Position numbers and translations under genes: made by a program
The notes under the pieces: model-generated
The model's database searches: none
What the model was told of the DNA's origin: nothing
Seen by the model: only the letters and a program-made list of their open reading frames with translations
NCBI GenBank assembly: GCA_002104945.1
Contig: MCFH01000072.1
Span: 62,001 to 126,000 of the forward strand
Origin: Piromyces finnis finn
Lineage: Eukaryota > Fungi > Neocallimastigomycota
DNA: 64,000 bases
Direction of reading: 5' to 3'
In this document: positions 1 to 64,000 of the stretch, piece by piece
Numbering within the stretch: position 1 is the stretch's first letter
Layout: each line of letters starts with the position of its first letter

Positions 1-48
1 AAATATTTATTTAATCAAAATTTTAAATTATTTAAGTGTATCTTATTA

Positions 49-1652
49 TTATATATTGTTTACCAAGTATAAGGCATATAACATATATATATTATAGATA
101 AAGAGAATGATAAGGAAAGGATGAAAAGCTTTCTTTACAGATACTTGAATAACATGTTTAAATCTAATATGATGAAGTTGGTTGATCTTATTTTCTATAT
201 CTGCCATCGTTTTTGCATAATATTTGTATATACCTTCATTAATATTTTCTTCTTTGACCATAAGATCAACTTTAGTAAAATCATTTATATTATTATTTTT
301 GGTATAAATGTATTGTTGTTGTTGTTGTTGTTGATTTATAGAGGTGGTGGATCCAAGATTAGAAAGAACATTCAGGACTTCTTTATGTTGATTATGTTTA
401 TTAATCTTTTCATAATTATTGGTAGTATGAGTAGTTTCTTGTCTTTCATAGGTATTACTAGTACAATTATTAAGTTCATCAATGCTATCGTAAATTTCTT
501 TTTCTTTTAAACTTCCGATTATGAAGGAATTGGAGGATGAAGAAGAGGATAAACTACCAATTAAATCTTTATTTAAAAGTCCTGGAGTTGTAGTTTCTAT
601 TTTTGGTGATGATAATAATTTAGATCCTTCAGTAGTGGAGGTATTCATTTCTTTAGTAGAATTGACTGTTGTTGAAACATAATTTTCTCTTGTTTGTTCA
701 TTATTTTTAGAACTAGATTTTAGAACGTCTACTCTAATAGTTGTTTCTTCTATACTTCCATTACTATCAATAATATTAACATTAATTACATCATCGGTAG
801 AATAAGGATCAACAAATTGCATTTCTTGATGCCTTGAATTTGATGGGAAAATATTATTAATAATAGTTGCTATTTTATTGGTAATATTTTCTTCAGGTTC
901 TTTAGGACGATTATGATAATTGAAATGAGGATCAAAAGTATACGTATTAATATCAAGGAAATTTTCTTTTTCATTATTATACTTATTATCTGTTTCCTTT
1001 AAAAGATTTGTAGTACTTGTATCCTTTCCATTCTCTTCTTCATTATGATTCCAATCGAAAATTTCGTTTAATGTTTTTTCGGTTAGTGTTGTATTATTTT
1101 TGTTATAGGTATCTAGACTGTGTGTTTTGTATTGATATTCACGAAGTTGTTCGGCATATTCAATAAATAAGGAATCAAGACGAACCTTAATACCCATACG
1201 TAAAAAGTAATAATGAAGGGGTATATTGATAATAACATTTGTACAGAGAGTAACAATAAATGAAAATAAAAGAATAGAAAACAATACCCATGTTATTCCA
1301 TTGAAAGTGAAAATTTCTGTACCAAGAGTTACTAAGTATTCATAAAGAATTAAAAGATTTGTGGTAATATCTAAAACCATTAAAAGAACCTTGACAAAAA
1401 CAACAGCGGCCAAACCAAATGTATTACATCTTGAAAGAATGGCACCATCAATTCGAATAGCATAACATATTAACTGACTGACTAATGAAAATACAAATAA
1501 TATTAAGGATACTTGATTTAAATCATTAAGATTTAAACTTGGTATACTATTATCTATTTATTTATTTTATTTATTATTATTATTTTTTTTTTTGAATTAT
1601 AAAAAAGCATTAGTTATTTTTTTAAAAATTTTAAAAAAATTTTTATTAAGAA

Positions 1653-1743
<91 letters not shown>

Positions 1744-1748
1744 AAAAA

Positions 1749-1807
<59 letters not shown>

Positions 1808-4800
1808 AAAGATAAAAAATCAAACATTAATATAAAAATGTTAGATTAGTTTTCAATTTACCATTAAATATTGACCCAACTTCTGGTGATTCCATAATTT
1901 GTGATAGTCTAAAGTGATATACTTTAAGAATAACATTGATCTAAATAAAAATATAATTTAATTATGTTAGAATTAAAATAAAAATTAAAATTTTAATACT
2001 ATATATATACTTTAAAAAATATTTATATACTTACCATAACAGGTAAGATTTCCATAACAATTTCGTGATTAGCTACCAAACTCCATACCGTCCATGTATT
2101 TTTAATTGGATCCTATAGTATTAATTTGTTTTAAAAAATGGTTAATTAGCTATTGTTGTATATTTTGTATTTTTAAATTTGTTCTTTAGCATCATGTTAA
2201 TTTATATAACTTAATAATAAAAGAATTTATGTACCCAATCTGAAACATTCCATAGGAACCAAGTTTTATTTGGATAGGCTTTAATAAATGCAACTAACAA
2301 ATCAGTAAGTAGGAAGAAGAATTCTATCAAAATAAATGGTATAGCTCCAAATTTTTGAATATTTTCATCAATTAAATCTATTTTAATTTTAAAAGAAGAA
2401 GAAAAAAAAATAAGTATATAAATATTTATATTATAATTTTGTTAATATTTTTTTTTTTTTATAAAAAAATTTTTTTTCCCAATATATATATATATATTTA
2501 TAATTTTTTAGACTTACTTTCATATAATTCATAAACACCATAAATAGTAGTAATAATTGAACGATAAAGGTTTATCATTTTAAATAATTTCGTATAACGA
2601 CGGAATAATTGTTCATTTGTTTTTATGGTATTTTCATTATCAAAATATTCGCGATAAAACATTTTTGGATTAAGCATTGATATTAATGTGTAATTTTTAC
2701 CATTAAAATAATAATAATTATTGTAGGTATATCCCGTGAAATAATTACCAAAACTATCTCCAATGTATGAATTTATTTCAGGTGTATATTCATTCACAAT
2801 AGAAGAGGCAATAATTTCTTTTCTTTGAGGATTTGAATTTCCACCAATTTTTGGATTGATATTTTTCCCATTTTTTAATTCCATTTGATATTTCATCGAT
2901 AATTTTTTGTCGTAATCAACTGGTTGTTTTGACAAACATGATTTCAATTTTAATGGTTTGATATTTTTAAGGGGTTCATGATAAAGCATCTCCTCCTCCC
3001 CTTCTTCTTTCTCTTCATCAACAAAATCCATTTTAAAACTTACTTTTCTATTAAGGGGACGTTTTGTTTTATTTAATAAAACTTCTTTTTCTTCTTCTAT
3101 TTCATTATTTTTTTCATAATCCGGCTCTTGAATATCAATAATAACTTTTTCTGATTTAAGAGATTGATTTTGTAATACCATTTTTTTATGCTGTTGATGC
3201 ATATCTTTAAGTTCTCTTTCCATTTGTTCTTGAGGTGATTCCAATAAATAATTGTCGGATTTAAAATGATAATACTCACTTTTCTTATTATGAAGATTAC
3301 CAAGTTTTTCTCCAAATTTTTCTCGACTATAAGTCTCCTGTGCCATTTTTCTTTTTTGCATTTCTTTAAAAATCAATTTATTTAGTTCCTTTTGATTGAA
3401 CTTGGATTGACGTTGATAGGTTTCTTTTGAATAATCGTCACTCAAATATATATTTCTGGAGTTACGTTCATCTTCATAGCTGTGAAGGTAATATGAAGAA
3501 TCCATTTTTTTTTCATTCTCTTTTTCTTGTTCTCTCTTCTTTTCCAGTTTGGTTAAAAAATTGAGGCTTGTGGGTCTGCCTTTCTTTTCGATCAATGGAA
3601 TGTCTTGGTTTTCATATTTTTTATGTTGATGATTCTCATGCTTCACTAATAAATTATGAATGACTTTCATTTTACTTTTTTTATCGCCTTCATCAAAGCA
3701 ACATGTTTCATATTCACTTTCCGTTTCTGTACTTGCTTCCTTTTCTACCATTCCATTTTCTTCTTGCTCATTGATTATTTCTTGGAAATAAGGATTCATT
3801 TCATACTTTTCTTGATCGTATTCTTTTATGTAATCTTGGAAATTCTTTTTAGGTTGAAATTGACGACGTTGATACATCGCCTTATAATAGTCAAGTTTTA
3901 ATTTTGCTTTATAATGTTGTCTTGAAATGAAACTAGATAAATTATATTTATTCATTATTCTTTTGACATATTTTGCCTTTTTATAAAGATCAGATCTATT
4001 GGTTTCATGGTTTGATGATGCTGTTGTTGATGATGATGAGGAGGAAGAAGCAGAATGTGGATGAGGTAAGCTTTCATCAGACCATTTCATATTATTTTTT
4101 AATGTGGCAATAGCTATAGAATTCTGTTTTTGAAAGAGAAGGCGTTTTAATATGTAATTACGATGGGTTTCATGTTTGTATTTAAAATTCATCTTTTCAT
4201 TAAATGAAAATAAGACTTTTGGTAATTTTACTTTTCTTGTGGAATTTTCATCATTTTTTTTATGGTAGAAGGCATTTAATCTTTTCAAACTTCTGATTCT
4301 GTTAGATTTCTTATCTGCAGTGGAAGTTATACCGGCAGTATCTGGATTTGCTAGGAAAGTATTCTCTTTTTTATTTTCATTATTATTAAGCACATCAATA
4401 ACTACCATATCATTAATAGTATTAAATGCATTTAATTTTGGTTGTTGGGGTGAAACTTCTTTTGCTTCTTTTGTAATTCCTTCATACCCTCTTTCCGATT
4501 CGGTAACATTTGTAGATGCTGATGATTCATACTTTTTTTCCTCCTCATTAATATGATCCATATATAACTTGGAAAGTTCATTGGGAAAATCAATTGATCT
4601 ATCGTTGAAAACGGAATCAATATATCCTTCAAATGTTTTTACATTTTCTGTATCTTCTGATTCAGTCTCAAATGGCATTTTAAATTCATACTTTTCGGAA
4701 TGATTATCTGTTGGTATAGTTAAAAGAGAAGAGGTAGCCGGCATAACATTAGTATTATTATCACTATTGTTTTTTTCAAAAGTTGTATTATTTTCTTTGC

Positions 4801-6541
4801 CGTTTTGTTCTTTTTTTTGGAAATCCATCATGCTTGTTTTTTCATGAAGGAGAGGGGTATCTAATAATTTGGTATCATTATCCTTTTCTTCTAGGGTATT
4901 TATAGTTTCATTATTGGTATCCATTATTTTTTGAGTAGGTAGAATTTCTATTTCTAATTCGGTTTCAGTATTGATATCCACTATTTCTTGATTAAGTGGA
5001 ATTTCTGTTTCTAATTCGGTTTCAGTATTGGTATCCACTATTTCTTGATTAAGTGGAATTTCAGTTTCAAATTCAGTTTCTATTTCATTATTGGTATCTA
5101 TTATTTCATGATTAGATAAATCTTCATCCCCTATTTCCAATTCAGTTTCTATTTCAGTATTAGTTGCTTCTTGAGTAGGTAGTTTTTCAGTTTCTAATTC
5201 ATTTTCAGTATTGGTATCTATTATTTCTTGAGTAGGTAGGTTTTCAGTTTCTAATTCATTTTCAGTATTGGTATCTATTATTTCTTGTGTAGGTAGTTTT
5301 TCATTTTCTAATTCATTTTCAGTATTGGTATCTATTATTTCTTGTGTAGGTAGAATTTCTGTTTCTAATTCGGTTTCAGTATTGGTATCTATTATTTCTT
5401 GAGTAGGTAGTTTTTCATTTTCCAATTCATTTTCAGTATTGGTATCTATTATTTCTTGAGTAGGTAGTTTTTCATTTTCTAATTCATTTTCAGTATTGGT
5501 ATTTATTATTTCTTGAGTAGGTAGTTTTTCATTTTCCAATTCATTTTCAGTATTGGTATCTATTATTTCTTGAGTAGGTAGTTTTTCATTTTCTAATTCA
5601 TTTTCAGTATTGGTATTTATTATTTCTTGAATAGGTAGTTTTTCAGTTTCTAATTCATTTTCAGTATTGGTATCTATTATTTCTTGAGTAGGTAGTTTTT
5701 CAGTTTCTAATTCATTTTCAGTATTGGTATCTATTATTTCTTGAATAGGTAGTTTTTCAGTTTCTAATTCATTTTCAGTATTGGTATCTATTATTTCTTG
5801 TGTAGGTAGTTTTTCAGTTTCTAATTCATTTTCAGTATTAGTATCTATTATTTCTTGTGTAGGTAGTTTTTCAGTTTCCAATTCGGTTTCTGTTTCATTA
5901 TTTACTTCGTTTCTATATTCAAGTTCAGACTCAGATATTATATTTGTATTTTGTTTTTCATTTTCAGTTTCAATTTCTAACTCTTGCTTTTCTATTTCAT
6001 GAGACTTTAATACTTCTTTTGGAGGTATGTTTTCTATTGTAATCTGTGCTTTCTTGTTGTTAATGGATTCTATTTCTATAGTACTATTAATATCATATAA
6101 TTCTTCGTCAGGGATATATATTACTTCATTAACGAAATTTCCATTTTTTCCTTCAAGTTCTGTGTATGTATTCGGTAGTTCATTATCATGGTCTTCTGTT
6201 TCTATTTCTATTTCTGTTTCTGTATACATTGTATACATTGAAATATCTTTTTTATTATTTTTTAAATTATTTTCATGGTTAAATTGATATTTAGCATGCT
6301 TATCTTCTGTTTCATGACCAATTTCTGTTGTTACATTTGAATCTATCATTGTAGCTGTGGTTTCTGTTAGATATACTTCACTGATATTTGGGCTATTGAG
6401 ATAGTCATTTTTTTCTGTAATTTGTTCTGTACAGTCCATTGTGTTAGAATTATCTTCACTATTTTTATCTTTTTCAATATAATCTATTATTTCATTTTCA
6501 TTTTCTGAAATGGTATTTACAAAATTATTTTCTATTTCCAT
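49..6541 (-). CDS. Giant orphan membrane protein (~1940 aa): acidic N-terminus with 19-aa tandem repeats, K/E-rich middle, multi-pass TM region, long N/T/Q-rich loop, final hydrophobic helix
   Basis: ORFs 2498..6541 and 49..1413 join through phase-compatible GT-AG introns. Exons: 6541-2518, 2377-2235, 2112-2035, 1940-1862, 1553-49 (sum 5829 nt = 1943 codons). A possible donor (TTG|GTAAAC) at 64/63 means the gene may continue past the left edge. No family recognised. Confidence 0.7.
1651..1808. repeat. (TAAA)n microsatellite, ~39 units, inside intron 4 of the orphan gene
   Basis: Read directly from the sequence; one interruption near 1742. Confidence 0.95.
4912..5896 (-). repeat. Coding minisatellite, 57-bp unit (TENELETEKLPTQEIIDTN), ~17 copies
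   Basis: 12 full-length near-identical units followed by ~5 degenerate units in the translation of ORF 2498..6541. Confidence 0.95.
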
Positions 6542-7454
6542 TCTTTTTTTTTTATTATTTTATTATTTTAATTTTTGAATGGATTATTTATTATATTTTT
6601 TTTTATTTTAAAATCTATATATAATGTTTAAAAAAAAATTGAAAAATATTGCAAATTCTTTTTAGTTTGAGTTGTTAATTGTTAATTTTTATTTTATGAA
6701 ATAAAAAAAAAAAAGAAAGTGTAACAAAACAAAAAAAAAAAAAATTCAATAAGAATAAATAAATATTTTATTAATTGAAGATTATTATTTTTATTTTATT
6801 TATTATTATTATAATTTTGATTTCAGCAGCAGCAGCAATTTCAATTATAAATTAAAAGTATAAAATAGTTTTAAAGTTTATATAATGATAAACTTCAATA
6901 TGATTAATTACGAAAAAAAAAAAACATATAATTTTATACTTTTTTATGTTCTTTAATCATTATATACCATCCTTTTATATTACAATCAACCTCATTTACT
7001 TTATAAAAATAAACAATTTTTATATTAAAGTTCATTTTTGATAAATTTTAAAGTTTTAAAAATTTGTTTATACTTTAAAAAAAAAAAACGAGTTAGTTGG
7101 TTTCGTTCCATATTTATTATAAATCTTATAAATCTTATTATAATTTTATTTTTTAAAAAAAAAAGGTTTATACATAAAATAGGTTTTAAGAATAATTTTA
7201 AGTAAGCATCATCAAATATTAAAAAACTTTAATTATTAAAATTTTGTGCTTTACCAATTCTAATGATGGATTATCATTTTAATAAAATAAAATTTATAAA
7301 GTTTTTAAATTAATTTTTTTTTTTTTTTAATTTATTAATCCATTCTAGTTAAAGTCTAATTAATACATAACAAAAAAATAAAAGACATATATAATTTAAA
7401 GGTATTAAGATAGAGCGTAGCACTTATTATAAATATATAATTGATATTGGTTAA

Positions 7455-7498
<44 letters not shown>
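7455..7498. repeat. (TAC)n microsatellite ~70 bp upstream of the CET1 start
   Basis: Read directly; ~14 units. Confidence 0.85.
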
Positions 7499-7566
7499 AT
7501 AATAATAATAATATTTTAATTAATTAGAAAAATAAAATAAAAAAAGAAAAATAAAAAAAAATAAAA

Positions 7567-9205
7567 ATGAAAAGAGCATATGAAGATACAACAGACTCTG
7601 ACAATAATAAAAAGAGACCGACAGAAAAACAAATCCAACCTCATTCTTCTATTCCTCATAGAATCTTACCTTCTGTTTTTGGTATATTACCATTAGATGA
7701 TTCTATTAATGTTATATCTAAATTTTTAGAAAACCATTTAGGAACTCCTAATATTGAAGTAATGCAACATTTTATTTTAAAGAATAATATAATTATTATA
7801 TAATTTTGTTTTACCATTGTACTCTTTTAGTAATTAATATCCTTTTTTTGTCAATATTATTATCATTATTATTATCAAAATAAAAGATTGAAGGAAAATT
7901 AGGTAAAATTATGGATAATAATACAAAAGATAGAATATGGCTTCCTGTACAATCAGAAACAGGTATATTATAGAAAATAAAAATACCTTTATAAATTATT
8001 TTTAAAAATATATTAAAGTAAAATGAATATATTATATATATGTGAATAATCATTATAATCATTTAATATAACAGTATTGGTTAATCAAAGGGGATGGAGA
8101 TTTGTTTCAGATATGACTATGGTAATTTTTTTATTTTGCGTAATTCTATTAACAATTATAAAAAACTTTTTATCCGGTAAAATTAACATATACATAAAAT
8201 CTATGAATTAAAAAGGAACAACATAGAAATTACAATCAAATTTTAAATAAATTAGTTAATGATGGTAATAAACCAAATGCAAAGGTAAATATAATTGGAA
8301 TTTTTGTATAGATATAAAATTGTAATTAGATTCAAATTTCAATTAATTCAATAATAATTTTAGTCTGCATTTTTCAGCTATCGTCATATTCATCAAATTG
8401 ATTCATTCTATCAAGTACCTGGACATAAAGAAAAACTAAGACTTTCAACCGATAAATCTACTAATAATGTAAATTCTTTTTTTTTTTTATACTATTTAAC
8501 AAAATTTATATATTAATATTTTTTATTATCCTTAATAATTTTGTAATAATAACTAAAGGTAATAAGCTTTATAAAAAAAGTAAATATTGGCCATTTGAAT
8601 ATATTCCTTCCAAATTCACCTTTAGATTTAAGAATAAGTATAAATATAGAAGAACAAAGTATGTAAATTAAACTATCCTAAAGTTAAATGTTCTATTTCA
8701 AAAAAAAAAAAAAATAGTTTTCAATTTTACTTAATAATTATTTTACTATTTTTTTTTATAAAAACAAATTATTACCAGTGGACCAATCTTTAATTAAAGA
8801 TATTGATGCAATTTATGAAAGACAAAAAGACAGATTATCATATAAAAGTCATGCTCTTCAAATCGACCTAACGCAAGTTCAAGAACCAAATCATGATGTA
8901 TATATAAAAATTATTGAAAAATTGATTTTTTTCTTTCCTCTTCTTTATTTTGAAATAATATTCTGTTATATTTTCAATATATTAATAATAACAATATATA
9001 TATATATATATATATTTATTTAATATTTTCATTTTTCAAAACATTTTAGAAAAAACTTCATGAACTTGAACTTGAATTAGATTCTAAATTGTTATATAAA
9101 GAATATACGAAATTAAAGGATAAACAGACCCATGAACAAAGTCAATACTATAATATTTTAACTTTATTTATGAATAGTTTAAGAATACTATCAAGAAGCG
9201 GTTAA
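7567..9205 (+). CDS. CET1: mRNA-capping RNA 5'-triphosphatase (Cet1, triphosphate tunnel metalloenzyme/CYTH fold), multi-exon
   Basis: Spliced translation gives NIE|IEGKLG (motif A), RLPVQSET-like IWLPVQSET, RFVSDMT, PNSPLDLRISINIE, ERQKDRLSY..QIDLTQV and HELELEL (motif C), ending RILSRSG* at 9205. Confidence 0.85.
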
Positions 9206-9554
9206 TAGAATTTGAAAATAGATAAAATAAGGAACACTAATAAAAAAAAAAAAAAACTGGAATTAACAAAGGTGGAAAAATAAAAAAAGGAAAATAAAAA
9301 TTTAAAAAATTTAAAATTTTTATTAAATATTCTTCAAATAAATAATCTTTTTTTTTTTTTTTTTAATTAGTTAGTTTTATTAAAAGTTATTAATTTCAGT
9401 AATAGATGTAGGATATATATTTGGTATCAGATATAACAATCTTTTTTTTTTTCCCTTTTCTTTTTATTTCAAAAATTATTATGATAATTTAAAATAAAAA
9501 GAATTATATTTAATAAAAATAAAAAGTAAATAGTCAAAATTTTTTAATAATAAT

Positions 9555-11739
9555 CTATTCATTAGTAGTAATATTCGTTTTTAAGGCTTCATTTTCAGCT
9601 TTCAACTTGATTTTTTTCTCTTTTTGTTTTAAATGCTTTTTAAGATATTTTCTTTTTCTTTTTTTCTTCACACTAGCCGTTTCTTTTCGACTATTATTAT
9701 TATTATTATTATTATCATCATCATCATCATTATCATCATCATTATCATCTTTATTATCATCGTTATTGTTATTGGTATCATCATCATCATCGTTGTCATT
9801 ATCAATTTCTATATTTGAGACAAACTTATTTTCAGATAAAGACTCTATATTATCATTATCCTTATTATTTACAATATTGTCTTTATTATTGGAATAATTT
9901 ATTTTATTTCCATTTTCATTTTTTTTATTGTTATTTTTTTCATTAGTGGTTCCTTCCTTAATATTTTTTCCATTATTGTTTTCTTTGTTGAGCTTTTCTT
10001 CATTATTATTTTCTTCATTAGGATTTTCTTCATTTTCATCATTCTCTTCATCGTTATCACTATCATCAAATCTAATATGCTTTATTTCATTTAATGGTTC
10101 ATTAAAAGGTTTTGAATTAAACTGAATGTGAGATGTGCTGGTATCATTTTGATGGTTTTCTTCGATCACATTTTCTCCATTACTTTCATTATCTATTTCC
10201 ATTTCTTCTTTTAAAGAATCATTAAAAACAGTATGCTTATTTTCAATATGATTAATATGATTATTATTTATTGCTCTATTTTTATTTTTAATAGAACCAT
10301 TAATATAACTCCAATATTCTGTCTCTTCATCATCTTTTTATAAAATGAATGTATATATGTATATATTTTTGAAAGATAAGTAAATATACAGAAAAAGATT
10401 ACTATATATTTAATTCAATAATATTTTTAATTATTTATTATATTATCAATAGTAGTAATATTTACCGGTTAAGATTCTTAAACGAATAATTTCATAGTCA
10501 TGAATTAATTGATACTTTCCTTCTTCTTCAAATTTCTTTTTTAGTGTTGTAAATAGGGTACCTGAAACATCTAAACCATTCACTTGAATTACCTTTTTTC
10601 TTGAAAAGTAATTTTCGGCTATTTTAGCACTACTTGCATCCTTATATCTAATATAACCATAAGTTTGATGGGGTGAATAATCTATAAAAGATGTCGCAGA
10701 TACTAAGTCAAATAATTTCTTTGTTTAATTTTAAGTTTGTTAATAAAGGATAGAGAGTGTAAATAAAAAGTATAAAAGTAGTGATTATAGTTAGTCCATT
10801 TACACCTATTCTTATATCATTTTATATCCAATTTATTATTAAGGATTTATTGATAATTGATAATATACTTTTAATATATGTCTATTGGTGTCTGGATGGA
10901 CACCTCTGAATTCTGCAATTAATCCTGGTTTAAACTCAATTTCTTTATTGTTCATTATATTATCTTGACTATTTTGTTTTAATTTTTCGATTTGTTTCTG
11001 CCTTATTTGTATATACTCTTTAGTCATGCTACGCCAAGTTTTTCTAAAAAATTTTTACAATAACATTTTCAAATTGAATTTAATAGGAATACCCATTTAT
11101 AAAACATTTATATTAACAATATTAATTACTAATTACTATTTTATCTATTAATATATTTTATATTAAAAAAAAAAAAAGTACATTTTTAAAATGCGAAATC
11201 CATTTAGTTCATTATTAATTAATTCTTTGAAATTGGATTTTGTAACTTGAGTATAAGTATTCAACTTTTCTATTGCTTGGTCAACCGATTTCTTTTTTTT
11301 ATAGGTTATAAATAAAAATTTTATTGGAAGTTCTTTTTTGTGATCAGTTTTAGAATTGATTTCTTTATTATTTTCATTTTGAGACATTCTTTTTTTAACA
11401 TCTGGAAAATATATAGCTTTTATTTTACCAAATTCTTCAAATGTCGTTTTTATTTTTTCTATTGAAATTGAATTTGGAAGATGTTCCTATTATATTATTA
11501 TTTTTTTAAGTTATAAATTTTATATTAATATTTTAAATACCATTTTTTTTTTCTTTTTTTTTTTTTTTTTTTTTTAATAAATATATAATGTATAAAAATA
11601 TATATTCCATTTTTATTTTTATTTTTTATTTTTTATTTTTTTTTTTTTGATATGTACAATATAAATGGTTCTTGAATCATCCTTAAATTCATTTGGTATT
11701 GGTTTCTTTCTTCTTATACTTTTACCATCTTCGCTAACC

Positions 11740-11770
<31 letters not shown>

Positions 11771-12185
11771 GTATAGTCAATACTATTATATTATTAAAAA
11801 TTTTTGGAGTAATTATTTTTTGTTCTAAGACTTTTCTCCTTACTTCCAAATCTTTACAATGCTTTCTAATTGATTTTGAAATTTCGGCTTCGTCCATTGT
11901 TAAACCTTTTAATTTATATAGAATAAATACTGATATAGGTACCCCTGATATTAAATAATAACAATAATAATAATTATATTCATAATAAAAAATAAAATTA
12001 AATTTTAATATTAGGAAAAAGGTATTATTAATGTTATAGACAATGCTAATGTTTAAAGTTACAGGTACTTTACATCCTTCCTCAGATATATAACTATATA
12101 ATAAAGAATCGTAGGATAAATTTGAATCACTCAAACAGAAATCAATTTTTGAAGCAATTTCTTTTTCTAATTCTTTATAATTCAT
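9555..12185 (-). CDS. LARP7: La-related protein of the LARP7/p65/Pof8 type (La motif + RRM1 + xRRM)
   Basis: Exons 12185-12074, 11945-11844, 11738-11658, 11486-11182, 11043-10869, 10718-10466, 10333-9555. La motif EEGWVPISV; VSEDGKSIRR..RTIY leading into RRM1; C-terminal EFKPGLIAEF..YGYIRY..ETEYWSYI and KHIRF, matching LARP7 xRRM hallmarks. Confidence 0.75.
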
Positions 12186-12733
12186 GATTAATTTTTAATA
12201 AAAATTATATGAATTATGTGGATAATAATTCAAAGAAATGGTCTAAAAAAATATTTTTTTTTTTTTTTAAAATATATTTTATTAAATTTTTAATAAATCA
12301 TTTTAATATATTAAATAATAATAATAATAATAATAATAATTATAGTTTATTTAATAATTTTTTTTAGTTTGATCCATTTAATCAAAAAATAATAATATAC
12401 CAATATAAAAAATATTCTTAAATATTTTTTGAAAAGGAGAAATTCTCAAAATAAATAAGAATTGTATGTTATTATTAAAATTAATGATATCCATACTCTC
12501 TTTATATTAATATATATTACAACTTTTATTAGATAGATAACACTAAATAAAAATAGATTTTGAGTTTATAATAATATTCTTTTCATTATTAAAAGAAAAT
12601 ATAAATTTAAAAGTTTTTATGTATTAGATTAACGGATATATATTAAGTGCTTAATTACTATTAATATTAACATATTAATTTCTAATATAAAACAATCTAT
12701 TTTATATAAACTATTTAATTATATACAGTAAAT

Positions 12734-15087
12734 ATGGATGACGATTTATTTGGAAGTGATTCTTCTTCCGAAGAAGAAAGAACAGAAATTAAAAGATCTG
12801 AAAGAAAACAAATTCGTAGTATTCAATCTAGTTCAGAAAGTGAAAATGAAAGCGATAATAATGTTAATAATGATGATAGTGACAAAGATAGTGATGATAT
12901 GCCACGTAATAGAAATTATCGAAAATTAAAAAAGAGTTCTTCATACAACGATGACAGAAGTTTAAATTTTGATTCTGATAATGAAAGAGAAAATACTAGG
13001 GAAGATTTATCTGATAATGAAAAGAATGATGCAGGAATGGAAGATTTATTTGGATCAGAGTAACTATTTATTTCATTCAGTATTGATAATAATAAACATT
13101 TATATTAAAGTTTTTTGATTTATATATATTTAAATATTAAATATTAATGGATTAATATATAAAATAAATATAACAAATGTTAATTTTTTTTATTTTATTT
13201 TTTTTCCCTTTTCATAAATTATTATTAAATATTTGTTATAATCATATTCCTTATTTTTTTTTACAATAAAATATCATATTATGAAATCATATAATACATA
13301 ATTTAATAATATTTACAATCAAAAAATTTCATTTACATTTTAAATAAAAGTGAAGAAAAGAGTTCAGATGAGGATCTTTCAGATGATAATAGAAATAATA
13401 TAATTAGTCGTGAAAGAAGTAGAACTCGTAGTAGAAGTAGTAGTAGAAGTAGAAGTCCAAGTTTAGAAAAGAAAGTTATTTCTATTGATGTTTCAATACC
13501 AAATTTAGAACCACCAAGTAAGAAAAATTCTAATGTAAGTTTAAGTTTATTAAAGAATTTTATGATTATTGAAGATAAAAATAACAGTAATAACATTAAT
13601 AATTTTGAGAGCATTCGCGACTATTATTAATTTTATAATCATTTTTATTACATAATAAAATTAATGTTTGGTGTTTGAAATGATTAATAATTCATTACTA
13701 TAACAGATATATTTAGCAAAATTACCAAACTTTTTAGATATTGAACCAGAACCATTTGATCCTCTTACATACAAAGGAGTAGAGGAAGAAGAAGCAAGAT
13801 TAAGAGAAAATGTTATACGATGGAGATATAAAAAGGATAAAAATAACAATTATTTAGTAAATAATCATTTTTTTTATTCTTCTTCCTCTTATTATTATTA
13901 TTATATTCTATATTCGTTATTATGATTACCGTGTTTAACATCAATTTTTCTTTCTTTTTCCATTTCTCTATAATATCCTATTAAATCATGCATAATTCTT
14001 TAAAAAAATATCAAATTAATATCAATATATTTTAATGATACTATGACAATCAAATTTCTAATACTTTAATCTATACTTTTACAAATAAATTTGATTTAAT
14101 ATTTTTGGAACACATTATATTTAAAAATAATAGCCTGATCAAAAAGAATCCAATGCAAGATTTATAAAATGGTCAGATGGATCATTATCACTATTGTTAG
14201 GAGATGAAATGTTTGAAGTAAATCTTAATGAAATTGACAGTCATCAATATATTATTGTTCATCATAGTAAACAAGGTGTTTTACAAACACAAGCTCAACT
14301 TAAGAATTCCATGGCATTCCAACCATATGGTATCAAGAGTTTAACTCACAAGAAATTAACAGCATCCATTGCTGAAAAACATCAAAGAGCTGTTAAAACT
14401 AAAATGTTTACTGGTGAACATAACAAGAATGATTTAAGACAAGAAATTGTTAGTAATTCTCTATAAAAAATAGTTTAATACATTTAGATATATCACAAAA
14501 TTTATAAATGAATTTTTTTTTTATCTGAAATTATTTTTATTAAATATTATTATTTATGGATTTATGATAATTATTATATTTTATTATTGTAAATATTGCA
14601 GAAAGATAATCGTCGTATTAACCAAAAATTAGAAAGATTACAACAAAAAAAGAATAAACCAAAGAATACCGAAAATACAAGAAGTCATACTCGTAATAAC
14701 AACAATAATAATAGTGATGAAGAAGAATCATATTCTCAAAAATCAAGATATAATCGTTATGAAGATGAAGGTGATTCAGAAGACTTTATTGTTGATGATG
14801 ATGAATATGATGAAGAAGAGGAACGTGAAAGAGAAAAAGAAGAAAGAATTCTTAAGGCTAAAAGAGAAGGTGAAAGACAAAGAAGAAGAGAAGAAGAAAG
14901 AAAAAGAATTGAAAAACAAAGAGAGTTATCACGTAAGAGAAAATTTGAAGAACATGCTGATTTATTTGATGATGAAGGTAGCAATGAAGAATTTGAATCT
15001 GAATCTGAATCTGATGATAATGAGGATGTCACTATAAAGAAGAAGACAAAGAAGAGACAAGTCTTAATGAGTGATGATGAAGAATAA
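12734..15087 (+). CDS. LEO1: Paf1 complex subunit Leo1, multi-exon
   Basis: Acidic N-terminus (MDDDLFGSD); core KLPNFLDIEPEPFDP, ENVIRWRY, NARFIKWSDGSLSLLLGDEMFEV, STHKKL-like SLTHKKLT; charged C-terminus. Confidence 0.9.
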
Positions 15088-15840
15088 TAGAATTTAAAAT
15101 ATTTTTTATTCTAATTTAAATTTATTACATATATATTTTCATTTAAAATATAGACTTTTTTTTTTCACCTATTTATTTCAATTTATTACTCGTTTTATTA
15201 TTTTTTTTTTCTTTTTTTTTTTTTTTTCTTCAAAATTTTATATATATATTCAATGTTTATATGGCGTTAAAAAATAATATATATATATTAAAACATACTT
15301 TATAATTTATAAAACGAGAATAAAAAAATAAAAATATTCATTAATAAATAATGATTTTATAACAAAATAAATGTTTTGTATAATGAAGTAATATATATAT
15401 ATTAAAATTCAATCTTTTATAGAATGGGTAATTATTATTATTATATGAATAAGAGAATTTAATTAAAACATTATACATTATTAGCAAAAAATGACAGATA
15501 AAAAAAATAAAGGGTACTAATTTTACTTTTTTTGAACGACCATTTGATTCATAATTTAATATTTAATAATAAAGTAATAATATTTAAAACTTTATATTAA
15601 TTAATTTTCATGGTAACTTTTATTATTTTTAGTATTTTTACTTAACTTTTTTATATTAATATAAAATGTATATTAATATATATAAATACATAGGCACGAT
15701 TCTATATATGCATGAATAAAAATGAATAAAATATAAAACTTTATATATTTTCTGTTAAAAGTTAATTTAAGATTGTTTATTATAAAATTATAAAGTATAA
15801 TTATCGAGCTTAGGCTTAGTTTCATATAATAATTTGCTTT

Positions 15841-15872
<32 letters not shown>

Positions 15873-16805
15873 AAAATTCGGATATTAATAGAATTTATAT
15901 TTGATTTTGAATATAATATATTACAATATATTATAATATATAATAACTATAATTAAAGTTTTAATAGTACAAAAAATGAACTTTTATTTATATATATAAT
16001 TAATTTTTTATTAATTAATTGACTTTAATTATTTATTATCTATTTGATAAACATTTTTTTTAAAATTATATATGAATAAATAAATAAATAAATAATAGGT
16101 ATATCATCCATAATCACCATTTTTTAGTATTTTATATAAATAGTTAAGGTAGTGTATATTATGAATATTTTGTATATTTTATATATTTACATATTTACTC
16201 TTTTTTATAAAAAAATAAGAGTTTAAAAATTATCCAATATTAATAAATAAATAGATAAATAAATAAATAAATAAATAAATGAAATTTATTTAATAAAATT
16301 TAATAAATAATATAATAATTAATATGTAAAAAATTTCTTTTTTTTTATAATTAGTAAATATTTAAAGAAGTCTTTTTTTTTTTTTTTTAAAAAAATAAAG
16401 TATTTTTGTATACTTTTAAAATTATTTTATTGTATTTAGAATAATTAAGGTATATAAAAAAGAATAATTGTATTTTATTCATAAGCGAGTTCTTATTTAA
16501 AATAACAGTAGAAATAAAGATAATAATAATAATAAAAAAGTATATTTTACAAAACTATTAAAAAAAAGAATACACCTTTTTTATAATAGAAATATTAGTA
16601 AACAATAATAAAGCTCTTAAATAAATATATATGCATAAAGAATAAGCAAAATAATAAATGAGAATACAATAATAATAATGATAAAAATAATAATAAAAAA
16701 AAAGCATTTTTAATAATATAGATGGAATTTAAATTTTAAAAATAATGTAAAAATATGATATTTGAAGATAGCATACCAAATAAGTGTTATTCTCTCTCTC
16801 TCTCT

Positions 16806-16839
<34 letters not shown>

Positions 16840-17273
16840 TTAAAAAACTAATAATAATAATTAAAAAATAGTGTTTATTATGATGTAAAGAATAATGGAA
16901 ATTTGTTTTTAAAATATATATATATTAAGAAATTTTAAAATAAATATCTATTTGAAGAAATAATATTAAACATTTTAACATGTTAAAAATAAACATTAAA
17001 AAAGATAAATAAAAAGAAAATAATTTTTTATTTATGTATTTTTAAATTATTATTATTATTATTATTAATATTAAATATCATACTCATATAAAATATTTTA
17101 TACAATTAATAATATTAATTAATTATTTTTTTTATAATATTTTTTATATGTATTGTTAAATATTATCATTATAAATAATACTACACACAAAAAAACAATG
17201 ACAAATAAATATTATGTAAATTTGGGAATAATATTTAATGAATATAAATAATATATTAAATTAAGTAGTAAAA

Positions 17274-19062
17274 ATGTCAATATCAATGTCAGGTTCAAAT
17301 ATTATTGAGGACAACAGCAATGTTCCTGTTGTATCTATTCAATTTGTATCTTATCCAGATACTAGTAGAAGTCCAAATCCATTAACTTTTGATAAAATTG
17401 AACGTGATCTTATTGAAGGAATGGTTGTTAAGATTGGAAGACAAGTTAACAGACCAGGTAATAATAATGATAATATTGCAAATGACAATGCCATTTGGTT
17501 TAAGAGTAAAGTTGTTAGTAGAAGTCATGCAGAAATTTGGGCAAAAGATGGACAAGTAAATATAGCTATTGAATTTATAATAAAATAATAAATCACGAAT
17601 ATTAATAGCAACGATAACAGTAACAACAACAATAATGATATTAGTTTTTATTTACTAAATAGATTTTTTATATATATATTTTTTTAAAAAAAAATTGTCT
17701 TTAAGGTTTATTTAAAAGATACTGCTAGTTCTTCTGGTACTTTCTTAAATCACATGAGACTTAGTCCTTCAGGAAAAGAAAGTAGACCATATCCTTTAAA
17801 GGATAATGATATTATTCAATTAGGTATCGATTATCAAGGAAAGTCTGAAGGTAAATGAAGATATTTAAAATGTAACAATAATATAATAAAAAACCTCATA
17901 TATAGAAAAAATAATAACTTTTTTTTATTATTTTAAATAATATTTATAAATATTTTAAATTTTCGAAAAAATAGATATATATAAATGTGTTATTATAAAA
18001 ATTGTTATTGTTAATAGAAAAGTTATACAACAACGCAGACAAGCTAACCCAACTAGGTAAAAAAAAAGTCAATTTATAATATTAATCTGCTAAATATATA
18101 TTATAATTTTTATAATATAATTTTTATTAAATTTAATCATCGACCTTTTTTTTTTTTTTATTAAATACAAAAGATTCAGAGCTGCTTTAAAGGCTCTCTT
18201 ATCAGCTACTAATCCATATTCAAGTCATTCTGGAGATGATGAAATAAACTCTAAAGCTTCAGTGGACTGTTGTATTTGTTTATGTGGTATAGGGCCATTC
18301 CAAGCTTTATTCGTTGCCCCATGTTCCCATTGTTTCCATTATAAATGCGTTACTCCTCTCCTTTCAACTGGTAATATGTTCCAATGCCCATTATGTCGTC
18401 AAGTCGCTAATTTAGTTGCTAGTGTTAGTATGGAAAGTTTCAGTGGATTAGATGATGATATTGATACTAATGGTTTATCAAGTTCACCAGGAATTTTATC
18501 TAGTACACCAATAACTACACTTTCAACGACTAGAAGACCATGCACAACTTTAAGACCTGATGAAAGTGATGATATGAGATTCCAATTAAATAATAGAATG
18601 AATAATGCTAGTACAGATACCAATTGTACCAATGTTGCACCAATTAATCAAGATATTGGTGATTTAAATATTATTCAAGAGGATGGTCAATCTACTAGTA
18701 ACCTTCAAAATCCTATTTTCCCAAATAACGAAAATAACTCAAATTCCAATGTAAATAATACATCAATCCCTATAAATATTATAAATAATGATGTTAATAA
18801 TAATAATACCAATGATAATGGAACACATACTAATAATAATAATTTAAATAATTTTATAAATAATTCTACCAACCCATTACTTGATGATACTAATCCCCGT
18901 GCACGGGTTTTGACATCAGAGAACATAAATATGCTATCTGATATGGACAACGAAGATTCATTAGCTCCAGTTAACCTTAATAATACTAATGGTGCTGAAA
19001 GAAGAGGAAATGATGGTGTAGATGTTGCTACTAATTTAATGAATGATATGGAAATTAATTAA
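17274..19062 (+). CDS. DMA1: FHA-RING E3 ubiquitin ligase (Dma1/Dma2/Chf family)
   Basis: FHA motifs KIGR, FKSKVVSRSHAEIW, DTASSSGTFLN, DIIQLGIDYQG; RING DCCICL..APCSHCFHYKC..CPLCR; N-rich tail. Confidence 0.9.
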
Positions 19063-19907
19063 AAATAATGATTATAATTCAACCAGAAATAAACAAAGAT
19101 AAATGTAAAAAAGAATTTTAAAAGTTAAATATTTAAAAAATAACAACAACAACAAACATAAATTATTAGTATATTATTATGTATTTTTTTTTTTTTAAAA
19201 AAAAAAAAGCAATAGTAATATTAAACTACACCATTTTTTTTTCTTAATTCTTCTTCTTTTTTATCACCTTATTTATTTTTAAATTAATAATAACATTTTT
19301 TTTTATTATTATTTCATTTTCACATAATATTAAAAGAAAAAAAAAAAAAAAAAAAAAAACAACCCTTTTTATTGTTTCCTATATTATAATTTATCATAAT
19401 TTATTAATTTTGCATTAATAGTAAATAAAAAATATAAAATAAAATAAATATTTGATACGAATACCAATATAAATAACTTTTTGATATTAATGGTTATTAT
19501 AAAAAAAATTCTATATATTATTCTTTTTACTATTTCTATGGTGATATAAATAAAATAGAATAAAATAAAAAAAGATATGTAAATGAAATTAAAGCTAGAG
19601 TTGAAATTGAGTGGTATTTTTTTTTTTCTTTCTTTTCTTATGTAGAGATGTTTACTTTTTTATACGTATATAAAAAACAAAAACATTTAAATAAATATAA
19701 ATATTATTTTTTTATTTAAATTTTATAAAAATTTATAATTACTATTATAAAAAAGATCAAATAAAAATCATATATTACTTATATATAAATAAAATATTCT
19801 TACCCAATCTGACCAATAAAATTTCTTTATTCAATTGCTATTTTTTTTTTTTTTTTTTTTTTTTTTTCAGACTTTTCAATTTTAATTATTATTTTTTTAT
19901 TAAACAC

Positions 19908-19942
<35 letters not shown>

Positions 19943-19993
19943 TTGAGAAAGTTATAATTATAAAAAAAAAAATAATAATTTTATTAAAAAAAA

Positions 19994-22086
19994 ATGACCG
20001 ATTTTCAACGTTTAGTCATTAAAAAATATCCAAAAGTTCAAACTGGATATACCAATGAATATTATTGGAAAAAGTTTAAAGTAATTCAATTTATAATAAA
20101 TTTTAAAGAATTAAAAGAAATTATATTCAAAACGAAATCTCACATTAATTTTAAAATTTTTGATACTATTTTATATTATTATTTTAAATATTATTCTTGT
20201 CATTTATATTTTATTATTATTATTTTCTAAAATTATATATATAATTAATAACTATAAATATGTCAATATAAAATTAAAATGATGTAATTTCAAATTTATA
20301 ACACAAACAAACATCTTTATTAAATATAATGAAAAAATCATTTCAAAATTCAGAATCCAATTTTAATTAAAGAACATGGTCCAATTAATTCAATTTATTT
20401 TTCACCAGTCGAACCACATAACTTTGCAGTTACTAGTTCAGCAAGAGTTCAAATATATAGTCCAGTAACTCATACTGTTAAGAAAACTATTTCAAGATTT
20501 ACAGATATAGCTTACAGTGGTCATATTAGAAGTGATGGACAATTACTTGTTGCTGGTGATGCTACTGGTTTAATACAAGTAATGTTTCATTTCATTTTTA
20601 TAATATATATTTAGCATGAAGAAAAAAATAAAAAAAAAAAAGCATTACTAAGGAGAATGATTACAAATACTAATATATAAAATATTATATTATTTAGATG
20701 TTTGATCTTAATAGCAGAGCTATTTTAAGAACTTTCAGAGAACATTCCAAGTAAATTTCATATTTCAGATTTATATTTACATTTCAAGTAAGAATAATGA
20801 ATTAATCTTATGATTACTAATTTTAATCCAATCATTTTGTTATATTTCAATAAATGATAATTTAAATTAGACCAGTTCATGTTACCAAATTTTCATCAAA
20901 TAAAACTCAAATTTTATCAGCTTCAGATGATAAAACTGTAAAATTATTAGATATTCCAGGACAATCTGTTTTAAATAATTTCGACGAACACAAGGTATAC
21001 ATCATTTTGAGAATTTAGGGAATTAAGATTTATAATATAGATAATTTATTAATAAGGATACAATAATATTATATTATTTAAATATATAATTTATATAATT
21101 AAAATCATTATCATTATTTTTTTTTCTTTTTTAATTCAAAAGGATTACGTTCGTACAGCCCTTGTATCTCAAGATAACTCTAATATAATTCTTTCTGGTA
21201 AAATATTATTGTTATAATATATATAATGTTTTATATTTTAATTATTATTATTAATTAATAAACTTTTATATATTTATATATTATTTTATAAAAATTATAA
21301 ATTCCATTTTTATTATTATTGTTGTTATTATTAAAAAATAGGTTCATACGATCATACTGTAAAATTATGGGATGCCAGAGAAAATAAATGTTCATTAACA
21401 ATGGATCATGGCGCTCCAGTTGAAAGTGTTTTATTATATCCAGGAGGTGGTTTAGCTGTTTCTGTTGGTGGAAATTACATGAAGATTTGGGATATATTAG
21501 CTGGAGGAAGAGCTCTTAAAACCTTATCAAATCACCAAAAAACTATTACATGTGTCACTTTCGATAATTCTTGTACTAAGATCTTAACCGGTTCTTTAGA
21601 TCATCATGTTAAGATATATGATGTTCAAGACTTTAATGTTGAACATAGTTTGAAATACGAATCACCAATTTTAAGTTTAGGATTATCTGTAAGATTTCTT
21701 TTAAAAAAATTTTAATTATAAAGCAAGAAAATCAAAATTATAAACTAAATATAGATATTTTAATATTGTATAATTAATTAAAATAATATATATTTTTCTT
21801 TTCTTTATTTTTTTATAAATATATAAATAGCCTGATGATACTCATCTTGTTGTTGGTATGGCATCTGGTTTATTATCTATTCGTCAACGTATTGTTCATT
21901 CTGAAGAAATGGCTTTTGATAGAGAAAGTACTATGCCATTCCCAGGTACTTACAATTACTTCATGCGTGGTGCAGCTACTAAACCAAAACATGTAAGTAA
22001 TTTAATATTTATTAAATATATTATTCTTTTTAAAAAAAAAAATTATAAAATGTTAAAAATTACCTATTCTAAAATATAATATAATA

Positions 22087-22125
<39 letters not shown>

Positions 22126-22904
22126 ATATATAGACTGATTTAAAGGTTGAAAAGAGTAGAAGAGTTAACCTTAAGAACTATGATCGTTACTTGAAGACTT
22201 TCAGATATGGTCAAGCATTAGATGCTGTTTTAGATTCATCAAAGGTTAATATTTAAAACAATATCAAATTTCTTTTTTCTCTCTCGTTATTTATATTTTA
22301 ATAAAATTCTAATATTATTTATTATTCATTTAAAATTACTAAAAAATTTAGAACCACAATACTGTTGTTGTTATAAGTATGTTAGAAGAATTAATTAACA
22401 GAGAAGGTTTAAAAATCGCTCTTGCTGGTCGTGATGATGTTACATTAGAACCAATTGTTAAATTCATCATGAGAAATATTATTAATCCAAATTATACTGA
22501 ATTATTAGTTGATGTTACCAATATTATTTTAGGTAAGAATATAATACCAATACCAGATGGAAATTTTTAATTTTTTTTTTTTATAATGATAAAAAGTAGT
22601 GTTCTAATATATATATATATATTTTCAAATTTTTATTTTTTGTTTATTGTTAGATATGTATATTCATGTCATTGGTCAATCTGTTATTGTAGATGAATTA
22701 TTCTCAAAGATTCAAACCAAAGTTCGTTCTGAATTAAAGTTTGAAAGAAAAATTTATCAAACTTTAGGTGCTATGGATATGATATTTTCATCCGCAACTA
22801 CTGCTAGATCAACAAAGTCTTTACCAATTAAAACTAAACCAAAAGCTAATGATACCGAAGATGAAACTATAAACCAAGAAGAAAATATGATAATAGATCA
22901 ATAA
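19994..22904 (+). CDS. UTP15: U3 snoRNA-associated WD40 protein Utp15, multi-exon
   Basis: N-terminal YWKKFK; WD repeats (SGHIRSDGQLLVAGD, GSYDHTVKLWD, HQKTITC, GSLDHHVKIYD); C-terminal EELINREGLKIALAGRDD..LYIHVIGQS. Confidence 0.9.
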
Positions 22905-23964
22905 ATATTTAATTTATTTTTATAATATTTATTAATATTTTTTTAATTCCCTATATAAAAATTATGTTTTTATCACATTATTTTATCATATACACATACT
23001 TTTATTTCGTAGTATAATAAATTAATTTTTTTATTATTATTATTTAATTATTAATATATGTTTTCTTTACCTTTTTTTTTTTTTTTTAATTTCATTAAAC
23101 CATTAATTCTATATTTGTTTTTTTTTTGTTTTTTTTTGTTTTTTTTAAAAAAAAAAAAAAATGAAAAAACGAAAAAACGAAAAAATGACAAAGATGAAAT
23201 AAAAAAAAAAAAATTTTTTTTTTCTAAAAATCCATTCTCTTGAAAAATTATTATTATCTTTTTCCATTAATGTTTTAGATGTTTAACTTAAATAAATATA
23301 ATATATATATAAATATAAATATATATAATGTTCATTATTATTTCTATAATCATTAAACTACATTTTATTATTTTATTATTTAAAATTGAAAGTAAGAATA
23401 TAGAGTTGTTTAAAATTTTATTTTAAAAAAATAAAAAAAATAATAATAATAGATAAACATTATAGAAGTTAATAAGAAGATGAAATGGAAATTATGAACA
23501 AGTAAAAAAAAAAAATAAATAAAAAAAATAATTGAGCATCAATTAATTATAAAAAATAAAAAGAGGTTTTAAATTTTATTTGTAAAATAAAAAAAATAAT
23601 ATTTTTTTTTATATTATTATTTATTTTTTGGTTAAGCATATTTATATATTTAACTTTTTTTTTTTTTTTCTATTATTACTATTTTTCTAAAAAAAATAGA
23701 AAAAATAAAAAATAAAAATAAAAATCAAATATGTTTTATACTTTTTATTATTATTGTCTTTTTTAAATTTATGTGTAATAAATATATATAATATTACTTT
23801 GTTGAAAAAAAAAAAAAAAGGAATATAATTGTTGATTATGCTTATATTTCTTTAATAATATAGTATTGAATAGCTATTAAAATAATAAATAATATTACAT
23901 TCTAATTTTATTGTATTCTATTTTTTTTTTTCTTTTTTTTCTTTTTTTCTTTGAATAAAAACAA

Positions 23965-26000
23965 TTAATTTTTTTCATCATCATTATTACGAATTTCTTC
24001 TACAAAAATTGAATTTTTTAAAAAAAAAGAAAAAAAAATATTTGTTAGATTTATAGAGTCATATATACAAAAATAGTATATAAAATATTTAAAATTAAAT
24101 ACAATACCAAAGAATGGATGATTCATTGCTTCTTCTGCTGTTAATCTTGTTTGATGGTCATATCTTAATAAATTATCTACTAAATCTACAGCTTCCTTGG
24201 TAGCTAAATCTCTATTTTCTTCATTAATGAAAATAGACCAATCTAATTTTTCAAAGCTATTTTTTTTTTTTTTTAATAATTATAAATAATTATTGATATA
24301 TGTTTTTAAATATTAATATATTCCCTCCTCTACAAACAATAATAATAACATTATTTTTACTTACTCATAACTTTCAACAAGTCTTTTAATTCTTGCATTT
24401 AATTTAATATTATAATCACTAATATAGTCATTAAGTTCGTCAGTACCAAGAACACTCATAATCTTTAATAATTGATCTTCATCACTATCTCCTTTAAAGA
24501 AGAATTCCTTTTTAAAGATCTTTTATATATATATAATATATCATTTTTTATATTAATTAAAATAAAAAAATAAATCAGTGGATTTAATATTTATTATTGA
24601 ATAAAATGAAATTTTCAATTTTCGATATATTCAAAGAAAAAAATTATGCTTACTAATCCAGCAAGAACAACACCCAAACTCCACATATCTAATGAATAAT
24701 CGTATAATTGATAATTAACTAATTGTTCTGGTGCTTTGTAATATCTTGATGCTACTCTAACATTATTCTTTACACCAACATGATAAAAATCGGCTAATCC
24801 CCAATCAAGAAGCCATACTTTTCTGGTCTTTTTATCAATACAAACATTGTGAGGTTTTACATCACGATGCATGATACCTTTTGAATGACTGAATTGTAAT
24901 GCTTTTAATAATTCATATATATAACGTTTAATTTCCATGATATTAAAGGTTGGGTATTCTTCCTTCCAATTATTACTTTCAATGTATGGGAATACAAGAG
25001 TTGGATTTCCTTCCTATAATTTTTTAAGAAATTAATTTTTGAAAAAAAAAAAAAAAGTTTTTTCAGTTAATCTATTATTATGAAATTAGAAGAAAAAAAT
25101 ATATACTTCTATATATGATGCATTCTAATAGTTACTTGTTTGTCTTGAATAACATCAATCAATGGAATAATATTTGGACCACCCTTTAAATTCTTTAGAA
25201 TTAAAATTTCTCTTCTAATACGTTTAGTACGTTCTGGCTTAAATACTTTCATAACTAATGGGAAATCATGGTCTGGTGACATACATTTATAAACATTTGA
25301 GTATTTTCCTCTACCAACAGCTTCTCCAACGGTATATTTTGAATTATCACTTTAAAAAAAAAAAAGTAAATAAAAATATTATAAAAATTATAAAATTATA
25401 ATACTTATTAATATATTAAATTTTTAACGAATTTATATCTGAGTGAATAATAGAATATGAAAGATATACATAAATCTAATTTCACTAAATTGATTTATAC
25501 CTAAATTGTAAGGTAGTGCTTTCCCAATCCCAGTATGTTCTTGGCATTTGTTCGTTTACATGAGCAAAAACTCTTGACATATTTTTTGGTGTGTTGCTAG
25601 AGAATATGTTTGAAGGAACTGCAACTGTTGTTGTGAATATTTTTTGAATAACATTTTTATGTTCTTGTTGTTTTTCTGGTGGTGCTTGTTGAGGTCCTAT
25701 TTCTTGAGTTTCTATCTTATTTTTTGAGCTATGACTTAAAAGGCCTAATTTTGATAATAAGAAAAACATTACGAAGAAAATTTTAAGAATGTAAAAACAA
25801 TAACCAAATGCAATTCCAAGTGGAGAATGATTTAATGATTTTGGTTTTAATGAAAAAATCCAACCAAGAGTTTTTTTGCAAAAATGAAGTGTAACTTTTT
25901 GAAAAGATTTTGATTCGTAACTTGATTTTGGATGTGATTTATAATTATACTCGGGTAGAGAGTACTTTTCTGAATAGTTATTAAATGGACTTGACGACAT
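23965..26000 (-). CDS. Divergent casein kinase II catalytic (alpha) subunit with a 140-aa N-terminal extension containing a hydrophobic segment
   Basis: Exons 26000-25501, 25349-25136, 25013-24654, 24519-24365, 24256-24108, 23999-23965. CK2 hallmarks: [77 protein letters not shown]. Confidence 0.85.
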
Positions 26001-26018
26001 GAATTATTTTTGAAATTA

Positions 26019-26050
<32 letters not shown>

Positions 26051-27729
26051 GAATTATTTAATTGTGTTAATGATATCTAAAGAAAAATGAATCTTCTTTA
26101 ATTAGAAATATATTATACCAAAATTTATAGTAAATAATTTATTTTAATAAAATTTATTTATTTATTTTTATTAGATTATTTAATGATAATAACATTAATT
26201 ATTTCTATTTCTATTTATTGGTTTTATTTTTCTTTTAATCTTTTACTTTATTTTTCTTTATTGATTTATATTTTCTTTTTTTTTTTTTTATTTATTGATT
26301 TATTTTTATTTTTATATTCTATAAATAACAAAATAGCCTTTATATTTATAATTTGTGCTATTTTCTTTTTTTTTTTATTTATTTTGTTGTTGGATTATTA
26401 TAATCTATTATTATTTATATATATTTAAAGTATTTGATATTCTATTTATAATATAAATTACTTTTAATAAAACATAAGTAATAATTTCAAAATTGATATA
26501 ATAGTAATGGATATTATATATTTTTATTAATCATTTTCTTTTTAGAATAAAGAGAGAAGGTTATTTACGGTTTTTTTTTTTTTTTATATCAATAATTAAA
26601 TAATTTTACATTATGTATTATTAACCTCTACATTAATATACATCATCCATATATTATATATATAAATTATATTATTAATATTACAATCCAATATAAAACC
26701 AATACTATCAATTGATTTATAATACATAAAATTAATACATTATGTATTAAATTATTTTAAATTTATTAAAACGGAACTTTAATTATGAAGGAAAATTTTA
26801 AAATTATTTTTAGAATTTAAATACAATAAAAAAACAAATTCTTTAATTAAAATTATGAATTGAACAGGTTTCTTTTTCTGACGTTAATAAAAGTAATGCG
26901 TATTACAAAAATTTGTTCGAAACATTTGTATAAAAATAATATCTATTGTAATTTTTCTTTTTTTCCTTTTTTTTTAATACCTATAAATTTAAATAAATTT
27001 AAATATTATTTATTTATTTATTTATTTATTTATTAAATCAAAAATAAAATTATTCATAATAAATAAAATTAAAAAGAAATTTAAAATATTAAAATTACTT
27101 GGTAAATATAATTTATTAATTAATATTCATAATGTCACCCAAATCAAAATAAATAAAAATTTATAAAATATTTGAAAAAATGGTTTATTATCAAAGCAAA
27201 AAAAAAAAAGTGCAGTAAAAAAAAAAAAAAGATTAACTCTATTAAAAAATATATTAACTAAAATTAACAGCTTATGATATACCAACCAACTATTTTATGA
27301 ATATTATTGATTTTAAATAGTTTAAATATTTATTATAATTTAAAGTTTTTTTTTCAAAATCAAATAATAAAATCTTTAAATTAGTACATAATTATATATA
27401 ATTAATGAAATTTACATAGTTATTTTCTCAAATAATATAAGTAATTTTTTATAATGAATAATTTACATACTGAATTATATTATTTTATTAATGTCATATT
27501 ATAATAAATTAAAAAAGCAGGCAATACTTTTAATCATTATAAAATAGAATAAAAGATGTAAGATTAATATATAAAATAAATATATATACTATGTTACAAG
27601 TCTTTATTTTATTCCATTTATATTACTATTTTTATTATATATAATAAGATATAATAAGATATATACATCAAAATTAAAATACATTCTAAAAACTTCATTT
27701 TGTTTCTTTTTAATATACATTATAAAAAA

Positions 27730-28143
27730 ATGCTAATGCTAATGCCTATTATTTTTTTTTTAAATATAATTATTTTATCGGTTAATTCAATACCATTACA
27801 ATATCCTGTATTAAACTCAAAATTAACTTGTATAAATTATTCTTGTGATGAATGCGATAACTTTATGGAAGATATAATCGATGATATAATTAAATGTGCT
27901 CAAAACTATAAAACTGACATTAGTGAACCTAAATACTTAGGATTTACACCATTAATTAATGATATTAATAGTGAAGATTATGATTGTGCATTTTTTAAAA
28001 TTAAAATTAATTCTGAAGGAAACTACGAGGATGATGAAACTAAAATTTTGTATGATTCAAACAGTTTAACTATGATTATAAAGGACTCAATAAATAAATC
28101 AGATTGCAAATGTATATTTGATTATTCAATTAGTACTGAATAA
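27730..28143 (+). CDS. Small secreted cysteine-containing protein (137 aa), unknown function
   Basis: Single-exon ORF from the ATG at 27730; hydrophobic leader MLMLMPIIFFLNIIILSVNS; 7 Cys; acidic mature part. Confidence 0.55.
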   Translation: MLMLMPIIFFLNIIILSVNSIPLQYPVLNSKLTCINYSCDECDNFMEDIIDDIIKCAQNYKTDISEPKYLGFTPLINDINSEDYDCAFFKIKINSEGNYEDDETKILYDSNSLTMIIKDSINKSDCKCIFDYSISTE

Positions 28144-28477
28144 TATATTATGATGCAAGTCTTTATAATAATGTTATTAAATATTTCAATAATATTATTA
28201 GAAAAAATAATTGTACAAATATTTACACCAAAAATTTTGATAACAATTCCAAATAATTTTGTAAACCTCTAATAACAATTTATAATTTTGGTAATATAAG
28301 TAAATTGCTATAAAATATTGTTTTTCATATTTAAATGTTTTACCATTCTTAATAAATCTATAAATTTCGTAGAAAAATAATTAGTGATATAATGTTTTAT
28401 AATTATATTTTTTAAATAATAAATAATATTTAATAATTCATAAAAAAAAATTATGGGTTAAAATAAAAATACTAATT

Positions 28478-28647
<170 letters not shown>

Positions 28648-28840
28648 ATATTGTTTTAAATAAAATAAATTTTTAAAATTGTTAATATTTAAAAAAATTT
28701 AATTATTTTGAAATATTGATATGATTGGTTAATTTTTTTAAAAAATAACTTTTTTTTATTATAATGTGGAAAAGAAATAATATTCATACATACAAGCTTG
28801 ACTATTTATCAAAATATTTGATAATATAGAATTACAAAAA

Positions 28841-31800
28841 ATGGTAATTAAAATAAAAAAAAATAAAAATAGATTTTTTTTTTTACAATTATTAGAATGT
28901 TGTTTAAGGACTATTATTTCCAATATAAATAAGCAATTAATTAAAAAATAAGGAGTAATATAAAAATTTCAATCATTTAAAAGTATATATTTTAAAATTA
29001 AAAATATCTATGTTATTTTTATTATTATAATATTATTAAAAAAGGCATCTGCTAGCTTTTTAGTCAAAAACCCAGCTTACGGTAATTTATTAACATCAAT
29101 AATATTCTATTTTGCTTAAATTTATTTATTTCAAAAAAGAAGAAATAAAAATTTACTGATAAAAAAAAAAAAAAATTGAATATATATAATAAAGGTCCAT
29201 TGGCCGTTTGTTTTGCTAACAAGATTAATGTTGAATTTTCCAAGGATCAAAAGGAAAATGTTATTTTAAAGGCTGACGGGTAAATAATTTTTAATAAAAT
29301 ATATGTTATAATAATCAAGATGTTTAATATATATATAATATAATTAATAATTAAATAGTTCTGAATTCAAGGGTGTTAGCCATGTTACCCGTGCTTTATG
29401 CCGTGTTTCCACTATTGATTCATACAATACTGATCCAGCTAAGGCTTCTGAAGTAAGAATAAAAAAAAGAAAATCATTTAAATAAAAGAACATATATTAA
29501 AGACAATTTTTAAAATTAATTTTTATTAAAAACAGATTGATTACTGGTTAGATATGGCTCAAGATAGTCTTCTTGGTAAGGATTTCAATTCTTTAATGGC
29601 TTCTTTTGATAAATTAGAAAACCATTTAGCTCTTCGTTCCTTCATTTCTGGTTATCACATTACTTTAGCTGATTTATTCATCTGGGGTGCTTTAAAGAGT
29701 AAGCATATCATACGAATAAATAATATTGTTATTAAAAATTATATTAATCGTATATCATAATTATTATTAATAAAATTATAATCCTAAAAAAGGTAATGCT
29801 ATTTTCATGAAGTACTTAAAGAATGAAGAAATTGGTGACAACTTAACTCGTTGGTTCAATTTTGTTAGTTCTTTAGATTACGTTGAAGAAGCTGTTAATG
29901 CTTTAAACAACTACGTTCAATCAACAAAGGTTAAGAAGGATCAAGGTTCTTTCGATATTGGTCTTAAGGACGCTGAAATGGGTAAGGTTTGTACTCGTTT
30001 CCCACCAGAACCAAGTGGTTATCTTCATGTTGGTCACGCCAAGGCTGCTTTATTAAACCAATACTTTGCTAAGTCTTACAATGGTAAGTTAATTGTTCGT
30101 TTCGATGATACCAACCCAAGTAAGGAAAAGGAAGAATTTGAAGAAAGTATTAAAGAAGATTTACAATTAATCGGTATTAAGGGTGATATTTGTACTCACA
30201 CTTCTGACCACTTCGATACTATCTACAACTATGCTATTCAAATTATTAAGGATGGTAAGGCTTATGTTGATGATACTGACCGTGATACTATGAGACAACA
30301 AAGAGGTGAAGGTATTCCATCTAAGTGCAGAGATCTTCCAGTTGAAGAAAACTTAAGACGTTTCGAAGAAATGAAGAATGCTACTGAATTCGGTTTAAAG
30401 TGCTGTTTACGTGCTAAGATTAGTGTTGATGATAAGAACAAGGCTCTTCGTGATCCAGTTATTTACCGTTGTAACCTTCTTCCACACCATCAAACTGGTG
30501 ATAAGTGGAAGATTTACCCAACTTACGATTTTGCTTGTCCAATTGTTGATAGTATTGAAGGTGTTACCCATGCTTTACGTACTATTGAATACCGTGACCG
30601 TAACCCACAATACGAATGGTTCTTAAAGAACCTTAACCTTAGATGGGTTCACATTTGGGATTACAGTCGTATGAACTTTATTTACACTTTATTATCAAAG
30701 CGTAAGCTCCAATGGTTCGTCGACCAAGGTCTTGTTACTGGCTGGGACGATCCACGTTTCCCAACTATCAGAGGTATTCGTAGACGTGGTATGACTATCG
30801 AAGCTTTACGTAACTACATCTTAATGCAAGGTGCTTCTCAAAAGGATCTTATGCTCGAATGGGATAAATTATGGGCTATTAACAAGAAGGTTATTGATCC
30901 AGTTGCTCCAAGATTTGCTGCCTTAGAAAAGGAAAAGCTTGTTGAAGTTAACATTTTAGATGAAGTTGCTCCATTTACTAAGGAAATCTTAAAGCACAAG
31001 AAGAATCCAGATGTTGGTACTAAGAATGTCAATTACTCTAACAAGATCTACTTAGAATTCGCCGATGTTGCTGAATTACAAGAAAACGAAGAATTTACTT
31101 TAATGGACTGGGGTAACGCTATTGTTAAGAAGATTAACTGGTCTGCTGATCACAGTTCTGTTGAATCTATGGATATTGTCTTACATCTTGAAGGTGACTT
31201 CAAGAAGACTAAGAAGAAGGTTACCTGGTTATCCAGAGTTGCTGCCAGTGGTGAAAAGAGTGTTGTCGATGTTACTTTCTTAGATTATGATTACCTTATT
31301 ACCAAGCGTAAGTTAGAAGAAGATGATGAAGTTAAGGACTTCATTACTCCAGTTACCGAATTCAAGAAGTCTGCTGTTGGTGATATCAACATGGCTTCAT
31401 TAAAGAAGGGTGATATCATTCAAATTGAACGTAAGGGTTACTTCATTGTTGATAAGGCTTACGATGGTACTTCTATGGATATCATTTCTATTCCAGATGG
31501 TAAGGCCGGAAAGATGGCTTCTAAGGCTGATACTGCCTCAAAAAACGACAAAAAAGAAAAGAAAGACAAGAAGGACAACAAGAAGGCTGCCAAGAAAGAA
31601 AAAAAAGAAAAGGTAACTACTAAGGCTGCTCCAGCTGCTAATGGTGTTAAGGGTATGTATGAAGTTAAGCCAATTTATGGTGTTGTTCCAGAAATTGACA
31701 CCAAGACCAAAATGTATGAAATTAAGTCAATTTATGGTGAAAATGTTAAGGTTGACTTACCATTAACTGCTAGTCAACGCTTAAACGCTCCAGCTCAACA

Positions 31801-32407
31801 AGCCGCTCCAGTTGAAGCTGCTCCAGCTACTGACAAGAAGGCTAAGAAGGATAAGAAGGAAAAGAAGGACAAGAAGGCTAAGAAGGAACCACCAAAGGCT
31901 AAGGTCGAAGAAATTACTATTTCTCGTTTAGATATTGGTATTGGTAAGGTTTTAGAAGTTCAACGTCATCCAAATGCTGATTCCTTATATGTTGAAAAGA
32001 TTGATTTAGGTAACGGTGATGTTCGTACTGTTGTTAGTGGTTTAGTTAATTTCCTTAAGGAAGATGAAATTAACCAAAAGAACGTTGTTGTTCTCAAGAA
32101 CTTAAAGCCAGTTGCTATGAGAGGTATTAAATCTTTCGCTATGGTTTTATGTGCTTCTGATGCTGACCACACTAAGGTTGAACTTTTAGTTCCACCAGAA
32201 GGTAGTCAACCAGGTGACAAGGTTTACTTTGAAGGTTTTGAAGGTGAACCAGATGCTCAACTTAATCCAAAGAAGAAGGTCTTTGAAGCTTTACAAGTTG
32301 ATTTCACTACTAATGATGATTTGGTTGCTACTTGGAAGGATATTCCATTTAGAACTGAAAAGGGTGTTATTAAGGCCTCTACTATGGTTAAGGCTACTAT
32401 TAAATAA
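28841..32407 (+). CDS. GUS1: Cytosolic glutamyl-tRNA synthetase (GST-like N-domain + class I core + anticodon domain) fused to a C-terminal EMAPII/Arc1p-type tRNA-binding OB domain
   Basis: ATG-only first coding exon 28841-28843, then four short exons. GST-like IDYWLD..LENHLALRSF..TLADLFIWGAL; core RFPPEPSGYLHVGH, RFDDTN, YPTYDFACP, LSKRKL, GWDDPRFPT; C-terminal RLDIGIGKV..HPNADSLYVEKIDLG..NLKPVAMRGIKSFAMVLCAS. Codon usage typical of a highly expressed gene. Confidence 0.95.
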
Positions 32408-32798
32408 GTTTTTAAATTTTCATAAAACTTTTTTAATTATTTTTATTTTACAAATAGTTTGAATCAATGTATATCAATTATAAACAATAAATAATAAACC
32501 TAAAAATATAAAATTAAATAATATTTTACACTACTTTTCTTATATGTAAATTTGCATCAATTTTAAATTCATTTTTTGAAATTTAAGTGTTATTAAAATA
32601 ATCAAAAACTGAGCCAATCATATTATTTTAATAATTAAGATTTATTTTATTTTAATTTATGTTAAATTTAAAAAAAAATTGAAGTTACTTTTATATATTC
32701 TGTATATTTAATACATATTTTCTTTTAATTTTTTTCTTTTGTTTTAGTTTCATTACATTCTTTAGTTTTTTTTTTTTTTTTTTAAAAAAAAAGAATAA

Positions 32799-33291
32799 AT
32801 GAATAGTCAATTTTGTGTGGCTTTAGAGCATAATTACACTCCTGAAGATACTATTTCATTGTATGATATAGTTAAAAAAGCAAGAGACAATGGTCATGAT
32901 ATTGCAGCAGTTAACATTGTTAATCCAAAATATTCAAGAGCATTAAAAGATATTAATGAAATAGGTCCTTTTAAAAAAGATGATATTGTTGTTCAAACTA
33001 CTGGTAAATTTTCAAATGAGATTATTTTTTTTTTAAAAAAATTTAACATTATAAAATGTATTTTCATTAAATTGAAAAAGTAATATTTTTAGTTACTTTT
33101 TTTTTTTTCTTCGAAAATGTGAAATTAATAATAACATTATCATTATTAATAAAACATATACATTATTTATAACTGGGGAAATATATATATATATATATTC
33201 ATAGGCTGGGCAAAATATATTATTGGAAAAATTTCAGAATTTTTAGATTTTGATTCAACTGATGATACTATTAGAGTTAATTCAGAATTGG

Positions 33292-33330
<39 letters not shown>

Positions 33331-36254
33331 AAGGATTTTATTAAAATATATAAAATTATTGTAAAATTTTAATGCATATTTCAATTATAATAATTTCATA
33401 ATGGTTTATTACTTTTTAATTCAATAATTTAAAAATGTAGATTTTAAAACAAGAAATTTCATGGGCTGGCCATTTAGGTTTAACAGCTTTATTATTCCCA
33501 ACTTTACCAAAACAATTAATTAATTATTCTCGTTGTTTAAATAATTGTATATCTTCTGTCCCATATGCTCAAGTAATTTTATTTATAACGATTTTACAAT
33601 AAATATTCAATACTTATTAATTAAAACTTTTTTTTTTAAAAAAAAAAAGATTATTATAAGAATTCCTCTTGAAATTCCAGACATTTGGGATAGATGGAAT
33701 TCATTAAGAAATTTATGTGGTCACAATTCCAGAATTAAAATTGGTATTTATCTAATTGAATTTCAAAAAATTTAATATTTTCAAGTAATAATTTTTTCAT
33801 TAAAATTAACAAACAAAAAAATATACATTTTTAATAAGCTTTGGAACTTCCAGGAGATCTTCCTGAAGGTGAAAGTTTAGCTAGATGGTTCGCAGAACCA
33901 ATAGCTTCTGTTATTGTTCCAAAGAAGATATTTTTAACTAACAAGAATGGTTATCCAGTATTAAGTAAGAGACACCAAGAACTTGTTAGAAAACTTTTCA
34001 GAGTATGTGTAGCAGGATTGATACATATTTATTAAATATTTTAAAGAAGACAAAAAAAAAAAAAAAAAATTAAAAAAGAAGAAAAAAAAAAAAAAAGATG
34101 AAAAGATATTAATATATATTGTTCTATACATTATTTGCTTAATATTTATACAGCAAACAAACCAATTTATCATATCTGGAATATTTGGTGAATCATTAGA
34201 AAAGAATGGATTACCATCATACCAACAATATCTTAGACATTTATTTAGAACTCAAGTACAACCTAGTGAAATTGAAAAATTAGCATTAGACTATGAAGAT
34301 TATTTACAAACTCCATTACAAGTAATAATTATTAAAATTTTATAGTTTTTATTATTATTATTATTATTATTATCATTAATAAGAAATAAATGATATTAAA
34401 TTATAATTTTTAAAATATTAAATATATTAAAATATGTATAGCCATTAATGGATAATTTAGAATCAATGACTTATGAAGTATTTGAACAAGATCCTGTTAA
34501 ATATATTCAATATGAAGAAGTAAGTTTAATTATTATCTGATTTTAAAGTAAGAAAAAAAAAAGTCAATTAAATAAATCAATAATTCATTATTTTTATTAG
34601 GCTATCTATAGAGCTTTATTAGATAGAATGGACTTTAAAAAAGATGAACCATTGTATGTTTTACTTAATTAAGGGCTTTTTTTAAAAAATAATAATTAAT
34701 AATTTAACTTTAATTATTGTATTTAATTATTTAGAGTTGTTATGGTAGTTGGTGCTGGTCGTGGCCCAATTGTTGAACGTGCTTTAAGAGCCTCAGAAAG
34801 AGCTAATAGAAAAATAAAGCTCTATGCCATTGAAAAGAATCCAAATGCTTTTATTACGTAAATATACAATTTATAAATAATTATATTTAAAGTATTATAT
34901 ATATGAATATTGTTATTTATGTTTTATTATATAAAATTTAGCCTTAAACAGAAAAAAGAAGTTTGGGGTGATAAAGTTACAATTGTATTTACAGATATGA
35001 GATATTGGGATGCTCCAGAAAAAGCTGATATTCTTGTTAGTGAATTGTTAGGATCATTTGGTGGTAATTATTTTAAATCTTTTATATATATATATTTGTT
35101 TTTTTATTTAAATATTAATTTTTTTTTTATTTTATTTTATTTTTTATATTTATATAAAGATAATGAACTTTCACCAGAATGTTTAGATGGTGCCCAAAAA
35201 TTGTTGAACCCAGGTTAATATACTTTTTATAGAAATGATTTTATATGTAAATATAAAAGTAGTAATATATTAATGGGATAATTAAAACTTTATATTTTTA
35301 ATAGATACTGGTATTTCTATTCCAAGTGATTATACTTCATATATAACACCAATTTCTTCAACAAGTTTATACAATTCAGTTTCATCATATAAAGATGTTA
35401 TGCATTTTGAAACTTCATATGTTGTTAAATTTAATAAGGTTTGTGAAATTTCAGAACCAAAACCAATCTGGTCATTCCAACATCCAAATTGGAATATCGA
35501 AACTAATCCAAGTAGGCTAAATATATATATAGTAATAATAAAATAAACATTTATATTCAATTTAATTATTAAATGAAAACTGCATAATTGCAATTAAAAA
35601 TCAAAATTTATAGGTAGCGTTAAGTTTAATTTACACAATGATCGTTACAACTTTGTTGAATTTACAATTCCAGAAAATATGACAATTGTAATTATTTCTA
35701 CTATATATAAATAGAGTTATAAAAAAAAAAGCAACTAAAAACTAAAAATATATATTTTTTTTTTTAAATATAATAAAAAAAGCATGGTATTGGAGGTTAT
35801 TTCGAAGCCACATTATATAAAGATGTTATAATTAGTAAGTTTTATTACTTATACACGTTTTTTTTTTTTATTTTTTTATCAAAGATTATATACTAATTCT
35901 ATTATAAAATAATTATAGGTATTAATCCACCAACTCACTCCGAAGGTATGTTTAGTTGGTTCCCATTATTCTTCCCATTAAAGGTAGGTTAAATTTTTAT
36001 ATATATATCAGCCAATAGGAAATAATAATTTTCTAATTTTAAGAATTTTTATATTATATTAGATACCAATGTATGCCAAGAAAAATTCAAAGGTTGTTGC
36101 TCATTTCTGGAGATTACATGATACCAAAAAAGTATGGTATGAATGGTGTGTTGTTCCAGTAACTACTAATGATGAAGAACCAATTCCACAAGATGTTGGT
36201 AGTGCATCTTCAATTCATAATCCAGGAGGTAGATCTCACTGGATTGGTTTATAA
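32799..36254 (+). CDS. PRMT5: Protein arginine N-methyltransferase 5 (Hsl7/Skb1), multi-exon
   Basis: [117 protein letters not shown]. Confidence 0.95.
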
Positions 36255-36652
36255 GTGCTATAATAAAAAAAACATCTGAAATTAGAATGAAATAATAAAT
36301 CAATATAACTATAATCTAATAAATTATATAATAAATAAATTATTTAAATATATTATTTTAATTATTATTGTGTGTAATAAAATTTCTTTTTTTTTTTTTA
36401 TTTTTTTAGTTTATAAATAATAATTAATAGTATTTAAAAAATTTTTAATTAAAAAAAAAAAAAAAAATAAAGTTTTTCCATTCATTGATTTGTACAACAT
36501 ATAATAATTAATTTTGAATAATTTAATATTAAAATGTGTCTTAGTAATAGTAAATAATAAAAATAATAGTAAAAAAGAAATTATCATAAAAACAAGAAAA
36601 AAAGACATTTTTTTTTTATTATTATAAAACTAAAATAAAAGAAAATAATAAA

Positions 36653-39600
36653 ATGAAATGTTCAAAATTTTTAACCATCTTATCAGAAAATTATCCAAAT
36701 GCTTGTTTATCAGAAGAAGAACTTCAGTATATTAGTACTGTATTTGATGATGATAATATTCAATTGGAAGATATCAAAGAGGTTACTGAAGATTTTCTAA
36801 AAAATGCTGGTATGACTGACACCGAAACCGAGAAATTCTATTCGCTGTTACAAGAACAACTAGGTTTTAGTCAAGATAATATAAGCCAAGTCCAAGAAGT
36901 TGAAATGGTAATTATTATAGGTGATAATTTAATAATAATAAAAGGTTATTGAAATTTATATTATAAACATTAAATAAAACACAAAAGAATTCACTAGAAA
37001 AAAATATTTCCAATTGGTCTATAAATTCTGATGTTTTAAATATAAATAAAACACAAGAAATATCTAAAGCACCAATTTCTAAGAAAAAACAACGGGAAAG
37101 AAGAAGGAGAGAAAGAACTAAAACAAGAAGTACGAACAGTGAAAAAGATGATAATAATGATTCTGAGAATGAATACGATGCTTTAAAATGTATTAATGCA
37201 TTTTCGCAAGTTTCACGTTATCATACTGAAACCATTGATTCATATGCCAAAGATATTGATCTTAAAGATTTAAATATTTTAGTTGGAGATAGAGAATTAT
37301 TGACCGACGCAAATTTAAAATTATATCAAGGTGTTCACTATGGTTTAATTGGTCAAAATGGAATCGGAAAATCGAGTATTTTTAATTTTTTTTATTTTAT
37401 TATTCATAAATATATGATATTTTATTATTAAGTATTGATTTAAATTTATTATGAAATAATAAAAAAGCATTATTAAAGGCAATTGGATATAAGTTAATTA
37501 TTGGTTTCCCAGAACAAGTTCAAACTCATTATGTTGAACAATTAGAAAATGTTAATTTAGAAATGTCAGTAATTGATACCATTTTAGAAAGTGATAAAAA
37601 GGCAGAAAGAATTAAGAAAGAACACAAATTACTTCAAGAAGCAGTTGAAGGAGGAAATACTCAAAGTATTGTCAAAACAGTTTTACAAATTAAGTATGAT
37701 AGACTTTGTAGTGCATTAGAAGATCAAGAAAAAGTTTTTAAAAGAAGAAGCCGTGAACGTGCTAAAGTAGCTAGAGCAAAGTATTTTGTTATTGAAGAAC
37801 AAGTTAAAGAAGCTGAAAAGTAATAAATTATATATATAAATTGATAAATTATACATTATACATATATAGATTATATATATAAATTGATAAATTATTTATT
37901 ATACTTATTTGTTATATTTAATAATTATTATATTTATTAATTATAATATTTATTATTATTTATATCTATTTATCCTTTATATTGATTATTATTCATATTG
38001 ATTATTAATTGATTAATTGATTATTAAAATTCCTATTATATAAGAAATTTAACGAAAAAGTATTCACACGATGAAGAGCAACAACTTGTTTTAGAAGGAA
38101 CCGAAATGTTAAATGATTTATATATTGAACTAGATTTAGTAAGTTATTAAAATCCTAAAAATTTTACATGTTTATATCTATATCTATGTTTATGTCTATG
38201 TATGAATTATTGAAGTTATAGTCAAAGACAAAATACTGATTTCTAATAATATTAATTTTTAATAATATTAATTATTTATAAAAAAAATATAATGTTGCTT
38301 AAAATATAATAAAAAAAAAAAAAAAAAAAATTTAGATTGATGCAGATGCACTTTACGCCAAGGCCTCCAAAATTTTAAGTGGTCTTGGTTTTTCAGAAGA
38401 ATGGCAAAAAGGACCAATGAAGAATTTATCAGGAGGATGGAGAATTAGAGCATCATTAGCTCAAGCTTTATTCCTTGAACCATTTATTCTTTTATTAGAT
38501 GAACCAAGTAAGTTTTAAGTTTTATTAATAAAATATATTATATAATTAATCTTATAAGATATCCACATATTTATATTTTTTTATTTTTATTTTTATTTTA
38601 TTTATCATATATTAATTATTAACTAATTATTTAATAAAAAGCAAATCATCTTGATTTCCCAGCTATTATTTGGCTTGAAAATTATTTAAAATCATTAACT
38701 GATACCACCTTAGTGATTGTTTCTCACGATCGTGCATTCCTTAATGAAGTAGTTGATGAAATTATCGTATTTAAGAATAAAACATTAAGATATTTTTCTG
38801 GTAATTATGATATTTATGAACAAGCATATGAGGAAGAAAAAATTCATAAGTTAAAACAAAAGGAACTTATTGATAAAAAAAAACAATCTCTTCAACAAAA
38901 TATTCAAAAGAATTTACAAATGGCCAGAAAAAGTGGAGATGATAAAAAACTTGCACAAGCAGCTAGTAGAAAAAAGGTTATTTATTTCATAGCTAAATTT
39001 TATTTTTATTTTTATTTTATTTTTTTTTTTTTTTAAGTTTTTATGTATTATTAAATTTATACTAAAATAAATAAAAATATTTCGTATATATATATATATT
39101 ATACATAGAAATTATTAGATAGAACAGGTATTGAAAGAAATGCTCATGGTCATAGATTTAAAGTTAGCAAAGATATGGTTGGGTACTATTTCACTCACAG
39201 AGCAGAGGTTCAAATTGAAATTGACAATACAGTTGTTCATTGGAATATACCAGAACCTGATATATTAAGAAATAAGGATTCTATATTAAAGGTTCAGAAT
39301 TTATCTTATAAATATAGTGATGATTTACCATGGATATTAAAAAATATATCATTGAATATCGAATTAGGAGATAAAGTTGGTATTGTAAGTATTGGTCAGT
39401 TTTATTTTATATATTTAAAAAAAAAATAATTAGTTAATTCACACATATTATATATTATATAAATTTATAGATGGGTTCTAATGGAGAAGGTAAATCTACT
39501 TTTGTATCATTAATTTCTGGTAGATTTAATCCAGTAGACGGAACTATTCTTCATCATCCACAAGCAAAAATTGGATGTTTCGAACAACACGATGTAGAAA

Positions 39601-40028
39601 AATTAGTCAATACTTACAAGAATTTAAATTGTATTCAATACCTTTCAAAACTTTGTCCTGATGCAGAAAGCCAAGATTTATATAATTTAATGGGATCATT
39701 TGGTATTTCAGGATCCTTAGGACAAAATCCTATTTATACATTATCTGGAGGACAAGTTGTAAGATTAATTATGGCATCCATATTTTATAATAAACCACAC
39801 TTTATTATTCTCGATGAACCTACTAATCACTTGGACACCGAAACGATTGAAGTCATGATTGAAAATTTAAAGAAATTTTCAGGATCTGTTATTATTGTTA
39901 GCCACGACCAATATTTTGTTGATCAAATTGCAGAAAGAGTATATTATTTAAGAAAACAAAGATTCCATAAATTAGAAGGAGGTGTTAAAGAATATATTAA
40001 AATTGTTAAAAAAGATATTAAAATGTAA
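36653..40028 (+). CDS. ABC-F family ribosome-associated ATPase, paralogue A (Gcn20/ABCF3-like N-domain, two NBDs, no TM domain)
   Basis: Walker A GQNGIGKS and GSNGEGKST; signatures LSGGW and LSGGQ; Walker [18 protein letters not shown]; H-loop VSHD twice. Confidence 0.9.
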
Positions 40029-40477
40029 ATGAAAATGTCATAATATACATAGTTATGAATTTATTTAATTATTTTTTAAACATGTTTAAAATTAAAATAA
40101 AATAATTTGTTTATGCATATAAAAAATTATTTTTTTTTTTTTTAATATAAAAAAGATATTATATAATAAATAATTATTATATAAAAACCAATAAAATAAC
40201 ATAAAAAATGTAAAAAGGAAAATAAAAAAACTATATTTTATAAATATTTACTTTAAAAATATTGTTATCATAAATTAAAAAAATTTTATTAAGAATAAAT
40301 TGGTGAAGAATAAAAAAGGAAAAGTATTTCTCTTTCTAAATTCATTATTTTTATAAAGATATTTTTTTAGATGAAAGAAATATTTCAACAAATTTTTTAG
40401 ATGTTGTGATATACATAATGATAAGGGTTAATTTTATGTAGAAAGAATTTAAGTAATATATGCTTTATTAATAACCT

Positions 40478-40492
40478 TATATATTACATTCC
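40478..40492 (+). repeat. 5' target-site duplication TATATATTACATTCC
   Basis: Identical 15-mer at 46039-46053, directly after the poly(A) tail. Confidence 0.9.
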
Positions 40493-40714
40493 CTCTTGGG
40501 AACGTGCCTTCATTTATTTAATAATGGAGTTTATCAAGGGGGTCTACTCATGCTCATGGTACTGAGAGAGTAGAAAGAATTAAATCCAAGCATTGCGCAA
40601 TGGATGCTTGGTTAGTCTTTAAGGGAAAATTATTAGGACTAAGCTCATGGTACTGAGCGATTAAAAAACATTTTATTCATCGAATTGAGTATTTGATGAA
40701 TAAGTTGAATGTTT
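40491..40714 (+). ncRNA. Candidate structured cis-acting RNA at the LINE 5' end (six closely packed stem-loops)
   Basis: Complementary arms found by eye: 40491-99/40534-42, 40543-49/40568-74, 40586-93/40604-11, 40612-19/40635-42, 40643-47/40654-58, 40673-84/40692-703. Not computationally folded. Confidence 0.5.
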
Positions 40715-41253
40715 GATATTCAGGTAAGTTTGTATAGTATTTAATTAGAAGAGTAATACATTTTGTTGCTGTATTTTTTCTTTTATTCATGTATTCATGT
40801 AGTACTACTCTTCTTTTGTAAGAATCCAATGTAGTCAACTTTAGCATTTGCATTGTATTTTTATATTCATGTAGCTATTGTTGTATTGTTTCTTGTAAGA
40901 GACTGATTCACTCTACATCATGTAAAAATACTATTCACAAGCTTTCTGGTGTCGACATTCTTGATTCAAATTTTTTACCAATTTAAATATTTAATGAAAA
41001 GTAAAGTCAAACAATTTTAGTGTCAAAAAGCGAATCGAATTTACTAACAACAAACCAAAACTAGAATTTTTAAAGAAAATTTACAACTAGAATTCAAAAA
41101 AGAAACTTTAAACAAAGCATCGTAACAATTTTTGTTCTATCCAGTATTTTTAAGAAGAGAGAGAGAGACAGATTTTTTTCCATATACGTTATATTTGTAA
41201 TTTTTATTAGTATTTATTTTATATTCAATATTTTTTAATTAGAATTTATTATC

Positions 41254-41583
41254 ATGTCAGTCCTTTATATTAAAGATAAGAATTATATCAGACGTGGTAC
41301 CCGGTCTTATGGTATCCCCTTAGATGATATTCGCTCCTTCTTTATCCGTGGTATTCGATCATGGTCAGTAAATATGCTATGGGAAAAACTCGAGGTTATT
41401 CTAGAAGATAAATTTAATTCAGTTATTAGTGTTAAATATTTTCAGACTTTCAATGATCACTTTTTCTTAGTCAAGGTTCATGGTTCATCGAAAGATTGTA
41501 TTAAAATCTTACACATGTTAAAGAAGAAACTTTCAGTTACCTCAATTTCCTTTTCAGCTCGTAGTAGAAGGAATCACAAATAA
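41254..41583 (+). CDS. LINE ORF1, 109 aa, putative single RRM-like fold
   Basis: Beta-alpha-beta-beta-alpha-beta pattern by eye: FFIRGI / helix / ISVKYF / HFFLVKV / helix / SISF. Ends at TAA in the same frame as ORF2. Confidence 0.55.
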   Translation: MSVLYIKDKNYIRRGTRSYGIPLDDIRSFFIRGIRSWSVNMLWEKLEVILEDKFNSVISVKYFQTFNDHFFLVKVHGSSKDCIKILHMLKKKLSVTSISFSARSRRNHK

Positions 41584-44500
41584 ACTTTTTCCACTCTCAA
41601 ACGTAAAATTTTAGTTTCTAATAAACATCAACATTCTATTCAACAATCATTTCAACAATCAGTTCAACAATCTCATCAACAATCCGATCTTCAACTAGAT
41701 CTTCAACAAGATCTTCAACAAGTTTCCAATCATGAAAATATTCCAGATCTACAGCAAACACAATTTCAATCTCAACATTCAACAATTAATTCTAATAGCT
41801 CTATCAACTCTGATAACAGTTCAATAGTTGATAGTTCTTCAGTTTCACAGCCATCTAATAATAGTTCTACTTATTCCTCTGATGCATCATCCATTAATAA
41901 CGATGACTTTAATAATAGTAATAATAGCAACGATTCTTCCTCATCCTCATCCAACAAGCCTGATAACTTTTCTTTTTGTCTTAGTTGGAACACCAATGGG
42001 TGGAATCACGAAAAGAGAGATAGTATTAGCTATTTCACAGCTATTTTCAAACCATTATTTTTATGTTTCCAAGAAACTGGTAATGGTTCTGGATCGAATA
42101 CAGATTATCCTTGTCGTGTTACTTTGCGAAACTATAGACACTTTTTCAAGAAAGCTGACGAATCAGTTCCGGGAATGAGAGGTTTATATTTAGGTTTTCA
42201 CAATTCATGTCAAGCCTCACTTGAAAACTTCTCTGGAAAGTATATTATTTCTATTTATACTTTTAGTCTCTGGAATAGATTCAAATGCTCGATTGGTAAT
42301 GTTTATATGCCTCATAGTCATCACAACATCTATGTTGATCATGCAAAGTTAGAAGTTCGCTTGTGGTTACAAACTCATTCATCCCATCCATCGATTCTTG
42401 TTGGTGATTTTAATATGTCTAAAGTAAAATTATCCAACTGGTTATCAACTAATGGATTAGGAGATTGGGAAATTCTTCCGCTTAGAGGGTCTACTATCTC
42501 TTGGACTCGAGGTGATCAATCTTCCGACATTGACCATGCTCTTATCAATTCGAAGATGAAAGATCTTATTCACTCAGGATCATTTATAAATAATTTTTAT
42601 CCTGTATCAGACCATAAGCCACTTCTTATTAATGGTAAAATTATTCCTATGGAAGATTTTTCTAATGACTTTAATGTTCCTAAGAAAATTCTGAAATGGA
42701 ATAGATTAAAATGTATTGAGGAAAAGGAATCTATTCTCAGTCATAATAAATTCCAAATACTTTCAGCAAAATCCAGCGATCCTAATGTTTCTACAGATGA
42801 ACTTTCCAAAGAGTTTACTTCAACTGCTTTTTCAATTGCAGACGAGCTCAGTATTACTTCAGCAAATAATGTTATAAAGTCTTCATTTCATATTTCACAA
42901 CAAATTTTTAATCTTCAAAAAATCAAAATGAAGTTGTATAAGAGATTTAAAAAAGAAAGAATTTATGATATAGATGAATTTATTAAAAGAATTAAAATCT
43001 ACCGTAAACTCATTGATTACATCCACAAAAGATGTAATGAATTTAGGAAGCAAGAATATCTTCATTGGATTAAAACAGGATGTGAGTATATGAAGAGTCA
43101 TAATCCTAAGAAGGCCTGGAAATGGATCAAGAAAACTGCAAAAATTGGAAAAGATTCTTTCTTTATTGCTCAACCAATTAAAAATAAAAATGGAGAATTA
43201 GTTGTTGCTACGGAAGAACAACTAGATGTGTGGCATGATCATTTCGAAAATCTTGCATCAGACCCAAATGGTGTAAGTCTTGATTTGGAGCATTGGTATG
43301 AAGAACCAACGAATAAACGTTTTTCACTTCCTATGCTTGATGAGTGGGATATCAACCAAGATATTAGTATTGATGAAGTCAAGTCAGCTATCCTCACTAC
43401 TCCAAATTATAAAGCATCAGGTCCGGATGGTATTCCAATTGAATTTTACAAAGCATTAGTTCCATCAAGTAATGATTCTAATAATGCTACAGATAATAAT
43501 TCTTCTGGTAATACTACTTCAGATAATGATGCTCATGGTTTAAATTTTATTCTTAAATTATTCAACCGTATTTGGGATGGAGATTTCCCCAACTCATGGA
43601 ATGAATCCAGTATTGTTTCTATTCCTAAGAAGGGAGATTTGACAGATTGTGATAACTATCGAGGTATATCACTTATCAATAATGGTATTAAGTTGATTTC
43701 CAAAATTGTCACCACTAGAATCTCAGAATATGGTTTAAAGAATAATTTCATTAGACCTGAACAATTTGGTTTTCGAAAAAAGGAAGAAAGTATTAGTCTT
43801 TTCATTTCAATCCAAGAAATATGCCGTAGACGTCAATTAGATAATAAAGAGACATATTTGGCCTTTTTAGATCTCAGGAAAGCATACGATTCAGTCCCAA
43901 TCGGTAATATTCTCCATAAATTAGATTGTTTAGGAATCCGAGGTAAGAGTTTACAATTTATCAAAAATTTATATTTAACATCTAAGGCTAATGTCAAATT
44001 AGATGGACAATTCTCGAAATCTTTTGATGTGAAGAAAGGAGTCCGTCAAGGTTGCCCTCTTTCTCCTATTCTCTTTAATCTCTTTATTAATGATATATTT
44101 AGAGAGTGCGAAGATCTAGGAGTCAGTTTAGGTGACACTCGATGCTGTGGTGGACTTTTTGCAGATGATATAGTTATTTGTGCTCCAACAAGAGGATGCT
44201 TAAAAAAGATGCTTAGAAGAGTTAATGAATGGGCATTGTATAATGAAATGGAATTTGGTATCCAGAAATGTTCAACGATGGTGATTCGTCCTGAATCAAT
44301 AGAAAATCAGAACAAGAGAGATCCAACATTTTACTTAGCAGGACAACCCATTCCAACTACTGATTGCTATACTTATCTTGGTGTTCCATTTGATAAGAAT
44401 CTGTCCCTTAAACCAGTAATTAAAGCTCTTAATAACAAGGTTTTGAAAGGGCTTTTCTCAGTCAGTAAATTCTTAAGAAATCCTAATATTCCTATTCCCT

Positions 44501-45768
44501 TCAAAAAGCTAGTACTTAACTCACAAGTGATTAGTAGAGTTTCATACTTTGCACCATTACTTGGATCCAACAAAGCTAGGTCTAGGATTGCTCAGAAGCA
44601 TGTTAACAAAGGAATACGATGGGTTGCCGGAGTTCATAAAGCTGTATCGTTTATATCTTTATACTCTATTTCAAAAGATTTGAATATTCCTCCATTGTCA
44701 GCCAAATGTGCGTTAGCTCAGGTTAGATGTTTTAACAAATGGAAAAACTCAAATTGTATAATCTCACACCTTGTCAATTACATTCCTAAATTTAGAAAAT
44801 ACACGTGGTGCAAATCAAGTAGGACACTTGATAAAAAACTAAAGAAACATGGAGATGTTAAAGCAGTTAAAAACTTTTATTGGAAAGATCTCAAAGGGAA
44901 TTCAATCAAAGCGCAATATTATGATGATAATAAATTTATTGAAACTAAAGATTTTATTAAATTATGTTATGAGTACCCAGAGTTTGCCTATGGCTTCTAC
45001 TGGCTATTGAAAGCAAGAAGCGGATACAAGTTGGATGCTAGAGTTGCCAAAGCTGCCAAATTTGTTGATCCAGTTTGTCCTAACTACTGTCCATGTTGCA
45101 AGTGTGGAGATCAAAGTATTAAACATTGGTTATTAGATTGTCCAACATTTAGAGATATCCGTATTAAACATTATGATTCTATAGTCCATCTATTAAATTT
45201 TTTCAGTCAACGTAATTCCAATAGTCCTATCAATAATAATGAAATTGATAATATCAGTAGAGATAGTAATAACATTAATAGTAATAGTAACAATAGTAGT
45301 AATAACAATAGTAATAGTAACAATAGTAATAATAACAATAATAGAAATAATAATATTAGTAATGATAGCAATAGTGAAGATAATAATTCTAATTTAGATA
45401 GTAATTTAGTTAATGATAGTAATAGTTCTAATAATCCGGTGAATATTAATGTGTATGATTATTCTAGTGTGTGCAGTAAAATATTTAAATTCCTTCTTGG
45501 GGGAAGAAGTTTTAACAATATTAATTACAATTCAAGGGAATGGAAAGAACTTTGTAAGCGTCAGATTCAATCTGGTACTAACGAAGGAACACCATTCTTG
45601 ACGGTAACCGCGGAACTTCTAACCAAAATCATGCCTTTTGCTATTGGCCAGCAATGGACAATGTTCAAAAGGTTTGAAGCAACATCCAAGAGCGTCAATG
45701 CTGAAGAAACAGTAAGACAGGCCAGGAGGGCCAGCGCAACCAATGGAGATCATAATTTTGTTCCATGA
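41584..45768 (+). CDS. LINE ORF2: apurinic-type endonuclease + reverse transcriptase + C-terminal CCHC zinc knuckle (open frame begins right after the ORF1 stop)
   Basis: APE: SWNTNG (41983), FQET, VGDFN, IDH, SDHKP. RT: KASGPDG, YRGISL, EQFGFR, AFLDLRKAYDSV, GVRQGCPLSPILFN, LFADD, YTYLG. Knuckle: CPCC-x8-H-x4-C. No stops between 41584 and 45765 (41584-42123 checked codon by codon; the rest is the supplied ORF). Confidence 0.95.
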   Translation, partial: TFSTLKRKILVSNKHQHSIQQSFQQSVQQSHQQSDLQLDLQQDLQQVSNHENIPDLQQTQFQSQHSTINSNSSINSDNSSIVDSSSVSQPSNNSSTYSSDASSINNDDFNNSNNSNDSSSSSSNKPDNFSFCLSWNTNGWNHEKRDSISYFTAIFKPLFLCFQETGNGSGSNTDYPCRVTLRNYRHFFKKADESVPGMRGLYLGFHNSCQASLENFSGKYIISIYTFSLWNRFKCSIGNVYMPHSHHNIYVDHAKLEVRLWLQTHSSHPSILVGDFNMSKVKLSNWLSTNGLGDWEILPLRGSTISWTRGDQSSDIDHALINSKMKDLIHSGSFINNFYPVSDHKPLLINGKIIPMEDFSNDFNVPKKILKWNRLKCIEEKESILSHNKFQILSAKSSDPNVSTDELSKEFTSTAFSIADELSITSANNVIKSSFHISQQIFNLQKIKMKLYKRFKKERIYDIDEFIKRIKIYRKLIDYIHKRCNEFRKQEYLHWIKTGCEYMKSHNPKKAWKWIKKTAKIGKDSFFIAQPIKNKNGELVVATEEQLDVWHDHFENLASDPNGVSLDLEHWYEEPTNKRFSLPMLDEWDINQDISIDEVKSAILTTPNYKASGPDGIPIEFYKALVPSSNDSNNATDNNSSGNTTSDNDAHGLNFILKLFNRIWDGDFPNSWNESSIVSIPKKGDLTDCDNYRGISLINNGIKLISKIVTTRISEYGLKNNFIRPEQFGFRKKEESISLFISIQEICRRRQLDNKETYLAFLDLRKAYDSVPIGNILHKLDCLGIRGKSLQFIKNLYLTSKANVKLDGQFSKSFDVKKGVRQGCPLSPILFNLFINDIFRECEDLGVSLGDTRCCGGLFADDIVICAPTRGCLKKMLRRVNEWALYNEMEFGIQKCSTMVIRPESIENQNKRDPTFYLAGQPIPTTDCYTYLGVPFDKNLSLKPVIKALNNKVLKGLFSVSKFLRNPNIPIPFKKLVLNSQVISRVSYFAPLLGSNKARSRIAQKHVNKGIRWVAGVHKAVSFISLYSISKDLNIPPLSAKCALAQVRCFNKWKNSNCIISHLVNYIPKFRKYTWCKSSRTLDKKLKKHGDVKAVKNFYWKDLKGNSIKAQYYDDNKFIETKDFIKLCYEYPEFAYGFYWLLKARSGYKLDARVAKAAKFVDPVCPNYCPCCKCGDQSIKHWLLDCPTFRDIRIKHYDSIVHLLNFFSQRNSNSPINNNEIDNISRDSNNINSNSNNSSNNNSNSNNSNNNNNRNNNISNDSNSEDNNSNLDSNLVNDSNSSNNPVNINVYDYSSVCSKIFKFLLGGRSFNNINYNSREWKELCKRQIQSGTNEGTPFLTVTAELLTKIMPFAIGQQWTMFKRFEATSKSVNAEETVRQARRASATNGDHNFVP

Positions 45769-46003
45769 CAAAATTTTGATCTTTGGCTCGGTGTCCCATT
45801 GGAAGTCAAATACAATTATTATACTTTAGTATGATAGTGGCTTTCTTACTTTAATTAAAATTACTAGAATACATTATACCCAATTTTTATTCATTTGTGT
45901 TTATTTAAACATATTTTTTTTATTTTTATTTTATTTTAATTTTTATATTACATGTATTATAATTTTAATTAAATTAATAATAAAGTTTAAAATATTTGAT
46001 GCC

Positions 46004-46038
<35 letters not shown>

Positions 46039-46042
<4 letters not shown>

Positions 46043-46053
46043 TATTACATTCC
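46039..46053 (+). repeat. 3' target-site duplication TATATATTACATTCC
   Basis: Matches 40478-40492. Confidence 0.9.
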
Positions 46054-46210
46054 AATATTTCTACTCTGTCTAAATACTAAAACGTTAATTCTGTCGTTGT
46101 TAACTATTAAAACCTTAACTAAAACAAGAAGCCCTCTTAATAATAATTATTCCCTAGACTTACTTAATAACTAATTGATTATACAATTACATTATTCTTT
46201 TACATTACTA

Positions 46211-46940
46211 GGCCTTAAAATCATTTCAAAAATCGTAACTGATAAAATCTCAAAGTATACACATTCTCATAATTTTATCAGACCTGAGCAATTTGGTTTT
46301 CGTAATAAGGAAGAATGCATTAGCTTATTTATTTCCATTAGAGAAATCTGTCAAAGAAGAAAGTTTAAAGGAAAAGCCACTTATGTTGCTTTCCTTGACC
46401 TCAAAAAAGCGTACAACTCGGTTCCTATATTTAATATCCTTACAAAGTTATATAAATTAGGTATACATGATAAATGTATTGATTTTCTCAACAATCTTTA
46501 CTCTACCTCAAAAGCTTGTGAACGTTTCTTGGATATACTCTAATGAATTTCCTATCAACGGTGGTGTAAGACAAGGAATTTAAGGATTCCAACACTTTCA
46601 GGTATTTGTGCTGCGCAACAAGTGAAATGCTTTGCTAAATGGAGAAAATCAAACTGTATTAATAATGATCTCGTCCGATTTATTCCCTCCCATGTTCATT
46701 ACTTTTGGGCTAAAGAATCTTGTTCACTACATAAGAAACTTACGAAAATAAATATTAAAAGTACTAAAGATATTAGAGAACATTATTGGAATAATAGTAG
46801 CCTAAATAATGGAAGTAAAGCCCTCAGATATACTAACAACAAATTCTTTAATTCAAATCGCCTAATGCATATCGCACTTAATTTTAGGAACTACTTGGAT
46901 TGACCAATCCATACAGTACGAATTTCAAAGTTCATTGAAC
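46211..46940 (+). pseudogene. Degenerate, 5'-truncated and internally deleted LINE ORF2 relic of a related lineage
   Basis: GLKIISKIV..NFIRPEQFGFR..AFLDLKKAYNSVP, then frameshift/stops, GVRQG, then a jump to IPTLSGICA..KCFAKWRKSNC. The segment containing the FADD motif is missing. Confidence 0.85.
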
Positions 46941-47263
46941 TTTTATGCAACTTTAATAATTATTTTATTTTATTTTATATTTATATTTTTATATATATAT
47001 ATTTTATTATTTTTATTTATCATTTATTATGTCAATATGTATTATCACCTAATATAATGTAATATTTCAAATTAAATAAATAAATACAAGAAGTGTATTA
47101 TCCTCCTGGTCTAAAAAAAATAAATTCTTTTATATTGCATGCTCGTACATTAGCCATACATTTGTATTACATTCTTATATATAATAGAATTTAATAAAAA
47201 ATTTATAATTTTAAAAAAGTATCCATTTTTAAATTCTTAATATCTATTATAGTATAAAGAGAA

Positions 47264-50200
47264 ATGGATTTCGCAAGTTTTATGCTTGTTTTGAAGGAAA
47301 ACTATCCTAATGTTAGTTTGTCCGAAGATGAAGAAGAATACATTAGTTCATTATTTGAAGATGAAATCTCTATGGACGAATTAAAAGATGTAACAGAAGC
47401 TTTCCTTCAAAATGCTGGTATGGGTGATGATGACTGTAGTCAATTTTATACATTATTAGATAAAAAATTCAATTTAAAAGCCAATGATGTTCCAGAAGAG
47501 CCAATAAAAGTTGAACCGGTAAACTTATATTGAATAAATAAATAAAACAATAATTGATTTTTACTACCTTTTTAAATATTATTTTTAAGAAAATCCATTT
47601 TAAAATTAAAACAAATTTATTTAAATATATTCTTTTATATATATTACTATTATAAATAAATCTTTTATAATAATTTATCAATTAAATCATTATTACATAA
47701 TAATGCATTGATATATTTTAAAATAATATTATTAACAATACAATTCAACAAATAAAAAACAATATATATAAATGTATTTCTAAACATGATATGTAGGCTA
47801 CAATTGAAAAAAATCTTTCACAAATGTCACTCAATTCAGAAAAAGTTGAACCAAAAAAGACATTATTAACCTCAAGTTCACCAACCAATACTAAAAAGGG
47901 TAGAGCCGCTAAGGGTAGAAGAAGAGAAAGAAATAAAACAAAGAGTGTTGAAGACACAAAGGAAGATGATGAAGACAAGACATATGATTCACTTAAAAGT
48001 ATTAATGCATTTTCACAAGTTTCACGTTATCACACTGAAACCATTGATTCATATGCCAAAGATATTGATCTTAAAGATTTAAATATTTTAGTTGGAGATA
48101 GAGAAATTTTAACCGATGCAAATTTAAAATTAAATCAAGGTGTTCATTATGGTTTAATTGGTCAAAATGGAATTGGAAAATCAAGTAATTATAATTCTAT
48201 ATTCATTATTAATATTATTATGCAAAATTAAACAAACAAAATAAACAAACAAACAGAAAAAAAAAAAATACATAATATACTAATTAAATGAATTCACATT
48301 TTACGAAAAACTATATTATTTTTCTTATTAATTATAATTAGCATTATTAAAGGCAATTGGATATAAGTTAATTATTGGTTTCCCAGAACAAGTTCAAACT
48401 CATTATGTTGAACAATTAGAAAATGTTAATTTAGAAATGTCAGTAATTGATACCATTTTAGAAAGTGATAAAAAGGCAGAAAGAATTAAGAAAGAACACA
48501 AATTACTTCAAGAAGCAGTTGAAGGAGGAAATACTCAAAGTATTGTTAAAACAGTCTTACAAATTAAGTATGATAGACTTTGTAGTGCATTAGAAGATCA
48601 AGAAAAAGTTTTTAAAAGAAGAAGCCGTGAACGTGCTAAAGAAGCTAGAGCAAAGTATTTTGTTATTGAAGAACAAGTTAAAGAAGCTGAAAAGTAATAA
48701 ATTATATATATATATATAAATATATAAATATATAAATTATACATTATACATATATAAATTATACATATAAATTGATAAATTATTTATTATACTTATTTGT
48801 TATATTTAATAATTATTATATTTATTAATTATAATATTTATTATTATTTATATCTATTTATCATTTATATTGATTATTATTCATATTGATTATTAATTGA
48901 TTAATTGATTATTAAAATTCCTATTATATAAGAAATTTAACGAAAAAGTATTCACACGATGAAGAGCAACAACTTGTTTTAGAAGGAACCGAAATGTTAA
49001 ATGATTTATATATTGAACTAGATTTAGTAAGTTATTAAAATCCTAAAAATTTTACATGTTTATATCTATATCTATGTTTATGTCTATATATGAATTATTG
49101 AAGTTATAGTCAAAGACAAAATACTGATTTCTAATAATATTAATTTTTAATAATATTAATTATTTATAAAAAAAATATATGTTACTTAAAATATAATAAA
49201 AAAAAAAAAAAAATTTAGATTGATGCAGATGCACTTTACGCCAAGGCCTCCAAAATTTTAAGTGGTCTTGGTTTTTCAGAAGAATGGCAAAAAGGACCAA
49301 TGAAGAATTTATCAGGAGGATGGAGAATTAGAGCATCATTAGCTCAAGCTTTATTCCTTGAACCATTTATTCTTTTATTAGATGAACCTAGTAAATATCA
49401 TTTTTAAATTATCATTTGAATACTTTACTTGTTACTATGTTGTTGAATTTTTTTTTATTTATTTTTTAAAATGATAATGTTTTTTATTATAAATATTAAT
49501 ATAATACTCTATTTTTTTTTATTATAATAAAAAGCAAATCATCTTGATTTCCCAGCTATTATTTGGCTTGAAGGTTATTTAAAATCATTAACTGAAACTA
49601 CCTTAGTGATTGTTTCTCACGATCGTGCATTCCTTAATGAAGTAGTTGATGAAATTATTGTTTTAAAGAATAAAACATTAAAATATTATTCAGGAAATTA
49701 TGATATATATGAACAAGCTTATGAAGAAGATCAATTACACAAACAAAGACAAAAAGAAACCATTGAAAAGAAAAAGCAAGCTTTACAACAAAATATTCAA
49801 AAGAATTTACAAATGGCCAGAAAAAGTGGAGATGATAAAAGACTTCAACAAGTTGCTAGTAGAAAGAAGGTTTGATACTAAAGTTAAATTATAATAAATT
49901 ATAATTTCACATCAATAGTTTTGAAAATATATATATTATTTATTAATATTAAATTTATAAACAATATAAATAATTTTTACTGTTTTTTTTTTTTTTTAAA
50001 AAAATTAAAAATATTAATAATGTTTTATATTTAAATTTTTAATAAAAGAAATTAGTTGAAAGAACAGGTCTTGAAACCAATCAATATGGTTTTAAATTTA
50101 AGCTTAATCGTGATATGGTTGGATACTTTGATTCAAACCGTATTGATGTTGAATTAGATACAGCTAATGCAAAACCACATTGGGATATTCCAGAACCAGG

Positions 50201-51095
50201 TGTTTTAAGAAATAAAGATTCTATATTGAAGGTTCAAAATTTGTCTTATAAGTATGGCAATAATTTACCATGGATCTTAAGAGATATTTCCTTAAATATT
50301 GAACTTGGTAATAAAGTTGGTATTGTAAGTGTCAATCCACAACAATTGTTGTTAAGTAACATTATATATATATATATATATTTTTTTTTTTCATATTAAA
50401 ACTAAATTTATTTAGTCATCAATTTTATTAGTTGTTAAACTCGTATTAATAATATTTTTTAATATTAATGTTTATTTTGATGCAATGAATTTAATAATAA
50501 TGCATTCCGTTACCATTAATATCTTATAAATTTATAGATGGGTTCTAATGGAGAAGGTAAATCTACTTTTGTATCATTAATTTCTGGTAGATTTAATCCA
50601 GTAGACGGAACTATTCTTCATCATCCACAAGCAAAAATTGGATGTTTCGAACAACACGATGTAGAAAAATTAGTCAATACTTACAAGAATTTAAATTGTA
50701 TTCAATACCTTTCACAACTTTATCCAGAAGCCCAAAGCCAAGATTTATATAATTTAATGGGATCATTTGGTATTTCAGGATCCTTAGGACAAAATCCTAT
50801 TTATACATTATCTGGAGGACAAGTTGTAAGATTAATTATGGCATCCATCTTTTATAATAAACCACACTTTATTATTCTCGATGAACCTACTAATCACTTG
50901 GACACCGAAACGATTGAAGTCATGATTGAAAATTTAAAGAAATTTTCAGGATCTGTTATTATTGTTAGCCACGACCAATATTTTGTTGATCAAATTGCAG
51001 AAAGAGTATATTATTTAAGAAAACAAAGATTCCATAAATTAGAAGGAGGTGTTAAAGAATATATTAAAATTGTTAAAAAAGATATTAAAATGTAA
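47264..51095 (+). CDS. ABC-F family ATPase, paralogue B
   Basis: Same motif set and apparently the same exon structure as paralogue A; last exon almost identical. Confidence 0.9.
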
Positions 51096-54000
51096 ATGAA
51101 AATGTCATAATATACATAGTTATGAATTTATTTAATTATTTTTTAAACATGTTTAAAATTAAAATAAAATAATTTATTTACAAGAACATATAAAAGATAA
51201 TCAAGGTATAAATCCCACACAATACACTTATCTTAAAATATAAATAGATTAAAATATTAAAATAATATTTCTATCTTGAATTGTAAAAAAAGAAAAAATA
51301 GAAATATTTACACAAATATTTATTTCATCGTAATATCAACTATTTTTTATTATAAAAACATTAAAAAAAAAACACACACACACACACACATACATAAATA
51401 TATAATATAAAATAATAACAACAATAATAATAGAAATAATATTTCTTGTTAATCATAATATAATATTAGATTAATATAAATATTATTAATAAATTAATTT
51501 TCTAGATCTTAGTCTATTAAATTTATATTTTTTAATATAAAGAAAGTGAAACATTTTTTGAAATTTAATTAATAAAATACATTAAAAAACGGTTTTTTTT
51601 TTTATAAAAAAACTTTAAATTATCATTTAATAAGTTTTACTTTTTGAATTTAAATCATTTGAAAAGGTAAAGATAACCTTGTTATTAAAGAAATAGAGGA
51701 CACTTAAATACTGTATAACTGAAAAAAGAAAAGGAAAAAAAAAAGATACTTTTCCTTTTAATTTATTTTAAAAAATCTTTTTATCTTTAATAGTAAAGAA
51801 TTTCTATTAGTAGTTGTATATATTAATAGTACTATTATTAAAGTAGTACTTATTATTAAGTATTTTCAATACCAAATAAAATATTTAATGTTGTTGTATA
51901 TATTTAAAAAACAAAAGAATTTTAAATATAAATAGAAATATATACATATATTTTGATTTTTTCTATAGTAGTAAAAAAAAAAAAAAAAATCCAGTTTTTT
52001 TATTCCATCTTTCTAGTTTATTATAATTGTAATTATCATTATATTTAAAATTATAATAATAATATTAAAAAAAGACCGTCATTTTAAAAGACTAGAACAA
52101 TTTTTCAGTTTAAAATGTTTAATTAATTTTATTATGAGTATGGTTACATATAATGAAAATTTCATTCTATGATGTAACTAATTATTTCAACTTTAAAAAT
52201 TAGTCAAATATGATTAATTAATCAATGATAATTTTAATGGAAAAATTTATTTATCATCTTCATTATTTATATTAAAAATAAAAAAAAAAATTTACTGAAT
52301 TAAAATGTAAAAGAATTATAGATAAAATAGATAAAATAAAAAGACCTTTTTATAATTTTAATAATAAATAAGAATAGATTATAAAATAATATAACATGTA
52401 ATAGTATGTATAGTTTTATATAGTTTTATGATATAAAAAAAGTACAATAACTATATAATAAATGATTCATTAAAAAAAAAAAAGTATTTGCATTTATATT
52501 AGTAATTTATGCATTGTATATATTACAAATATAATTTAGTTTAAAAATCAATATGAAACATATATAATAATATATATATATAAATGTATAAAATATTCTA
52601 ATATATATTATATATTTTTTCTATTGTGTATTTTATATATAATTATATAGAAATCATGTAATATAAATTGTTAGAATATGTGAAACGTTATGTCACATGT
52701 ATTCAAATGTATTGAAATGTATTAAAACGTATTTGTATATATTGTATTTGATTATATGTTTAAGCCACAATGTAAATGTATAAATACATGTAGTTTGAGA
52801 AGAATGTAACGCAAGTAGTTCTTTATCATAAAATATATTAATAAAGTTGACATAATTATAAACCTAAATTAAACAACTCTTAATATAAATCTTAAGATAA
52901 ATTGAAAATCCTTTTTAATTTAATTAAAGTAGTACATATTAATACTATATTAAACTTTAATTTTAATAAAAAATATATTTCATAATGATTATTTTATCAA
53001 ATATTAAGAATAAGGTTTCTTCCTTTTTTTTAATATAATAAATACATTAAATATGCTATTTAATTCATATTTAAGTAATGTACCACATATTAATAAATAA
53101 TGAAAGAATTTGTGGATGATCATTTCTAATTCCTTTAAATCCTTAAAAAAGAATTTTTATTTAGAAACTTAATTTTTATATAAAATTATTAAATGTTTTT
53201 TTAAAAAATACTATTTTCATTATAATTTTAAACGTTAGTATAAAACAAATATAAGCTTATTTTTTCAAAATAATAATATACGAAGAGTATTTAAAATTGA
53301 GTATTATCTTTTACATAACAATTATAAATTATAAAGAAATAGTTATATAAAAAATAGGGGATATACTAATTCTAATTGTACTCCTATTGTTTCTGTGGCT
53401 GGTGAATAACAATTGAAATGATAGTTTTTTTAAAAAAGTCATATCAAAGGTTTAATATTTAATTAGATTATATAAAAAATAAATATAAATAAAGTTAATA
53501 TTATTTAGTAGATTTTTATTTATGATAAAACCTTTATTACATTGAATTATTAATATATCTTTTTTTTTTTAAAAAAAATGGAATAGTATTATAGTATGTG
53601 TGTCATTATTATAAATTCTTATCCAATAAAATATTAATTAAACTTTTTACTTTATATTAATTTTTTATTATTGTACACAATTTAATATCATTACCTATTA
53701 TTTTTAATATAATATATAAAAGCAAAAATTTCTCTATTCATTTAATTTTTTTCAAAAAAAAAAACAAAAATATAGTAAATATAAAAAATAAACAATAAAT
53801 ATAAATAATAAATAATAAATCAAAATTAAAGAATAAAAATAAATTAAAAAATATATATAATTTTTAAACCTTTATATAATAATTTGAATTGATAGAAATA
53901 AGTGGTTTAAAAATAATTAAAAAAAAAAAACTTTTAATATTGAGAAAAAAAGAAATGAAAATATAATATTTTTTTTTCAAAAACAATAAAACACAAATTT

Positions 54001-54233
54001 AAAGAAAATTTTTATCAAAATAAAATATATGTTTAAGATTTTTCTTTAAAAAGAAGCAAACAAAACAAAAACAACAACTATAAATAATTATCATTATTTT
54101 ATAATGTTGAAATTTTAAACATATATAATAATATAAAAAAATCAAAAGAAAAAAATAATTAAAATTTTATTATTTATTATTATAAATAATACTTATTAAA
54201 TAGATATAATTTTATTAAAAAACTAAAATAAAA

Positions 54234-56477
54234 ATGTTAAAAGTAAGGAAAAGAATAGACGGTATACCTATATTTGATAAATTAGATAGACCATTATATC
54301 ACTTAAATTCAGAAAATGAAATAAATAAATATATGGTAGTAGTGGATGAGATTAATAATATAGAAGGACATTATATAAAATTAGATGATTGTTTAAAAGA
54401 AAAATATGAGAAAATGAATATATATACCAAATCACCATTATCTAATAATACATATATTATAGAAGATCAATCGTCAATAAAATCAGTACTTGGCTGGATA
54501 AATAAATGGAATAATAAAAAGAAAATTTCAAAAAATTTTAAAATCAGAAAATCAAAATCAAAATATATAGGCAATTTAAATAACGAAATACCTCTTATTA
54601 TTAAACTTTTTAAGTATAATAAAAATAAGAAAATTGAAATGAACACAATTCATTTAAATGTTTACGCTGATGAAAATATATTAAATATAAAAGATAAATC
54701 AAAAAAGTTAAAAAAGAATTTAAAGCCAGTTGAAAATAAGAAAAAACAAAACAAGAAAACTACTCCAAATCTTTTATGTATACCAATTAAATCAACAAAA
54801 TTTAACTGGTTAAAGAAAAAAGAACAAAAAGAATTTGATGCTAATATGTCAATTGACGATTTTCAATTCCAAAGCTCTGATTTAAAAAGCTTTTTACCAA
54901 TCAAATCCAATAATATATTTGAACAAAGTAACTTTAAAACAGAAGAAGATAAAGGAATGGATATCAATGTTGATAAAATGTTAGATGATAAAGAAATAAA
55001 AAATTCTTTAAAGAGAGAAAGTAATAGTGAAATAATAAGAGAAAATTGTAAAAAGAGAAATGTAAAAACTGAAATGATAAATGAACAAAAGAACGATCAA
55101 AAAAATACTGGTAAAAATAAACAATGCTTACAATCATTAGTAATACCAACTAATAATTTATATAAATTAAATAATAATTCAGCTAAAAATTTATCAGCTT
55201 CAACTCTTGGTAACAATGAATATTTTGATTGCCCAAAATATCAAGAAGCAACTTCATACATGCCATCACCATGCAATTCAACAGCATCTACATTGGTATC
55301 ACCAGTAGCATCTGTTTCCCCTAAAATAGAATCAAAATTTGAAATAGATTCTTGTGATTATGCTGATTTTTTAAAAGAGAGAATTAATGAACAATCAGAA
55401 AATAACGAAGTTACTGATTTAGAAAGAAAGCATTGTTCATTACCATTATGTCCAGAAAATATAAAAAATAGAAAAACTCGTAGAAGATCATATGCATTTT
55501 CATTGACTTCAAATGAATTTAATTTAATATATTCTGAAGCTAATCAAGCTGTTATTTCAGGGTTATGTAAAACCGTTGAAAATAAACAAAATAAGAAAAG
55601 TGAAAGAGAGAAACTTACCACAAAAAAGGATGAAGGTGAAAAACCATTTATTAAAGGTCACTCTAGAACGCAATCTAGACACCGTCGTTCTCATGCTGTT
55701 TGTCTCTCAAGTGAACAAATATTAAACTTTGGTAATGAAGATGACTCAAAACAAATTAATAATGGAGTTTCCTTATCTTCATATGCTATATTAAATTCAA
55801 ATTCAAAAACTAATAAAGATACCCAACTTAAGAGAAGAAGCACAAATATAATTAAATATAAAAATTCTAATTCATCTCTTAGTTCTTCAAATAGTTTTTG
55901 TAGTAATTCAGGAAATATGAGACCTCTATCAACAAACAGGTTATCTCGTGATATTGAATTATTAAGAGCTATGAAAATGAAAAGAAGTAGATCCGTACCA
56001 AAATTGGATCAACCGGAATCAAATAGAAGTCCTTCTAATTCAAGATTTAGTATGGATGTTACTTCTTATAAAGAAAATATTGGAATAAGTCTTCATAGTA
56101 ATTCAACAAATAGTCTTACTCCTCCAAGTAATATTGTATATTATTCTTTTAATAATAAAAATGAAAATAATTCTATGTTGGATGGATATAAAAAAAATAA
56201 CAATCGTGGAAGTTATGGTTTATTTACTGATACTATTAATCAAAAAACCAATATAACAAGTCGATGGAGTAATGTTTTTGAAAGCAGTAGTTGTGGAAGT
56301 AGTACCTATTGTAATAGTGAAGAAGATGGTTTTCATAATAATGGAATAGTCAATTCCAAGGAAGATTTATTAAATTTTGAATTAGCTAATAAGAGTTTTA
56401 ATGAATCAATTCAAAATGAATCACCGGAAATCATTGTTCAACGTCCACCACCAACACCAATGATTGGAATGCTATAA
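54234..56477 (+). CDS. Hypothetical 747-aa K/N/S-rich protein, single exon
   Basis: Long uninterrupted ORF in stop-rich DNA; no family recognised; largely low-complexity with several RRxS motifs. Confidence 0.6.
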   Translation: MLKVRKRIDGIPIFDKLDRPLYHLNSENEINKYMVVVDEINNIEGHYIKLDDCLKEKYEKMNIYTKSPLSNNTYIIEDQSSIKSVLGWINKWNNKKKISKNFKIRKSKSKYIGNLNNEIPLIIKLFKYNKNKKIEMNTIHLNVYADENILNIKDKSKKLKKNLKPVENKKKQNKKTTPNLLCIPIKSTKFNWLKKKEQKEFDANMSIDDFQFQSSDLKSFLPIKSNNIFEQSNFKTEEDKGMDINVDKMLDDKEIKNSLKRESNSEIIRENCKKRNVKTEMINEQKNDQKNTGKNKQCLQSLVIPTNNLYKLNNNSAKNLSASTLGNNEYFDCPKYQEATSYMPSPCNSTASTLVSPVASVSPKIESKFEIDSCDYADFLKERINEQSENNEVTDLERKHCSLPLCPENIKNRKTRRRSYAFSLTSNEFNLIYSEANQAVISGLCKTVENKQNKKSEREKLTTKKDEGEKPFIKGHSRTQSRHRRSHAVCLSSEQILNFGNEDDSKQINNGVSLSSYAILNSNSKTNKDTQLKRRSTNIIKYKNSNSSLSSSNSFCSNSGNMRPLSTNRLSRDIELLRAMKMKRSRSVPKLDQPESNRSPSNSRFSMDVTSYKENIGISLHSNSTNSLTPPSNIVYYSFNNKNENNSMLDGYKKNNNRGSYGLFTDTINQKTNITSRWSNVFESSSCGSSTYCNSEEDGFHNNGIVNSKEDLLNFELANKSFNESIQNESPEIIVQRPPPTPMIGML

Positions 56478-59258
56478 ATAAAGAAAAATTACATAGGTTT
56501 ATTCCTGTTATTTTATAAAAAAAAATGAAATAAATATATAATATAGAAAAAATTTATCAAATTTAGATTTTATAGATATACCTTTGAATACCAATAAACA
56601 ATTAATATATAAAAAATAAATCAAAGATAAAGGTTAAAGCCAAAAACCAATATAAAATATATTATTAACAAAACAACATAATAATAATACTAAAAAAGAA
56701 GTATAACAATAATAATAACAATAACATTACTAAATAATATTAAATAATCTTATTAATATCAACTTTTTGTAAGGTAAATAATATTAAATAAAATATATAT
56801 TTTATTTATATATTATTTATCTTAATTTTTCTAGAAAAAAATATATATAATATATTATACCAATAAACACTCTAAAGCATGCAGGAATTAATAATAATGA
56901 ATTATTAAAGGATTCACTATTAATTAATTATTAAATCAAACAAAACTAATAATAAGTTTAGAGAAATTTAAAAATTTAGATTTCTTATAATAAATAATTA
57001 AAAATCAAACTATTATAAAAATTATATGTAATAAAATAAAACAATAGTATTATTTTTAATTATTAAATTATTTATAAATATAGAGTGAAAGAGGAAAAGT
57101 AAAAATATAAAAAGAATAGATTATTAATTTATTTATATATATAATAATTATAGTTTAAATATTCTTTATATATTTTTCTTTTTACTCATTCACACATCAT
57201 AATAGATAAAAATATTTATTTTATCATTTTTTTTTTTTTATTTTATTATTTAGAAAAAAAGAATAATAATAAAAATATAGATAACTTTATATAGTTTTTT
57301 TATGTTTTTTCTTTTTTTTTTTTTTAAAAAAAAAAAAAAGTTAGTAAAAAAAAAAAAAAAAAAAGAACAAAGAACAAATAAATAAATTAGTAAATTTAAA
57401 GTTATAAAAAAAAAAAAAGGAAGTATATTTTGTGTAAAAAAGTTATTTGATTCATTATTAAAGATTTTGATTTGATTTTACTAAATTTTTATATTTGTTA
57501 ATCGAGTGGTTTAAACAACCAGTAAATAGTGTTATCAAAACAAGAAAGTTAAAAAAACCTTTTTTTTTAATAAAGTAATTATTGTATATCACTATATATA
57601 AATTTAATTGTATTTTATTCATTTCATTGAGCAAAAGTTAATTATTTTACTAATATACATTTTTTTTCTTTTATTTTGTTATTAATAAAAGCAATGCATA
57701 TTAGAAGTGAAAAAAAAAAAAAAAAAAAATTTGTTATTAAAAACAACTAACATTCAATATTTTATTGTTAAATTTTATTGTTATTTAAATATATATACAA
57801 TTGAGTAAAATCAAGTAATAGTTTTATATATATTAAATGAAATAAATCTTTAATATTTATAAGACTCTGTATTAATTCTTAAAATTCTATTTCTTATTTC
57901 TTTTTTCCTTTTTCTTTTCTTTTTTTTTTAACATTTTATTTGTAAAATAAGAAATATAAGGTTTTATATGATAAAATTTATTTTAATATTAGTTATAATT
58001 TAATGCATGATAATTGTTAATTAGTTAGATTTATTCTTAAAAAAAGGTAAATTGTTAATCATTACTAGATAATTCACTTTATTAAAGTTTTTCATTCATT
58101 TTCTATATTATTTTGATGAATTAATAAATAGAGTTTAATTATTAAATCTATTTTTTGAAACCTTAATAGTTTTTTATTTTACCGAAGATATAATGAATAA
58201 TGAATAAAAGTAGATATTCTTTTTATTTTGAAAATTTAATTATTAAATTTTAAAAAATATAAAAGTTTAAAATGTTTTTTAGAAATTATCATCTAATTTC
58301 TATTAGGATATATGAATAAAGTAAAAATCTTAATTTATAAGAAATGTTAAAATAAGAATAAGAATAAAAATATATATTTATAACTATGGAAATAATAATA
58401 TTATAATTTATGATGTTTTTATAATTTTTATTTGTATTATATGTTAAAAATTATATTATCTTTAATGTTGAAAAAATAAAAAAGAAAAGTTAAAAAAAAA
58501 GAGAATTTTAAGGATACTTAATACTTTTTTTTTTTTTTTTTGATTTAAAAGAATAACCATATATACCCATATATATATCTTTTGTTTTTCCTTTTTATAT
58601 ATATATAAAGAAAAAATATATAATATATATATTTTCATTTTATACCTTAAACATATTTGGATAAGCGATTGTTAATATATAATATATAATACAATAATAC
58701 AATAATACAATAAAGTATTTTATTTATTTTATAATTTTGGAATATAAAGGAAATTTTAACAAAGAATATATATTTAAATAATTATAAAAATTATATATCA
58801 TATAGCTAAGAATATAGTTATATGTTATAATAATTTATTTGTATATGCAAAATCATATGGAAGAGGGATCTCTATTAGTGAAAGAACTAAAAATGAATAA
58901 TAAGGTTACAAAAGATTTAATATATAAAATACTAAATATAGCATTATAATTTTTTTATATTCATTTATTCAGAATAACTATATAAATACTCTCAATTCGA
59001 TTATTTAAATATACCAATATTATATAAGAAAGCTCTAATAATTCTGGATATTATTATTAATATTTTAATAATATTAATAATAATAATAATAAACAAATAT
59101 TAATAACAATAATATTATAAGATAAAAAAATAAACATACTATTTGAAGAATAAATATTATCAAAACATTTATTATAACATTATATTTTGATTATTATTAT
59201 TTTTTTTTCGGTATAACTCAACATTTATAATATTACAATACAAATCGTATAAAAACAA

Positions 59259-59320
59259 ATGACAGAAATAATCAACAATACTAATACTAATATTAATACT
59301 ACTACTACTACTACTACTAC

Positions 59321-59357
<37 letters not shown>

Positions 59358-62300
59358 AACAATAACAATAATAACAATAACAATAATAATAATTATAATG
59401 ATATAGAATATTATAAAGAATTATGTAAAAAAGTACAACCATTTTTATCAGATCATATACGAAAATACCTACAAACAATAACCAATGTAAAAAGTCTTAC
59501 CCCACAAGCATTACCATGCTATGGAATTGTTGTTATAGCAGATATTAGTGGTACTTTTCATTAATAATTTATTGCAATCTTATCTCTTATAAAAAAACAT
59601 CTTCGATCAAATATATATACATATTTTTTAAAGAATATTAATACTTAAATTACTTGCTAATAATTATTTTTGCCATATATATAAATATGTGTACTTCAAA
59701 TATAAATGTAATCATTTAACAGGATACAGTAAATTAGCATCAATACTAGCAGAGCAAGGCAGTATTGGTGCAGAAGTATTATCAAAAACAATGAATGGAT
59801 ATTTAGATATGCTAATTGATGTAATTACAAGTTATGGAGGAGATCTAAGTAAATTTTTTTATTCATTTTAATATACTATATTATATATAATAAAAACAAT
59901 AATTATATGTTTGAAATTATTAATTATAATACTAAATTATTTCTTATTTGAAATCAAATAGTAAAATTTGCAGGTAAGATTATTTAATTTTTTCATAATC
60001 ATTAATTACATTTTAAAATCATATGGATTAAATTATATTTTATATATTTTATATAATATTTATATATACATATTATATTATAACCAAATATTTTATCAAA
60101 AAAATGATTAAATAAAAAATATGATACAAAAACCAAAAAACTTTTTCTAAAAATAAAAAAACATAACAGGTGATGCTGTAATATTTTGTTGGACATATGA
60201 TCTTGGCAATGATATTGTGGAAAATACTGATTATGCAATTAATTTTTTTGATACTGGATATATGATAATAAATGTAATTATGTGTTGTTTGGAATTAATT
60301 AAAACAGTAAATGAAAATCCAATCTATATTCCTGGTTATCAAACAGTACTGGGTTTACATATGGCATTAGGTGCAGGAAATATGTTTCATATTCATGTAG
60401 GAGGTCCTCCTGGACGTTGGGAACATTTTATTGCAGGTAAAAATTAATAATTACATTATTTAATATTTTATTTTATTTTTTAATATAAATTGATAAAAGC
60501 TATGTAAAAAAAAAAAAAAAATAAAATCTATCATTATATCATGAAAATAAATTCTAATGTAATTAATTAAATATTTTATCAAAACAAAATTCTATAGGAA
60601 ATGTAACAACACAATTATCTAAATTGCTTGATGAAGCAAAATCAGGTATGTTATAGAAAAATAAATATAAATATTCAATTTTAAATATTCATCTCTAAAT
60701 AAAAAAAATAATTTATTAAAAAGTAAAAAATAAATAAACTATATTAATATATGCATATATAATCAATTAAAATAAATAAATAAATAAATATGATATATAT
60801 AGGGCAAATTGCAATATCTAATCAAGCATGGAAATATATTAAAGGTTTCACCGATGAATTTAAAAAACATTTGACAATAAATAATAATGGAGATGGATGT
60901 GTAATTATTGAAAGCGGGAAAATTCCAGATAATATTTTCAATATTGATAAAAAGAATCTTAGAAGTAATAGTGGAGCAAAGGAAGCGTGTTTTGATAAAG
61001 ATTTATATAATAAATGGCGATATTATGTAAATGTTAGTGCATTACATAAAATGGAAAGCGGTATCAGTAATCTTATAGAATTCAATGAGTTAAGAAAGGT
61101 TACCACGGTTTTTATACGGCTAACACAAATTAAATTTAATAGTAAAGATGATTTACAAATAGCACAGGAAGCGTTAAGTGCTGTTCAACGTATATTAGCC
61201 GTTCAAGAAGGAACGCTAAGGCAATTCTTATATGATGATAAAGGAGCTGTTATATTACTATATTTTGGTATACCTCCATACTCTCATAATAATGATGCAT
61301 TAAATGGTATTGAATCAGCATTGCAAATATGCTCAAATTTAAAAAGAATTTTAGATGATTTTACAATTGGTGTAGGTACTGGGATGACATGGGTTGGTGG
61401 TATTGTTAGTATTCATGATTTTTTAATCAATCTACTACTATTAATAATAATGTAATCTATTAAAAATCCATAAATTTAATTATATATTAATTATTATATT
61501 TTCTTAAAAAAAATTAGGGAAATAGAATTCGTTCAGATTATTCAGTGGTATATATCTTGTATAATTTGTCTAATTTATAATATTTTTAAAATTAATAAAT
61601 ATAAAAATTCTAAATGTATATATGCATACATAAAATATAATAATATTATTATCATTTTTTTCAAAATAGGTTGGAGATTCAGTAAATATGGCTGGTAACA
61701 TCTAAACTATTATATTAAGTAATTAATTAGAAATGAATAAATTTTATTAAAAAATTTTTTTTTATTTTATTATAAAAACTTATTAATAAATAATAGCACG
61801 TTTAATGATGAAAGCAAAAAAAGGTAAAATATATTGTGATGAAACAACATATTCACTATCACGAGATTCTGTACAATATGAAGATATTGGTTTAGTAGAA
61901 GTTAAAGGAAAAGCTAATTCAATTAAGGTATATCAACCAATTAAAATGAAGTCAAGAATAACAGACGAAAGAATACCTGGAAATTCAGAAGATATTATTG
62001 AATTAATTGGAAGAGAAAAAGAAATATCAATAATAAAGAGAGAATTAATTGAATATGATAGAAACGGCAATAATAAAACAATTATTGTGGAAGGTGATGA
62101 AGGTTTGGGGTTAATTCCTTTGGAAGATAAATTAATATATGAATCAAAAAAATTAAAATTTAATATATGGTAATATTTAATATTATATATATATTTTAAC
62201 ATATATATTTATACTTATTTTTATTTATATTATAATAAAATAAAAATAAACCATTTTTATTAAATAATAATAATATAATTAAAATAAAAAATGAATATAT

Positions 62301-64000
62301 AAAAAAAGTTTTGGATTTTCAAGAAAGAAAGATAAAGCCACTCCGTATTCTACATATTATCAAGTAATTCTTGGATTGTTTAGATTAATTAAAAAAATAA
62401 GTTCAATTAAACCTATTATGGAAAATTTAAAATCGGATAATTATCAATCAACAACAGATGATATACAGGTATATACATTTGAAAGTGCAAGAATGTCGGA
62501 TGAACTAATTAATTCAAAATATAAAAGTCTTCGTATAGAGGATACAATGTATTACTCAGGGAGTTTGAGTAGTACAAATAGTAATCAAAGTAATTTAGTG
62601 CCCTCGAATTCAGATATAATAAATACACCTGTGAGTATGTTAAATAATCAAACTATTAATCAATTATTATATAAACATGAATTATATAGTGAAAATGATG
62701 GTGAAATGGTGATGACGAAATCAAAATCCTTTGATAATAAATCATCAGGGTCTAATATTGATATAAAAGAACTACGATCGAATAGTAGAAGTGATCAAAG
62801 TTATAGTGAAAATAATGGATTACTTGGTTTAGAAAAAGATATAATTGATGGTTTACTTTATCTTGGTGAAAATATAGAATTAGCACCATTACTCTCAATA
62901 GCCATACCTGAAACAAATTTTCCTATAGGAGAATCATTGAAAAAGATTAATAATCAAACAAAGATTAATGAATTAAATAATTTAATTATTAGAATATTAA
63001 TAAAAGTATCTTATAGAGTTCCATTAGTAATTATTATTGATCATTTACAATGGTCGGATCCATTATCATGGAAATTAACAGAACTTATTTTCCAACAAAA
63101 ACCAAAACTATTATTTTGTTTATTTAGTTTTCCGGATTCTAGCTATTCATCTAAAGAAAAAGGTGTTCAAATATTTCAAAAAATGAAAAATTCTAATTCA
63201 CGAAAAATAATTCTTAACGGAGTATCGGAAGATGCTACATGCGAAATTATAAAGCGTCTATGTACTGCAAAATTCAATACACCGTGTAATGGAGTATCAA
63301 CGAAAATTTTAAATATTATATATCAAAAAACACAAGGTAAAATTTAAAAATAAAAACAACTGATACTTATATTACAAAAAATTATTAATGTAATTTATTA
63401 ACATATAATAGGTATACCAATGTTTGTGAGAAGAATGGTAACATGGATGTTAGATGAAGGAAAAGCATGTAAATTGGATAATTTGGGTTATCTAACTGTA
63501 CTTACTGATGATCTTGAAGAAATTATACCCGGTGGAGATCTTGAGAGTATTATTATTACCCAATTTGATAGATTACAAAATAATATGCAATCATTTCTTC
63601 GAGTAGCATCTGTTATTGGACAACAATTCTATGTATTTGATATAATGCAGTATTTATATTCAGTGTATAAGAAAAATCTTAATCAATTACAAGAAATTAA
63701 ATATCTTGACATTGATAAATTAGATAAATATAATTTTTTAAAGAAGGTAGATTCACCAAATGAAAGTAGTTGGCTATTTGATTGTTATATGTTCATTAGT
63801 TCAAATGTTCAAAAATCTATCTATAAAATGATGACATTTGATCAAAGAACAAAAATTCATTCATTTCTTGCTCATTATTATGAACAACAATATTTAGATT
63901 GTCCTGATAAAAAAAATCTCTTAGTAATTGTATATGAACATTTTTCACATACTAATAAAAGGAAAAAGACCAGAAAATACCTTGAATTAGTATGTAAATA
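59259..64000 (+). CDS. Soluble adenylyl cyclase-like (ADCY10/sAC-type) protein: two class III cyclase domains + STAND-type P-loop region; 3'-truncated by the window edge
   Basis: C1: IADISGYSKL, GAEVLS, GGDLIKFAGDA, LHMALGAG. C2: ELRKVTTVF, QFLYDDKG..FGIPP..SH.NDA, GNRIRSDYSVVGDSVNMAARLM. Then LIGREKE, IIVEGDEGLG, PLVIIIDHLQWSDPLSW, KTQGIPMFV. Confidence 0.85.

Follow-up and report, generated by a model that had tools for sequence, protein, structure and literature searches.

The window analysed here is a stretch of 64,000 nucleotides from the gut fungus Piromyces finnis (contig MCFH01000072.1), and all of its features described below lie on the + strand. It carries a gene for glutamyl-tRNA synthetase (GluRS) with a C-terminal EMAPII domain in cis. 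The gene comprises six exons (28841-28843, 29045-29081, 29195-29279, 29359-29452, 29536-29698 and 29793-32407), separated by introns that are all of the GT..AG type, and encodes a 998-aa product. Exon 1 (28841-28843) consists of the ATG only, with the GT donor immediately after it, and its joint to the following exon (28843/29045) is seen in the RNA contig X1; the gene start at 28841 given in the first-pass annotation is right. The exons between exon 1 and exon 6 (29045-29698) were placed by tblastn of a 1001-aa homologue, P0002, which matches the window exon by exon at 85-93% identity, and by joints in RNA contigs. Exon 6 (29793-32407) contains the end of the N-terminal GST-like domain, the GluRS core, a linker, the EMAPII domain and the TAA stop in a single open reading frame, of which 866 aa run without interruption from 29807 to 32407.

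A fusion of this kind might be an artefact of assembly or gene modelling, with adjacent GluRS and Arc1-like genes read as one, and the sole circumstance that would lend itself to such an error is the Lys-rich low-complexity region, which is of a type prone to misassembly. Contig X1, 3169 nt from a public run, covers 28802-32518 with five introns spliced out and 0 differences, and is unbroken over 29793 to 32518; contig X2, from a run of a second study, likewise bridges the GluRS core and the EMAPII domain without differences or indels. No stop, indel or collapsed intergenic region between the core and the EMAPII domain, for which a check had been proposed, was found in the reading frame or in the RNA contigs. 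Together with the uninterrupted frame and the recurrence of the same architecture in about 40 independently sequenced species, this rules out a merged gene model and leaves an artefact with negligible probability. The cis fusion is real and expressed, and the earlier observation stands that a single exon encodes the GluRS core together with two Lys-rich stretches and a complete EMAPII domain.

The synthetase core and its GST-like domain

The catalytic domain is of class Ic (29984-30898; Pfam PF00749, tRNA-synt_1c, at aa 60-364 of the reading frame, E 8e-113) and keeps both signature motifs intact, the HIGH motif as HVGH (30026-30037, aa 74-77) and the KMSKS-like motif as LSKRK (30692-30706, aa 296-300). 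It is followed by two GluRS/GlnRS anticodon-binding domains (30905-31453; PF03950 and PF20974), matched as tRNA-synt_1c_C at aa 367-453 and tRNA-synt_1c_C2 at aa 471-549. The GluRS profile TIGR00463 scores the protein at 553 bits, over its equivalog cut-off of 401.75, and the glnS profile at 375 bits, under its cut-off of 425.8. Only two class Ic loci occur in the genome, the other being GlnRS (TIGR00440, 708 bits), and a second, unfused GluRS was not found in it. Judged by these profiles, the window gene is the sole GluRS of this gut fungus, a housekeeping cytosolic enzyme, and tRNA-Glu charging activity is to be expected of it because it is the only GluRS locus of the genome.

The retention of a GST-like domain, asserted earlier, is borne out through the homologue P0002, which served as a stand-in for the window N-terminus, the window exons having been searched singly and not as the joined 998-aa protein. 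Residues 1-200 of the homologue (P0002:1-200) match the GST domain of human EPRS (5a1n, E 4e-18), to which the similarity is greatest, and the N-terminal domain of yeast GluRS (2hrk, E 7e-10). GST-like N-domains of this type attach GluRS to Arc1p in yeast; in animals the partners are AIMP2 and AIMP3. Metazoan GluProRS (EPRS) and the window GluRS also share the presence of C-terminal appended modules, but these are WHEP repeats and ProRS in the former and EMAPII in the latter.

The EMAPII tail and its relatives

The tail contains a first Lys-rich stretch at 31541-31624 and a second one at 31835-31903, the latter placed like the basic middle domain of Arc1p and AIMP1, ahead of the OB fold. The EMAPII domain itself, an OB fold with a C-terminal pseudo-dimer part, extends from 31913 to 32404. 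Its tRNA_bind match (PF01588; aa 711-805, E 3.5e-29, 101.2 bits against a cut-off of 27) covers profile positions 2-96 of 96, and the final 200 aa give end-to-end alignments with human AIMP1/EMAPII (4r3z, E 7e-54), the C-domain of human TyrRS (1ntg, E 5e-49) and yeast Arc1p (4r1j, E 6e-38). The alignment to AIMP1 (residues 118-312 of 312) takes in the second Lys-rich stretch and reaches the final residue, as does the alignment to 1euj (4-166 of 166), so that the pseudo-dimer extension is present. Because this part C-terminal of the OB fold exists, the domain is a complete EMAPII-type and not a Trbp111-type domain, and both the two Lys-rich stretches and the complete OB domain beginning at about 31913 were correctly recognised at first pass. 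The second Lys-rich stretch and EMAPII correspond by homology to the middle domain and the C-terminal domain of Arc1p, and by the E-values given the tail is nearer to human AIMP1 than to yeast Arc1p.

The window protein joins a class I synthetase through a basic linker to a complete EMAPII domain and in this resembles plant and nematode MetRS and human TyrRS, where the appended domain is presumed to act, as here, as a general tRNA-binding cofactor in cis; it differs from them in its carrier, GluRS, and its linker also bears a conserved bipartite MY motif. The EMAPII domain is predicted from its homology to bind tRNA, and the Lys-rich stretch and EMAPII together would most likely form a general tRNA-binding cofactor in cis, raising the local tRNA concentration and lowering the Km for tRNA-Glu, comparable to Arc1p in trans and to the C-domain of plant MetRS in cis. 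Analogy with studied systems likewise suggests a tRNA-cofactor role for the GluRS tail: OB-fold fusions to aminoacyl-tRNA synthetases (aaRSs) reduce the Km for tRNA, and cis EMAPII on MetRS and Entamoeba enzymes improves aminoacylation (PMC11286949), while Arc1p stimulates GluRS and MetRS (PMC4394549). The presence of an Arc1p-like protein and of a MetRS EMAPII domain in the same genome weakens this idea and puts the contribution of the GluRS copy in question. A rather unlikely alternative would be that the domain acts mainly outside catalysis, in oligomerisation, localisation or the sequestration and trafficking of tRNA, instead of improving tRNA-Glu charging. Human p43 substitutes for Arc1p in yeast without synthetase binding, which points to tRNA sequestration, and the stimulation of GluRS by Arc1p is just about two-fold (PMC4394549); the existence of several EMAPII copies in the genome would also suit such a role, whereas the improved aminoacylation of the cis-fused MetRS and Entamoeba enzymes speaks for the cofactor reading (PMC11286949).

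The first-pass annotation went further and proposed a self-contained GluRS-Arc1 chimera that replaces Arc1p and scaffolds MetRS via its GST-like domain. In yeast, EMAPII is supplied in trans and GluRS binds Arc1p through its GST-like N-domain; here, GluRS keeps such a domain and bears EMAPII itself, and an Arc1p-like protein is still encoded. A check for a separate ARC1 gene, recommended at the time, located a free-standing Arc1p-like gene (contig C2, L006 4873-6693). Its product has a GST domain that matches Arc1p_N_like at 32.9 bits (cut-off 27), besides a Lys-rich linker and EMAPII (tRNA_bind), and its GST-C part is closest to human AIMP3 (E 3e-6). The idea of a genome lacking ARC1 is thereby ruled out. 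The free-standing Arc1p/AIMP1 cofactor is by definition non-enzymatic; the L006 gene belongs to this class, and the window gene, a synthetase, does not. The MetRS of the same genome carries its own EMAPII in cis, and its N-terminal extension (L007 2869-3129 and 3257-3412) has no Pfam match and finds glutathione transferases in the PDB only at E about 1. The genome thus holds three EMAPII copies (GluRS, MetRS and Arc1p-like), of which that of GluRS is just 50-56% identical to the other two and falls in a different clade. A GST-like domain and EMAPII do lie on the same GluRS chain, but the separate Arc1p-like gene, the EMAPII of MetRS and this divergence make the proposed replacement of Arc1p highly improbable. 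Since nothing suggests that the GluRS GST-like domain directly scaffolds MetRS, the classical Arc1p-bridged arrangement is still conceivable.

Proteins combining PF00749 and PF01588 occur in about 40 chytrid species, including Batrachochytrium and Hyaloraphidium, plus close relatives. A few non-chytrid sequences, at least one of them from a marine protist, also carry GluRS-EMAPII fusions, which look independent. The fusion is lacking in Zoopagomycota, Mucoromycota, Glomeromycota and Basidiomycota, and Mortierella-type fungal GluRS has a WHEP domain in place of EMAPII. A tree of the OB domain, another check suggested at first pass, places the chytrid GluRS EMAPII domains in one clade (support 0.89), apart from the Arc1p-like and MetRS copies; it was computed with FastTree from about 126 columns, restricted to what single exons of the Arc1p-like and MetRS genes encode, which leaves the deep nodes weak, and its free-standing proteins are the first 40 representatives of 280-450 aa, with no named AIMP1 or yeast Arc1p. 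The C-terminal tail of about 310 residues would go back to the ancestor shared by chytrids, monoblepharids and gut fungi and have been passed on by vertical descent. The architecture, whose wide occurrence in fungi was named at first pass as a ground for refutation, has therefore turned out to be already largely common, given its occurrence across the chytrids. The impression that it had not been described has held up: a literature search, thin on subscription journals, found no paper on a GluRS-EMAPII fusion or on an AIMP2-like motif in fungal GluRS, and a 2024 list of aaRS-OB fusions names MetRS, PheRS, TyrRS and Entamoeba enzymes and does not name GluRS (PMC11286949).

A Met-Tyr motif pair in the linker

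Between the two Lys-rich stretches lies a feature missed at first pass, a bipartite AIMP2-like motif at 31655-31738 composed of MYEVKPIYG (31655-31681) and MYEIKSIYG (31712-31738). Both Met-Tyr pairs of these MYxVKxxYG motifs are invariant in the chytrid fusion sequences (36/36). The unfused GluRS of many other fungi ends in the same motif pair, which is found in chytrids, Basidiomycota, Glomeromycota, Kickxellomycotina, Zoopagomycotina and Entomophthoromycotina and is absent from the three non-chytrid GluRS-EMAPII linkers compared.

When two profiles of the linker region, A1 and A2, were compared with the whole PDB, the only matches were AIMP2 N-terminal peptides crystallised with LysRS (E 0.04-0.24). 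Profile A1 gives one alignment over both motifs with the same spacing (AIMP2 peptide residues 2-32), and profile A2 aligns only piecewise, with both AIMP2 motifs falling on the first fungal motif. In the opposite direction, PF16780 (AIMP2_LysRS_bd) is the sole Pfam match of the window linker (E 0.0012), with a score of 19 bits that does not reach the gathering cut-off of 27, and the best match among the 36 relatives has an E-value of 9e-5. This family matches 15 of the 36 chytrid tails, where six other families match one tail each, and 8 of the 26 sequences of a pan-fungal set, where no other family matches. In the 56-Mb genome the GluRS linker is its only six-frame match, and no separate AIMP2 gene was revealed by that search, which a very divergent AIMP2 could escape. 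As the PF16780 score is under the cut-off, the linker is not assigned to AIMP2_LysRS_bd, and the resemblance, marginal as sequence similarity, is taken as a functional lead only.

The peptide of human AIMP2/p38 (PF16780; 4dpg, 4ycu, 6ild, 9dpl) likewise has two Met-Tyr motifs, 19-21 residues apart, and in both proteins a small hydrophobic residue and an aromatic-Gly pair come after each Met-Tyr. This aromatic is Tyr in the fungal motif and His in AIMP2, the stretches between the motifs are unrelated, and the fungal motif lies within or at the end of a synthetase, whereas that of AIMP2 lies at the N-terminus of a scaffold protein.

By this resemblance, the two MYxVKxxYG motifs of the linker would dock LysRS dimers onto GluRS. 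In the human co-crystal, p38 residues Met3-Val6 and Met24-Leu27 occupy a groove to which one LysRS subunit contributes V101 and I103, and the second subunit R314 and Y344 (PMC4932449). The LysRS of the window fungus matches human LysRS at E 3e-240 and, mapped on the alignment, has V, M, R and Y at these four positions, and also keeps S207, K249 and K356. Against docking, Remion et al. question how specific the Met-Tyr contacts seen in the co-crystal are, and stress the contacts of p38 residues 8-26 with LysRS K249, T252, S256, L261, K356 and H364 (PMC4932449); the fungal LysRS differs at four of these six residues (N, R, Q, Y).

Complex prediction for the LysRS dimer of this fungus and the 44-aa linker gave a weak pass, with a median ipSAE of 0.45 (runs of 0.64, 0.45 and 0.24), in a range (0.60 or below) where such predictions are wrong more often than right unless the guess was likely beforehand. 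Three controls scored 0.00, the partner had a pLDDT of no less than 55, and agreement between the runs was 84% of contacts or higher; 51 of 78 solved complexes attain the mark applied, as do 2 of 108 mismatched pairs. The prediction model may also have drawn on the solved structure of human LysRS with AIMP2.

A motif of such small size may have arisen convergently or serve another partner, and a further point against LysRS docking is that yeast LysRS is not known to belong to the yeast synthetase complex. That MY-MY is a real conserved motif with a partner other than LysRS, such as another synthetase, a GST-like domain, an elongation factor or the ribosome, its likeness to AIMP2 being convergent or due to chance, is a credible possibility, if short of an even one. 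The marginal E-values of the AIMP2 matches, the weakness of the complex prediction and the doubted specificity of the Met-Tyr contacts (PMC4932449) would all accord with it. LysRS as the partner is favoured, on the other hand, by the reciprocal profiles that return AIMP2 peptides as their only PDB matches, by PF16780 being the only Pfam family to match more than one tail, by the joint alignment of both motifs and their spacing with profile A1, by the LysRS groove residues kept in this fungus and by the zero scores of all three controls.

Wider reading for multi-synthetase complexes

Probably, the locus encodes a housekeeping GluRS that brings its own tRNA-binding cofactor and may offer a docking site for LysRS, both on a vertically inherited tail. 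The fusion in itself is of modest novelty: cis-EMAPII synthetases are already known, GluRS is one more carrier, and public sequences exist for many chytrids. Of wider interest is that each of the three partners of the yeast-type complex has an EMAPII domain of its own in this lineage: GluRS, MetRS and the Arc1p-like protein. What is new is the conserved motif pair of the linker, which profile searches in both directions connect with nothing but the LysRS-binding peptide of AIMP2, and its wider interest lies in the fact that the GluRS of many other fungal phyla ends in the same pair.

It may be, though this is less likely than not, that the C-terminal MY motif of fungal GluRS is a LysRS-docking site homologous to the metazoan AIMP2 N-terminal peptide. 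If this were true, most fungal lineages would possess a multi-synthetase complex in which LysRS is bound directly to GluRS, and the three-protein complex of baker's yeast would be a reduced form. LysRS docking as known from animals would then be older than AIMP2, and in the course of opisthokont evolution the motif would have shifted between GluRS and a scaffold protein. Docking of LysRS by the motif would also account for the conservation in fungi of those LysRS groove residues that contact the Met-Tyr motifs, which puzzled earlier authors (PMC4932449), and would offer a testable handle on the assembly of the pre-animal multi-synthetase complex and on the origin of the AIMP2-LysRS contact.

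Structure, transcripts and domains of the fused GluRS

The window is extremely AT-rich, with G+C at 9-19% in intergenic and 28-39% in coding sequence. On its + strand the GluRS gene is divided into exon 1 (28841-28843), exon 2 (29045-29081), exon 3 (29195-29279), exon 4 (29359-29452), exon 5 (29536-29698) and exon 6 (29793-32407); all were read from the sequence, exons 2-6 also with tblastn of P0002, a 1001-aa database homologue. Every intron is GT..AG, the product has 998 aa, and an ORF of 866 codons occupies 29807-32407 (+). The start codon makes up the entire first exon (ATG|GT) and is followed by a 201-nt intron (together 28841-29044), a joint confirmed by an RNA contig from the public run X1. 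A perfect (AAAT)38 microsatellite lies at 28493-28644, about 200 bp upstream of the transcript-contig start.

In the region 28700-32600, 66-77% of sampled words are present in four public runs with the same organism label, in agreement with its exonic fraction. The X1 contig (3169 nt) spans 28802-32518 with all five introns spliced out and zero differences, and a contig from a second run, X2, bridges 29434-32128. The two contigs therefore exclude a collapsed stop codon or intergenic region between the GluRS core and EMAPII, an artefact that the first-pass annotation had considered.

Pfam searches of the ORF recovered the class Ic catalytic domain at aa 60-364 (E 8e-113), the two anticodon-binding domains of GluRS/GlnRS and, at aa 711-805, tRNA_bind (101 bits; cut-off 27). 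From end to end, the C-terminal 200 residues align with human AIMP1/EMAPII (E 7e-54), with the human TyrRS C-domain (E 5e-49) and with yeast Arc1p (E 6e-38); these alignments uphold the earlier reading of a complete EMAPII-like domain, as distinct from a bare Trbp111-type OB fold. The GluRS model TIGR00463 scores 553 bits, over its cut-off, the GlnRS model stays under its own, and the signature motifs HVGH and LSKRK are intact. The N-terminal GST-like domain was assigned on P0002 as a stand-in, the window exons being searched individually: its residues 1-200 match both the GST-like domain of human EPRS (E 4e-18) and that of yeast GluRS (E 7e-10). The single ORF and the one mRNA contig confirm the proposed cis fusion, in which one mRNA and one chain carry a GST-like domain, an intact GluRS core, a Lys-rich stretch, a paired MY motif, a second Lys-rich stretch and EMAPII.

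Besides this gene, searches of the 56.5-Mb assembly (232 contigs) found a single further class Ic locus, GlnRS on contig C200 (708 bits), so the fused protein is the organism's only GluRS. No bacterial-type organellar GluRS was found among these loci in the whole genome, which fits an organism whose hydrogenosomes carry no genome.

EMAPII domains on the partner proteins

Three loci of this genome carry PF01588: the GluRS of the window, MetRS and an Arc1p-like gene. MetRS (contig C172; locus L007, G000:C172:40500-50499, about 2594-6673) ends in a Lys-rich linker and EMAPII, as do the MetRS of plants and nematodes in having a C-terminal EMAPII, and a single exon (L007 5588-6172) holds its anticodon domain, the Lys-rich linker and the beginning of tRNA_bind. 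By eye, its N-terminal extension has a GST-like appearance, which Pfam and PDB searches did not confirm. The free-standing Arc1p-like gene (contig C2; locus L006, G000:C2:1025000-1034999, 4873-6693) has five exons and encodes, at 32.9 bits over a cut-off of 27, an Arc1p_N_like GST-C domain, whose nearest solved relative is human AIMP3 (E 3e-6), together with a Lys-rich linker and EMAPII. All three partners of a yeast-type complex therefore bear EMAPII in this fungus. The idea of a self-contained GluRS-Arc1 chimera is thus not borne out: Arc1p has not been replaced, since an Arc1p-like gene is kept, and MetRS has an EMAPII of its own.

Between MetRS and the Arc1p-like protein, the EMAPII domain is 81% identical and shares an intron position, which points to a duplication or gene conversion that recently involved both genes. 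That of GluRS is 50-56% identical to both and falls in a separate clade.

Distribution of the GluRS-EMAPII fusion

The nearest database proteins are JGI and Logan sequences (80-91% identity), followed by chytrid proteins (55-63%), a ranking that places the organism among the anaerobic gut fungi (Neocallimastigomycota). In word-index searches with the tail and with the whole ORF, about 40 named chytrids had a GluRS that carries PF01588, including Rhizophlyctis, Chytridium, Spizellomyces, Powellomyces, Polychytrium, Nowakowskiella, Batrachochytrium dendrobatidis, B. salamandrivorans and the monoblepharid Hyaloraphidium; gut-fungus relatives likewise carry the fusion. PF01588 was absent from the GluRS of Zoopagomycota, Mucoromycota, Glomeromycota and Basidiomycota ranked just below the chytrids in the word-index search. 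The architecture is conserved across a large clade. The first-pass annotation had known of no description of this fusion; no mention was found in the accessible literature searched, and in databases the fusion is common within this one large fungal clade. A 2024 paper lists MetRS, PheRS, TyrRS and Entamoeba enzymes as known aaRS-OB fusions (PMC11286949), and the present fusion is one more case of a known type, the EMAPII-tailed synthetase, with sequences already deposited.

GluRS-EMAPII fusions are found outside fungi too. An exhaustive representative search returned P0248 (827 aa, in a cluster with members from MMETSP marine protist transcripts), P0262 (796 aa, on an 825-kb ENA contig) and P0254, in which a WHEP-like helix pair ahead of EMAPII was judged by eye and has no Pfam WHEP match. 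Their linkers are without MY motifs, both complete proteins among them are without the long GST-like N-domain, and a tree places their EMAPII outside the chytrid clade; they look like independent fusions. EMAPII is also present on TyrRS of several Chytridiales (P0035, P0037, P0047, P0087 and P0091, from Obelidium, Chytriomyces, Podochytrium and Rhizoclosmatium), as it is on human TyrRS. In a small tree that included four of these five proteins (P0047 left out), the domain nests within the chytrid GluRS-EMAPII clade beside Chytriomyces GluRS (support 0.91), far from a flatworm TyrRS; it would have been copied from GluRS independently, in that lineage. No TyrRS-EMAPII is present in the genome to which the window belongs.

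The linker motif and a possible LysRS dock

Between the Lys-rich stretches lie MYEVKPIYG (31655-31681) and MYEIKSIYG (31712-31738). Among 36 aligned chytrid fusions neither Met-Tyr pair varies, and the Tyr six residues past each motif Tyr is at least 90% conserved; what had been described as an Ala/Pro linker is accordingly more than a spacer. Searched against 177,635 distinct PDB sequences (E up to 10), the chytrid linker profile gave four matches (9dpl, 4ycu, 6ild, 4dpg; E 0.04-0.11), each the human AIMP2/p38 N-terminal peptide solved with LysRS, and one alignment covers both MY motifs with equal spacing. The sole Pfam family matched by the window linker is AIMP2_LysRS_bd (PF16780; E 0.0012, 19 bits, under the cut-off of 27), which matches 15 of the 36 chytrid tails, six other families matching one tail apiece. 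A six-frame search of the whole genome matched PF16780 at the GluRS linker only.

Many other fungi have the motif pair at the very C-terminus of an unfused GluRS: among the non-ascomycete groups sampled, EMAPII-less enzymes of Basidiomycota (Fomes, Punctularia and others), Glomeromycota, Kickxellomycotina, Zoopagomycotina and Entomophthoromycotina end in two MYxVKxxY motifs (for example P0136, P0139, P0152, P0177, P0179, P0184, P0201 and P0206), and the only deposited chytrid GluRS lacking EMAPII, that of Zopfochytrium, terminates likewise. Mucorales GluRS have short tails without the motif, and Mortierella-type (Mortierellomycotina) GluRS have a WHEP domain in its place. A pan-fungal profile matched AIMP2 peptides only in the PDB, both AIMP2 motifs aligning to the first fungal motif, and PF16780 was the only Pfam family matched by this set.

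In the human co-crystal, the LysRS dimer interface has a hydrophobic groove that accommodates p38 Met3-Val6 and Met24-Leu27; one subunit contributes V101 and I103 to it and the other R314 and Y344, residues that the authors report as conserved in yeast LysRS (PMC4932449). The LysRS of this fungus (locus L009, G000:C207:122018-126517, 1468-3105, - strand, one exon; E 3e-240 to human LysRS) has V, M, R and Y at the four groove positions when mapped on the alignment; S207, K249 and K356 are kept, and T252, S256, L261 and H364 differ. The Ser kept at 207 corresponds to the human regulatory phospho-site. A complex of two LysRS copies (residues 57-534) and the 44-residue GluRS linker, predicted in three runs with three controls, gave ipSAE 0.64, 0.45 and 0.24 (median 0.45), while every control scored 0.00; partner pLDDT was at least 55 and contact agreement between runs at least 84%. 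The prediction tool rates this as weak support. Of 78 solved complexes 51 reach its mark, as do 2 of 108 mismatches; a pass that scores 0.60 or less is wrong more often than right, except where the guess was already likely, and a pass may also stem from the model having memorised the human complex, which is solved. That the linker docks LysRS is accordingly a tentative proposal, to which we give slightly less than an even chance.

By analogy with the family, the Lys-rich stretch and EMAPII would bind tRNA non-specifically and pass it to the GluRS core in cis, and the GST-like domain would link GluRS to the Arc1p-like protein and, via that protein, to MetRS; the MY motif suggests that the tail may tether LysRS dimers. 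What is new here is the AIMP2-like motif on GluRS, together with a putative complex that has EMAPII on every partner, a combination that would represent a new variant of multi-synthetase organisation.
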